64,000 nt of DNA from a virus (IMGVR_UViG_3300034161_000018:64001-128000); one strand, 5' to 3'. Counted from the first letter of the stretch, positions 1-64,000 are shown. Translations and numbers: made by a program. Notes: generated from the letters alone by a model not told the origin.

Positions 1-285
1 GGCGCCGGTCAGATCAACGCCTTGTTCTTTCGCGTAATTGATTGCGTCGATTTCAGCATGGACGCAATCGCACAAATGCAAACCTTGGCCGGATGGAATG
101 CCGTAAATCAAACGCTCGCAGATTTCTGGATGTTTGACTTTTGAAACCACACCGTTGAAACCGGATGCGACTTGCCGGTTATCTTTGGTGATGATGCAAC
201 CGACTTTACGGCCCGAGGCGCACGTTACCTGATTGGCATACGTGTGTGCCAAGTCCATGAAAAACTTCGGCCAAAGTTTACGCAT
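1..285 (-). CDS. dCMP (deoxycytidylate) deaminase, 3'-truncated by window edge; absent from the ORF track
   Basis: Manual translation from ATG at 285 (GGAG RBS upstream): MRKLWPKFFMDLAHTYANQVTCASGRKVGCIITKDNRQVASGFNG...CDCVHAEIDAINYAKEQGVDLTGA. KVGC...GFNG and HAE are hallmarks of Zn-dependent dCMP deaminases. Confidence 0.88.
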   Translation of the reverse strand, partial: MRKLWPKFFMDLAHTYANQVTCASGRKVGCIITKDNRQVASGFNGVVSKVKHPEICERLIYGIPSGQGLHLCDCVHAEIDAINYAKEQGVDLTGA

Positions 286-331
286 TTGTTTTCTCCAACA
301 GAGCGCGTTCTATAATGCGCGCCCTATTCTG

Positions 332-622
332 TTATCGGGATTTGGTTGTGGAAACGATCACGCCTTCGGCCAACAAACGAGAATGGAACAACGAAACATC
401 GTTGGTCTGGCCTTCAACATTAATGCAAGACATACCTTCGACTTGCTCAATGTCAATGTCCACGCAGAGTTCATCACGCGCCGTATTGATTGCGGCAATG
501 AGTTTTTCTGCGGCATTCTCCCAAAGGTCAATATAGATTTCGAGGCGGGCGGGGCTTGCGGGCGGTTGTCCACAACGATTTATTCGTTGCCCCATTCCAA
601 CATCAATTTCCTGTGAGTGCAT
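332..622 (-). CDS. hypothetical protein (96 aa)
   Basis: ORF with AGGAAG RBS, in the operon with the deaminase; no recognisable motif. Confidence 0.65.
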   Translation of the reverse strand: MHSQEIDVGMGQRINRCGQPPASPARLEIYIDLWENAAEKLIAAINTARDELCVDIDIEQVEGMSCINVEGQTNDVSLFHSRLLAEGVIVSTTKSR

Positions 623-653
623 TTAAGTTTTCTTCCTTTGCTATCAGAGGTAG

Positions 654-664
654 GTTTACAGTTT
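654..664 (-). promoter_or_regulatory. candidate phage promoter motif AAACTGTAAAC (copy 1)
   Basis: Exact 11-mer also at 43166-43176 and 50977-50987; ends 31 nt before the ATG at 622. Confidence 0.5.
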
Positions 665-3128
665 ACTCACCCATGTAGCGACTGGCGTTGCTGCTAAGCG
701 TGTTTGGCAAACCGGCAGTTGTGTCGGTCGTCGTTGCCAGCGATGGGAATATTGGCGCTTCCCATTTTCCGGCTTTCGACGAAACGTCTTTACCCATTGA
801 GTACAGCTTGGCCCAAGTGGTTGCCTGTTTGGTTGTTTCGACGTTTTGGTATCCGCCATAACTGACCACTTTCTCGACGGAGTTGGCAAGCGGAGTCGCA
901 CCTTTGCCACCAAACGAAAAGAGAGTTTCTTGACCAGCATAAAGCAGAGCCTTGTTAGTACGCGCCGAATCCGCAAGATATTCGTTCTGACCATATTGCG
1001 TCATAACCTTGGCGGAGATAACCGAAAGTTGTTGCAGGCTGGAAGCCGCATCGGTCGGCGAAACGTTACCGAAAGTTTTAACGTAGGATTCCGCGCCTTG
1101 TGTTAGCAGCAATTGTTGTGGGTTGGTGGAATTCGCAAACGCATTAACTGCGCGTGCGGTTTTGAATGGGTTGATCGTGATGTTGTTTGCGCCTAGACCA
1201 AAGCCCGTCGCGTCCATCAAGAAGTTTGAAGTTATTTTCCCCGCCGTTGTGTCAACCAACGGAAGCGTAAACGGAAGTTCCAAATTGCCTGCGCCCATTC
1301 CGGCACCTGCCAAATCCGCCGCCCAAATGCCGCCGCCGAGGACTTCGCCAACGAGAGCGCCTTTATTAATTCGGCCCCCAGTAGCAGCAGACACGATATT
1401 GTTAATGCGGAAGCCAGCAACGTCGCCGAAAGAACCAGAAATCCGGCCAATAGCAGCCGCTTTGAAACCTTGTGAATTACTTCGCGCATAATCAATGTCC
1501 GATGCAATACGGTTGACGTTGAACCCGTCTGTCAAACTCGACAACATATTTCCACTGAATGCGGTGACGCGTTGGAAATACGAAGTGTCGGCTGGAATAA
1601 CGTTTGCAGCTTTGATACTTGCGCCCAACGGCCCGCCGATATTGTCGAGTGCCGAAGTAGAAGAACGAACACCGTCCATTGCGCTGCGCATTTGTGCAGT
1701 CGGTGCCAAGTCGGTTGCAATACTTGGAACAGCCGGGAACACGGAGTTGAAATTGTCCAACGACTTCATGCTGTTCATTGCAGCCGTTGTTGCCGGAACT
1801 GGAATTCCGTTTCCTTCGCCCGCAACCAATTGCGAGGAAAGGTTTGTCGGTGCATTGGTCGCGGTGCTGATCGCTGCCGCTGCCGGAACATTGCCCGCCG
1901 CAGATGCCGTAGCATTTTGTTTTGTTGGAACCGTTCCAGAGTCTGCGCCTTCTTTGATCGGCACGGAAACAAAAGGACGATACAGGTAATGCGCTTCGGC
2001 GTAGCGCGCACCGTTTTTGATTTGAATCGTTTTGCCACCGAGAACGTATTTGCTGGAAACGTCGGCGCTCACTTGAGGCGTGCCGGATTTGTCGTTCTTC
2101 AGCAAGTACGCAACCGAGTCAAACGTTTTTGCTTCGGTGCAGGAATCCGTCAGCAGAGTCAGGCGCTCGCTAAACATCGAAAGGAAACGCAGATTTTGGT
2201 AATACGCGTTTTCGTAAAACTGGTGAACCGCATCGTCTTCGGCTGGCGCGGTGCCCGGATCGAAACCGGAATACGTCACACGCGAACCGCGCTCAATCAA
2301 TTGTTGCAACACGTCTTTGTTGAGCGGCAAACTGGTGCCAAGCAACGGAGCCGTGAGTTTCAAAATATCAACATCGGTGCCAGTGGCGGAATGCTGATAA
2401 TGCTTTTGCCCATAGTTGATATAATGGGCACCAACGCCGGAAGCACTTGCATCCCGCGCTTCACGAACGGAAACTACTGTGCCTTCTGTACCGGCGCCAG
2501 TCGTGTCATGCACAAACGTGTGGGTTGGTTTGTCATTCAAAACATCGAACAGGTTTTTGTAACGCAGGGTTTTATCCATTGTCACAATTCGCGCCATGCA
2601 CGATTGTTCGCCACTGTAACCACGCATCGCAACATCTTCGGTAAACGCAAGGCGCGTACAGTTGATATTGATCCACGTCATCAGGTCGTCAGTGTTTTGT
2701 TTCGGGCCGTCGTATTTCAAACCGCAGAGGCCAGCGATTTTTGCGAAAAGATCACTGGAACTCAAACGGTAAGCTTCGGTGAAAGCCCCGGCGCCCCAAA
2801 GCGGAACGTCGAGCAAACCAACAATTTCCAAACGCGGGCCACCGGAAGCGCGTGAACGCCTCCAGCCGAAAACCCGGAACGGACATTCGTTAATCGTTTT
2901 CGTGTCGCGGCCCATACGGATTACGATTCGAGAACCATCAGCGATTGCCAGTTCTTTGGACAGCGACTCTTTTTCGTCGTTGAGGATTAGTTGCAAAACG
3001 GGAAGCCCCATTCCGAAACCATCCATAATCAGAATGCTGCTCAGCATGTTCATAGAAGGCGGAACGCTTGAGCCTTCAATATCAATCGAACAATAGGCCA
3101 AGCCCTCAATACTTAGAGTCGCTTGCAT
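663..3128 (-). CDS. baseplate hub / VgrG-gp27-like protein with long Ala/Gly/Ser-rich C-terminal extension
   Basis: 821 aa; last gene of the baseplate cluster, after a gp53-like gene. The N-terminal ~380 aa has a hub-like pattern (LPVLQLILND, IVIRMG, F-RVFGW). Confidence 0.6.
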   Translation of the reverse strand: MQATLSIEGLAYCSIDIEGSSVPPSMNMLSSILIMDGFGMGLPVLQLILNDEKESLSKELAIADGSRIVIRMGRDTKTINECPFRVFGWRRSRASGGPRLEIVGLLDVPLWGAGAFTEAYRLSSSDLFAKIAGLCGLKYDGPKQNTDDLMTWININCTRLAFTEDVAMRGYSGEQSCMARIVTMDKTLRYKNLFDVLNDKPTHTFVHDTTGAGTEGTVVSVREARDASASGVGAHYINYGQKHYQHSATGTDVDILKLTAPLLGTSLPLNKDVLQQLIERGSRVTYSGFDPGTAPAEDDAVHQFYENAYYQNLRFLSMFSERLTLLTDSCTEAKTFDSVAYLLKNDKSGTPQVSADVSSKYVLGGKTIQIKNGARYAEAHYLYRPFVSVPIKEGADSGTVPTKQNATASAAGNVPAAAAISTATNAPTNLSSQLVAGEGNGIPVPATTAAMNSMKSLDNFNSVFPAVPSIATDLAPTAQMRSAMDGVRSSTSALDNIGGPLGASIKAANVIPADTSYFQRVTAFSGNMLSSLTDGFNVNRIASDIDYARSNSQGFKAAAIGRISGSFGDVAGFRINNIVSAATGGRINKGALVGEVLGGGIWAADLAGAGMGAGNLELPFTLPLVDTTAGKITSNFLMDATGFGLGANNITINPFKTARAVNAFANSTNPQQLLLTQGAESYVKTFGNVSPTDAASSLQQLSVISAKVMTQYGQNEYLADSARTNKALLYAGQETLFSFGGKGATPLANSVEKVVSYGGYQNVETTKQATTWAKLYSMGKDVSSKAGKWEAPIFPSLATTTDTTAGLPNTLSSNASRYMGE

Positions 3129-3461
3129 TTAAATACTCACTGTTCTGGTCGAGTTGTTTTGATTCAAGGCCGCTTGCAGACGCGTCGTCATTTCATTCAT
3201 GTCAGGAATTTTGATTTGCGTGCCGGTCTTAATATCAAACATATCGTCAATGTCGTTGTAGACCTGAATGTGCCACCAGTATTTTTCGTCCCGGTAGACA
3301 TTGTAGGCGATAAGCGGAGAGTTGTGTTGCTCGCCTGATTTCACAACGTAAAACTCGTAACCAATCGTTTCCTTGATCGCGTCGATTGCTTTGTCGCGCA
3401 AGGGATCAATTCCGAGTTCGTCGATAACCAGAAAAACAGAATGCTGACCGAGGTTACTCAT
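3129..3461 (-). CDS. baseplate wedge protein, T4 gp53-like (LysM fold)
   Basis: IAYNVYRDEKYWWHIQVYNDIDDMFDIKTGTQIKIP matches the gp53/LysM consensus (IA..Y.....WW.I...N.I.D......G..I.IP). Confidence 0.8.
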   Translation of the reverse strand: MSNLGQHSVFLVIDELGIDPLRDKAIDAIKETIGYEFYVVKSGEQHNSPLIAYNVYRDEKYWWHIQVYNDIDDMFDIKTGTQIKIPDMNEMTTRLQAALNQNNSTRTVSI

Positions 3462-4243
3462 TAGTTGCCTCCCAACAATTTCGCAACGTTGAGGACGCCC
3501 CAGCCGGAACCCGACTTCGCACCCGTACCAGCAGTGATGCTGTTTTGGAAAGCTTTAATCAAGTCTTCCTGTGTAGTGGTGAAGAATGTTTCAATGCTCA
3601 CGTTTACGGAAACGCCCATTGGTGTTCCGTTTTGGTCAAACATTGTGTCGAAGGTTGGCGTCACGTCCGTAATGATGCACGGACTTAGCGTCATGAATCT
3701 TCCAAGGTTTACAGTAATTACATCGCCGCCCATTTGCAATGGGTTGCCTTGCTGCGAAAAGTTGCCTTCCATGATTGCGTCAAGGTTGGCAACGGTCGGG
3801 CCGGGCGCACGAAGCGTTCCGCCCAAACCGTCTTCACTCGGAGCTGCCAGCGACATAAGCTGAATCAGTTTATCCATAACGTCAACTTTCGCATCGGTGT
3901 ACGCATGCAAAAGAAACGGAAGACTGATCGACAAATACGAACCGCCCGACCACACCGCACCAGACAGGAATTTCATTTTCGTTGTCTGGCCGGTGATTGC
4001 GGTTGCGCCCGCTTTAACCAATCCGTTTGCCAATGCACCGCCACCGTTATTCAGGTTGGAAAGTGGTTGGTCAAGCGGACGGTCAAAGTGGCTATTCAAA
4101 CCAAACGAAAAACTTTCCGGCAACGGAGTTGAGATGTTCAAGTAATCCTTGTTGTCTCGTTTTACGTTTAGTGTCGCCATGTAAATGTCGGACGTGTACG
4201 GTTTTGCCGCAGGCGTTGGAGCATTTGGAGTTGCGGTAGCCAT
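3461..4243 (-). CDS. baseplate-tube junction protein (gp48-like tube initiator)
   Basis: 260 aa between the tape-measure-like and gp53-like genes; C-terminal CIITDVTPTFD...P...SVNVSIET resembles gp48/tube-fold proteins. Confidence 0.55.
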   Translation of the reverse strand: MATATPNAPTPAAKPYTSDIYMATLNVKRDNKDYLNISTPLPESFSFGLNSHFDRPLDQPLSNLNNGGGALANGLVKAGATAITGQTTKMKFLSGAVWSGGSYLSISLPFLLHAYTDAKVDVMDKLIQLMSLAAPSEDGLGGTLRAPGPTVANLDAIMEGNFSQQGNPLQMGGDVITVNLGRFMTLSPCIITDVTPTFDTMFDQNGTPMGVSVNVSIETFFTTTQEDLIKAFQNSITAGTGAKSGSGWGVLNVAKLLGGN

Positions 4244-7200
4244 CAGAGGAATCCTGTGTTTACAAACACCAATCCAAAATCGCTAATCAACGCGGGGATT
4301 TCGTCGAGGGTCGGTTTGTCCGAACCTTTTGCGTCTCCACCTTTTCCACCGCCGCCCCCGCCCGCTGGGCCAGCCGGTGCAGGTTGTGCAGATGGTTGAT
4401 CTACTGCCATGCGAACATTTTGAACGGTGTCGAACGGTTGACGATTCGCCGCTTCCGGAGCCGCAGCTTGTGCAACAGCAGGCGCTGGTGCCGAAGCAAC
4501 TGGCGTTGCCATACTTGGGCGTTGCGAAATTGCAGGTTCCGAATTGTAAAACGATGGACTCGCTGGAGAAAACGGATTCATCGTTGCAGCAATTGAAGAA
4601 ATCAAAGGTTTTGCGTCGAGTGCCGACATTCCTGCCGGGGCCGCACTTGGCATTCCCGGTGAACCCGGCGCTGCGCCTCCCGGTTGATTTCCTTTTGTTC
4701 CATCTTGCGGTTGTTGTCCGGCACCCGCTGCAAGTTTTGCCGCAGAATCCGCGAGGGATTGTGCAGCTTGCGCGAGTTTATCCGTGCTTTCGGAACTTCC
4801 CGATTCAACAGCCTGTGCAGCTTTTGCAAAAGACGGTGCGCCCGGTGCAACCGGAATCGTTGTCGCTTTCAAAACATCCATATCGTTATCGAATGTAGGC
4901 GACGACGTTGGTGTCGGTGTTTGCACTTTTGCTTCTGGTGCAGAATCTTTTGCCGCAACAGCTTGCGCAGCTTTGTGAAACGACGGAGCGTTTGGAGCAA
5001 CCGGAACAGTGGTCGCTTTCAAAACTGCCATGTCATCCGCAACTGGTTTCGTTTCGGTATCCACAAGACTGTTTGCAGACGGTTGCAAAGTTGCTGCCGC
5101 TGTTTCAGCCGTTACCGTTTGGCCCGGTGTCGCAATTGGAGTTTCACCAGCAATCGGAGCTTCGACCGGTTTTGTAGTTGCGATTTCAGTTGGCGCTTTT
5201 GACGGAACTGTCATCAAGTCTTTCACGGAAGGCAAAGCAACTGGAGCGCCGGGGAGTGTAGAGTGTTCGCCTTGCAGCATTGGCGAATTGATATACATTC
5301 CTTGCGCAGCTTTTGCCTGCCGTTCTTCTGGAGTGCCGAGCGCTGCATCCATTCCGTTTTCCGCAATTGCACGGCCACCGAAATAACCCGCAGTGCCACC
5401 AATGAATCCGCCAATTGCAGCGCCGGGAATTGCACCAACGCCACCGAATGGCAAACCAATTGCAGCGCCGAGAGCCGCGCCGCCTTCCGCACCTGCCGCA
5501 GCGCCAGCCATACCGCCGCCGATACCGACAAGCGATTTTTGCTTTTGCTGTTTTGCCATTGTGTCGTCGTTGATTACTTCCGCAGCTTCTAAACCGGAAA
5601 GGCCAACGTTTACAACACCGCCGCCAACAGTACGCAAAAGGGAACGCCCGGTTCCTGCCGCAACGCCTTCGGCCACGCCAGTTGCAGCTTTTGTTCCGAC
5701 AACTTCTGCGCCTTTTTTCGCAACGCCCAAACCTGCCAAACCTAAACCGGCTTTATCGACCGTGGAAAGGCCAGCTTGTTCAACTTCGATTCCGTCAGCA
5801 CCAACGCCGTCTTCCATTACGTCAGAACCATTTGCCGAATCCGCTTTAATGTCTTGCGGTTTCATCGGCATGATTCCGATTGGCTCATTGCCTTTCGGTT
5901 TCTCGCCAGCATTCAACAGAGAGCCGGGGTCGGTTTTACCTTGCGCAACATCCGCAGCGGTTTTGCCGTCAGCCTTCTTGTCTTCGCCTTTCATCACACC
6001 TTGCGGATTCTTCTTTTCGTCTTCCAGAATCTTCTGCAAGGTTTTCTTTTCGTTCTCCGCACGTTGGGCCACGCTGCGTTGAACTTCGGCACTACTGGAT
6101 TTGAAATTGTTGCCCACGTTGTCGCGTTTGTAATCCTGCACTGCGCTGATAATGTCTTCGTCAGACATAGACGCCGTGTCTTTGCCCGCCAGCGCTTTCG
6201 ACATTACCGAAGAACCGCCGCCGTATTGTGTCGAAGTGGAATAAACCATTTCTTGCAATGCACGCGAACGTTTGGAAACATCGAGGCCGGTATCTTGCGC
6301 GAGTTTATTTGCCGCAGGATCGTAATGCGTGGCTTTCATGAAACCGGCTTGGGCTTCTTCAAAACCTTTTGAATCGTTACCTACGACTTCTTTGTATTTC
6401 GCGTTGAACTCCGCAGAACCCGGTTGCAGACCAGCGAATTGATCGGCGTATTTCGCACCTTGTTCGGAACGCAAAAACTTCGCCATCGTACCGGATTTGG
6501 AACTGAGTTGGTGAGCGCCATACGACACGCCGCCGTTATCGCCCTTACCGGTAGAGATTGTTCCGACGCCACCTTTGCCCGATTCAAACATTGCAGAAAC
6601 TGCGCCGAGTCCACCGAGACTTTCCAAACCTTTGTAACCAACAGCCGCAGCGCCAGCAGCCAAACCGCCTTTCAGAAGTTTTCCGCGCCAGCCACCGCCA
6701 CCGCCGCCAGTAAACATTCCTTTGGCGCCGCTCATTACGCGGGAACCCCAACCACCTTCGGCAGCACCAGCGCCCATACCTAAAAGCGAACCGCCCATAG
6801 ATTTTGCGCTGTTCCACAACTTACCGGCTTTGCCCATCATGCCGCCGCCAGTGGTTTGGATTTTTGGAACTTTGCCGCCTTTCTTGCCTTTGCCCTTTCC
6901 TTTTTTATCTTTGCCGCCAAACATATCCATTACGTCGGAAGCAAGATCGGCAAAACTATTCGACTGCCCATTGGAATCCGGGGCGCCAGCAACTTGTTTT
7001 ACCGGGAAAGGACTGGTGGCCTGTTGTTGGTATTTCGGTTCTGGTTTCGTGTGTTCACGATAGAGCAAATCGTAAAGCTTTTCCATCGTGACATTCAGGT
7101 TGTCCAGTTTGTGCGACTGGTCTTTCATCAACCCGGTTTGCGCGTCCAGAGTTTGCGATTGGCTGGTGATCGCTTTCGTCTGGATTTCAACATCGTCAGA

Positions 7201-7437
7201 ATTGTCGTTGCTGAAATTGTTTTCTACTTTGTGGTTTACCGTGTTGCCTTGCGATTTCGATTTGGCACTCGAATTCGGCGTGCCCAGCTTTGCACCTTTT
7301 GTACCCGGTGCATCGTCGTCGCCGAAGTGGTCACGCACGTCCACTTTTTCATTTTTGCGTTGTGGAATGTCTTGCATGAGGTCATGCTTCGACTGGTAGC
7401 GGCCAGCTACCTTTTCCATATCAATGAGTTCGGCCAT
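4243..7437 (-). CDS. tape-measure-like tail protein with VgrG3-type peptidoglycan hydrolase domain
   Basis: 1064 aa; Gly/Ala-rich hydrophobic stretches (GGMAGAAAGAEGGAALGAAIG); central FESGKGGVGTISTGKGDNGGVSYGAHQLSS...HYD...YSTSTQYG...VQDYK domain. Confidence 0.75.
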   Translation of the reverse strand: MAELIDMEKVAGRYQSKHDLMQDIPQRKNEKVDVRDHFGDDDAPGTKGAKLGTPNSSAKSKSQGNTVNHKVENNFSNDNSDDVEIQTKAITSQSQTLDAQTGLMKDQSHKLDNLNVTMEKLYDLLYREHTKPEPKYQQQATSPFPVKQVAGAPDSNGQSNSFADLASDVMDMFGGKDKKGKGKGKKGGKVPKIQTTGGGMMGKAGKLWNSAKSMGGSLLGMGAGAAEGGWGSRVMSGAKGMFTGGGGGGWRGKLLKGGLAAGAAAVGYKGLESLGGLGAVSAMFESGKGGVGTISTGKGDNGGVSYGAHQLSSKSGTMAKFLRSEQGAKYADQFAGLQPGSAEFNAKYKEVVGNDSKGFEEAQAGFMKATHYDPAANKLAQDTGLDVSKRSRALQEMVYSTSTQYGGGSSVMSKALAGKDTASMSDEDIISAVQDYKRDNVGNNFKSSSAEVQRSVAQRAENEKKTLQKILEDEKKNPQGVMKGEDKKADGKTAADVAQGKTDPGSLLNAGEKPKGNEPIGIMPMKPQDIKADSANGSDVMEDGVGADGIEVEQAGLSTVDKAGLGLAGLGVAKKGAEVVGTKAATGVAEGVAAGTGRSLLRTVGGGVVNVGLSGLEAAEVINDDTMAKQQKQKSLVGIGGGMAGAAAGAEGGAALGAAIGLPFGGVGAIPGAAIGGFIGGTAGYFGGRAIAENGMDAALGTPEERQAKAAQGMYINSPMLQGEHSTLPGAPVALPSVKDLMTVPSKAPTEIATTKPVEAPIAGETPIATPGQTVTAETAAATLQPSANSLVDTETKPVADDMAVLKATTVPVAPNAPSFHKAAQAVAAKDSAPEAKVQTPTPTSSPTFDNDMDVLKATTIPVAPGAPSFAKAAQAVESGSSESTDKLAQAAQSLADSAAKLAAGAGQQPQDGTKGNQPGGAAPGSPGMPSAAPAGMSALDAKPLISSIAATMNPFSPASPSFYNSEPAISQRPSMATPVASAPAPAVAQAAAPEAANRQPFDTVQNVRMAVDQPSAQPAPAGPAGGGGGGKGGDAKGSDKPTLDEIPALISDFGLVFVNTGFL

Positions 7438-7443
7438 TGCAAC

Positions 7444-8391
7444 TTACCCCAAGGTTTTAATTCCCTTCGCACGCATTTCCGCTTCTTGACGATCTTTCGC
7501 CATAGTGGAGTGGTGGAATAGGAAAATCTTTGCTGGCATGTTCATATCAGGCTGCATGCCGAAACCGGAAAGCAGGTTGTAGCTGATATTGAAAATGTCA
7601 GTCTCGCTGTTGTCCGCAAAGAACGACAGCAGGCGCGGCGTGCTTTCGTGCATGAACGTGTGGTCACACATTTTGCAGTTCAACCGCATACGTTCCGAAA
7701 TGCCGTGGTGATACTTTTCGCGAATCGCCAAGATGCGCTCGTACAGTTCGCAATCCGGTTGGGAATTCAGGAACGCGAGTTTGGCTTTAAAGGTTTTGCC
7801 CGGTTTGATCCAGCGCGCCACCTCGGCCATGTGCAGCATCCATTTGTGTTCTTCGATGTAATCGTTGAAATCCGAAAGCGTGTTCACTCTCGGGAAATCA
7901 ATGTCGTCGAATTCGATTGTTTGCAAATCGTCGTCGAGGACATGAACTTGTGGCATCACGTTGGTGATGATTTCCACGTTGTTGTGATTACAGAGTTCAC
8001 GTTTGTACCCTTTGAGTTTCGCAGTCTTTTCATCCATGAACGGCGAACCGACATGGTTGTCTTCTTCGTGCGCCCAAAGGTATTGCTGGCATTTCCACGA
8101 AACTTGCAGCGGCACTTTTGGGAATGAGTGCTGGCGCAACCACGCCATCAAATATTCAAAGTCGCCGTCAGTCAAAAGCGAAACGTCCACACTGGTCGCC
8201 AGTTGCACTGCGCGAATAATGTGAAAGTATGGTCGGTCTTTACTGTGCATCGCGTGGTGCAAGAGTTGAAGTTCAGCAACGGTGAATTGCCGAATCAACA
8301 ATTGTTTAAATGGGTAAGGGGCAAAGCCCGTAGGCAAGCCCCCAATGTCTAAGAAGCGGGCGTCCCGCAGATATTGATCTTCATTGTTCAT
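7444..8391 (-). CDS. baseplate hub assembly protein (gp26-like), paralog A
   Basis: N-terminal LPTGFAPY...IRQFTVAEL and C-terminal CKMCDH Zn-ribbon; homologous to the next gene. Confidence 0.55.
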   Translation of the reverse strand: MNNEDQYLRDARFLDIGGLPTGFAPYPFKQLLIRQFTVAELQLLHHAMHSKDRPYFHIIRAVQLATSVDVSLLTDGDFEYLMAWLRQHSFPKVPLQVSWKCQQYLWAHEEDNHVGSPFMDEKTAKLKGYKRELCNHNNVEIITNVMPQVHVLDDDLQTIEFDDIDFPRVNTLSDFNDYIEEHKWMLHMAEVARWIKPGKTFKAKLAFLNSQPDCELYERILAIREKYHHGISERMRLNCKMCDHTFMHESTPRLLSFFADNSETDIFNISYNLLSGFGMQPDMNMPAKIFLFHHSTMAKDRQEAEMRAKGIKTLG

Positions 8392-9167
8392 ACGAAAAAG
8401 GAAGCTGGTTCGATGGAAGTGGCGAAGTAATGAGTGCTACCGCAAACAGAACATTCTTTGCCGACCTGCCGACCGATACCGTGGCCGATGGTGGCGTTTG
8501 CTTCGGCTGCCGCTTCCATGAGCGACATATCATCCTGCGCGAACAGGATTTCGATTTTGTCTTTCAGTGTCCGGCCTTCGGCAATCCAGCGCGCCGGGCC
8601 AACAATTTTGTGATAGACAGGATCGGTAATCAGTTGATCGTATTCGACCATGTTGCGCACACGCGGGTAATCCAGTCGCGAATCCAGTTCAACTTCCGGA
8701 AGGAAAATCACACTGAAATCGGCGAAGGTCAACGGCGCGATGTTGTGAGTACCGCAGTATTTCAAATCGAAAAGCAGTTTGGTCGGGTCTTCCAGCATTG
8801 CTTGTTCTGGCGTACCTTCCGCAGCTTTCCAGTTTTCCGTGGTGCGAATCACGCGCTGAGTTTTGTAAATCTCGCGGGTGTCTTGGCGAATGTATTGCGT
8901 ACCGCTGCATTCCCAACTGGCCGAGACTTCACGCTTCAAACAATTGAAACGCTGCCACGCCAAGAAGAAATAAAAGTCGCCGGGTGTCAGCAGGCTCACG
9001 TCGAAGTCACACACTTCCTGCATTGCTTCAATAGCTGGCTGCATGTTTTCCAGAAAAACAGCTTTGCCCAACAGTCCCAGTTGCTTCGGGCGAAACGGAT
9101 TCAGGTGAACCTGTTTCACTTGATACGGGACGGTGCGAGAAGGAAGTGTATTGTTATCAAAGATCAT
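8388..9167 (-). CDS. baseplate hub assembly protein (gp26-like), paralog B
   Basis: LPSRTVPY...LNPFRPKQL, DYPRV and CSVCGS; same architecture as 7444..8391. Confidence 0.55.
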   Translation of the reverse strand: MIFDNNTLPSRTVPYQVKQVHLNPFRPKQLGLLGKAVFLENMQPAIEAMQEVCDFDVSLLTPGDFYFFLAWQRFNCLKREVSASWECSGTQYIRQDTREIYKTQRVIRTTENWKAAEGTPEQAMLEDPTKLLFDLKYCGTHNIAPLTFADFSVIFLPEVELDSRLDYPRVRNMVEYDQLITDPVYHKIVGPARWIAEGRTLKDKIEILFAQDDMSLMEAAAEANATIGHGIGRQVGKECSVCGSTHYFATSIEPASFFV

Positions 9168-9663
9168 CGAGATACTCCATACTGTCAGTTGAAAAGTTTT
9201 GTTGAATGGTCAGTCGTTCGTTGGCGCTGGAAAGCTCCCAATTGTTCGACGTGGTTGGCCAACAATTCTTCATTTTAACGCGCATCACAGGATCGCCTTT
9301 CGTGTTCAACAACTCGAAAACCATATCCCGTTTGTAATTGCCCGGAAGATAGTAGTAACCTTCACGCGGATGGCGAATCTTTTCTTGCCACGTTTTCAGG
9401 TACTGCTTGGAACTTGCTTTCGAGTCCTCGTAAAAGGTAATGTCGAATGCAGAGATTTCCAAAAAGCCGGGGTAGTTCGTATATCGCCCACCTTCAAAAA
9501 CGGGTTTCACGTTAATCGAAGGGAAAGGCAAAGAAACCGTTTCGACATACGTTGTGTCGTAATCGAAAGGCAACGAAACACAATGCCATTTGAAAGCGAG
9601 CAGCGGACTGCCCTTTTCGCTTGACGTGCGTTCCGCAAAATCCTTTAACGTGAGAATTGCCAT
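9157..9663 (-). CDS. tail tube-fold protein (gp19/gp54-like)
   Basis: 168 aa; VSLPFPS...YPG...FDITFYED...W...KNCWPT pattern of the gp19 fold; next to the main tube gene. Confidence 0.7.
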   Translation of the reverse strand: MAILTLKDFAERTSSEKGSPLLAFKWHCVSLPFDYDTTYVETVSLPFPSINVKPVFEGGRYTNYPGFLEISAFDITFYEDSKASSKQYLKTWQEKIRHPREGYYYLPGNYKRDMVFELLNTKGDPVMRVKMKNCWPTTSNNWELSSANERLTIQQNFSTDSMEYLDDL

Positions 9664-9680
9664 TTCAAACCTCGAAAACT

Positions 9681-9712
9681 AAAAAGCCCACGGCCCGGAG
9701 GCAATGGGCTTT
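9681..9712 (-). terminator. rho-independent terminator after tail tube gene
   Basis: AAAGCCCA/TGGGCTTT inverted repeat followed by a T-tract on the minus strand. Confidence 0.65.
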
Positions 9713-9718
9713 CTGCCG

Positions 9719-10228
9719 TTAGGCGCGCTCGTAGTAGTCGTAAGCGAATTCCACGTCTACTTGAATCGCTGTACCGCCAGCACCGTCAAACGAATAGTCC
9801 GGAACTTGCGTCGGCCAAACGTTGATGATGTTGTAAGTCAGCGAAGTTGCGCCAGTCTGATCGAAGATGTTGAGAGTTGCAGTCGTGGCGTAATCCTTTT
9901 TGAAGGAACCCGACTGAGTGTCGGTGCCGCGAATGAGTTCTGCCCAAGCTTCCAGCGCTTGCGTAATCCGGCCTTCATACGATTCGACAAAGCCGACCGA
10001 CATGGAGCCAGAGAAAACTTTACGCGCAGCGTGTTTTACTTTGTGGCCGAACAGTTCGATTTCAACTTCCGTGATCGACATGCCCGGCTTTACACCGGAA
10101 CGGCATTGCAGTCGAAGTTGACGGCCATCGGCCCCGTTGCCGGGAACTTTGGTGAACGTAAGTTCAAAGTTGTCGTTCAGCATCGGGTCATTGATACCCA
10201 ATACTTCTGTCAGAGTTACCTTAGACAT
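9719..10228 (-). CDS. major tail tube protein (gp19-like)
   Basis: 169 aa directly downstream of sheath; PG.S...VEI..FGHKVKHA, GFVES, W, NVWPTQV, VEFAYD. Confidence 0.88.
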   Translation of the reverse strand: MSKVTLTEVLGINDPMLNDNFELTFTKVPGNGADGRQLRLQCRSGVKPGMSITEVEIELFGHKVKHAARKVFSGSMSVGFVESYEGRITQALEAWAELIRGTDTQSGSFKKDYATTATLNIFDQTGATSLTYNIINVWPTQVPDYSFDGAGGTAIQVDVEFAYDYYERA

Positions 10229-10241
10229 ATTTGCCTACCTT

Positions 10242-11840
10242 TTAAGCAGTGGCCGTCACGTATTCAACGGCGGTGGAAATTTGCCCGGTCTTCGCAACGG
10301 AAGTGGTAAACAGAATCCGCTTCCCGTACCGCGTCGGTTGGATGTAGTAAATCAATACCACGTCGCCGTTTGCGATTTGTTCTTTCGGGTTGGTTTCTTC
10401 GTCGCACTTCACTTTGTAGTTGTACAAACCGCGACCGGATTTGATCGGGCCGAGAATGTCTTCCACAATTTGCGCAAGCGTTTGCCACAGGAACGGATCG
10501 TTCGGCTCGAAAACCCCGACCATCGTTTCGTACTTGGCGCGTTTTTCAATCAGGTTAATCAGACGACGAACCGGAATGTCGGACAGTGCGGAACTGGCAG
10601 CTTGCAGAGTTTGCGCGCCCCAAACACAGAAACCGTATCCCGAAAGAACGTGAATGAAGTTAACTTGGTTTTGATCCATCATGTTCCGGTCGCCAAGTTT
10701 GTAACGTTGGGCAACATCGGAAACTTCGGAATCGAGAGCACCGCGATTCACACCGGCTGGCGCAAACCATTCGGCAGCGTTGGCGTCGTTGTATGCAAAC
10801 ACGGCAGCGACCACGCCAGAAGGCGGGCAATTAACGGACTGGCCGTCATCGGTCATTACCACAACGTCCGGCGTATACAGACCACCGAAAGAAGTATTTG
10901 CATTCAGCACGTTGCGACGGAAAGTCGAAGCGGCTTGCGAAGTTTGTTGATCGGACGGAACGTCGAGGATCGCGAAACAATCGCGGCGAGCAATTGCAAT
11001 TTCCAGCATGCGCTGTTGCACGCTCACGTCGGTGTAACCACAGTTAATCAAAATGGTTACTTCGACTTCTTCCGGTTCTTCAAACGCATCCCAACCTTCG
11101 ACAATATCGCCGACAGTCACAGGATCGCCGTCGTGGCCTTGAGCCAAGTCGCCGGAAATCACAGCGTTGATCGAACGGAAAGCACCTTCGGTTTCTTTCC
11201 ACTTCGGCGCGTCTTCATTCACCATTGCACGCAAGCGAGAATCCGCCGCTTCCAATTGGGTGATGATGTTTTTCTGTTTGCCGTAGCCGTCAGTTTTATC
11301 GCGCAGAGTGGCACGGTAAGTTTCTACCGGAACGCTCAGGTTGTCTTCGTAGATTTCCAGAATGAACAATTCATTTTCAATGTCGTTCACGTCTGGATAC
11401 ATCACGACACGAATGTTGTTGTTCCACGCGCCGGGGTCAGCCGCATAAAGGAACAAAACTTCTTCCGGCACTTGCGTGCGTTGCGTCGGGTCTTCGTAAC
11501 CTTGATCGGCTACTTTGATTTGAGCGTAACCGTCAATGAAACGAACGCTGATCGAACCGAACAAAGCGTTTACCGCTACCCGGTTGAACCACAGTTGATT
11601 CGAGTATTTCAGGAATTGCTCGGCGCAGAAGTGGGCAAAAGTCAAAGACGCATCGCGACGACCGAATTTCTTACGAAAATCGTTTACGTCAACGGCCAGC
11701 GTAGGAACGCCGACTTTACCGCGCTTCGATGGGCCAACAATCGCGCCAATGCTCGGGGCGGTTTTGCGAGCAGTTTGCGAATTATCTTGCTCGCCTCCGT
11801 AAACCCCAGCACTTGTGCTGCTACCGTTATACAAGGGCAT
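10242..11840 (-). CDS. tail sheath protein 1 (gp18-like)
   Basis: 532 aa; AGVYGGEQD, PGAWNNNI, CFAILDVP, WFAPAGVNRG, WGAQTL...IPVRRL, VFEPND. Confidence 0.93.
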   Translation of the reverse strand: MPLYNGSSTSAGVYGGEQDNSQTARKTAPSIGAIVGPSKRGKVGVPTLAVDVNDFRKKFGRRDASLTFAHFCAEQFLKYSNQLWFNRVAVNALFGSISVRFIDGYAQIKVADQGYEDPTQRTQVPEEVLFLYAADPGAWNNNIRVVMYPDVNDIENELFILEIYEDNLSVPVETYRATLRDKTDGYGKQKNIITQLEAADSRLRAMVNEDAPKWKETEGAFRSINAVISGDLAQGHDGDPVTVGDIVEGWDAFEEPEEVEVTILINCGYTDVSVQQRMLEIAIARRDCFAILDVPSDQQTSQAASTFRRNVLNANTSFGGLYTPDVVVMTDDGQSVNCPPSGVVAAVFAYNDANAAEWFAPAGVNRGALDSEVSDVAQRYKLGDRNMMDQNQVNFIHVLSGYGFCVWGAQTLQAASSALSDIPVRRLINLIEKRAKYETMVGVFEPNDPFLWQTLAQIVEDILGPIKSGRGLYNYKVKCDEETNPKEQIANGDVVLIYYIQPTRYGKRILFTTSVAKTGQISTAVEYVTATA

Positions 11841-11885
11841 GTTGTGTCTCCAGTTAAAATCCCGAAAAACGATTGGGATTACCTT

Positions 11886-11892
11886 TAAATTA
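11886..11892 (-). promoter_or_regulatory. candidate late-promoter core TAATTTA
   Basis: Intergenic, about 45 nt before sheath 1; the same heptamer precedes sheath 2 and the 281-aa gene. Confidence 0.35.
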
Positions 11893-11896
11893 TCCG

Positions 11897-13315
11897 TTAC
11901 GCCTTAATGAGCGTGCATCGCACCTCATTTTCGTCGAGTGCAAAAAGCTTCAACGTTCCAGCAAACGAACCATTCAGCAGAAACAGTCCGTTCACCGTCA
12001 ACGTCAACGGTTTGGAAATACTGTTATCGACTGGATCGGGCGTTTCTTCTACAACAGGATCAACGTGTTCGACGTGGCTAGCGATAACAGAATGCGCAGT
12101 CAAAACTACGGTTCCGCTAGTGCTGTAATCCGAATACGTTATTTCCAAAGTGTCACCGGGCAAACCGATTTCCGGCCCGACCGAAAGACTACCTCGAAAG
12201 ACGCTCATTCCCGGCCAGACTTCGTAAATCTCAACTGGCGTGGAAACATTGGTGCGTTGGTTCGTGACGAAAACTTCCACTTCCGTAGTAAACAAATCAA
12301 AATCGCTGACTTGAATTTCCAGATCGGAATAGATTTTCACGGTTGCTGCAACGTCGATCAAACCCGGAACAGTGTCAGGGTCTTTCACGGTTGCGATTTT
12401 GGAAACCAGACGCGACAGGCCAGTGCTGTCATTACCGTTTGCATAGGTAATTGTCAAAACGTCATTTGTGGTGACGCCCAGTTCATCGCCGGTATCCATA
12501 GTGCCCAGCGTAATCGAGCCAAACAAAACCGCAGGATCGGAAACAGCTTGTTCCAGAAATCCGTCAATCGCAGTGCCGGTGGATTCGTTCACGACTGTAA
12601 AAGTTTGAAACGGCGCGGTACTTCCGTTGTAAACGGCAATGCGCAATTTCTCACCGCTGATTACATAACGCTGAATCATCAGGTCGGTCGCTTTAACCGG
12701 ACTGACAACCGCAACGTCTTGCACAACATCTTGCGAAAGGCCGTGCTCGTTATGCGGATCGGTGAATGTGAAACGCAGAATGTCCGCGTCTTTGCAGTAC
12801 ATGGTGCCGTCGAAGTTTACGCCAGCATCTGCACTATTCAGGGATTGGATAAAACCGCGATACTCGTTTTTGCGAACGCAATGCAGCGTCACATATTCGG
12901 TTTCGCCGGAGTTGGTGTTGAAACATTCAACTGTGATTTTCTCGCCAAACAAATCGGCGTCGGTCACTGCAACGTTGATAAACTGCCCGGCGAGAACCGG
13001 TTCAATTGTCAGTGTCGCATTGGAGAATTGCTTTTGTTCTACACGATCTTCCAGCGGCGGGAGTTCACCAAACGCCGTCAGTTCCACACCGATTGGAAAT
13101 GGCGTGGAAATGGAAAGATATTGCCGCACGTCTTTCAACGTGTACGGATTATTCGGGCCAACGACAACATCGAGTTGTAGCAAAGTGGCACTCAGAATTT
13201 CCGTTGCAACATCTTGATGCCCTGCGCTCATACGGCGCACTTGATCGGTGACGGTTTGGCGAACTTGCGTGGTGATCGTTTTCGCGGTCGGTTTATACAG
13301 TTCGCGTTTACGCAT
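11897..13315 (-). CDS. putative virion structural protein with three repeated beta-sandwich-like units
   Basis: 472 aa in the structural operon; repeats such as AVTDADLF/QVSDFDLF and DILRFTFTD/DVLTITYAN/DTLEITYSD. Confidence 0.5.
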   Translation of the reverse strand: MRKRELYKPTAKTITTQVRQTVTDQVRRMSAGHQDVATEILSATLLQLDVVVGPNNPYTLKDVRQYLSISTPFPIGVELTAFGELPPLEDRVEQKQFSNATLTIEPVLAGQFINVAVTDADLFGEKITVECFNTNSGETEYVTLHCVRKNEYRGFIQSLNSADAGVNFDGTMYCKDADILRFTFTDPHNEHGLSQDVVQDVAVVSPVKATDLMIQRYVISGEKLRIAVYNGSTAPFQTFTVVNESTGTAIDGFLEQAVSDPAVLFGSITLGTMDTGDELGVTTNDVLTITYANGNDSTGLSRLVSKIATVKDPDTVPGLIDVAATVKIYSDLEIQVSDFDLFTTEVEVFVTNQRTNVSTPVEIYEVWPGMSVFRGSLSVGPEIGLPGDTLEITYSDYSTSGTVVLTAHSVIASHVEHVDPVVEETPDPVDNSISKPLTLTVNGLFLLNGSFAGTLKLFALDENEVRCTLIKA

Positions 13316-14060
13316 TGTCTTCTAATCCTTCATCGTCAAAAACGACATTGCCCCCGTACTGGATTTTGCCACCGATAGTTGTAAGCATCGGGTCGCCGGT
13401 GGGCACGATACCAACTTGTGTTTGCACCGCTCCAGAGTTGTTGATTTTCGGAACTGCTTTCATGATGCCAGACCACAGCCGAACCGAAATGCTGCAAGTC
13501 ATATCAAACGAATCAGGATCAATCTCGTTGTCCTTGTCCGTTCGCGGGAAACTGATTGAGTTGGATTCGCCCTTCACGGTTACTTTCCAGCCGAAGTTTT
13601 CGTCTTCGACTTCAAAGTTTAGCGTGCCGGTGTTCAGCAACGTCAGACTTTTCAAACCGAATTGAACGGCTTGGAAAATGTCATTGGTGACGAAGTGAAG
13701 TTCCAGAGTCACAATCATCGGGAAGCCATAAAACTTCGCAACGGTCGAATTCGTTCCGTTGTCGCGATGGCCTTGCCCGTGACGCCGCATTGTTTTCGGC
13801 GCTTGTTCATCGACGATCATTTCAAAATTGTTCATCGACATATATGCGTATGGGTAGTGATTCCCACTGTTGTCATCCGGGCCGATGTTCTGGCGCAGGA
13901 CTGCTTTCACGTTGTTGCTTTGGATAATCGGCAACGGAATATCTTTGAAACCGAAAAACCTTTTGATTGCTGCATGTGCCCCGAGCAGCCCGGTAAAGAA
14001 CGGCGTGTTCTTATCAATGTTCTTGCTGAGCAAATCGAATTTTGAAAAGTCCATTGGCAA
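13308..14060 (-). CDS. putative tail completion/terminator (gp15-like) protein
   Basis: 250 aa between the head and sheath genes; YPYAYMSM...PMIVTLELHF pattern suggests a tail terminator; largely positional inference. Confidence 0.4.
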   Translation of the reverse strand: MPMDFSKFDLLSKNIDKNTPFFTGLLGAHAAIKRFFGFKDIPLPIIQSNNVKAVLRQNIGPDDNSGNHYPYAYMSMNNFEMIVDEQAPKTMRRHGQGHRDNGTNSTVAKFYGFPMIVTLELHFVTNDIFQAVQFGLKSLTLLNTGTLNFEVEDENFGWKVTVKGESNSISFPRTDKDNEIDPDSFDMTCSISVRLWSGIMKAVPKINNSGAVQTQVGIVPTGDPMLTTIGGKIQYGGNVVFDDEGLEDNA

Positions 14061-14072
14061 CGTCCAGAAATG

Positions 14073-14110
14073 AAAAAAGGCCGTAACAGGAAATCCCGAA
14101 ACGGCCTTTT
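14073..14110 (-). terminator. rho-independent terminator
   Basis: AAAAGGCCGT/ACGGCCTTTT perfect 10-bp arms, with A/T tracts on both sides. Confidence 0.7.
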
Positions 14111-14111
14111 C

Positions 14112-14546
14112 TTACAGTTGGATTGTGATGCGGCCAAATTTGGCCGGTGCTTCCGGCTCGCTATTGCTAGCGACGGAAACCAATTCATCATCATCGTGGG
14201 CGTCCGATCCGTCGGCATAGGCCAATGCCTCGGCAGACGGATTGAACTCTAGGAAATCGCCGTCATCCAATCGCGAATTATGCGTGTGAATGCTCGCCGC
14301 AATGGCTACAGCTTTTTCCAGCGAAATGTTTGGCCCCGCACCGTGAAGCGATGGTGCAATGGTATTTTCGCCAACAGGTGCGCCACCGACTTTAACGCTG
14401 CCCATTGGGCGGCGAACAAGTTCGGAGACGTAACTTTCAAACCCTTCCAGCGTGGTCGCTTGCGCGATTACACTATTTGCCAGATCGGTTTGCCCATTCC
14501 GGTGATGAAATGCAGCAATTGCCAACATTGTTTGAATGTCGCTCAT
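14112..14546 (-). CDS. hypothetical head-associated protein (144 aa)
   Basis: AAAAGGAG RBS; directly downstream of the major capsid gene. Confidence 0.65.
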   Translation of the reverse strand: MSDIQTMLAIAAFHHRNGQTDLANSVIAQATTLEGFESYVSELVRRPMGSVKVGGAPVGENTIAPSLHGAGPNISLEKAVAIAASIHTHNSRLDDGDFLEFNPSAEALAYADGSDAHDDDELVSVASNSEPEAPAKFGRITIQL

Positions 14547-14565
14547 ATCAATCTCCTTTTAAAAC

Positions 14566-14593
14566 TGCAAAGCGGGGGCGCTCCCACTTTGCA
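14566..14593 (-). terminator. hairpin/terminator after major capsid gene
   Basis: TGCAAAG...CTTTGCA stem followed by GTTTT on the minus strand. Confidence 0.55.
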
Positions 14594-14612
14594 ATTTCTT
14601 ATTCAGAGCTGA

Positions 14613-15704
14613 TTAAGCAACACGCTTGCCTTTAGCAACCGAACGGCTGTTAGCCAGAACGAACGAGAACGGCTCGCTCATCAACCAACCGCGCGAAGTC
14701 GAACCTTCAAAGCTGTTCGATGCTGGCTCGCTGCGAACACCGCCGCGAGTCGAGTAGGCCGCGTGGTTTTCGGCGGAAGCAACAACGTAGATTTCGCCCG
14801 GAGCCAAAACTTTCTGGTTCGGTTGACGGAATGCGTCGGTAATCAGAGTCATGCCGACCAGAGTACCGAGTTGGCCGTTCAGTGCCAGATCGTATTTGGT
14901 GATCGGATCGAGGAACGTTGCGAAATCGTTGGAACCGATAATGTCAGTCCAGAAATCGTTCGCGATCAGACAGTGAGCAACTGGCAAGTTCCAGCCAGCA
15001 ACAGCTTGGCGCAGACGACCGAGGTTTTTGGTGGTCAGTTCACCGGCGATGTATTCCATCGGGTTCATGACGCCAACGGTCAGGTCAGCAGCGGTTTTCC
15101 ACAGGCGGTCTTCTGCAACCATGATGGATTGCAAACCGTCGTTGTAGGCGTGTTCCAGCAGGTCGCCGTTTACTTGTTCCAGATCGAGAGTGTTTACGCG
15201 AACGTTCGCGATGATCTCGAATTCTTCCGGAGTGAAAACGCGTTGGCGAATTTGTTGGTAGCCAACACCGGTCGAAGAAGTTGCAACAACGGCGCTGGTG
15301 TCGTGAGCAGGCATCGGAACGCGTTGCACTTCACCTTGACGCAGAGTGTTACCAACAGCCAGTTTCCGCACGAAACCTTCGCGATCAGTTTGATCGTAGA
15401 TTTGTTGTGCGATGGAAGCGCCCAGCGCGTTCCATTTTTCTGGCGACTGGCGAGCTTCGGCCAGCATTTCACGGCGATCAGCCGCAGTTGCGATTTGTTG
15501 TTCAGGTTGTGCGTGAACGATTTGGCCGCTGGCAACCGCTTGCATCAGACCCGTCAGGTTGTGCATCAGGTCTTGTTTGCTGTAGGCGTTGATTTCGCCG
15601 GTCGAAGAACTCAGAGCCAGTTCACGGCTTTTGCCGAAACGCAGTTCTTCGATTGGGTTGCCGTTTGCCAGAATCATCTTGGCACCACGAAGTTGACCGT
15701 GCAT
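14613..15704 (-). CDS. major capsid protein (HK97 fold)
   Basis: 363 aa from the ATG at 15704 (GGAG RBS), upstream TTG start less likely. Supported by size, position after scaffold and decoration genes, MVAEDRLW, and LGTLVGMTLITD. Confidence 0.8.
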   Translation of the reverse strand: MHGQLRGAKMILANGNPIEELRFGKSRELALSSSTGEINAYSKQDLMHNLTGLMQAVASGQIVHAQPEQQIATAADRREMLAEARQSPEKWNALGASIAQQIYDQTDREGFVRKLAVGNTLRQGEVQRVPMPAHDTSAVVATSSTGVGYQQIRQRVFTPEEFEIIANVRVNTLDLEQVNGDLLEHAYNDGLQSIMVAEDRLWKTAADLTVGVMNPMEYIAGELTTKNLGRLRQAVAGWNLPVAHCLIANDFWTDIIGSNDFATFLDPITKYDLALNGQLGTLVGMTLITDAFRQPNQKVLAPGEIYVVASAENHAAYSTRGGVRSEPASNSFEGSTSRGWLMSEPFSFVLANSRSVAKGKRVA

Positions 15705-15734
15705 ATTTATTTCTCCAGAAAATGCCAAAAAGAT

Positions 15735-16430
15735 TTAGGCAGAAACGCGAACTTGCAGAGCACCGAAAGAACCGGCGTCAGTGGATGGGGTTGCCAGAAC
15801 AGTTACGTTCGACAGTTTCGGGCCAGAACCGCCAACAGTCAGGCGACCATCAACACCGAGGTTTGGATTGATAACGCCAGTCCAGTCAGCGGAGGCGTCA
15901 TACATGGTAGTGCCGACTTGGCCGTGCAGCGCCACGCCGATAATGCCTTGGTAGCTGGAAGCCAAACCGCCAATCGGCATGTCGCCGAGAATGGTGCGGG
16001 CTTCGGCCAGCGACGGCTCGTAAATGAATTGCACGTACAGAGCTTTTTTGGTCGCGCTGGCGAAGAACACCAGATCATTACCGGCCAGTTGAACTTCGGT
16101 TGCGTCGGCAGGAACGCCAGCAACAACTTCCAGTTTCACGCCGCCGACTTTTACCAGAATCTGGCCGGTCAGTGGAGTGCGTGGCAGTTCGACAACCAGA
16201 CTTTCCGGAACGCTGGAATTGAAAGCGTGCGGAATGTACGAAGGTGGGCTGTTGCGCGACATGCTGAAACCAGCAAACTGTTCGCCAGCGGCGCCGGTCG
16301 AAGGACGAACAACGGTGGTGCCGTTTTCAGAAACGAAAACCAGCGCGGTGCCTTCTTCTTCGATGATTACGCCAGATTGAACTGGCAGGTGTTCGGTGCG
16401 GAACAGGCGAGTAAGTTTTTGAACGTTCAT
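15735..16430 (-). CDS. capsid decoration/cement-like structural protein
   Basis: 231 aa, beta-rich, between the scaffold and major capsid genes (typical slot). Confidence 0.5.
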   Translation of the reverse strand: MNVQKLTRLFRTEHLPVQSGVIIEEEGTALVFVSENGTTVVRPSTGAAGEQFAGFSMSRNSPPSYIPHAFNSSVPESLVVELPRTPLTGQILVKVGGVKLEVVAGVPADATEVQLAGNDLVFFASATKKALYVQFIYEPSLAEARTILGDMPIGGLASSYQGIIGVALHGQVGTTMYDASADWTGVINPNLGVDGRLTVGGSGPKLSNVTVLATPSTDAGSFGALQVRVSA

Positions 16431-16445
16431 TTTTCTCTCCGAGAA

Positions 16446-18329
16446 TTAACGAGCTTTACGACCGAAAGACAAACCTTGCAGGCGCTTGGCGAAGTCATCG
16501 GTGGATGCGGATGCGATGGAAGTTTCGCGGTGTTGTACAGGCTGTTGCACTTGACGATCAACAACCGGGCGACCAACCGGGAACGTGCTGGCGACGGAAA
16601 CTTCGCCTTGCGTTTGTGGATTCTGATGGTCAGCAACGGCTTGCGCCATTTGGTTCTGAACCGTCAGATCGTATTGCATGATTTGGCTTGCTTTCGCAAC
16701 CAGCGCTTTGTGGTAGCCGTCGCCGTGACGGGCAAAACATTGCGCAACCAAATCGGCGCCACCGGAAATACCAGCATCTTCAAGGGCAGTCGCCAGCGCA
16801 ACGCTGATCGGGTTTTGTGCTTCGCCTTTGTAGAAACCGGAATTGATACCTTGGCTCGCAGTAGCGATTGCAGCGAGGAAGCGCGAATTGAATTCGGCAG
16901 CGTCGTTTGCAGAAGCTTGAGCGATTTGTGCAACACGCGATTCGACTTGCGAAGTAACTTCCGCTTGTACGAATTGTTCAACCTTGATTTCCGGTTTGAT
17001 TTCCGTGAAACCAAGTTCGGTCATTGCAACAGCAACACCTTGTTCGGCAGCGATTGCCTTGAAGGTACGACCGAAAACGTCGGAAGCGAAGTTTTCAACT
17101 TTCGACGCCGAGGCAACAGCTTGCGCGAACGGAACGCCGTTGTGGAAAGCGTACCAGCGACCGTCACCGGCAATGTTGCCAGCGTAAGCCACGTCAACAT
17201 TTTCGATTTGCATTTCGTTGGCGGAAAGCGCGACGAAAGATGCAGCAACCGAAACCAGCGGTTCGGCAGCAACTACAGGAGCAGCGGCACTTTGCGGCTG
17301 ATCTTGAGTTTGCGATTGCGGTTCAGCAGAAGCTTGCGCTTTTACTTTTTTGCGCACGCCGCCAGCAGGCTTGGCCGAAGAAACGGAAAGAGTAATGGCT
17401 TCGTCGTCATCTTCGTCGAAATCATCATCTTCTTCATCGTCGTCGTCTTCATCGACTTCGGCGTCTTCGTCTTCTTCATCTTCGTCTTCGTCGTCGTTCA
17501 GATCGTCGAAGTCTTCGTCTTCTTCGTCTTCTTCGTCGTCATCGGACGCGGTTGCAATGTCAGCAGGGTCAATCAGACCGGCGCTGCAACCGGGGCAGAA
17601 CAGTGGCGATTCGTTGGAAGCGACGACATGAGTGCCGCAACTTTTGGAAACGCACATGAAATGATGCGCAGGAACATTTTCGCCAGCTTCTTCGGCAGCC
17701 GATGCAATCGCGGCCATGCTGGTTGGAACGTGTTCGGTAGCGACGGATTCAACACCTTGAAAGATGTGAAATGGCATTGCGCTGGCGCAAGCAACAACCA
17801 CGTCGTCGCATTGGTATGCGTGCGGTTGAATTTCGCCTTTTACCAGAGCGACGTATTGTTTGCTGGCTTCTTCAAAAGAACTCGCAAACGCAATCAGCGC
17901 TTCTTCTGGTTGACCAGCCGTTCCAGCAGTTTGATTTGGTTTCACGTTCGGATTTTCCAAGTCTGGCAGGTCAGAGGCACACGCCGGACATTTGTGCAAA
18001 AGCGCAGCATCGTCGGCAATGATATGCGAGTTACAACCAGCAGTGCATTGAACGTAGTGGGCTTCGACTTCGGTTCCGGAAGCGGACGCAAGACTTTCAA
18101 TTACACCATCGGCGGCTGTAACTGGAACAAGTTCTTCGCCATTCAGTGGATCGAGAATCTGAATACCGGTTGTGTCTGCGCTTGCGGTTGCGATTTGCAT
18201 CTCACCGTTTGCGCTGGCATATACCGAAACATCAGTGCCCGAAGCGACTGCCGCGAAAAAGCCTTTTGCCTGCTCCAGAGAGTCGCCCACCACAACGATT
18301 CCGCGCAGTTGCGCTTTATCTTTGGACAT
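16446..18329 (-). CDS. prohead scaffold/core protein with two Cys4 Zn-ribbon units and an acidic tract
   Basis: Start moved to the ATG at 18329 (AGGAG RBS). CTAGC...CPAC and CVSKSC...CPGC; D/E tract at about 17400-17545; helical C-terminus; upstream of the capsid genes. Confidence 0.6.
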   Translation of the reverse strand: MSKDKAQLRGIVVVGDSLEQAKGFFAAVASGTDVSVYASANGEMQIATASADTTGIQILDPLNGEELVPVTAADGVIESLASASGTEVEAHYVQCTAGCNSHIIADDAALLHKCPACASDLPDLENPNVKPNQTAGTAGQPEEALIAFASSFEEASKQYVALVKGEIQPHAYQCDDVVVACASAMPFHIFQGVESVATEHVPTSMAAIASAAEEAGENVPAHHFMCVSKSCGTHVVASNESPLFCPGCSAGLIDPADIATASDDDEEDEEDEDFDDLNDDEDEDEEDEDAEVDEDDDDEEDDDFDEDDDEAITLSVSSAKPAGGVRKKVKAQASAEPQSQTQDQPQSAAAPVVAAEPLVSVAASFVALSANEMQIENVDVAYAGNIAGDGRWYAFHNGVPFAQAVASASKVENFASDVFGRTFKAIAAEQGVAVAMTELGFTEIKPEIKVEQFVQAEVTSQVESRVAQIAQASANDAAEFNSRFLAAIATASQGINSGFYKGEAQNPISVALATALEDAGISGGADLVAQCFARHGDGYHKALVAKASQIMQYDLTVQNQMAQAVADHQNPQTQGEVSVASTFPVGRPVVDRQVQQPVQHRETSIASASTDDFAKRLQGLSFGRKAR

Positions 18330-18383
18330 AGTGGCTCCTAAACTGGATTGGTTTAGATTGTAGGAAATCGCTTTCCTGTTTAA

Positions 18384-18393
18384 AAAATTAGTG
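18384..18393 (-). promoter_or_regulatory. candidate late-promoter variant CACTAATTTT
   Basis: About 55 nt upstream of the scaffold start; ACTAATTTTT is repeated at about 18798-18807. Confidence 0.3.
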
Positions 18394-18396
18394 ACT

Positions 18397-18774
18397 TCAA
18401 TTTTCAAGCATGATTCTAATCAAGCCACTGACTTTCCGTACAAGGGCTTGCTTGCTATCGTGCGAGCCAGTTCCCTCGAATTTTCGTTCCGAACCTTTTG
18501 AATTCAGCGTTGCGTTATACGCCCAGCCTTCTTCTCCCATAGCCAATTCCATTACTGCGTTGGCATTGTCTGTGGTTAGTTCGATACGGCAATTTTCGCT
18601 TTCGTTATCACCCACGGAATCATAGTCAACTTTCATGCTGACCAAACCCTGTCTGATTTGTGGGATTCGCTCCAAATAATGATCGAGGTGTTTTTCGTCA
18701 CTGTTTTGCGGAGCGTGAAAGTCATGAAGTGGTGCAGCGCCGGATAACGCTTTCAATGGAATGGTTACTTTCAT
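18397..18774 (-). CDS. hypothetical protein (125 aa)
   Basis: ATG at 18774 with GGAGG RBS. Confidence 0.7.
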   Translation of the reverse strand: MKVTIPLKALSGAAPLHDFHAPQNSDEKHLDHYLERIPQIRQGLVSMKVDYDSVGDNESENCRIELTTDNANAVMELAMGEEGWAYNATLNSKGSERKFEGTGSHDSKQALVRKVSGLIRIMLEN

Positions 18775-18798
18775 TGTATCCTCCAGTTCCATATTCTA

Positions 18799-18808
18799 AA
18801 AATTAGTA
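18799..18808 (-). promoter_or_regulatory. candidate late-promoter variant TACTAATTTT
   Basis: Intergenic, between a terminator and the 18774 start. Confidence 0.35.
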
Positions 18809-18829
18809 CGAACAAAAATTTCAGACAAC

Positions 18830-18871
18830 AAAAAACCCGCACAAAGCACTAGGCTAAGGCGGGTTCTTTTT
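18830..18871 (-). terminator. rho-independent terminator
   Basis: AACCCGC/GCGGGTT arms flanked by A6 and T5 tracts. Confidence 0.6.
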
Positions 18872-19307
18872 ACGCTTTCAGGAGTTTTGGCAATTCTTCC
18901 ATTGTTGGCATATATTCACCTTGCGCCAAACAATGGGAAACGCAACCTTTTTGGGATGCGCAACCGTTTACGAAATCTACCCATTTGTTGTCCATTAAAT
19001 CAATGAACTGTTGTGGGCTGCCGCGCTCTTTATAGCGTTGCAGATATTCAGCTTTGCAATTCAGCGCTGGATAAACGATACCGAACGGAATGTCGTTATC
19101 AACCAACGCTTGGCGCACAACATCGTGAGTTGACGCGAGAATGGTGTAACCTTCCGCAATCTTTTCTTTGATGTGCGCAATGTAGTTTTGCGGAAACTCT
19201 GCTTTATCGAATGTGCTGCTATCCGAATCCAGAATCTTCTGGTCGCCGCGATCACGGAAAAGAGTGGATTTTCCAACACCGGGGAAACCGCAGATTACTT
19301 GAGGCAT
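18870..19307 (-). CDS. P-loop nucleotide kinase-like protein
   Basis: Likely start MPQ at 19307 (AAGGA RBS); VICGFPGVGKST Walker A, then ILDSDSS, typical of small phage adenylate-kinase-like proteins. Confidence 0.75.
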   Translation of the reverse strand: MPQVICGFPGVGKSTLFRDRGDQKILDSDSSTFDKAEFPQNYIAHIKEKIAEGYTILASTHDVVRQALVDNDIPFGIVYPALNCKAEYLQRYKERGSPQQFIDLMDNKWVDFVNGCASQKGCVSHCLAQGEYMPTMEELPKLLKA

Positions 19308-19339
19308 GTTGTTATCCTTTGCTAAGCTGAGCAATACTT

Positions 19340-19762
19340 TCATTGAGGTTGAACCTTCGGTTGATTGGAACGCCAATTGATTGCATCGGAAAAACTCACT
19401 TGAGTAACCGGGCAATTAATTGATTCGGCATACGCACCAATATAGGTACGCGATAAACGTTCGACCAAAGCGTCGTGTCCGAAACGTTTTTCGTATTCGT
19501 CGCAGTTGTCTTTAAACGTCTTGTTTGCTTTTTCGCGTTCTTCTCGGTTTCCATGCGCTTGCTGAAATTGCAAGATTCCACGAACACCACGCGTAGGCAT
19601 TGGGTCGTAAATGTCCCGCATCAGACAATCGGCCATGTGAGTGCCGAGTGCAGCGGCGGAAATTTCGGGAGGCTCAGTTGGAGTTGCGATTGCACTCTCC
19701 ATCAATGCCGCAATACCTTTTACCAAATCCTGCTTTTCCATGGGAATATTTTCACTTTCCAC
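19340..19762 (-). CDS. hypothetical protein
   Basis: ORF in a co-directional array; start could be 19762 (GTG) or 19741. Confidence 0.6.
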   Translation of the reverse strand: MESENIPMEKQDLVKGIAALMESAIATPTEPPEISAAALGTHMADCLMRDIYDPMPTRGVRGILQFQQAHGNREEREKANKTFKDNCDEYEKRFGHDALVERLSRTYIGAYAESINCPVTQVSFSDAINWRSNQPKVQPQ

Positions 19763-19783
19763 GTTATTGCGTTTGAGGGAAGA

Positions 19784-19933
19784 CTATTCTTCGCAGCCGA
19801 TGCCTTCACCGACGCCGCTTTCTTCGCGTGGAACAACGTAAGCCATGAGGCCCGGTTGTTTGTAAGTGCCGTTAAACACTGCGCGAATCTCTGCGCGTCT
19901 ACGCATTTTTGCGCGCCACAATACTTCTGCCAT
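19784..19933 (-). CDS. small hypothetical protein (49 aa), not in ORF track
   Basis: GGAG RBS, ATG at 19933, MAEVLWRAKMRRRAEIRAVFNGTYKQPGLMAYVVPREESGVGEGIGCEE; fills the gap between neighbouring genes. Confidence 0.55.
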   Translation of the reverse strand: MAEVLWRAKMRRRAEIRAVFNGTYKQPGLMAYVVPREESGVGEGIGCEE

Positions 19934-19938
19934 TTCGT

Positions 19939-20406
19939 TTACTCCGTTGTTTTACGTTCGGCAATATCGACTTCTTGAACAGAGTCGAACTCGAAAGATA
20001 CAAAGCGTTGCACAACTTGCCCGCTGCTTGCTTCCAGTGCGATTACGGTATTCAGGAATTCTAATTCCGAAAACACGGTATGGCGCACAGGTTCGCCGGA
20101 TTGGTTGTATTGCTGAATGGTCAGCGAACCAAAGTTGTCGTTGAATGCTGCAAACGTGTCGAGGTATTTTTGGTCGCCCAACTGGTCATAGAAACCGAGA
20201 GTAACGCGACCTTTTTTACCTTTTGGCATTTGCACTTGATCGACGCGCACCAATGCCATACGCACAGTGTCGAAGTTTTCCAAACTGTCCAGAAACGCAT
20301 CAGGCAGCGGAAACTTTTCGGAACCGCCCAGTGCGTGCAGATCGAAGTTGTCATTCAACAGCGGGTCTGGCATTGCCAAAACTTCGGCCAATGTGATTTG
20401 CGACAT
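19939..20406 (-). CDS. orphan tail-tube paralog
   Basis: MSQITLAEVLAMPDPLLNDNFDL vs tube MSKVTLTEVLGINDPMLNDNFEL; also YNQSG/FDQTG and VSFEFD/VEFAYD. Confidence 0.75.
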   Translation of the reverse strand: MSQITLAEVLAMPDPLLNDNFDLHALGGSEKFPLPDAFLDSLENFDTVRMALVRVDQVQMPKGKKGRVTLGFYDQLGDQKYLDTFAAFNDNFGSLTIQQYNQSGEPVRHTVFSELEFLNTVIALEASSGQVVQRFVSFEFDSVQEVDIAERKTTE

Positions 20407-20417
20407 TTCGGTTTCCT

Positions 20418-21242
20418 TTAGCGAATCATCAGGGCGCGGGGATCAATCAAATGATCGCCGATTGCAGAAACATACGACGGGTCGCCGTAACCTTCGGTGT
20501 AACCGTTAACGCCGGAACGTTTGCCTTTATTCACCAACAGGCTCAATTCAAAACCTGTAATGTCGTGGCAGATGCGATAACACAAACGACCATCACCCAT
20601 TTGGCGGGTTGGTTGTTGTGGTTTGGTATGCGCGCACGGTTTACCAATTCCGCGACCGGCAGTGTGTCCGCAAATCGAACAGGTGTAGGAAGTGAAATAC
20701 ATTCCCATACTGTACGTGTTTAATTCGCGGTCGATCACGCGCTGAATCAATGCAGGATCGCGAGTGCGGTCAAGCGCTGCCAGTTTTACCAGTTTCACTT
20801 TATTTGGGAAACCGGGAATCGGGCGCAGATACGTGTCGAGAATAATCCCGCGAATCCATTCCGGTTTGTGTTGGTGTTCAACATACATCGGTTTGCCGCA
20901 CCACGTTTTGTACGCGAGGTGGCCTTGTTCCGTGTTGAACTTTGTGAGGTCTTTCAAACCAACCGAATCGCCGTTGGTGTTTGGCACGCCGGAAATCATC
21001 GACGGCACTGGAACCAGAATGTAGTCCCGAATGTCTTTCGACAATTTGTATTCTTCGGCAGCCTGACCGAGCCAAATGTTTGCATCGAGTGTGCGCCCTT
21101 CGCCGCCACTCTGTTCGTCAGTAAGATCGACGGAGCCGTTTTTGTTAACGTGCAATCCGTGCATTTCGGTAACGGTGCCGCCGGTCAATGCCGTGCCAGC
21201 AGGCGTTCCCACGGAAAACGAAAGAGACAATTCTTTTTTCAT
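20418..21242 (-). CDS. prohead (capsid maturation) protease with Zn-ribbon insert
   Basis: PNTNGDS, KPMYVEH, YSMG (catalytic-Ser-like), CSICGH...C.H, ITGFELS...DP; HK97-type protease pattern. Confidence 0.7.
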   Translation of the reverse strand: MKKELSLSFSVGTPAGTALTGGTVTEMHGLHVNKNGSVDLTDEQSGGEGRTLDANIWLGQAAEEYKLSKDIRDYILVPVPSMISGVPNTNGDSVGLKDLTKFNTEQGHLAYKTWCGKPMYVEHQHKPEWIRGIILDTYLRPIPGFPNKVKLVKLAALDRTRDPALIQRVIDRELNTYSMGMYFTSYTCSICGHTAGRGIGKPCAHTKPQQPTRQMGDGRLCYRICHDITGFELSLLVNKGKRSGVNGYTEGYGDPSYVSAIGDHLIDPRALMIR

Positions 21243-21586
21243 TCTGAACCTGCATCGTAATTAGTGCGAATCCACTGGCGCGCAGTGGACATATCCAACG
21301 CTTTCGGATTCACCAACATTGTGTATCCTGAATCGTCGGTTTCAACGTGCGGTTCTGAATCGTGCGGTTTGTCGTGATGTTCAAACGGACTGAAATGCGA
21401 ATGCAGCAAACGCGCTTTCCAAATCGCCAAACCTTGATTGCGACCAGAACTGGCTTCTTGATCCATCTGCGAAGTATCGGCAGCAACCATGCCAATCTTT
21501 TTATCGCCGTCAAGTACCCACAAAACAGAACGTTTCGCCATAGGTAAATGACGTTCATCTGGATCACAGCGGAACGTCAAAGACAT
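21239..21586 (-). CDS. hypothetical protein (115 aa)
   Basis: 4-nt overlap with the protease gene; no motif. Confidence 0.6.
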   Translation of the reverse strand: MSLTFRCDPDERHLPMAKRSVLWVLDGDKKIGMVAADTSQMDQEASSGRNQGLAIWKARLLHSHFSPFEHHDKPHDSEPHVETDDSGYTMLVNPKALDMSTARQWIRTNYDAGSE

Positions 21587-23221
21587 TTATTGTGCCTCGG
21601 TAATCATGAATTGAATTTCTTCACGGTCAAAGCGAACGCCCAGCGTTACCAAACCGCGATCCGTTGCAAAGTGGAAACACTTCTGCCCGTTTTCAATTTC
21701 GATTTCGGGCGCCACGTTACAAACGCGCTCAGTGATTTCCGCCAGTTCTTCGATGTTGACGCGGAACGTTCCGTAGAACATTGCGCCCGGTACGCCAGAC
21801 AACCGGCCTTCCGCAAGTTTTGCAACCGCGTTGAAAACATCCACTGCCAAATCGGAAGCATCGACACTGTTTGCTTTACCAAACATCTTGCCGCTCAGGT
21901 CATTCAGTTCTTCCGGGCTTTGATATTTCAAAACATCGGAAAGCTGATCGAGAATGGTGTTGATTGTTTTGGTATGCTGGTCGCTGAGTTGGAACGGTTC
22001 TTTCGACGCAGCCGTTGTAAACTCGGCGTCTTCCGAATCTTCCTCAGTCCAGTGTTTTTGCTTTTTCGGTTTGCGTGGCTGTACTTCTTTGGACTTGCCG
22101 CCTTTCGCTTTCTTGCGGCCTTCTTTAGCAAAATCTTCTGCGCTGATTTGATCGGATTCTTGATCGTCTTCGTCCGGGGCTTTGTTCCAACCCTTTTCGT
22201 CGTCCCACTCGAAACCCTGTTCGCGCATTTTTTCTTGGTGAATCTTGTTGCCGAGACGGTCAGTGCCGAGCAAAGCTTTTTTACCAACTTTGTCATTGGC
22301 ACCGGGCGTTACGTCTTTTTCGTCGCCGTAGGCCATGCCGTCTTCTTTGTTTTTCTTCTGCTTTTCTTTGTCGTGCATCCACACGTCCCAAAGAATTCGC
22401 GCACTCACAACCGCCAACGGAGCGGCGCCCATTGTCAGAGCCAAAACAGAAGTGCCGAGCAATGCAGCAATTGCCACTTGCGTCAGCACTCGTTTACCGG
22501 CCTGCATATCTTTCGGTTTGAGTTTCCGCGCACCTTGAAAAACCTTGTCCATCGCAGTGAGGCCACGATTAAACAATTGCGGGTGTTCCTGCACACGCTG
22601 ACCAACCACGTCAATGATTTGATTGCGGTTGTTGTCAATGTCACGACTGGCCGTTTGCAGTTGGTGCGGTTTGATATGCTGTAAAGCTTTGATACTGTGC
22701 GGGTTGATTACCGCTGCACTATCGCGATTGATTTCCGCGATTTGTTTTTTCACCGCGCTGTCCTCATGCAGACGAACAGCTTTCACTTCTTTTTCATTCG
22801 GTGCGTGCGGGTCGATAACCGAAAGCGATTTACCCGGCAGTTTGTGCCGATGCAGAACAGGATAGTTTTCACCATCCTTTTTCTTTTGCTGGTCTTCCTT
22901 TTTCTGGATTACAGCAGGCAGCGTATTCGCTTTTTCGTCTTTCTCTTTATCGTCCCGCTTGTGGTACGGCGTCGGGCGCGGATCGGCTTCAAGATGTTCT
23001 TCACCTTTGGCCGGTTTCTCGCTTTTGCTTTCTTTGCCGCTGGACGCCTTGTCGCCTTTTTTCAGATTACTGCCCGCTTTCTCCAGCAGGAAGCGGTGAC
23101 TCGATTTCGGGAACTGTTCCAGATAAGAGTGCTGGCCCTTCTTCGACAGTGCCAGAAATTCCTTCTTGCTCAACTTCTTGTTCTTGGCCGGAGCCAGCGC
23201 GAGAGCTACGAACATGAACAC
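21587..23221 (-). CDS. hypothetical Lys-rich protein with central hydrophobic segment (possible internal virion protein)
   Basis: AAGGTGGG RBS; N-terminal MFMFVALALAP then a basic region; hydrophobic VAIAALLGTSVLALTMGAAPLAVVSA. Confidence 0.65.
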   Translation of the reverse strand: MFMFVALALAPAKNKKLSKKEFLALSKKGQHSYLEQFPKSSHRFLLEKAGSNLKKGDKASSGKESKSEKPAKGEEHLEADPRPTPYHKRDDKEKDEKANTLPAVIQKKEDQQKKKDGENYPVLHRHKLPGKSLSVIDPHAPNEKEVKAVRLHEDSAVKKQIAEINRDSAAVINPHSIKALQHIKPHQLQTASRDIDNNRNQIIDVVGQRVQEHPQLFNRGLTAMDKVFQGARKLKPKDMQAGKRVLTQVAIAALLGTSVLALTMGAAPLAVVSARILWDVWMHDKEKQKKNKEDGMAYGDEKDVTPGANDKVGKKALLGTDRLGNKIHQEKMREQGFEWDDEKGWNKAPDEDDQESDQISAEDFAKEGRKKAKGGKSKEVQPRKPKKQKHWTEEDSEDAEFTTAASKEPFQLSDQHTKTINTILDQLSDVLKYQSPEELNDLSGKMFGKANSVDASDLAVDVFNAVAKLAEGRLSGVPGAMFYGTFRVNIEELAEITERVCNVAPEIEIENGQKCFHFATDRGLVTLGVRFDREEIQFMITEAQ

Positions 23222-24275
23222 CCACCTTTAATGCGTCGTTTAACAGGGACTCAGGAATTTCCCCGGTACATTTCGACAATGCGATTTGGAGATTTTCTTC
23301 GCCAGTTTTTTGTAGCCCGAGTCGCATGTACGCCACAGCCAGCAAATGATACGGCCAGTAGCTGTAATGCTCGTCTTTGAAAACCATAGGCACGTCTGGT
23401 TTTTCGGTAATCCGCAACGCACCACGCAGCATCCCGATGCACTGTTCGTACTCGCCGGTTTCAAAATACAGAAACGCAAGTTCACAGTACGGTTCGCGGG
23501 CTTCGGGGAATTCGTAGATGGCACGGAGTAGAGCGCGTTCGCAGGATTCCAGTTGATTCATTTTGCTCGCAATGTGTGCGATGAACCGGAAACTTTCAGA
23601 ACGGAATTGCGCATATGGTTCAACGTCCACATGCTTGAGGAAAATGTCGGTCGCCATTCCGTACTGTTCGCAGTACATCAGTTCGCGAGCGAAGTATTGC
23701 ATGGAACGTGGGTCTTTCGGATTTTCTTCGTAACCGATGCGGAGCAAATCCAAATAGTGGCCCGCACGTTTTGGTTCACTCGGCAAATGCACAACCGTAA
23801 CCGGCAACGTGTGGTGAATGTCGAAACCTTCCCGCGCAGGCATCAGGATTTCATGCGCTGGATAAGTCCAATAGAAACCACGGCGTTTGTGAATTGCGAA
23901 ACGTGGATAACTACACGTCACGTTCCCGCCTTTATCAAACGAGAAAATCAACGTGTAGTTTGCCGCGTCACCAGTGAAACCGTTTAGCTGTTCACGCCAA
24001 CCGTCAATCAGAATTTCGTCGAAATCGAGGGAAACGCAAAGATCGTAATCCAGCGGGATCAAATCCATTGCCGAATTACGTGCGCTGTCGAAACGGAATT
24101 CTTTGTGTACCGGCCAGATGGTTACGTTGGCGCCGCCTTCCCGCAAAAGTTCTACGGTGTTATCGGTGCTGCCAGTGTCCAGAACGAAAATTCCGTCCGC
24201 GTCTTTCACGGTGTTCAACCAGCGCTTGACGTTGTTTGCTTCGTTTTTGGCAATGGCGTAAACAGCTACTTTCAT
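23067..24275 (-). CDS. glycosyltransferase family 2 with C-terminal TPR repeats
   Basis: VYAIAKNEA...VLDTGSTDNT...FDSARN...SLDFDE (DxD); TPR-like helices (DPRSMQYFARELM, YEFPEAREPYCELA). Confidence 0.9.
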   Translation of the reverse strand: MKVAVYAIAKNEANNVKRWLNTVKDADGIFVLDTGSTDNTVELLREGGANVTIWPVHKEFRFDSARNSAMDLIPLDYDLCVSLDFDEILIDGWREQLNGFTGDAANYTLIFSFDKGGNVTCSYPRFAIHKRRGFYWTYPAHEILMPAREGFDIHHTLPVTVVHLPSEPKRAGHYLDLLRIGYEENPKDPRSMQYFARELMYCEQYGMATDIFLKHVDVEPYAQFRSESFRFIAHIASKMNQLESCERALLRAIYEFPEAREPYCELAFLYFETGEYEQCIGMLRGALRITEKPDVPMVFKDEHYSYWPYHLLAVAYMRLGLQKTGEENLQIALSKCTGEIPESLLNDALKVGVHVRSSRAGSGQEQEVEQEGISGTVEEGPALLSGTVPEIESPLPAGESGQ

Positions 24276-24290
24276 TTTATTGCTCCACGT

Positions 24291-24611
24291 TTACGCAGCT
24301 ACAGGTTTGACCTTGGCTACGCAATCAATGACGGTTTCAATAATGGCAAACGCACCTTCCGGAGTTTTCGCGACCTGCATATCAGTAGGCCACTCCACTC
24401 GATCAAAGTGCGAATCCGCTTTTACTTCTGCGATTTTCCAGCGCTCCCCTACAGCGCTGAGAGTTACAACGACAACCCCGAGTCGGTCGAAAATCACAAC
24501 CGACATTCTTTGCGGCAGGCCGTGTTTTGCGTCGTGTTCGGCCACCGTAATGTTGAGCGTGCCGGAGCGCACTCGGTCTAAACCTTGAACAAGTTCAATT
24601 ACTTCGGGCAT
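24291..24611 (-). CDS. hypothetical protein, paralog of next gene
   Basis: QRMSVVIFDRLGVVVVTL resembles QRIGVTIFGKRGSVGISL of 24599..24976. Confidence 0.6.
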   Translation of the reverse strand: MPEVIELVQGLDRVRSGTLNITVAEHDAKHGLPQRMSVVIFDRLGVVVVTLSAVGERWKIAEVKADSHFDRVEWPTDMQVAKTPEGAFAIIETVIDCVAKVKPVAA

Positions 24612-24976
24612 TGATCGGCCTCGTAAATTGCAATTGCAACACGGGTAATCAGGTTCATCGCATCGAGTTCAGTGCGCGGCACGAAATACGGGAAACTTGG
24701 GAAAGCATTTCCGTATGCGTGGTGCGGGCTGACTTGTACAGCGTAGCGTTTTGCCTTTTCAACTTCTTTCAAGCTGATCCCAACGGAACCGCGCTTTCCG
24801 AAAATCGTCACACCGATACGTTGGTTGCCTTCGGTGAGGGACAAACGCAATTTACCGGCGGCGAAAACAGGCGCCAGATTCAGGCGGCTCTCGAAAGAAA
24901 CATTTTCTTCACCTGCAACCATGTTGGCAACGGTTTCAGCGATGGGAGTTTCTTGGACGACTAATGCTTCGGACAT
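24599..24976 (-). CDS. hypothetical protein
   Basis: Abuts the ligase stop; paralogous to the downstream gene. Confidence 0.6.
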   Translation of the reverse strand: MSEALVVQETPIAETVANMVAGEENVSFESRLNLAPVFAAGKLRLSLTEGNQRIGVTIFGKRGSVGISLKEVEKAKRYAVQVSPHHAYGNAFPSFPYFVPRTELDAMNLITRVAIAIYEADQCPK

Positions 24977-26944
24977 TTACTGCACCTTGTATTTTCGCTT
25001 GAACTTCTCAAGCGTTAAGATTGGGATTTTCTTAACGTCAGCAATTTCCGTTTTGTTGTTGCTGACGCCTTCTTCTTTAATGATTAGCAGAGTTGCTTGG
25101 TTGACTGTGGAAGCTATTTTGCCACCTTGTTGCACAATCCACTTCTGCAAGGCTGCATCACGAACAGAAGTAAACAATACGGCTTGACCTTTCATGGCTG
25201 CGCCGACAACCGCTTCCTTCTTCGTTTCTACAAGTTCGATTCCATTGCGTTCAAGGAATTCGACAAAGGTTTTCAAGTTCGTAGCGATTTGTTTTGCCAG
25301 TTCCTTGAAACCTCTAACGCCGCGAATAGCTTGCTCCAAATCCCTTTCTGGTAAATTAACCCGGTCGAGAATATCTGGAATGGATTCTTCAATTGCGGCC
25401 AATCGGGAAGCCCCGATCTTATCACCGAAAGCAGCGCTGCCTTCTGCGACTTTGCCGAACGTCATGTTTGCTTTCGCTTTATCCAAAGCTGCCACAAGTG
25501 CGGTGGCGCTGGTGCGCTGGAAACCTTCCAGTTGCAGCAAACGTGAAACTTTGACATTGAGAATCTTTTTAACGGTGTCGATCTTGGCGTCCACCAGTTT
25601 CTGGATCGTGCCTTGTTTCAGGCCGTCAACTTCCAGAACGGTGAAGAAGTGCGTCAGTTCTTTCACAACGCGGAGATTGGTTTTGCCAACTACTTTGTCA
25701 TGCACAACGCGCAAATGCACGCCGTCAACAGTGTACGCACCATCTGGTTTCGATGGAGTTTTTGCAGCTTTCTCCACCGCCATGATGTACGGAATAACGT
25801 CGCCGGAACGGATCACCCGAATGGTCGCGCCTTTGTTGATTGGGCGAGGTTCATACGGGATTTGTTTTTTCTTCACCAGTTCCTGTTTGTAACCGTGCTC
25901 GATGTAGAAGTTGTTGTGGCCGGTAAACCATTCGACCATTACGCCACCGATCAAAGTCGGTTCGATCATGATGCGCGGAATCCAGCGACCGTGGCGGCTT
26001 TCTTCCCAAACAACATCTTTCACTTTCACCAACAGCGACGATTCTAGACTGTTGATCTTGAAAGCGTAGGCGTGTGTCGGATTTCCCGACTGCACAACTT
26101 TGTACGGAATGTCGCGAGCAACCACGATTCCGTCAATGTCACGTTTCGCCCCACCGCCTTTGCGCAGATTGTGCAATTGCGTAAGTTTTGCTTCGGTGAG
26201 TTCCGGATACGATTTCCACGGCACAACCATAAACCCAAGCTGTTTCGCGTAGGTCAATTGCTGGCTGATTGGTTTGCCAGCTTTGCTGCCCATGAGGATT
26301 TCGTAAACGACGAATTTGTATCGCGTGATATGCTCGCTCGGTTGGTTACGATTGAGCAGGCCACCGCCGTGATTTCGCGAGGTCGCAAATTCTTCGGCGT
26401 AGTATTTTTGGAATATGGCTTTGTCAGCAGTGAATTCACCACGGACGATAAACTCGCCTTTTTCCGAAATGCGTTGTGGAATGCGCAGCGCGTCCAGCAC
26501 ACCGGAAACGTCTTTACCAATCTTGCCATCGCCGCGAGTAAATGCACGCTGCGGAATGCCATTGGAATAAACGAGTTCCAGACTGATGCCGTCTTCTTTG
26601 TCGCTCACAACGTATGGGCCACCGGCACTCAGGAAAATCGAAATCTGAGTCGCGCCCGGTTTCAGTTTATTGAGACTGCCCATCGGAACAGGGAGCAGGA
26701 CTTTCCCGCCCCCTTTCACTGGCGCACCGATTTTTGGAACTTCACCGCCAGTCATGCCATAACGAGCGGTGTAGTTTTCGGACATAATGTCGTAGGCTTC
26801 ATCGGAAACCGGCGACTCGCCATCGTCGTGATAAGCATCATCCAAACCGTTGAGCAAGTTTTTCAACGCAATCTTTTTCAACCCTTTCGCATAGGCCAAC
26901 GGATCGCGGTGAATCAAACGCAAAGTCTGCTTATCAATTTTCAT
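24977..26944 (-). CDS. ligA: NAD-dependent DNA ligase
   Basis: Ia domain (YH...SPVSDEAYD), PMGSLNK, KEDG adenylation motif, VRGE, DIDGIVV, AFK, VIRSGDVIP, HhH repeats and a C-terminal BRCT-like region. Confidence 0.93.
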   Translation of the reverse strand: MKIDKQTLRLIHRDPLAYAKGLKKIALKNLLNGLDDAYHDDGESPVSDEAYDIMSENYTARYGMTGGEVPKIGAPVKGGGKVLLPVPMGSLNKLKPGATQISIFLSAGGPYVVSDKEDGISLELVYSNGIPQRAFTRGDGKIGKDVSGVLDALRIPQRISEKGEFIVRGEFTADKAIFQKYYAEEFATSRNHGGGLLNRNQPSEHITRYKFVVYEILMGSKAGKPISQQLTYAKQLGFMVVPWKSYPELTEAKLTQLHNLRKGGGAKRDIDGIVVARDIPYKVVQSGNPTHAYAFKINSLESSLLVKVKDVVWEESRHGRWIPRIMIEPTLIGGVMVEWFTGHNNFYIEHGYKQELVKKKQIPYEPRPINKGATIRVIRSGDVIPYIMAVEKAAKTPSKPDGAYTVDGVHLRVVHDKVVGKTNLRVVKELTHFFTVLEVDGLKQGTIQKLVDAKIDTVKKILNVKVSRLLQLEGFQRTSATALVAALDKAKANMTFGKVAEGSAAFGDKIGASRLAAIEESIPDILDRVNLPERDLEQAIRGVRGFKELAKQIATNLKTFVEFLERNGIELVETKKEAVVGAAMKGQAVLFTSVRDAALQKWIVQQGGKIASTVNQATLLIIKEEGVSNNKTEIADVKKIPILTLEKFKRKYKVQ

Positions 26945-26949
26945 GAACC

Positions 26950-36387: not shown

Positions 36388-38400
36388 TTACGCGACTTCG
36401 CAGGCATTGCCCGCACAGGCCGCTTGATCCGCCAGTTTCGTGTTGTCTTCTGTTTCGATAACACGCGACAAATCAATTTCGTGAAGCGTTGCAGCACGAC
36501 GGTTGAATTCTTCTTCCGTAATGTCTTCAAACGGCGCCTGAATGTAAGTGCCGCCGTTGTACGGCAGAACCGAAATGCCGTTGAAATCGTTGCGGTTATC
36601 CCACATCCAATTCCCGACCATTTCCCATTCGTCATCTTTGACGCTGATTGTGCAGGAAACGTTGTGGGTGTTTTGCCCATTAACGTGACCGGCGCGAACC
36701 CAGTTCAGGTTGAAGTCAGCAACGCGATTCAGCAAATCCATTGGCGATTCGTGGCGCAGAATCGAACCTTCTGGAGCGCGTTGTGGAACTTCGATTACCG
36801 CCTGATTGACCGGGTTGAAATATTCGTCAACCACCAGTTCCGGATGATTCTCGGCAAGGTAGCGATAAATGGTTTCGTTTTTGCCAACACGAATTCGACG
36901 AATGTAGAAATCGTTGTGCCACGCGTGAATGCCCGAACCAGAACCGAGAACCAGCGAGGAAGTGCCAGCCGGTTTGATTGTGGTTGTACGCGCTGCAAAG
37001 TTGACGCCGATGATTTGAGCAACGCGGCGGTTTTCTTTCAGCACTTCGTTTGCAGCTTCGCGTTTGTTGAACGGAAGAACTGCGCCCGAACCGATACCAG
37101 TCAGGCCGGTGCCGATCAGTGCATCTTTTTCGGTATTCTCACGCCAGATTGGGCGCAGGTAATGGAAATCGGTGTAACCGGCTTGCAACGTGCCGATGAA
37201 TGCAGCCGCCCGCGAACGAGCGTTGTATTCTTCTTGCGTGAAAATGTCGTTGCCGTTGATTTCGGTCAGGTTGCAGAACTGGTTTGGACGCAACGCGATT
37301 TCGCAACATGGGTTCGTGCCCCAATCTTTGTCGTTGCTGAAATACACGCCGGGTTCGCCTGAACCGGAATTGACAATCTTTTCCCACAACGAATCCCAGT
37401 GATCGCGTTTTACAACGTGACGCAGAATCACGGCGCTGTTGTTGGCGCGACCGCGTTGTGGTTCAAACATATACCACGGCAGTTTGCCAGTTTGCTGTTG
37501 TTCGTCGATTGCCGATTGGTGCAATTGCATTTCGTGCTTGGAGTTTTTCCATTTGGTCAGCACGGTGCATTGGAACATATCGTTGCCCATCGGTGTTGCT
37601 TCTTCGATGGTGCAACTGAAATTGCCTTTTGCTTTCAGCATCGACTTGTCGTCCATCGAGAACAAACAAATCAGGGCAGCACGACGAATACCACCAGCCA
37701 GAACGGCGTCGGCGATATGGCACATCATGTCGTGAACTTCCAACGGTTCCAAACGAGTGCCGCGACCACGCGCTTCGATTGCTTTATCGAAAATGCGCGT
37801 CAGATTGAAAATACAAGTTTTCAGCGGGCCAGCGCCGGGAGCTTTACCGCCAGAAGTAACCAGCGGCGCACCTTTCGGGCGAATGTCGGAAAAGTCGAAA
37901 GTCGGCATATGCTTGCCGTAGAAATACGCTTCGACCAAAACTTTAACCGCGTCGGCCCAACCTTCGATGTTGTCACCAACGAGGTGACGTTGCGACATTG
38001 AAAGCGCGCCTTGAATTGCAGGCAGTTGCGAAACGTGGTGGCGTTGAACCGAATAACCCATGCCGGTGCCGCCGAGCAAAAGGAACATCGTTTCGGAGAA
38101 AACAGCCGGGTGATCGCACGGCGCAAACGCGCAGTTGAAAATCCGGTTTGGAGCCAGTTCGATTGGGCGACCGCCGAACTGCATGGAACGCATGGAAGGC
38201 AGAACTTTTTTGGTGAAGACGTATTGCTTGTAAACGTCTTGAATTTCTTTGCGCAGTTGTGGGTATTTGCGAATGTGCATCGCCATGTTACGTTCGCAGA
38301 TTTCTTCCCACGTTTCGCGCCGTCCGATTTCCGGAATGAACTTCGCGTATTTCATGTACGTGGTCAGTGCAGAAAGAATCTGTACGGAGTTATCAGTCAT
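36388..38400 (-). CDS. nrdJ: class II (adenosylcobalamin-dependent) ribonucleotide reductase, monomeric type
   Basis: LPSMRSMQFGG, GGTGMGYS, GGIRRAALI, QRGRANNS, GTNPCCEI..RPNQFCNL, TTTIKPAGTSS, C-terminal CAGNAC; start taken at MTDNS (38400). Confidence 0.93.
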   Translation of the reverse strand: MTDNSVQILSALTTYMKYAKFIPEIGRRETWEEICERNMAMHIRKYPQLRKEIQDVYKQYVFTKKVLPSMRSMQFGGRPIELAPNRIFNCAFAPCDHPAVFSETMFLLLGGTGMGYSVQRHHVSQLPAIQGALSMSQRHLVGDNIEGWADAVKVLVEAYFYGKHMPTFDFSDIRPKGAPLVTSGGKAPGAGPLKTCIFNLTRIFDKAIEARGRGTRLEPLEVHDMMCHIADAVLAGGIRRAALICLFSMDDKSMLKAKGNFSCTIEEATPMGNDMFQCTVLTKWKNSKHEMQLHQSAIDEQQQTGKLPWYMFEPQRGRANNSAVILRHVVKRDHWDSLWEKIVNSGSGEPGVYFSNDKDWGTNPCCEIALRPNQFCNLTEINGNDIFTQEEYNARSRAAAFIGTLQAGYTDFHYLRPIWRENTEKDALIGTGLTGIGSGAVLPFNKREAANEVLKENRRVAQIIGVNFAARTTTIKPAGTSSLVLGSGSGIHAWHNDFYIRRIRVGKNETIYRYLAENHPELVVDEYFNPVNQAVIEVPQRAPEGSILRHESPMDLLNRVADFNLNWVRAGHVNGQNTHNVSCTISVKDDEWEMVGNWMWDNRNDFNGISVLPYNGGTYIQAPFEDITEEEFNRRAATLHEIDLSRVIETEDNTKLADQAACAGNACEVA

Positions 38401-38466
38401 TTGTTGGTTACTGCCTTGTGTATGCGGGCGACTTAAAAGCATCGGGACAGACCCGCATTGATTTGG

Positions 38467-39054
38467 TTAAAGGGTTGGATGTTTCGGTGTTTGTGCTTCT
38501 GCAAATCGAACGTCTTTCGCCGGAATCAAAACTGGTGCTCCGGTAAACCATTCCGAGTTTTCGCCGCAACGCCCACAATGCCACGTTCCGAAAGGCTGGC
38601 CTTCGTACTGGGGATCGAGGGACGGAATGTGCCACGTTGATTCGCTTTTATTCAGCATCGAACTGCCAACTTCGGAATTCCAAGTATGGCAATGCGGACA
38701 CATGATTTCGCATGCGTGCCGTCCGGGTGCGCCCATCATTCCGCAGGCACCTTGATAACCGGGTGGGCCACGGAACTTGTTGGCGAAGTTTTGTTTCTTG
38801 CGGCGCCACCATTCTTTCAGGCGAACGCGCCACGGTTGTTTCGGGCAAAACATATCGAGGAATGCGCGGTCAGAAAGCATTGACCATTCTTCGATTTCCC
38901 AAGAGTCCCAATCGGATTCAATCGCTTTCCGATGAATCGCCATCAGGTTCGCTGCGAGTTCCTGCCGCGATTTCTTCCGTTCCGCTTTCTTCGCTTTCCG
39001 CTCGCCGTGTTTCGAGAGCCATTCCACCAGTGTCGTCACTTTCTGTTTCTCCAC
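38467..39054 (-). CDS. hypothetical protein with short collagen-like stretch and CxxC pairs
   Basis: GPPGYQGACGMMGAPG; CPHC and CGRC; start uncertain (overlaps the upstream gene). Confidence 0.6.
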   Translation of the reverse strand: MEKQKVTTLVEWLSKHGERKAKKAERKKSRQELAANLMAIHRKAIESDWDSWEIEEWSMLSDRAFLDMFCPKQPWRVRLKEWWRRKKQNFANKFRGPPGYQGACGMMGAPGRHACEIMCPHCHTWNSEVGSSMLNKSESTWHIPSLDPQYEGQPFGTWHCGRCGENSEWFTGAPVLIPAKDVRFAEAQTPKHPTL

Positions 39055-39799
39055 GTTCTTTTAAAATCGAATTGAGGAAGTCTTCGCCGCTTTCTTCGCG
39101 TCGGGCCGCTTCTTCGGCAGCCATTTCGGCACGCATGGCATCGAGGTCACGTTTCTTTTTCCGTTCTGCACGGACGTGATTGATGTAATCCATGAACAGC
39201 ATGCGGGCCAGCGGAATCTTGCCGTCGCAATACGCGTTTGCGGCTGGAACAAACTTGAGCGACAGAATATGCCGAATCTGTTTGTTCAACCATTCGTATT
39301 CGACTTCGACAACTTCGTACAATTCTTCGGGAACGTGGCGAGACTCACCGCGCAGAATGCGAACATGAATGTACGCATAAACCAAACCGGCGTGGTTGTT
39401 GTCTTCCAGATCGTGAAGGGAATGGTGAAAAACGTCGAGCAGTTCTGCTTTTGTCTTTGCAGAAAACCGCATGATCTTATCCGGGTGGGTAAGCTGTGCG
39501 ATTTTCTTCGCGTACATTTTGCAGGTTGCAATCGTGGCAGCGTCAACGGTTTCTTGAGCGCGTTTCAGGTTGAGCAAATCTTCCGGCATGAGTTTGACCA
39601 GCGCTTTACTGCCGCTGCGCATTACCGGATCAACTTGTTTCTGATTCTCCGCGAGAATTTCTTCCTCGGTCATTCCCTCTTTCGGGTTCCAACCAGTGAG
39701 GCGGCAGAGAATTGCAAAGCAACGCTCCACCATATCGCGCATCTTTTTCAAATCGGCGCGTGCTGTTGTGACGCGGGCGATTACGTTGTCTTCTGCCAT
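38918..39799 (-). CDS. J-domain (DnaJ-like) co-chaperone-type protein
   Basis: KMYAKKIAQLTHPDK...LDVFHH: HPD motif in helix II-loop-helix III context. Confidence 0.7.
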   Translation of the reverse strand: MAEDNVIARVTTARADLKKMRDMVERCFAILCRLTGWNPKEGMTEEEILAENQKQVDPVMRSGSKALVKLMPEDLLNLKRAQETVDAATIATCKMYAKKIAQLTHPDKIMRFSAKTKAELLDVFHHSLHDLEDNNHAGLVYAYIHVRILRGESRHVPEELYEVVEVEYEWLNKQIRHILSLKFVPAANAYCDGKIPLARMLFMDYINHVRAERKKKRDLDAMRAEMAAEEAARREESGEDFLNSILKERGETESDDTGGMALETRRAESEESGTEEIAAGTRSEPDGDSSESD

Positions 39800-39803
39800 T
39801 TAC

Positions 39804-40349
39804 TTAATGTCCTATGATTGCAAAACCTGTTGGGATGAAACGTTCATCCTCTGGCAAGTGAGAGTCGGTGAAATGTTCCACGCCCTTGACCGTGCAGAAC
39901 CAGCCGGAAGAATTTGGAAACACGGTTTCAAACTGCACAGTTGAAAACACTTTGGTGAATTTGAAACGGCGCACGACCTGATCGAGTTTATCGACCGGCA
40001 CCAAATGCGGCGCTTCCATGTTTACCAAAGTATCCAATGGCGAATCGAAACCATACACGTCGGTGATTTCCATCGACACCGCTTCGGAGAAGAAAGTGTC
40101 TTCCGCTCCGACTGGAACCATGTTGTTATTGAATTTGGATTGTACGTCTTCGACTTCGATTTCCAGCGCTTGCAAAACGGTGCGCAGGTTTTCAAAACGA
40201 GTTGGTGCCTCGGCCAAGCTAATCAACGGGAGTTCCCGTTCAAACACTGGGCGCGGGCCGACCGAGCCTTGCACAAGCCATTTCCGCAGCTTCAAAATAA
40301 AGATGCGAAAACACATGGTATCCAGAACCAGATTTTCACGTTTCATCAT
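39804..40349 (-). CDS. hypothetical protein
   Basis: ORF in a tightly coupled array. Confidence 0.6.
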   Translation of the reverse strand: MMKRENLVLDTMCFRIFILKLRKWLVQGSVGPRPVFERELPLISLAEAPTRFENLRTVLQALEIEVEDVQSKFNNNMVPVGAEDTFFSEAVSMEITDVYGFDSPLDTLVNMEAPHLVPVDKLDQVVRRFKFTKVFSTVQFETVFPNSSGWFCTVKGVEHFTDSHLPEDERFIPTGFAIIGH

Positions 40350-40744
40350 TTAATTCCTTTGACGATTGCGTAAGTGCGAACAGCGGCATACATGAGTTTG
40401 CGTTTGAACGGCGGCACCGAGAGAACTTCCATAGCCTCAAGGAAAATCGCGTCACACTCGGCGCGAGTTACGGAAACTTTGTTCCCGTTTTCGTCCAAAT
40501 AGAAACGATAGGTGCAAAGAAAATCATGGATAACCGCTGCTTTGCCGTATTTGCCCCACGGTGGCAGGACGCCCCACAAAATGCGCGGGATGCTTGCGAA
40601 GTCAGTACGGAAACCAGCCGGGCACGAAACCCGTTTTCCAGAACCTTTGGCGCCGAGTTCGTAATCGAATTCTTCTAGCAATTCCCAAAGGTTGTCTTCG
40701 TCGTCCACGGGCGTGACGCGAAGCGGTGTTGTGAAACTCGACAT
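40346..40744 (-). CDS. DUF1353-family protein
   Basis: PAGFRTDFASIPR...YGKAAVIHDFL...R..CDAIFLEAM...AVR matches the DUF1353 consensus as recalled. Confidence 0.8.
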   Translation of the reverse strand: MSSFTTPLRVTPVDDEDNLWELLEEFDYELGAKGSGKRVSCPAGFRTDFASIPRILWGVLPPWGKYGKAAVIHDFLCTYRFYLDENGNKVSVTRAECDAIFLEAMEVLSVPPFKRKLMYAAVRTYAIVKGIK

Positions 40745-41409
40745 TAAATATCCAATAGGTCTACCTTCGCTGGGCCGTTCTTATCATTTAACAGAAACGC
40801 ATATCGAACTGGCATACGGAGTTTGTCCGCAAAGAACGAAACAGGGTCGCAACCATTGACCACAACAATTCGGGGTATGCTGTGATAAATCTCTAGCAGG
40901 TCGCGCACCTTTTCAATTTTGACGTTGGTTGAATCAGGGCCAACGTTTGTGATTACCAGCATTGCGTAATTCGGGCGGTCGCCTTTGTCGTCGCGCAACT
41001 GATCGTAAAACCCGCCGTGAACAACGTGCCATTTCGGCATTGTCTTTCCACGGTGCGAGCCTTCTGCCATTTGTGAGATTGCCGCGTCCATAATCGAAAG
41101 CGCCAAAAACTTTGCCCGCGTGTCAGAAGGCATCGAGCCAATCGCAATGATCGGCGAGCCGTGTAAAGGGTTGCTCAGGAGGCGAGTCAGATTCTGCGCT
41201 TGACGTTTGACACTGGTGCCGGGCAATTTAAAATCTTGCGGCAACCATTGCGGAACCATTGGGGAAATGGATTCCAGCGCGTGTTCAAGGTCAAACGGTT
41301 TTTTCAAAAGCGAGAATGGGTGCCCATCGACTCCACGCGCCTTGAGTGTCTTCACACGTTCGGACGGAATCTTGAAGTTGAGTTTTGGGATTTCCCAAGA
41401 TGCAGTCAT
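40744..41409 (-). CDS. hypothetical; possible degenerate AAA+ helicase-loader-like protein
   Basis: MLVITNVG in a Walker-B-like slot with no intact Walker A; coupled to the helicase gene. Confidence 0.4.
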   Translation of the reverse strand: MTASWEIPKLNFKIPSERVKTLKARGVDGHPFSLLKKPFDLEHALESISPMVPQWLPQDFKLPGTSVKRQAQNLTRLLSNPLHGSPIIAIGSMPSDTRAKFLALSIMDAAISQMAEGSHRGKTMPKWHVVHGGFYDQLRDDKGDRPNYAMLVITNVGPDSTNVKIEKVRDLLEIYHSIPRIVVVNGCDPVSFFADKLRMPVRYAFLLNDKNGPAKVDLLDI

Positions 41410-43043
41410 TTTCGTTTTTTCCTTAGTGACCCAAACAAACCGCCCGGTGCAGCCGGAACTGTTCTAACGGTTGGGCCTTCTAAAATAGGGTCTTCTTCTG
41501 GCGAACCCTTCGATTTCACATTTGCTAATGCGATTGCGGCGCGCTTGAGTGCTTCCGTTGTCGGAATGTGTTTGTACTCAATCGTTTGTTTCCACGTATT
41601 GCCGAAACACGACAGTGACGCTGGAACGCCTTCGTCAACAAAAAAGCGAATGATTGGTTCACGCTTTGAGGGATCGGGTGTCAGAATCCGCGACGATTCC
41701 TGTTTCCAGTTCGGCGGATTGTTCATTGGCATGACGTAATACAAACACGACCACGGCGCAATGTTGATACCACGTTGAAGCAAACTGCGAATACCGACAA
41801 CCACGCGGATTTTTCTGTTGGAAGCCTGTTCCTTAACCCAGTCGCGATAGTCTTTGTTTTTCTTGCTGCCGCCACCTTCAAACGGGGCCGCAACTTCATA
41901 ACCGATTGCATGGTTGATTTGCTTGACCAGCATGTGAATGTGTTCTTTGAAGTGAACCGGGATCACAATGCTGTGCCCTTTCTCCAAATCTTTTTCAACC
42001 CATTCGACAATCATCTGGTTTCGCTTTTCGTGTTCCGCCAGAAACTTTCCGAGGTACACGAAACCGGCCTTGCCACTAAACTTGCGTTTCGATTTGATTC
42101 CGGTAAGTTGCACCATCATCTTGGCCGTGAGCTGCAATGCCTGAATGTCAGACTGCACCGGCCCAACCGAATGGAAAGCCAGAACTTCTTTTTTGTCTTT
42201 GCGTTTGATCGTGCCAGTACAGCCGATCTTTACAAACATGCGCAGTGAGTTAATCAACCGCGTGAATTCTGGAGCGCACGAGGAATGCACTTCGTCCACA
42301 AACAATGCGCCGAAGGTCTTGTTGCAAGCCTTCTTCATTTTCGCGCCGAGCGAATCGTTAATCAGCGATTGGTAAGTGATGATGCCAATCTGAATGTGCT
42401 TGAGGTCTTCCGGCGTCTTAACGAAACCGTACAGCTTTTTCTTCGGATTCTTTTTCTGCAACTCAGGCAGGTTGGTAAACTTTTCAATGTCACCAATGAA
42501 CTGCTTGAGGAAGTCATACTGGTCAGCGGTAATCAGCATTTTGTAGCCGAGCATGATGCCGATTTTAATCAGCGTCAGCGACTTACCGGAACGCGGCGGC
42601 AGAACGAAAATGCCGTGTTTCTTTTTGACCATCTTGGTGAAGGTCGCGACCTGAATGTCTTTCCACTCAATGCCGTGCTTCTTCAACTTTTTTTCGTCCA
42701 CGACAATATCGTAGTCGAATTTGTTTTTGTTGCGCTTGTCGATAAAGTCGAAGTCGTCGAAATCAATCTTCAACTTCTTCTCAATGTTGGCGCGGTCGCC
42801 CAACGGAATGCCGAAGTATTCCGTGTCGTTAAAGATGCGCCGGTTCGCCAGCTTGAACGTTCCGTTGAAAGCGTCACAGCCTTGGCACGCATCATTCGGG
42901 CGATCTTCGCGGTGGTCGCAATTCCGGCACACCTGATCTACAAAAAATGATTTGATATAGTGTTTGCGAACACGATCTTCATCAATGTGAACTGCCGGAA
43001 TGTACAGCTTGTCAGTGGCGATTATCGTGGTATCGCTGTGCAT
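41406..43043 (-). CDS. uvsW: SF2 DNA helicase, UvsW-like
   Basis: LPPRSGKS (I), FVDEVH (II), GCTGT (III), RGINI (V), WKQESSRILT (VI); N-terminal CxxC...CxxC. Confidence 0.8.
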   Translation of the reverse strand: MHSDTTIIATDKLYIPAVHIDEDRVRKHYIKSFFVDQVCRNCDHREDRPNDACQGCDAFNGTFKLANRRIFNDTEYFGIPLGDRANIEKKLKIDFDDFDFIDKRNKNKFDYDIVVDEKKLKKHGIEWKDIQVATFTKMVKKKHGIFVLPPRSGKSLTLIKIGIMLGYKMLITADQYDFLKQFIGDIEKFTNLPELQKKNPKKKLYGFVKTPEDLKHIQIGIITYQSLINDSLGAKMKKACNKTFGALFVDEVHSSCAPEFTRLINSLRMFVKIGCTGTIKRKDKKEVLAFHSVGPVQSDIQALQLTAKMMVQLTGIKSKRKFSGKAGFVYLGKFLAEHEKRNQMIVEWVEKDLEKGHSIVIPVHFKEHIHMLVKQINHAIGYEVAAPFEGGGSKKNKDYRDWVKEQASNRKIRVVVGIRSLLQRGINIAPWSCLYYVMPMNNPPNWKQESSRILTPDPSKREPIIRFFVDEGVPASLSCFGNTWKQTIEYKHIPTTEALKRAAIALANVKSKGSPEEDPILEGPTVRTVPAAPGGLFGSLRKKRK

Positions 43044-43046
43044 AGG

Positions 43047-43520
43047 TCACTCTGGTTTTGGGAATGGCCGAGGTTCTGGAATCGAATAGCCGCACCACGT
43101 AATTTCTGGCTCTGGCATTCTAGCCAGTTCGGAACTACGGATAAGAAGGCGAGTCCCTGATGTTTGTTTACAGTTTTCGTCCACAAACTTCATCCAGCTT
43201 TTGGCTAGTGTATGGGCGATTTCCGGCGTGGAATGCGGGCCGACGAATTCCCAAACGTCTTGGCACATAAGCGGAAAGGCTGGTTCCCATTGTTCGCGGG
43301 TTTCTTCCCGAATAGGAAACAGGCGCACGATCAGGCCATGTTGAAGCGCATGATAGATTGTCCAATAATTCTCTTTGTCCGTTTCGGCAGTAATGCCTTT
43401 TACGTTTTCGTAAAAGTAGTCCATCGACGGAATCAGCAACAGGGTGCCGTAATGTTCTTCCGCAACTTCGCACTTTGCGATCACGCCGTATTGCGGAATC
43501 GGCGGCGTGTAATCAGGCAT
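43047..43520 (-). CDS. hypothetical protein
   Basis: Co-directional ORF, 157 aa. Confidence 0.6.
   Translation of the reverse strand: MPDYTPPIPQYGVIAKCEVAEEHYGTLLLIPSMDYFYENVKGITAETDKENYWTIYHALQHGLIVRLFPIREETREQWEPAFPLMCQDVWEFVGPHSTPEIAHTLAKSWMKFVDENCKQTSGTRLLIRSSELARMPEPEITWCGYSIPEPRPFPKPE
43166..43176 (-). promoter_or_regulatory. candidate phage promoter motif AAACTGTAAAC (copy 2)
   Basis: Exact 11-mer inside the upstream gene, 122 nt before the helicase start. Confidence 0.4.
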
Positions 43521-43863
43521 TGAAGTCCACCCCGATTTCTTCGGCGTAGCTCACGATTTCCGCGCTGATATTCGCGTCCATGTTGATAAGCTTCTGCACG
43601 CGAATTTCTTCGTCAAGCCAAAGAACTTGTTTACGAATTTCTTTCAACAGTTGGAACACGCGAAGCTTGCTGGCCGTTGGTTCGAGGATTTGCAAAACCG
43701 GTTCGCCGGGATCACGAATACCATCGCGATAGTCGAGAAGACGCAGGCGGCGCAGTTCGGTTTCTTTGTCGAACTGAATCTGGTAGGCGCGGCGCGCAAT
43801 TTCGTGCGCCTGTTCTTCGGTCATTGTGATTTGGCGAGTCTTTTCGTCGATTGGAAAGTTCAT
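43513..43863 (-). CDS. hypothetical protein
   Basis: Overlapping start/stop coupling. Confidence 0.6.
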   Translation of the reverse strand: MNFPIDEKTRQITMTEEQAHEIARRAYQIQFDKETELRRLRLLDYRDGIRDPGEPVLQILEPTASKLRVFQLLKEIRKQVLWLDEEIRVQKLINMDANISAEIVSYAEEIGVDFNA

Positions 43864-44153
43864 TGAATGCCCACTCCGTTGCGATTTGCGATTTTGCGAA
43901 TGTTGGCCGAAGCGACTTCTTTAGCCACTTCAACATTTTTGAGTTGGAAGATTTTCTCCCGGTACTCCGCAATCTGAGTTTCACGTTCGCGAATGTGTTT
44001 CTCGACTCCAATCAGACTGGTATGTCTCATTTTCCCAAACATACCATGCCGGTCGCCAGATAACTCACCATACTCGCAGATAACTTCCGAAAGTAAATGG
44101 TCGAACCTGTCAGCGATTTCAATGGCTTGCGCAAGCGTAAGGACGTGACTCAC
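43860..44153 (-). CDS. hypothetical protein
   Basis: 4-nt overlaps at both ends. Confidence 0.6.
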   Translation of the reverse strand: MSHVLTLAQAIEIADRFDHLLSEVICEYGELSGDRHGMFGKMRHTSLIGVEKHIRERETQIAEYREKIFQLKNVEVAKEVASANIRKIANRNGVGIQ

Positions 44154-44683
44154 AGGATTCGCTCCGGACGGGAAAGCATTTGCAACGTGTTTACCAGATT
44201 GGTAAAACCATAACCGGCTTTGTCCACGTCTTCCATGATTACTTTGGCGTGCTGCCGCAGTTGCTCGACGTTGTTTAGGTATTCGTAAAACGGACGCAGA
44301 ACAGATTCCACAACCATTTTCCGTTCGCCTACGGTGCCGACTGCTTTCAGCAATTCGGCGTATTCCGTCACCAGATAATCCCGCAGGTTATCCAGCGTCT
44401 GAGTCATTGAACCGGAAATCTCAATACAGATCGAAACGATTTCAGCGCAACGCGAACGGGCCTGTTGGTCTTGCAGCAACGCGTCAACCACGTCGTTTAC
44501 AAAACCTTTCGATTTGCGTTTGAGGGAACGCACAGAACGGGTCTTATGCAGACGCGCCATTTCTTTGTGCAGTCCCTCGAAGTTGATTACGTTGTTCGGG
44601 TTGTTCTTCTGCGCCACTTTGAAGCGTTTGTACTTTTCGTCATCGCGGATACGGCGACGAATCATTTTGATTTTTTGACTCAT
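44150..44683 (-). CDS. hypothetical helical protein
   Basis: GGGAGG RBS; 177 aa. Confidence 0.65.
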   Translation of the reverse strand: MSQKIKMIRRRIRDDEKYKRFKVAQKNNPNNVINFEGLHKEMARLHKTRSVRSLKRKSKGFVNDVVDALLQDQQARSRCAEIVSICIEISGSMTQTLDNLRDYLVTEYAELLKAVGTVGERKMVVESVLRPFYEYLNNVEQLRQHAKVIMEDVDKAGYGFTNLVNTLQMLSRPERIL

Positions 44684-44725
44684 TGAACCCTCCCGGCCTG
44701 TCTTGGTAAATTCTCGTTATCAGAT

Positions 44726-45262
44726 TTACGCGGGCACGTAATCGAGTTCGATTTCTGCCAAGCCTTGCCATGTGCCGTTTGCGAGGTAGTCAGTTGGGAA
44801 GCTGGAGCGCATTGCGAGAATGCGAATATGTTGATTGAATTCCACAACACCCGGAATCACCAGCGGGCCAAGGCTCGGAAGGCTCGGCATCATTGGCGAA
44901 TAGATGCGGTCGGAAATGATCGGTGCAGCCTTGTGGAATTCGTTGAAGTTCAAACGCAGTTTCATGGTGCGTTTGTCAAACTTCTCGCCGGGCGATACTG
45001 TCATGAAACTGAATTGCACTTGCGACAGATTGCCAACGTCTTTGTATTGCGGGTAATCCAGCGGGTCAATGTCCGGCGACACGTCGATTGCCACCGAAGT
45101 GATTGCGATAACGCGCTCGAAATGAACATTGCAAGAATCGAAAGCAATGTGCGAACCGCCGCTACCTTTCGCAAGGCTGTACATGATTTCTTTGAGTTTT
45201 TCCAACTCGACCAGCGCTTCGGAGTCGGGGAGGATTTTGGAAAACGTTGCGATGCCGGTCAT
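44726..45262 (-). CDS. hypothetical protein
   Basis: Start reassigned to MTG at 45262 (ATGA overlap with the upstream stop). Confidence 0.6.
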   Translation of the reverse strand: MTGIATFSKILPDSEALVELEKLKEIMYSLAKGSGGSHIAFDSCNVHFERVIAITSVAIDVSPDIDPLDYPQYKDVGNLSQVQFSFMTVSPGEKFDKRTMKLRLNFNEFHKAAPIISDRIYSPMMPSLPSLGPLVIPGVVEFNQHIRILAMRSSFPTDYLANGTWQGLAEIELDYVPA

Positions 45263-45549
45263 TGTTGTGCCTGTGCTAATGAGATTCGTACTTTGTTTTG
45301 GTATGCAATGCGTCCGCGAAACCGCTGCCACCAACCGCACGGAAGTTCTTCGATCCACATACGGACGCTAAAGATTTGCTGTACGTGAGGTTCGTCGAGA
45401 TAGCCCGGAACGTACAATTGCACGCCGTCGGTAATCAAAAGATTGTGACGCAGTTCCTCCTGCATACGGCGGAGAATGCAATACACGTTTAAGGCTTCGT
45501 CCGCATTCACGTCGAAACAAACGTCTTTTAAAACGCCGGTGCCTTTCAT
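45259..45549 (-). CDS. hypothetical protein (96 aa)
   Basis: Start reassigned to MKG at 45549 (GGAG RBS, ATGA overlap). Confidence 0.6.
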   Translation of the reverse strand: MKGTGVLKDVCFDVNADEALNVYCILRRMQEELRHNLLITDGVQLYVPGYLDEPHVQQIFSVRMWIEELPCGWWQRFRGRIAYQNKVRISLAQAQQ

Positions 45550-45980
45550 GCTGGCTCCATGATTAGGTAATCCGAGGGCGAGTGGTTCATCATTGCCAGA
45601 AGGCACCCACTGCTGGATTTGAAAAGTTGCAGTTTCTGTTTGCCGCTGCTGATTGGCACCAGTTGAAAATCGTGGTGCTCTTTCACGTTGCAACGAACGA
45701 TCAGTTTGTGTTGGGACAGTTGCATCTTTTCCGCATCATTGATTACGAAAAGGTGGCCGTACACAGTGCCGCGAGTGTTGATGAAGTTGTAGAGTTTGCA
45801 AAACCGATTCAGGGCCAACGGATTCCGGTAGTCGATCAGAAGTTCTGAATCGACCACGGGCCGAAAGAAAACCACGACATGCTGACCGTCGTGGGATTCT
45901 CCGTATAGCTCGAATTCGTCAACGCGGGCGCGGATCGTGATTGGATCGGCCAGCGAGAAAATCGGACTAATCTTCTTCAT
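45546..45980 (-). CDS. hypothetical protein
   Basis: Probable start MKK at 45980. Confidence 0.55.
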   Translation of the reverse strand: MKKISPIFSLADPITIRARVDEFELYGESHDGQHVVVFFRPVVDSELLIDYRNPLALNRFCKLYNFINTRGTVYGHLFVINDAEKMQLSQHKLIVRCNVKEHHDFQLVPISSGKQKLQLFKSSSGCLLAMMNHSPSDYLIMEPA

Positions 45981-47118
45981 TCTTGTCTTCGGATTCAAAA
46001 CTGGCGATTAGAGTCAGCGTCGCCTTGTCCGCTTCGGTTTGAAACGCGAAGCTGGAAGACGCGCCCCGTACATGGTACAGCGCGAGCGGTACAGTCTTTT
46101 TGTCTTTCACTTTCCGGAACAAGTCCATGAAAATGCGCGGGTCAACGTGCAAGTCGATTTGGTCGCCCTGCACCGCAGTTTTGAAAGAGTCAGAAACCGA
46201 ACCGCGTGGCGTACTCACTTCAATCAAAACGTTTTTCTTGCCGACACGCATTGTCATCTTCGTGTCTTTCTCGACCAGCGCAAACATATTCTCAACCGAG
46301 CCGACGGCGTTGGTGTCAAACACAAAACTGGAGGCCGGATTGGTCAACAGCTTTTTGTAGGTCGAAGTCACTTCGTACATATTGTCTTCGGCTTGCGTTT
46401 CCGGAATCGAAAGCAGGAAGTCCGGGCCGTCAACACGCAGGCGACCATTCGCACATTCAAACTTCGCCTTACCGCCAGCAACGAATTTGTCGATCAGGTC
46501 GAAAGCTTTGGTTGGCAGAGCCATCCGCATCTTGAAGTCCGATTTCGTTTTGTACTGGTATTCGGCGAGGTGGTAGTTGTCGAAACACGCGACCACGATG
46601 CGCTTTTCCCGAATGTCGATCAGCGCGACCAGTTCTTCATCCGAAAAGAAGTTTTGCAGACTGACCTGTTTCACGCCCGCTTTCATGATTGCGGTTTGTT
46701 CGGCGCTCAGCGATTTGGATTTGGTCGGAGTCAGGTATTGCTGCAACATCGCAATATCTTTGTCGTCGAAGTCCAGCGGTTCAACGTTCGCTTTGTAGCG
46801 ACCTTTCTTTTCTTCGATTTTCAGTTTGCCCTGCACGTCCAGATGCAAGTCACCTCGACCTTTCACAACACCGCAAAGCAGGTCGGCGTCGATTGCGATT
46901 GTGCCTTCGTTAATGGGTTCCGCATCTTTGATTTTGATGCAGGCCATTGCGTCGGTTGATGTTCCGATTGCGTATACACCGCCATTCATGCAAGCGATTA
47001 CAAACTTTCCGTCATCCGCTTTCACGTAGGACACTACGGCTTTTACGCGACCGAATGCGGCCACGATTTCTTTACCGATTCCGTTAAAGGCCAGACCGGT
47101 ATTGGAAACGAGTTTCAA
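45967..47118 (-). CDS. dnaN: DNA polymerase sliding clamp, bacterial beta-clamp-like
   Basis: 383 aa with a threefold beta-alpha repeat; IVVACFDNYHL (cf. xATDGHRL), MALPTKAFDLI (cf. IIPxKxxxEL), LHVDPRIFMDLF (cf. FNxxYLxDxL). Confidence 0.65.
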   Translation of the reverse strand: MKLVSNTGLAFNGIGKEIVAAFGRVKAVVSYVKADDGKFVIACMNGGVYAIGTSTDAMACIKIKDAEPINEGTIAIDADLLCGVVKGRGDLHLDVQGKLKIEEKKGRYKANVEPLDFDDKDIAMLQQYLTPTKSKSLSAEQTAIMKAGVKQVSLQNFFSDEELVALIDIREKRIVVACFDNYHLAEYQYKTKSDFKMRMALPTKAFDLIDKFVAGGKAKFECANGRLRVDGPDFLLSIPETQAEDNMYEVTSTYKKLLTNPASSFVFDTNAVGSVENMFALVEKDTKMTMRVGKKNVLIEVSTPRGSVSDSFKTAVQGDQIDLHVDPRIFMDLFRKVKDKKTVPLALYHVRGASSSFAFQTEADKATLTLIASFESEDKNEED

Positions 47119-47444
47119 TGTAGAACTCCTTGGCTATGGGAGAACGGCGCGTTTGGATTCTCGAAAAACACGTCGAAGTAAAAGATGGCTTTACCGTTTT
47201 CCAAGCGCCAGTACATGACAATGGGAAACTCGAATTTGTTTTGCAGGCTGGCTTCCATTACCCGGCACACGTTTTCCAGTCCGTCTTCACGCTCAAACTG
47301 GTTTTCGTTAAACAGGTGGGAGTTGCGGAGAGAAACGGCAGCGAACTTAATCGCCGCCTGAAAGTCTTCCTCTGCTAGATAGCGCCGCGTGCTTTCCCCG
47401 AGTTTGATTTGAATATTCGTCGGTAGATCATCGGCTGCAATCAT
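47115..47444 (-). CDS. hypothetical protein
   Basis: Coupled ORF. Confidence 0.6.
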   Translation of the reverse strand: MIAADDLPTNIQIKLGESTRRYLAEEDFQAAIKFAAVSLRNSHLFNENQFEREDGLENVCRVMEASLQNKFEFPIVMYWRLENGKAIFYFDVFFENPNAPFSHSQGVLH

Positions 47445-47446
47445 GG

Positions 47447-47905
47447 CTACGCTTCCGGTGGCGCTTTCACAAACGCAAAGGTCAGGTAATGAGATTCAGC
47501 ACACCGTTCGTTTTGCAAATTCAACACCATGACATGGTGGTTGGACTCGACAACGGTTGGGGAGTTTATACGTTCATCGCCAATCAACTGGAAACGCAAA
47601 GCGAGCCTTGCCGAATCCGGCAAGCGTTCTTCGCGCAAGCGGGTCAGGATTTGCGTCATGTAGACTTCGGCCTGCTTGCGGGTAAACGCGTCGTTTGGTT
47701 CATGTTCCGACTGTTCGTAAAACGTCTGCATTTCTTTGTCTGCATCTAACAGCAGGTCAAAGATCGCAACGCATTCCCCGGCGAAGGCCCGCCCCAGTAT
47801 GTACCGGGGCATTGCAAAGTTTTCGTGATTGCGTGTTTCGTTTGTGATCGGTCGGAAGTAATCCAGAACCGAGTTACCGCCGAAATCAGCATAGGTGCCG
47901 AACAT
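47447..47905 (-). CDS. hypothetical protein
   Basis: Follows the polymerase stop. Confidence 0.6.
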   Translation of the reverse strand: MFGTYADFGGNSVLDYFRPITNETRNHENFAMPRYILGRAFAGECVAIFDLLLDADKEMQTFYEQSEHEPNDAFTRKQAEVYMTQILTRLREERLPDSARLALRFQLIGDERINSPTVVESNHHVMVLNLQNERCAESHYLTFAFVKAPPEA

Positions 47906-47906
47906 A

Positions 47907-50900
47907 TCAAGCTGCCTTTTTCAGAGAAGACTTTTTCTTCGCCTTCTTGTCCTTCGACTTTTTGTCTTTGGCCTTTTGGAAACTGAAAACGTTGTCGTTC
48001 CCTTTCTTTTCCAAGAAGCGTTTCTGTTTGTGTGCCCACTCTGGCGCGTGGTCTTCAAAGCCCGAATGAATCAGCTTGAGGATTTTCGCTTTGTCGATCT
48101 TGTGGCCGAGGTCGTCGATCTGCCCCTGCAACGTCGCTTCCAGAAGTGTGTCCAATGCCGCTTTATCTTTTTGCGGGAACGTGCCGGTCAAAGCGTAGTT
48201 CCAGCCTTCGCAATCTTTCAGCGTGTGACCAATATCGAAGTCGATTTCCAACGGAATGATTAGGTCGAAGTCGTGGCGCGCTTTCACCACTTTCGCAACT
48301 TCGTGCGTCAAACCATTTTCGATAATCTTGATCGCCAGCCAGAAGTCTTCGTAAGCACAACTGAATTCAAGGGAGTCATGCACCGAGTTTGCCTGATAGA
48401 AATCAGGGTAGTGTCCGGTTGCGTCGTAGTGTTCGTATTTCAATCGTTCGATGTTTCGCGCACCGATCATCATGAAGTCAGAACCCATGCCCTGTACTGG
48501 AGAGTTTACAGATTGTCGTTCGTTCCGCGCAAAGATTGGATCGTGGTTTTCGTGCGACTTCGGAACCAACAAGCCCCAAAGGTTACGGCGTCGGCCCAAT
48601 GGCGATTCAACAAAAAGATTTGCCCGCGCTTTCTGTTTGATAAGGTCGAACCAACCGGCGCCGACAGGGAACCGTTTGAAGAACTTCTTGGTCAATTCTT
48701 CAACCACTTCAACCGTGGCCTTGATCGACTTCGCCGTACCTTTAGCAGATTGCTGGTAAATCAAACCGAAGATTACTTGCTTAACGCTGTCTCGTTTCGG
48801 TTTATCAATCGTCGCAATATCCATACGGAAGAAGTATGCGGCGTTGATTTTGTGAACGTCACCTTTCAGTTCGATTTCGGCCCCGAGTTCCGGAGTCGGT
48901 TTACGTTTGAATGCTTCGCGCAAATCCAGACCAACACGGAAGGCGTCGGCAACCCCAACGTCGCCAGAAATAATCGACCAGCCGCGAACTTCGTGCGCCG
49001 CGTAGTCCACCTTCACAATCATGCGGCCCTTTTCCGCAACGAAAAGCCGTTTGATGTTTTTGCCCATTTGCCCGCGACTTGGAATCTGTTGCAGGCTTGG
49101 CTTTTTCGCAGACGTTCGACCAGTCACAACATCGAGATAACCGAAGCGCGGTCGAATGCGTGTGTCGTAACGCATGTCCGCATCGGTGCCCCATTGTCGA
49201 ATAAACGATTTCACATAAGCGTTGTACAGCTTATTGAGTTTCGTCAGTTCGTTATAGAGTTTTACTTCCTCAATGTCTTTGTACTTGTCTTGGAAGTCTT
49301 TGTCGATCTTCCCGGTGCCGTCCTTTTTCATGAAGATCGGTTTGAGGCCGAGCACTTCAAAGAACAGCTTCTGTTTGTGTTCCTCTTTGCGGATGTTGAA
49401 AATTTGCAGATTGACGCGACCAAACAACCCAACAGCCGGAGCGCCGGATTCCTTGATAAGCAGCGTATTGGTTTTCTGTACGCCTTTGGTTGCGTTGAGC
49501 GCTTTGATTACCCGCGCCCGTTCCGAAACAATCGGGCTGTCTTGCGACTTCAACTTAAACAGCCAGTCAATGTCGATATACGCGCCGTTATACTCAAGGT
49601 TTCCGAGAGCGTGAACAAGGTCGGAAAGCTGTTCGCCAACAACCGATTGATACTTGTCGTAACCGAAGTCTTTCGCTTTGCGGATTTGCAGTTTGCGAAT
49701 GTGATGCAGCACAATCACGTCGAGGGCCATGTACGTCAGCACTGGCCCTTCCAAATCCTGATCCACAATCGTGGCGCGCTTTTCCTTTCCGAAATCGGAT
49801 TCGTAATAGGCGCGGCAGCCATACTGCATGGTGATGTTGAGTAGGCTGTAATAGTTTTTGCCGGTAACGGATTGCAGGAATTTCATGTTTTCGTCGATGG
49901 CAAACTCACCGGCGAATACGTCCCAAATGTCGGACTTGAAATAACGCACACCCAAGTCACGCCGGGCGCAGTTCATGTCGAACGCGGCGTTGGCGTAAAT
50001 CTGAGTTTTGTTTTTGTTGGTGCGCTCGAAATACAGCCGAAGCTTTTTCTTGATGTACGCGATTTCATCCGGCATAAACGTTGAGTCTTTATGCAGGAAC
50101 GGCAGAATGTACGCGTGATCGGCGCGAGTGGAGAACTGCCATGTCAGCGTGGCGTTCATCCGCTTGTAAAGGTTTTTGGTTTCCGAGTCAATCGCCACGA
50201 CTTTTGCGCTGCAAATGTCTTTGTACATGGCGTTGAATTTCTTGATCGTGTCAACGACTTCGATCTTGTATTCCAGTTTCGGAATTTCGTAAACCAGTTT
50301 ACCGCGATTGAGTGCCGTGGTCATGTTGCGACCGGCATACCCAATCACTGCCAACGAACCGCCCTTGTTGTCGCCGGTCAACAGCGTGTGCAAACTTACG
50401 GTCGGAACGTGTTGGAATTTGTGCGTTGCTTCTTTGTGCGTAACAGTTGTTTCAATCGGCACACCATAGAAGTGCTGATACTGCACACCGTCTTTGCCTT
50501 TGTACTTTTCCAGAAACGCGCCGTTCAACGCTTTGTATGGGTCAGGCCCGAAGGTCATCACCACTTCTGGTTTGTATTGCGTGATAATGTAGTCGAGACG
50601 TTTTTTGAAATCGCGGTGCGCTTCCTCTTTGAAGCCGTCCGACATACCTTGCGTTTTCAAGGAGTGGTACGACACCGCCAGCCAATCGCGTTCGTCAATA
50701 TCCGGAGCGCCGTAAACATCAGTGGCAACTTCCAGAATGTTCGCCAGCAATTCGCCGGTCGGGCCTTTCAGAAGTTGGGCACTACGCAACGACTCGCGGG
50801 GCGTGTAGTCGAGCACAAACAAAATCTTTGGAGCTTTCTTCTTTCGGTGCTTCGCCAGTTCGACGTAACTAAAGTCCGTGAACTCATGGCTACGCAGCGA

Positions 50901-50945
50901 TTTGCTGTAGCGGAAATCAGAGAAAGGAATATGTTCGTAGTGCAT
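47907..50945 (-). CDS. polA: family A DNA polymerase with N-terminal UDG-like domain and 3'-5' exonuclease
   Basis: ExoI AIDSET, ExoII NAAFD, ExoIII YMALD; TGRTSAKKPSLQQIP; motif A DYAAHEVR; motif B RDSVKQVIFGLIY; motif C VHDSL. N-terminal KILFVLD...LLKGPTG...L resembles family-4 UDG. Confidence 0.92.
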   Translation of the reverse strand: MHYEHIPFSDFRYSKSLRSHEFTDFSYVELAKHRKKKAPKILFVLDYTPRESLRSAQLLKGPTGELLANILEVATDVYGAPDIDERDWLAVSYHSLKTQGMSDGFKEEAHRDFKKRLDYIITQYKPEVVMTFGPDPYKALNGAFLEKYKGKDGVQYQHFYGVPIETTVTHKEATHKFQHVPTVSLHTLLTGDNKGGSLAVIGYAGRNMTTALNRGKLVYEIPKLEYKIEVVDTIKKFNAMYKDICSAKVVAIDSETKNLYKRMNATLTWQFSTRADHAYILPFLHKDSTFMPDEIAYIKKKLRLYFERTNKNKTQIYANAAFDMNCARRDLGVRYFKSDIWDVFAGEFAIDENMKFLQSVTGKNYYSLLNITMQYGCRAYYESDFGKEKRATIVDQDLEGPVLTYMALDVIVLHHIRKLQIRKAKDFGYDKYQSVVGEQLSDLVHALGNLEYNGAYIDIDWLFKLKSQDSPIVSERARVIKALNATKGVQKTNTLLIKESGAPAVGLFGRVNLQIFNIRKEEHKQKLFFEVLGLKPIFMKKDGTGKIDKDFQDKYKDIEEVKLYNELTKLNKLYNAYVKSFIRQWGTDADMRYDTRIRPRFGYLDVVTGRTSAKKPSLQQIPSRGQMGKNIKRLFVAEKGRMIVKVDYAAHEVRGWSIISGDVGVADAFRVGLDLREAFKRKPTPELGAEIELKGDVHKINAAYFFRMDIATIDKPKRDSVKQVIFGLIYQQSAKGTAKSIKATVEVVEELTKKFFKRFPVGAGWFDLIKQKARANLFVESPLGRRRNLWGLLVPKSHENHDPIFARNERQSVNSPVQGMGSDFMMIGARNIERLKYEHYDATGHYPDFYQANSVHDSLEFSCAYEDFWLAIKIIENGLTHEVAKVVKARHDFDLIIPLEIDFDIGHTLKDCEGWNYALTGTFPQKDKAALDTLLEATLQGQIDDLGHKIDKAKILKLIHSGFEDHAPEWAHKQKRFLEKKGNDNVFSFQKAKDKKSKDKKAKKKSSLKKAA

Positions 50946-50976
50946 GACAATTCCATGAGGTGGAGTAACCAATGGA

Positions 50977-50987
50977 GTTTACAGTTT
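50977..50987 (-). promoter_or_regulatory. candidate phage promoter motif AAACTGTAAAC (copy 3)
   Basis: Intergenic, downstream of a terminator; ends 31 nt before the polA ATG at 50945, the same spacing as copy 1. Confidence 0.55.
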
Positions 50988-51005
50988 TCAAAAGGGCCAG
51001 AAACG

Positions 51006-51035
51006 AAAAAAGGGGAACCGCAATGGCTCCCCTTT
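51006..51035 (-). terminator. rho-independent terminator
   Basis: AGGGGAGCC-ATTGC-GGTTCCCCT then TTTTT; the G-U pair fits the minus strand. Confidence 0.75.
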
Positions 51036-51043
51036 CTATTTCG

Positions 51044-51565
51044 TTACCACGGTTGCGGCGCTGTCAGCTTCACGTAGTTCATGAATTGCTCACAGCGGAT
51101 TCGGTGCTGTTCATGTTTCGGATAGGCCGCATGGATTCGCGCAAACGATCCCAACAGTTCCTGTGCATGAATCGGCTCGCCCAGCCGCCCGTAAACTTCC
51201 CAATTAATCGGCAGGTCGTGGAATGAATGTTCGTTCCCGTCCAACAGAATAACCGGCTCGCTTTGCGGGCGCGGGTCGATGAAGCCAACGTAATTCGGTT
51301 TGTCTTTCCAGTAAAGGATCGCGCTCACCAAATCAAGATCGCCCAACGGAATTGCCTTAACCAATGGCAGGTTTTGAATACGGCGGGTATCACGCTCGCC
51401 AGAACCCAAACCGAAAAAACCGAAAGCATCAGAACTCAAATGCCCCGGAATCAGATTCGGTAGGTTGGTGCTCAGCAGGCGATAGATGCGCCCCGTATTC
51501 TTGTTTTTGAATTCAGCGTAATGAAGTGCAACTTCACTCCGCCGCATTTTCGGCAGCCTCGGCAA
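51044..51565 (-). CDS. hypothetical protein
   Basis: 173 aa ORF ending at the terminator. Confidence 0.6.
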   Translation of the reverse strand: MPRLPKMRRSEVALHYAEFKNKNTGRIYRLLSTNLPNLIPGHLSSDAFGFFGLGSGERDTRRIQNLPLVKAIPLGDLDLVSAILYWKDKPNYVGFIDPRPQSEPVILLDGNEHSFHDLPINWEVYGRLGEPIHAQELLGSFARIHAAYPKHEQHRIRCEQFMNYVKLTAPQPW

Positions 51566-52004
51566 CTACGCCAGCGTCACCTTTCGGGCCGTCGTTTCCG
51601 ACAACGCCAATCGAACGGCCTTTGCGGTCGTAAGCCACGCCGTCTTCAACGTAACCGCCGTCACCGTTTTTGTTGTAAACCCGATTCGATTTCTTCGGGC
51701 CGTCAACCGAAACGTCGGTTTGCTTTTGTTGCTTTTTCAAAATCTCCGACGCCTTTTCAGGAGTCAGACCACGGTGCCACAGCAGACCTTCGACATTCCA
51801 CTGGCAACCCTTTGGAAGTTTTGCGCGGTGGGTAAAAGGCAAACCGTTGTTCGGCGCCGCTGGAATGAATGCGTCATCGCACTCGAAACGGCGTTTTGCG
51901 CTGATCGAATCGCCAGACCAGATACCGTCAATTGGCCCTTTGTAAAAGCCAAGAAACGCGAGGACTAACTGTTGCGCGCAAAGTTCTGTTTGACTGTACT
52001 GCAT
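51534..52004 (-). CDS. peptidoglycan-binding-domain protein without catalytic domain
   Basis: Start MQYS at 52004 (AAGGAG RBS); QQLVLAFLGFYKGPIDGIWSGDSISAKRRFE fits PG_binding_1. Confidence 0.65.
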   Translation of the reverse strand: MQYSQTELCAQQLVLAFLGFYKGPIDGIWSGDSISAKRRFECDDAFIPAAPNNGLPFTHRAKLPKGCQWNVEGLLWHRGLTPEKASEILKKQQKQTDVSVDGPKKSNRVYNKNGDGGYVEDGVAYDRKGRSIGVVGNDGPKGDAGVVAEAAENAAE

Positions 52005-52161
52005 TGCGAATCTCCTTTTTGGTGGGGCCGGGTGGCCCAGCCAGTGGGTTTGGTTTACCGCCATGCAAATGCGACGGCCAGTAGTCGGGGCCGGGAATTC
52101 CCGGTTCGCCCGGTGGGCCTACTTCACCAACATAGTTTGGGCCACACACGTTTTTCACCAT
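51928..52161 (-). CDS. possible small collagen-like peptide (77 aa)
   Basis: GEVGPPGEPGIPGPD and GPPGPT; weak RBS and 77-nt overlap with the next gene. Confidence 0.35.
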   Translation of the reverse strand: MVKNVCGPNYVGEVGPPGEPGIPGPDYWPSHLHGGKPNPLAGPPGPTKKEIRNAVQSNRTLRATVSPRVSWLLQRAN

Positions 52162-52170
52162 TTGGAAAGT

Positions 52171-52185
52171 GGGCCGTCCTTGGCC
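52171..52185 (-). terminator. possible terminator after giant helicase gene
   Basis: GGGCC-5 nt-GGCCC hairpin with a short T-run. Confidence 0.4.
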
Positions 52186-52192
52186 CGGTTGA

Positions 52193-55100
52193 TTACTTGG
52201 CGTCTTTCGGCGAACGCGGTTTGCGGAACTTGATTTCGGCCAACTCTTTGTTGGCTTCTTTCTCGTTGCTAATCACGTAACCGTTCCGTTTGATTTCTGC
52301 CATTTTCTCTTTCACTTGCGTTTTACCGTCAGCGAAGAAGAACCAGTGACCGTCGCTCAACTGCCATTTCGACGCCGCGCCCGGAACCAGTTTGCCAATG
52401 TGTTTCCGAATGGCAGGGCTGGTGGCGGTATCGACGGCGAGCATCAGTTCGTCGGCCATGAAAATCGGATAAATCCGAATCTCTTTCCGGTTGGTGACGA
52501 TTTTCTTCCGAGTAGCAAAGAACATCGGCATCGTGGACGGAGCAGCCAATTCCAAACTGTACAGGCCGCGCTTGCCCGGTTCAAAAGCATCTTGAACATC
52601 GTTCAAACGAGCTTCGGTTTGTTTCGACAACTCGAAATGTTCTTCGAGGTAATCGAAAATCGCAGCCAAGTTGTTGTAACGCTTCACGGTGATAAACGCA
52701 TACTCGCCGCTGAATTTGAAACCGAGCTTTTTCAGGTTTACATCTGGCCCTTCAAACTCGCCTTCCAGCGTGAGATAACCGTGGTTGAACGCAGGGTGAA
52801 CTTGAACAGTGTTGTCGCCCGCAACAACTGGCGTCACACCGCTTTTGATTTTCTTGTCCACGTTTGCGTCAAACGTTACGCCTTGGTTTACGGGTTTGCC
52901 TTCCTTGATGTTTTCTTTTCGCTTGTCACCAGCCTCCTTTGCACGAATGCGCGTGGTTGCAGTGGCAGCTTCGCGTTTCCGCTTGGCTTCGCGATCCCGT
53001 TCTTCCTGTTCTTCCTGTTCGCGCAATTGCTTGTCGAGTTTGGCTTCTTTCTTCAAATCCGCGTCACGGTAGTTCAGCGAAACTTCAAAGTGTTCATTCC
53101 AGTCCATCGACGAAACGGTAGCGCTCGGCGTGTAAACCGCGCCCAATACGTCGAACGTCATTACCTGTTCGGCGCCATCGAGTGGGTTTTTGAATTTCAC
53201 TTTCACCGAAGAAACAGGGTTGTCCGGATTGTTCCGCAGACGGCACGAAACGATACGGCCAGTACCGAAGTCGGTAATCACCGGCAAGCCGATTAGACCT
53301 TTGTTCGGATCAAGACGAATTTCGTCACTGTTGGAAATCAGTTTTTCAATGCTGATTGGTTTCCAACCGTTCGGATCGGGAATATCTTGGTTGGCAACAA
53401 ACGGAACGCGGATTGTCGCCGAACCAGCCAGCGAAGCTTGGGCTGCAATCGGAATCAAACCGGCTTGGCCGTTGACGCGCATTTCGTTAAACTCTTTCCG
53501 TTCAACACCATTCAACGCCGCATAAGCACGCTGCATGCCGAAGTACGGTTCGTCTTCCAGACGCGAGCGGTTACGCAACGCCTCGACACCCATGCCAAGT
53601 TCTGGCATTTCTTCGTGGGTCGGAACATTGAAGCGTTTGAACACCGGCTGATAAAGCGGGTTTTCACTTTCTTCAACGCGGGTAGTCGAGAACACTTTGG
53701 AAATAACCCGCGCCTGTTTGGCGACTTCCATTGTGTTGTCGGCGAGAACCCAATCGAGATAAATAATGTCGCGGTAAAGTTCGCCTTTGCCGTCTGCTTT
53801 CTCGGTTGCGCCTTTCGGGTCTGGTCGGAAAATACGCGCACTGGTCTGATCCAGTTCGCCCGGCCCCCACGGACTTTCCGCACGAATAATGCGGCTAGCC
53901 ATTTGCAGGTTGTGACCTTCGGACATACCTTGTTCGTTGGCAATCAGAATTGTACGGCGTGGATCGGTTTTGAATTCCTCAAAGCCTTTCCATTTGTTGC
54001 CGTTCTTGCCAGTGAAGACGGTTGCTTGTTTCTGGTATTCCGGAGGCAACGCATCGAAAACTGCCTGCGCCGAATCCGTGTAACGGGTGATGATGATTAC
54101 TTTGCCGAGCGGTTCTTTTTTCCAAACGGTCGGATTCTTGTCTGGCGCGATACCGATTGTTTCATCCGGCAGCGGCAGCAAAGCATCAGTGCTTGGGTCA
54201 AGTTTCCGCGCCAGCCACCAATCGCCTTTGTAAACAACGAGGTCGTATTCGTTGTAATGACGCGTGGTTGGATTTCCGTTTTTGTCATAAGTTGCCATGA
54301 CGCCTTCGGAAGTCCAAGCTGGTGGGTTGAAGTGACGTTCAACCAACTTGGCAATGTATTTTGCTTTTCGGGAAGTGTAACGCTTGCCTTCACCGAAAAT
54401 GTTTTTGTACAACGGGTCGTGTTCTGGAGCGATAATCATCCGCTCGAAACGCGCCATGTATTCCTTGAACGCTTCGGCGTCCACACCTTCCGGAAGACCG
54501 TCAGCAACGTCATCCACGCGGCTAGAGCCACCGGCGTTTTCGTCCATCTTTTCTTCTTTTTCTTCGGAATCAGTGTTGCGCTTCCGGGTATCGTTTACCG
54601 ATTTTGCTTTGGCAAACAATTCCTTGATCGCTTCCTCAGTGATTTCGAGAACGGTGCTGTACAACTGTTCGTGCAGTTCCTGATCCGCACGTTCCGGGCC
54701 AGAAGCTTTGTCGTCCACCAACGGAATACCGTGGAAACGTTCGATTGGAGAAGGCAACATCCACGCCCACTCTTTTCGTTTCTTGTAAACGACAGCGCCG
54801 TAACGTCCGAGTTTTTCCCGCGCACGCGACGGAGTACCGGCTTGCCACGTTGGGATTTTCTCACCGCCCAATTTCAGGCGACGTTCTTCGGCTTCTGCAT
54901 CTTCCACTTTCAGGTCGGACAATTCGCCCGCACGGAAAATGTGTGGAGAATACAGATTCACTTGCGCTTCCAAGTCGGCAGGCGTGTTCGGCATCAGAGT
55001 ACCGGACGCAATACGCAACCATTTAACGAAAGTCGCAGTGGTCACAGCTTTCACAATTTTGTGACGCTGGCTGGCGTTGTTTTTCAGTTTGTGCGATTCG

Positions 55101-63999: not shown

Positions 64000-64000
64000 C

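What the first reader, a model, noticed from the sequence alone, without database searches (positions are those of the whole stretch)
19939..20406. Orphan tail-tube paralog missing the polymerisation hairpin, outside the tail cluster
Seen: its first 23 residues match the main tube closely, and similarity continues (VTLGFYD/MSVGFVE, YNQSG/FDQTG, VSFEFD/VEFAYD). The segment equivalent to ITEVEIELFGHKVKHAAR appears deleted. It lies between the protease and accessory genes. Known: that beta-hairpin loop mediates ring-to-ring stacking in gp19/Hcp-fold tubes. Inference: a capping or length-limiting subunit, a partner of sheath 2, or a dominant-negative decoy against other phages' tails or host T6SS/defence sensors that recognise tube proteins.
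Basis: partly seen in the sequence, partly recalled or inferred. Interest (0 to 1): 0.66.

Follow-up and report, generated by a model that had tools for sequence, protein, structure and literature searches.

The report
Loop-less tail-tube paralog, jumbo phage
Next to the head protease of an uncultured PaBG-like jumbo phage lies a small, fast-evolving copy of the tail-tube protein that keeps the tube's N-terminal arm but has lost both loops that join tube rings, so it probably binds tube or sheath subunits without polymerising; its real job is untested.

Summary
ORF 19939-20406(-), 155 aa and here called X, shares 15 of its first 23 residues with the main tube protein (9719-10228(-)). AlphaFold gives a confident tube (gp19/Hcp) fold.

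X has a 7-residue beta2-beta3 connection where the tube has a 30-residue long loop. It also lacks the 14-residue loop after the helix. Both losses hold across the whole X family, a small unannotated family of 13 cluster representatives in 1.8 billion proteins.

- **Terminator:** the solved T4 tube terminator gp3 keeps both loops to grip the tube and has a specialised N-arm. X is the inverse, so a gp3-like cap is unlikely.
- **Sheath-2 partner:** Lu11, AD1 and Erwinia phage SNUABM_17 have both sheaths, the tube and tube-2, but no X.
- **Core or accessory:** X sits in three different gene contexts and diverges far faster than the tube (68% against 93% identity between close relatives). It is an accessory gene.

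My best reading is a one-sided, non-polymerising subunit that shows a tube-like top face. It probably binds the connector loops of the phage's own tube protein, or the sheath. A counter-defence role is not excluded.

The parts
19939..20406 (-). Gene X: 155-aa divergent tail-tube-fold protein, the third tube paralog of this phage
   Evidence: ORF with RBS. AlphaFold model pLDDT 85.5. Every Foldseek/VIA hit is a tube-fold protein. hhalign to the tube family 97%, E 1.2e-10.
20338..20406 (-). N-terminal arm (residues 1-23), shared with the main tube protein
   Evidence: 15/23 identical to the tube, E 6e-9. It is the most conserved segment of the X family: 50% mean pairwise identity against 32% overall. 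The DNA is only 68% identical with many synonymous differences, so this is not recent gene conversion.
20254..20325 (-). Helical insert (residues 28-51) in the beta1-beta2 loop, absent from the tube
   Evidence: DSSP helices 36-40 and 42-51 at pLDDT 84-92. The tube has a 12-residue loop here. This is the least conserved segment of the family at 18%.
20212..20232 (-). Short beta2-beta3 connection (residues 59-65, QMPKGKK) in place of the 30-residue long loop or hairpin
   Evidence: The loop is 6-19 residues across the X family and a fixed 30 in 20 tube homologues.
20131..20142 (-). Four-residue link (residues 89-92 region) after the helix, in place of the 14-residue post-helix loop of the tube
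   Evidence: Four residues in all 15 X-family members, 14 in all 20 tube homologues. Secondary structure.
20414..20417 (-). Shine-Dalgarno-like AGGA, 7 nt before the ATG and just after the protease stop codon
   Evidence: Sequence read.
9719..10228 (-). Main tail tube protein (169 aa), the source of the N-arm similarity
   Evidence: phrog_45 at 1e-30, Pfam gp19 at 2.7e-5. Profile hits to the T4 gp19 and KP1 tube structures. 64% identical to the PaBG tube.
9157..9663 (-). Tube-2 (168 aa), the conserved second tube paralog next to the tube; a probable initiator-type ring that keeps the post-helix loop
   Evidence: phrog_45 at 1e-21. Aligns to tube residues 74-151, loop included. Present next to the tube in PaBG, Lu11, AD1 and SNUABM_17.
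20418..21242 (-). Prohead protease, immediately upstream of X
   Evidence: phrog_18299 at 1.1e-92. The same neighbour occurs in the close relative L003.

Best explanation
X is a functional gene for a diverged tail-tube-fold protein. It belongs to a small, previously unannotated family found in some PaBG-like jumbo phages.

Shown here: X has the tube beta-sandwich with its flanking helix. It keeps the tube's N-terminal arm, which is the most conserved part of the family. Across the family it lacks the two connector loops, the long beta2-beta3 loop and the post-helix loop. It is an accessory gene: patchy among relatives, mobile within genomes and fast-evolving.

Inferred from solved tails: in a tube ring the N-arm sits on the head-proximal face and receives the long loops of the ring above. 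The two loops sit on the distal face and grip the ring below. X is therefore a one-sided subunit. It can offer a tube-like top face, but it cannot hold on to a ring beneath it and cannot build a tube.

Most likely mechanism (inference): X binds the connector loops of the phage's own unassembled tube protein. It could instead bind the sheath, which also touches the N-arm. In either case it would act as an assembly modulator or chaperone-like docking partner. It would not form part of the tube and would not cap the tube's growing end.
For: Fold: the model has pLDDT 85.5 and pTM 0.74. Foldseek finds only tube-fold proteins in the PDB and in BFVD, at probability 1.0. VIA Z scores are 9-11 to T4 and KP1 baseplate-tube junction proteins, eCIS tubes and Hcp, 9.1 to T4 gp3 and 8.2 to gp19. 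Language-model features point to Phage_T4_gp19.

Homology: hhalign 97%, E 1.2e-10.

Loops: 7 against 30 residues and 4 against 14 residues, family-wide.

N-arm: 15/23 identical to the tube and the most conserved segment of the family. It is kept by selection at the protein level, not by gene conversion.

Accessory status: the X profile finds only the tube N-terminus in Lu11, AD1 and SNUABM_17, although their tail modules are homologous. X occupies three contexts. It follows the protease in the window and in L003. In HRDY3, L005 and L006 it is coupled to a phrog_1460 gene and lies near the sigma factor and SSB genes. In PaBG it lies among tRNA genes. Between the window and G001 the tube is 93% identical and X is 68% identical.

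Geometry from the literature: the long loop is the main inter-ring contact, folds onto the subjacent ring and binds the N-terminus of the next ring. The post-helix loop adds contacts in contractile tails. Deleting the loop in YSD1 gives hexameric rings that do not stack (PMC8718954; PMC9022992). In T4 gp3 the N-arm contacts the ring above and both loops contact the tube below (PMC12929629).
Against: No binding, oligomer state, expression timing or virion presence was tested. No multimer prediction was available.

Without the N-arm the sequence signal is weak (E 0.0023), so the fold assignment rests mainly on the AlphaFold model, which was built from only 15 sequences.

The tube model is poor in the loop region (pLDDT below 50 at residues 63-69), so loop lengths rest on secondary-structure boundaries.

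A ring with a tube-like top face could nucleate unproductive polytubes, which would harm the phage. This argues that X is either monomeric or tightly controlled.

The N-arm might be conserved for a partner other than the tube loop, such as the sheath, the tape measure or a chaperone.

The PaBG virion proteome (14 Coomassie bands) neither lists nor excludes the homologue.
Confidence: 0.4

Rival explanations
1. X is a counter-defence protein. It would either cover the tube protein's inter-ring hairpin, the epitope of Avs16-type sensors, before assembly, or act as a tube look-alike that soaks up another tube-sensing system.
For: The profile is that of an accessory gene: patchy, mobile and fast-evolving. 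In L006 the next gene downstream carries a Tad2-like anti-Thoeris domain (PF11195, 5e-20). In PaBG and HRDY3 the homologue lies among non-structural genes. Tube proteins are known immune triggers for DSR2 and Avs16. The N-arm is the natural ligand of the hairpin.
Against: There is no similarity to any known anti-defence protein. The link to the Tad2-like gene is a single instance of neighbourhood. As a plain decoy, X lacks the hairpin that Avs16 contacts. In the window it sits in a late-looking head-gene array, 11 nt after the protease gene.
Confidence: 0.2
2. X is a minor virion component. It could be an extra ring at the baseplate end of the tube, under the first tube ring, or a neck or head-completion ring of the tube-like fold family.
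For: The top VIA matches are baseplate-tube junction proteins of T4 (5iv5_BG, Z 10.9) and KP1 (Z 10.7), and eCIS initiator-type tubes (6rao_F, 6j0n_n, 7aeb_Y). A tube-like top face without bottom loops suits a ring that sits under the tube. The gene lies in a head and neck morphogenesis array in the window and in L003. Neck proteins gp14 and gp15 also share the tube-like fold.
Against: Those Z scores are tied with ordinary tubes and Hcp, and the main tube matches the same chains equally well. Tube-2, which is conserved beside the tube followed by hub-like paralogs and a VgrG-like spike, already fits the initiator role. Lu11, AD1 and SNUABM_17 build homologous tails without X. X evolves much faster than the structural genes.
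Confidence: 0.2
3. X is a gp3-like tube terminator or length limiter that caps the growing, head-proximal end of the tube.
For: X has the tube fold with the polymerisation loop missing, so further growth on one side would be blocked. VIA Z is 9.1 to T4 gp3 (9mkb_AC). No terminator has been identified among the neck genes g144, g250 and g472.
Against: T4 gp3 binds the last tube ring with its own long loop (45-65) and post-helix loop (97-105). It uses a specialised N-arm for gp15. X lacks both loops and has a tube-like N-arm. A terminator is a core part, yet X is absent from Lu11, AD1 and SNUABM_17.
Confidence: 0.07
4. X is a dedicated tube-like partner of the second sheath protein.
For: This phage group has two sheath proteins. 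In contractile tails the N-arm of tube proteins touches the sheath.
Against: Sheath 2 is present in all five relatives tested, but X is in only two of them. X lies 13 kb from sheath 2 in the window.
Confidence: 0.05
5. X is a decaying duplicate of the tube gene with no function.
For: It has lost its loops and most of its sequence similarity. It matches no curated family.
Against: The frame is open and of similar length (141-169 aa) in 13 clusters as divergent as 25-30% identity. There are conserved motifs in the N-arm and in the GDQxxLD helix. The fold is predicted with confidence. The gene has an RBS and is tightly packed among its neighbours.
Confidence: 0.03

Closest known systems
Myophage tail tube proteins of the T4 gp19 type (Pfam PF06841, phrog_45), here the phage's own tube at 9719-10228(-)
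   Same: Both have a beta-sandwich with a flanking helix. Both have the N-terminal arm with the DP(M/L)L(N/D)DNF(D/E)L motif. Both are acidic, and the strand order can be aligned over 129 columns.
   Different: X has no 30-residue long loop and no 14-residue post-helix loop, and it has an extra helical insert. Identity outside the N-arm is about 16%. X fails both curated family models. It is not next to the sheath and is not conserved in all relatives.
T4 gp3 tube terminator (PDB 9mkb; PMC12929629)
   Same: Both are tube-fold paralogs that do not propagate the tube. VIA Z 9.1.
   Different: gp3 keeps both distal loops to grip the tube and has a specialised N-arm for gp15. X shows the inverse pattern.
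Tube initiator rings (T4 gp54 and gp48, Afp5/Pvc5, phiKZ gp88)
   Same: Each is a tube-fold ring whose top face accepts the first tube ring. These give the best VIA scores, Z 9.6-10.9. phiKZ gp88 aligns with the tube core.
   Different: Initiators are core genes encoded in the baseplate or tube module. gp88 keeps the tube's E-loop. In this phage tube-2 fits that slot. X is accessory and lies elsewhere.
T6SS Hcp
   Same: Both are compact tube-fold proteins without the post-helix loop. The superpositions are tight (rmsd about 3 A over 104-118 residues, Z 8-9.6).
   Different: According to the review, Hcp lacks the N-loop, whereas X keeps a phage-type N-arm. There is no sequence relationship, and X is encoded by a phage.
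Engineered loop-deletion mutant of the YSD1 tube protein (Hardy et al. 2020, as summarised in PMC8718954)
   Same: It is a tube protein without the beta2-beta3 loop. It forms hexameric rings and does not build tubes. This is the behaviour I predict for X.
   Different: It is a laboratory construct from a siphophage. X is a natural, conserved gene that has also lost the post-helix loop.

Membership tests
Tail-tube fold superfamily (gp19 / Hcp / gpV-N) | Beta-sandwich flanked by one alpha-helix | tested here: met
   AlphaFold model at pLDDT 85.5. All significant Foldseek hits are tube-fold proteins. VIA Z up to 10.9.
Tail-tube fold superfamily (gp19 / Hcp / gpV-N) | Detectable sequence homology to a tube family | tested here: met
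   hhalign 97%, E 1.2e-10 against the phage's tube family. The signal comes mostly from the N-arm; without it E is 0.0023.
Polymerising major tube protein (T4 gp19 type; PF06841, phrog_45) | Passes the curated family models | tested here: not met
   No Pfam or PHROG hit for X. Genome-wide scans with PF06841 and phrog_45 find only the tube and tube-2.
Polymerising major tube protein (T4 gp19 type; PF06841, phrog_45) | Long beta2-beta3 loop that makes the main ring-to-ring contact | tested here: not met
   7 residues in X against 30 in the tube. The X family ranges from 6 to 19.
Polymerising major tube protein (T4 gp19 type; PF06841, phrog_45) | Post-helix (alpha) loop of contractile-tail tubes | tested here: not met
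   4 residues in all X-family members against 14 in all tube homologues.
Polymerising major tube protein (T4 gp19 type; PF06841, phrog_45) | N-terminal arm (N-loop) | tested here: met
   15/23 identical to the tube. Both models show a short helix at residues 6-11 followed by an extended segment.
Polymerising major tube protein (T4 gp19 type; PF06841, phrog_45) | Forms stacked hexameric rings | not testable with these tools
   No multimer prediction and no experiment were available.
gp3-type tube terminator | Own long loop and second loop on the distal face that attach to the last tube ring | tested here: not met
   Both loops are missing in X. They are required in gp3.
gp3-type tube terminator | N-terminal segment specialised for the protein above it (gp15 type) | tested here: inconclusive
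   X's N-arm is tube-like, not diverged. No gp15 counterpart has been identified in this phage.
gp3-type tube terminator | Core gene conserved wherever the tail module is conserved | tested here: not met
   Absent from Lu11, AD1 and pEa_SNUABM_17, which have homologous tube, tube-2 and both sheaths.
Tube initiator (gp54 / Afp5 / phiKZ gp88 type) | Tube-like top face that accepts the first tube ring | tested here: inconclusive
   The N-arm is tube-like and the best VIA rows are junction proteins, but they are tied with tubes. Docking was not tested.
Tube initiator (gp54 / Afp5 / phiKZ gp88 type) | Encoded in the tube and baseplate module and conserved | tested here: not met
   X lies 9.7 kb away among head genes and is patchy. 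Tube-2 holds the conserved slot.
Known anti-defence proteins (DSAD1, Tad2 and others) | Sequence or profile similarity to a described inhibitor | tested here: inconclusive
   No Pfam or PHROG family matches X. PADLOC holds defence models, not anti-defence models, and was not run. Only a neighbouring Tad2-like gene was found, in L006.

The most novel reading that the evidence does not exclude
X is a natural hairpin acceptor. It is a one-sided tube mimic whose conserved N-arm and top face capture the inter-ring beta-hairpin of newly made tube protein. This would keep tube protein from polymerising off the baseplate. It would also hide the epitope that tube-sensing immune receptors of the Avs16 type recognise. 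If so, it is a new class of structural-protein shield encoded by jumbo phages.
Probability: 0.12. Interest if true: 0.75.

Novelty: new variant of a known kind. Interest (0 to 1): 0.48.

Why it matters
Tube-fold proteins are known as tubes, initiators, spacers, hubs, terminators and neck rings. In each of these the loops or arms that were kept explain which neighbour the ring binds.

X shows a combination not described in the structures and reviews I could read. It has a tube-identical proximal arm and neither distal connector. It also behaves as a mobile, fast-evolving accessory gene.

If it binds the tube protein's hairpin, it would be a natural tool for controlling or probing tube polymerisation. 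It might also be a way for phages to hide a conserved immune epitope. If it is a minor virion ring, it would add a part to the little-studied two-sheath tails of PaBG-like phages.

Either way, about a dozen 'hypothetical proteins', including PaBG_00165 and the HRDY3 homologue, can now be annotated as tube-fold proteins.

Tried and rejected
- **Curated and sequence searches on X found nothing.** Pfam and PHROGs gave no hit. Sequence and profile searches of PDB chains gave nothing real; designed helical repeats at 2e-4 are spurious. The search for longer, fused forms found none, which is weak evidence.
- **Tool problems.** L006 and L010 are not held for genome search.
- **PaBG virion proteome.** It lists only 14 gel bands, with no small proteins and not even the tube, so it says nothing about the homologue.
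- **Fold ranking to separate tube, initiator and terminator.** The rows are tied within one Z unit, and the main tube matches the same chains. I rejected this as a discriminator.
- **Co-variation of X's N-arm with the cognate tube N-arm.** In four phages cognate pairs are at or near the maximum (for example 'YSL' in both HRDY3 proteins and 'EVL' in both window proteins). Lu11's tube scores as high as the cognate one, and four pairs are too few.
- **Recent gene conversion of the 5' end.** Rejected: 68% DNA identity with many synonymous differences.
- **Promoter and terminator scan around X.** Nothing above shuffled expectation.
- **Net charge and pI.** Both families are acidic, so this is not informative.
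- **The T5 tip paper, read for loop orientation.** Not helpful. The orientation came from the T4 neck paper instead.
- **Identifying a canonical terminator among g144, g250 and g472.** No family hit. I had no fold jobs left.

Full report
**What the window is.** Every gene in the window is on the minus strand. The record is a complete 274,896-bp virus genome with direct terminal repeats. Its closest cultured relatives are the Pseudomonas jumbo phages PaBG, HRDY3 and Lu11; the tube is 64%, 54% and 50% identical to theirs.

Reading downstream on the minus strand, the genes are:
- a 544-aa protein and a 115-aa protein;
- the prohead protease, 20418-21242 (phrog_18299, 1e-92);
- X, 19939-20406;
- a 49-aa ORF, then g140, g181 and g131;
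- a 653-aa protein (phrog_20988), a virion protein and the major capsid protein (14613-15728);
- three neck-region genes;
- sheath 1 (10242-11840), the tube (9719-10228) and tube-2 (9157-9663);
- two hub-like paralogs and a large VgrG/lysozyme-type protein.

Sheath 2 lies at 33458-35098.

**The observation.** X is a 155-aa ORF with AGGA 7 nt before its ATG, and it starts 11 nt after the protease stop codon. BLASTP against the main tube aligns only residues 1-23, with 15 identical and 20 similar (E 6e-9). The DNA of that segment is 68% identical with many synonymous differences, so the similarity is maintained at the protein level and is not a recent gene conversion.

An exhaustive HMMER search found 13 cluster representatives. 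All are 141-169 aa except one of 251 aa. tblastn found homologues in HRDY3 and PaBG (PaBG_00165), both annotated as hypothetical.

A profile of this family aligned to a profile of 20 tube homologues gives 97% probability and E 1.2e-10 over 129 columns. With the first 25 residues removed, the same register is found only weakly (E 0.0023, probability 12%). So the sequence evidence beyond the N-arm is suggestive, not decisive.

**Fold.** The AlphaFold2 model of X, built on the 15-sequence alignment, is confident (mean pLDDT 85.5, pTM 0.74). Foldseek against the PDB and against viral models returns only tube-fold proteins at probability 1.0. These include PVC and AFP tubes, T4 tail and baseplate chains, lambda gpV, Hcp, and jumbo-phage tube proteins.

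VIA-align gives:
- Z 10.9 and 10.7 to the baseplate-tube junction proteins of T4 (5iv5_BG) and KP1;
- Z 9-10 to eCIS tubes and initiator-type tubes and to Hcp;
- Z 9.1 to T4 gp3;
- Z 8.2 to T4 gp19.

These rows are tied. The main tube's own model matches the same chains with similar Z. The ranking therefore cannot say which functional class X belongs to. Language-model features also point to the gp19 family.

**Anatomy.** The table compares the secondary structure of the two models.

| Element | Main tube | X |
|---|---|---|
| N-arm | short helix 6-10 | short helix 6-11 |
| beta1 | 21-25 | 21-27 |
| beta1-beta2 link | 12 residues | 24 residues, two helices (36-40, 42-51) |
| beta2 | 38-43 | 52-58 |
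| beta2-beta3 link | 30 residues (44-73, low confidence, as expected for a loop ordered only in the polymer) | 7 residues (59-65) |
| beta3 | 74-83 | 66-73 |
| helix | 87-100 | 79-87 |
| post-helix link | 14 residues | 4 residues |

Across the families, the beta2-beta3 link is 30 residues in all 20 tube homologues and 6-19 in the X family. It is shortest in the window's clade. The post-helix link is 14 residues in every tube and 4 in every X.

Within the X family the N-arm is the most conserved segment (50% mean pairwise identity against 32% overall). The helical insert is the least conserved (18%). Tube-2 aligns with the tube across the post-helix loop, and its beta3 starts at the same distance from the N-terminus, so tube-2 is a full-featured paralog.

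**What the lost and kept parts do in solved tails.** Two reviews cover the tube proteins.
- The beta2-beta3 long loop gives the largest inter-ring contact and folds onto the subjacent ring. Deleting it abolishes tube growth in T5 and SPP1. In YSD1 the deletion yields free hexameric rings.
- The N-loop mainly contacts that long loop and, in most contractile systems, the sheath.
- The post-helix loop bridges the sheath, the N-loop and the long loop (PMC8718954).
- The second review says the long loop binds the N-terminus of the next ring, and that in T4 the post-helix loop seals the gap between rings (PMC9022992).

The 2026 T4 neck structure fixes the polarity. The tube terminator gp3 sits on top of the last gp19 ring. 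It holds that ring with its own long loop (45-65) and second loop (97-105). Its N-terminal segment (2-15) reaches up to gp15 (PMC12929629).

It follows that the N-arm is on the head-proximal face and the loops are on the distal face. This step is my inference. X keeps a proximal face nearly identical to the tube's and has lost both distal connectors. That is the mirror image of a terminator.

**Is it a core tail part?** The X-family HMM was run over five complete relatives. It finds a full-length X in HRDY3 (2e-51) and PaBG (1e-24). In Lu11, AD1 and Erwinia phage pEa_SNUABM_17 it finds only the tube's own N-terminus. All five have sheath 1 and sheath 2, and the tube with tube-2 beside it. The PaBG paper describes the two-sheath tail as a trait of the whole group (PMC7412058). 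So X is not needed to build this tail, and it is not an obligate partner of sheath 2.

**Context and rate.** X follows the protease only in the window and its close relatives L003 and L004. There an extra 164-aa ORF is inserted right after X.

In HRDY3, L005 and L006 its start overlaps the end of a phrog_1460 gene, annotated 'tRNA amidotransferase'. The sigma-factor and SSB genes lie downstream. In L006 the next gene downstream carries a Tad2-like anti-Thoeris domain (PF11195, 5e-20).

In PaBG X lies among tRNA genes, and the region upstream of the PaBG capsid block has no X.

Between the window phage and G001 the tube and the capsid protein are 93% identical, the protease 79% and X 68%. This is the profile of an accessory gene.

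**Explanation.** I commit to a one-sided, non-polymerising tube mimic. It presents the tube's proximal face and most likely binds the connector loops of the phage's own tube protein, or the sheath. It would modulate or chaperone assembly. I put the fold and anatomy at about 0.9 and the functional reading at about 0.35-0.4.

The rivals are:
- a counter-defence role (0.2). Avs16 contacts the tube hairpin (PMC13581612), so a hairpin-binding shield is conceivable while a plain decoy is not;
- a minor virion ring at the baseplate end or in the neck (0.2);
- a gp3-like cap (0.07);
- a sheath-2 partner (0.05);
- a dead duplicate (0.03).

**Novelty and verdict.** The fold and superfamily are known. 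The family itself is unannotated: it has no Pfam or PHROG model, and its members in PaBG and HRDY3 are labelled hypothetical. The combination of a tube-identical N-arm, loss of both connector loops and accessory behaviour is not described in the structures and reviews I could read. I class it as a new variant of a known kind, of moderate interest.

**Limits.** I had no multimer prediction, no expression or virion data, only 15 sequences behind the model, and a weak tube model in the loop region. One tool, the look-up of encoding contigs, was closed.

Noticed in passing
window 18870-19762 (-); L003 9075-10082: g140 (19340-19762) and g181 (18870-19415, P-loop GFPGVGKST, phrog_4182) overlap in different frames in the window. 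In the close relative L003 they form one continuous 335-aa ORF. This implies a frameshift near 19343-19361 in the window: a sequencing error, a real split or a programmed shift.
   Followed up: partly
window 19784-19933 (-); L003 8910-9062 and 8468-8962: A conserved 49-50-aa ORF ending in ...IGCEE follows X in both phages. L003 also has an extra 164-aa ORF, overlapping X's stop codon, that the window lacks. The slot after the protease therefore behaves as a variable accessory islet.
   Followed up: partly
L006 8758-9378 (+): A 206-aa protein with a C-terminal Tad2-like (Thoeris anti-defence 2) domain (PF11195, 5e-20) lies immediately downstream of the X homologue in a 312-kb jumbo-phage contig.
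   Followed up: no
L001 5513-6004; L006 7441-8001; L005 2461-2934: In the HRDY3 clade the X homologue's start codon overlaps the end of a phrog_1460 gene annotated 'tRNA amidotransferase'. This suggests translational coupling with a non-structural gene.
   Followed up: no
window 7444-9167 (-): Two paralogous proteins of 259 and 315 aa (phrog_13792; a weak baseplate-hub hit for the second) follow tube-2 and precede the large VgrG/lysozyme-type protein. The order tube, tube-2, spacer/hub-like pair, spike resembles eCIS and T4 central baseplate modules.
   Followed up: no
window 30475-33451 (-): The 214-aa and 775-aa proteins downstream of sheath 2 share an N-terminal domain (phrog_13325). The PaBG counterpart of the small one (gp214) is a virion protein according to the PaBG proteome table.
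   Followed up: no
window 9719-10228 (-): Homologues of the main tube carry a precomputed Pfam label, PF23849, that the local Pfam copy did not report for the window's tube. In the local scan the tube also falls just below the PF06841 gathering score (24.4 against 28.2 bits).
   Followed up: no
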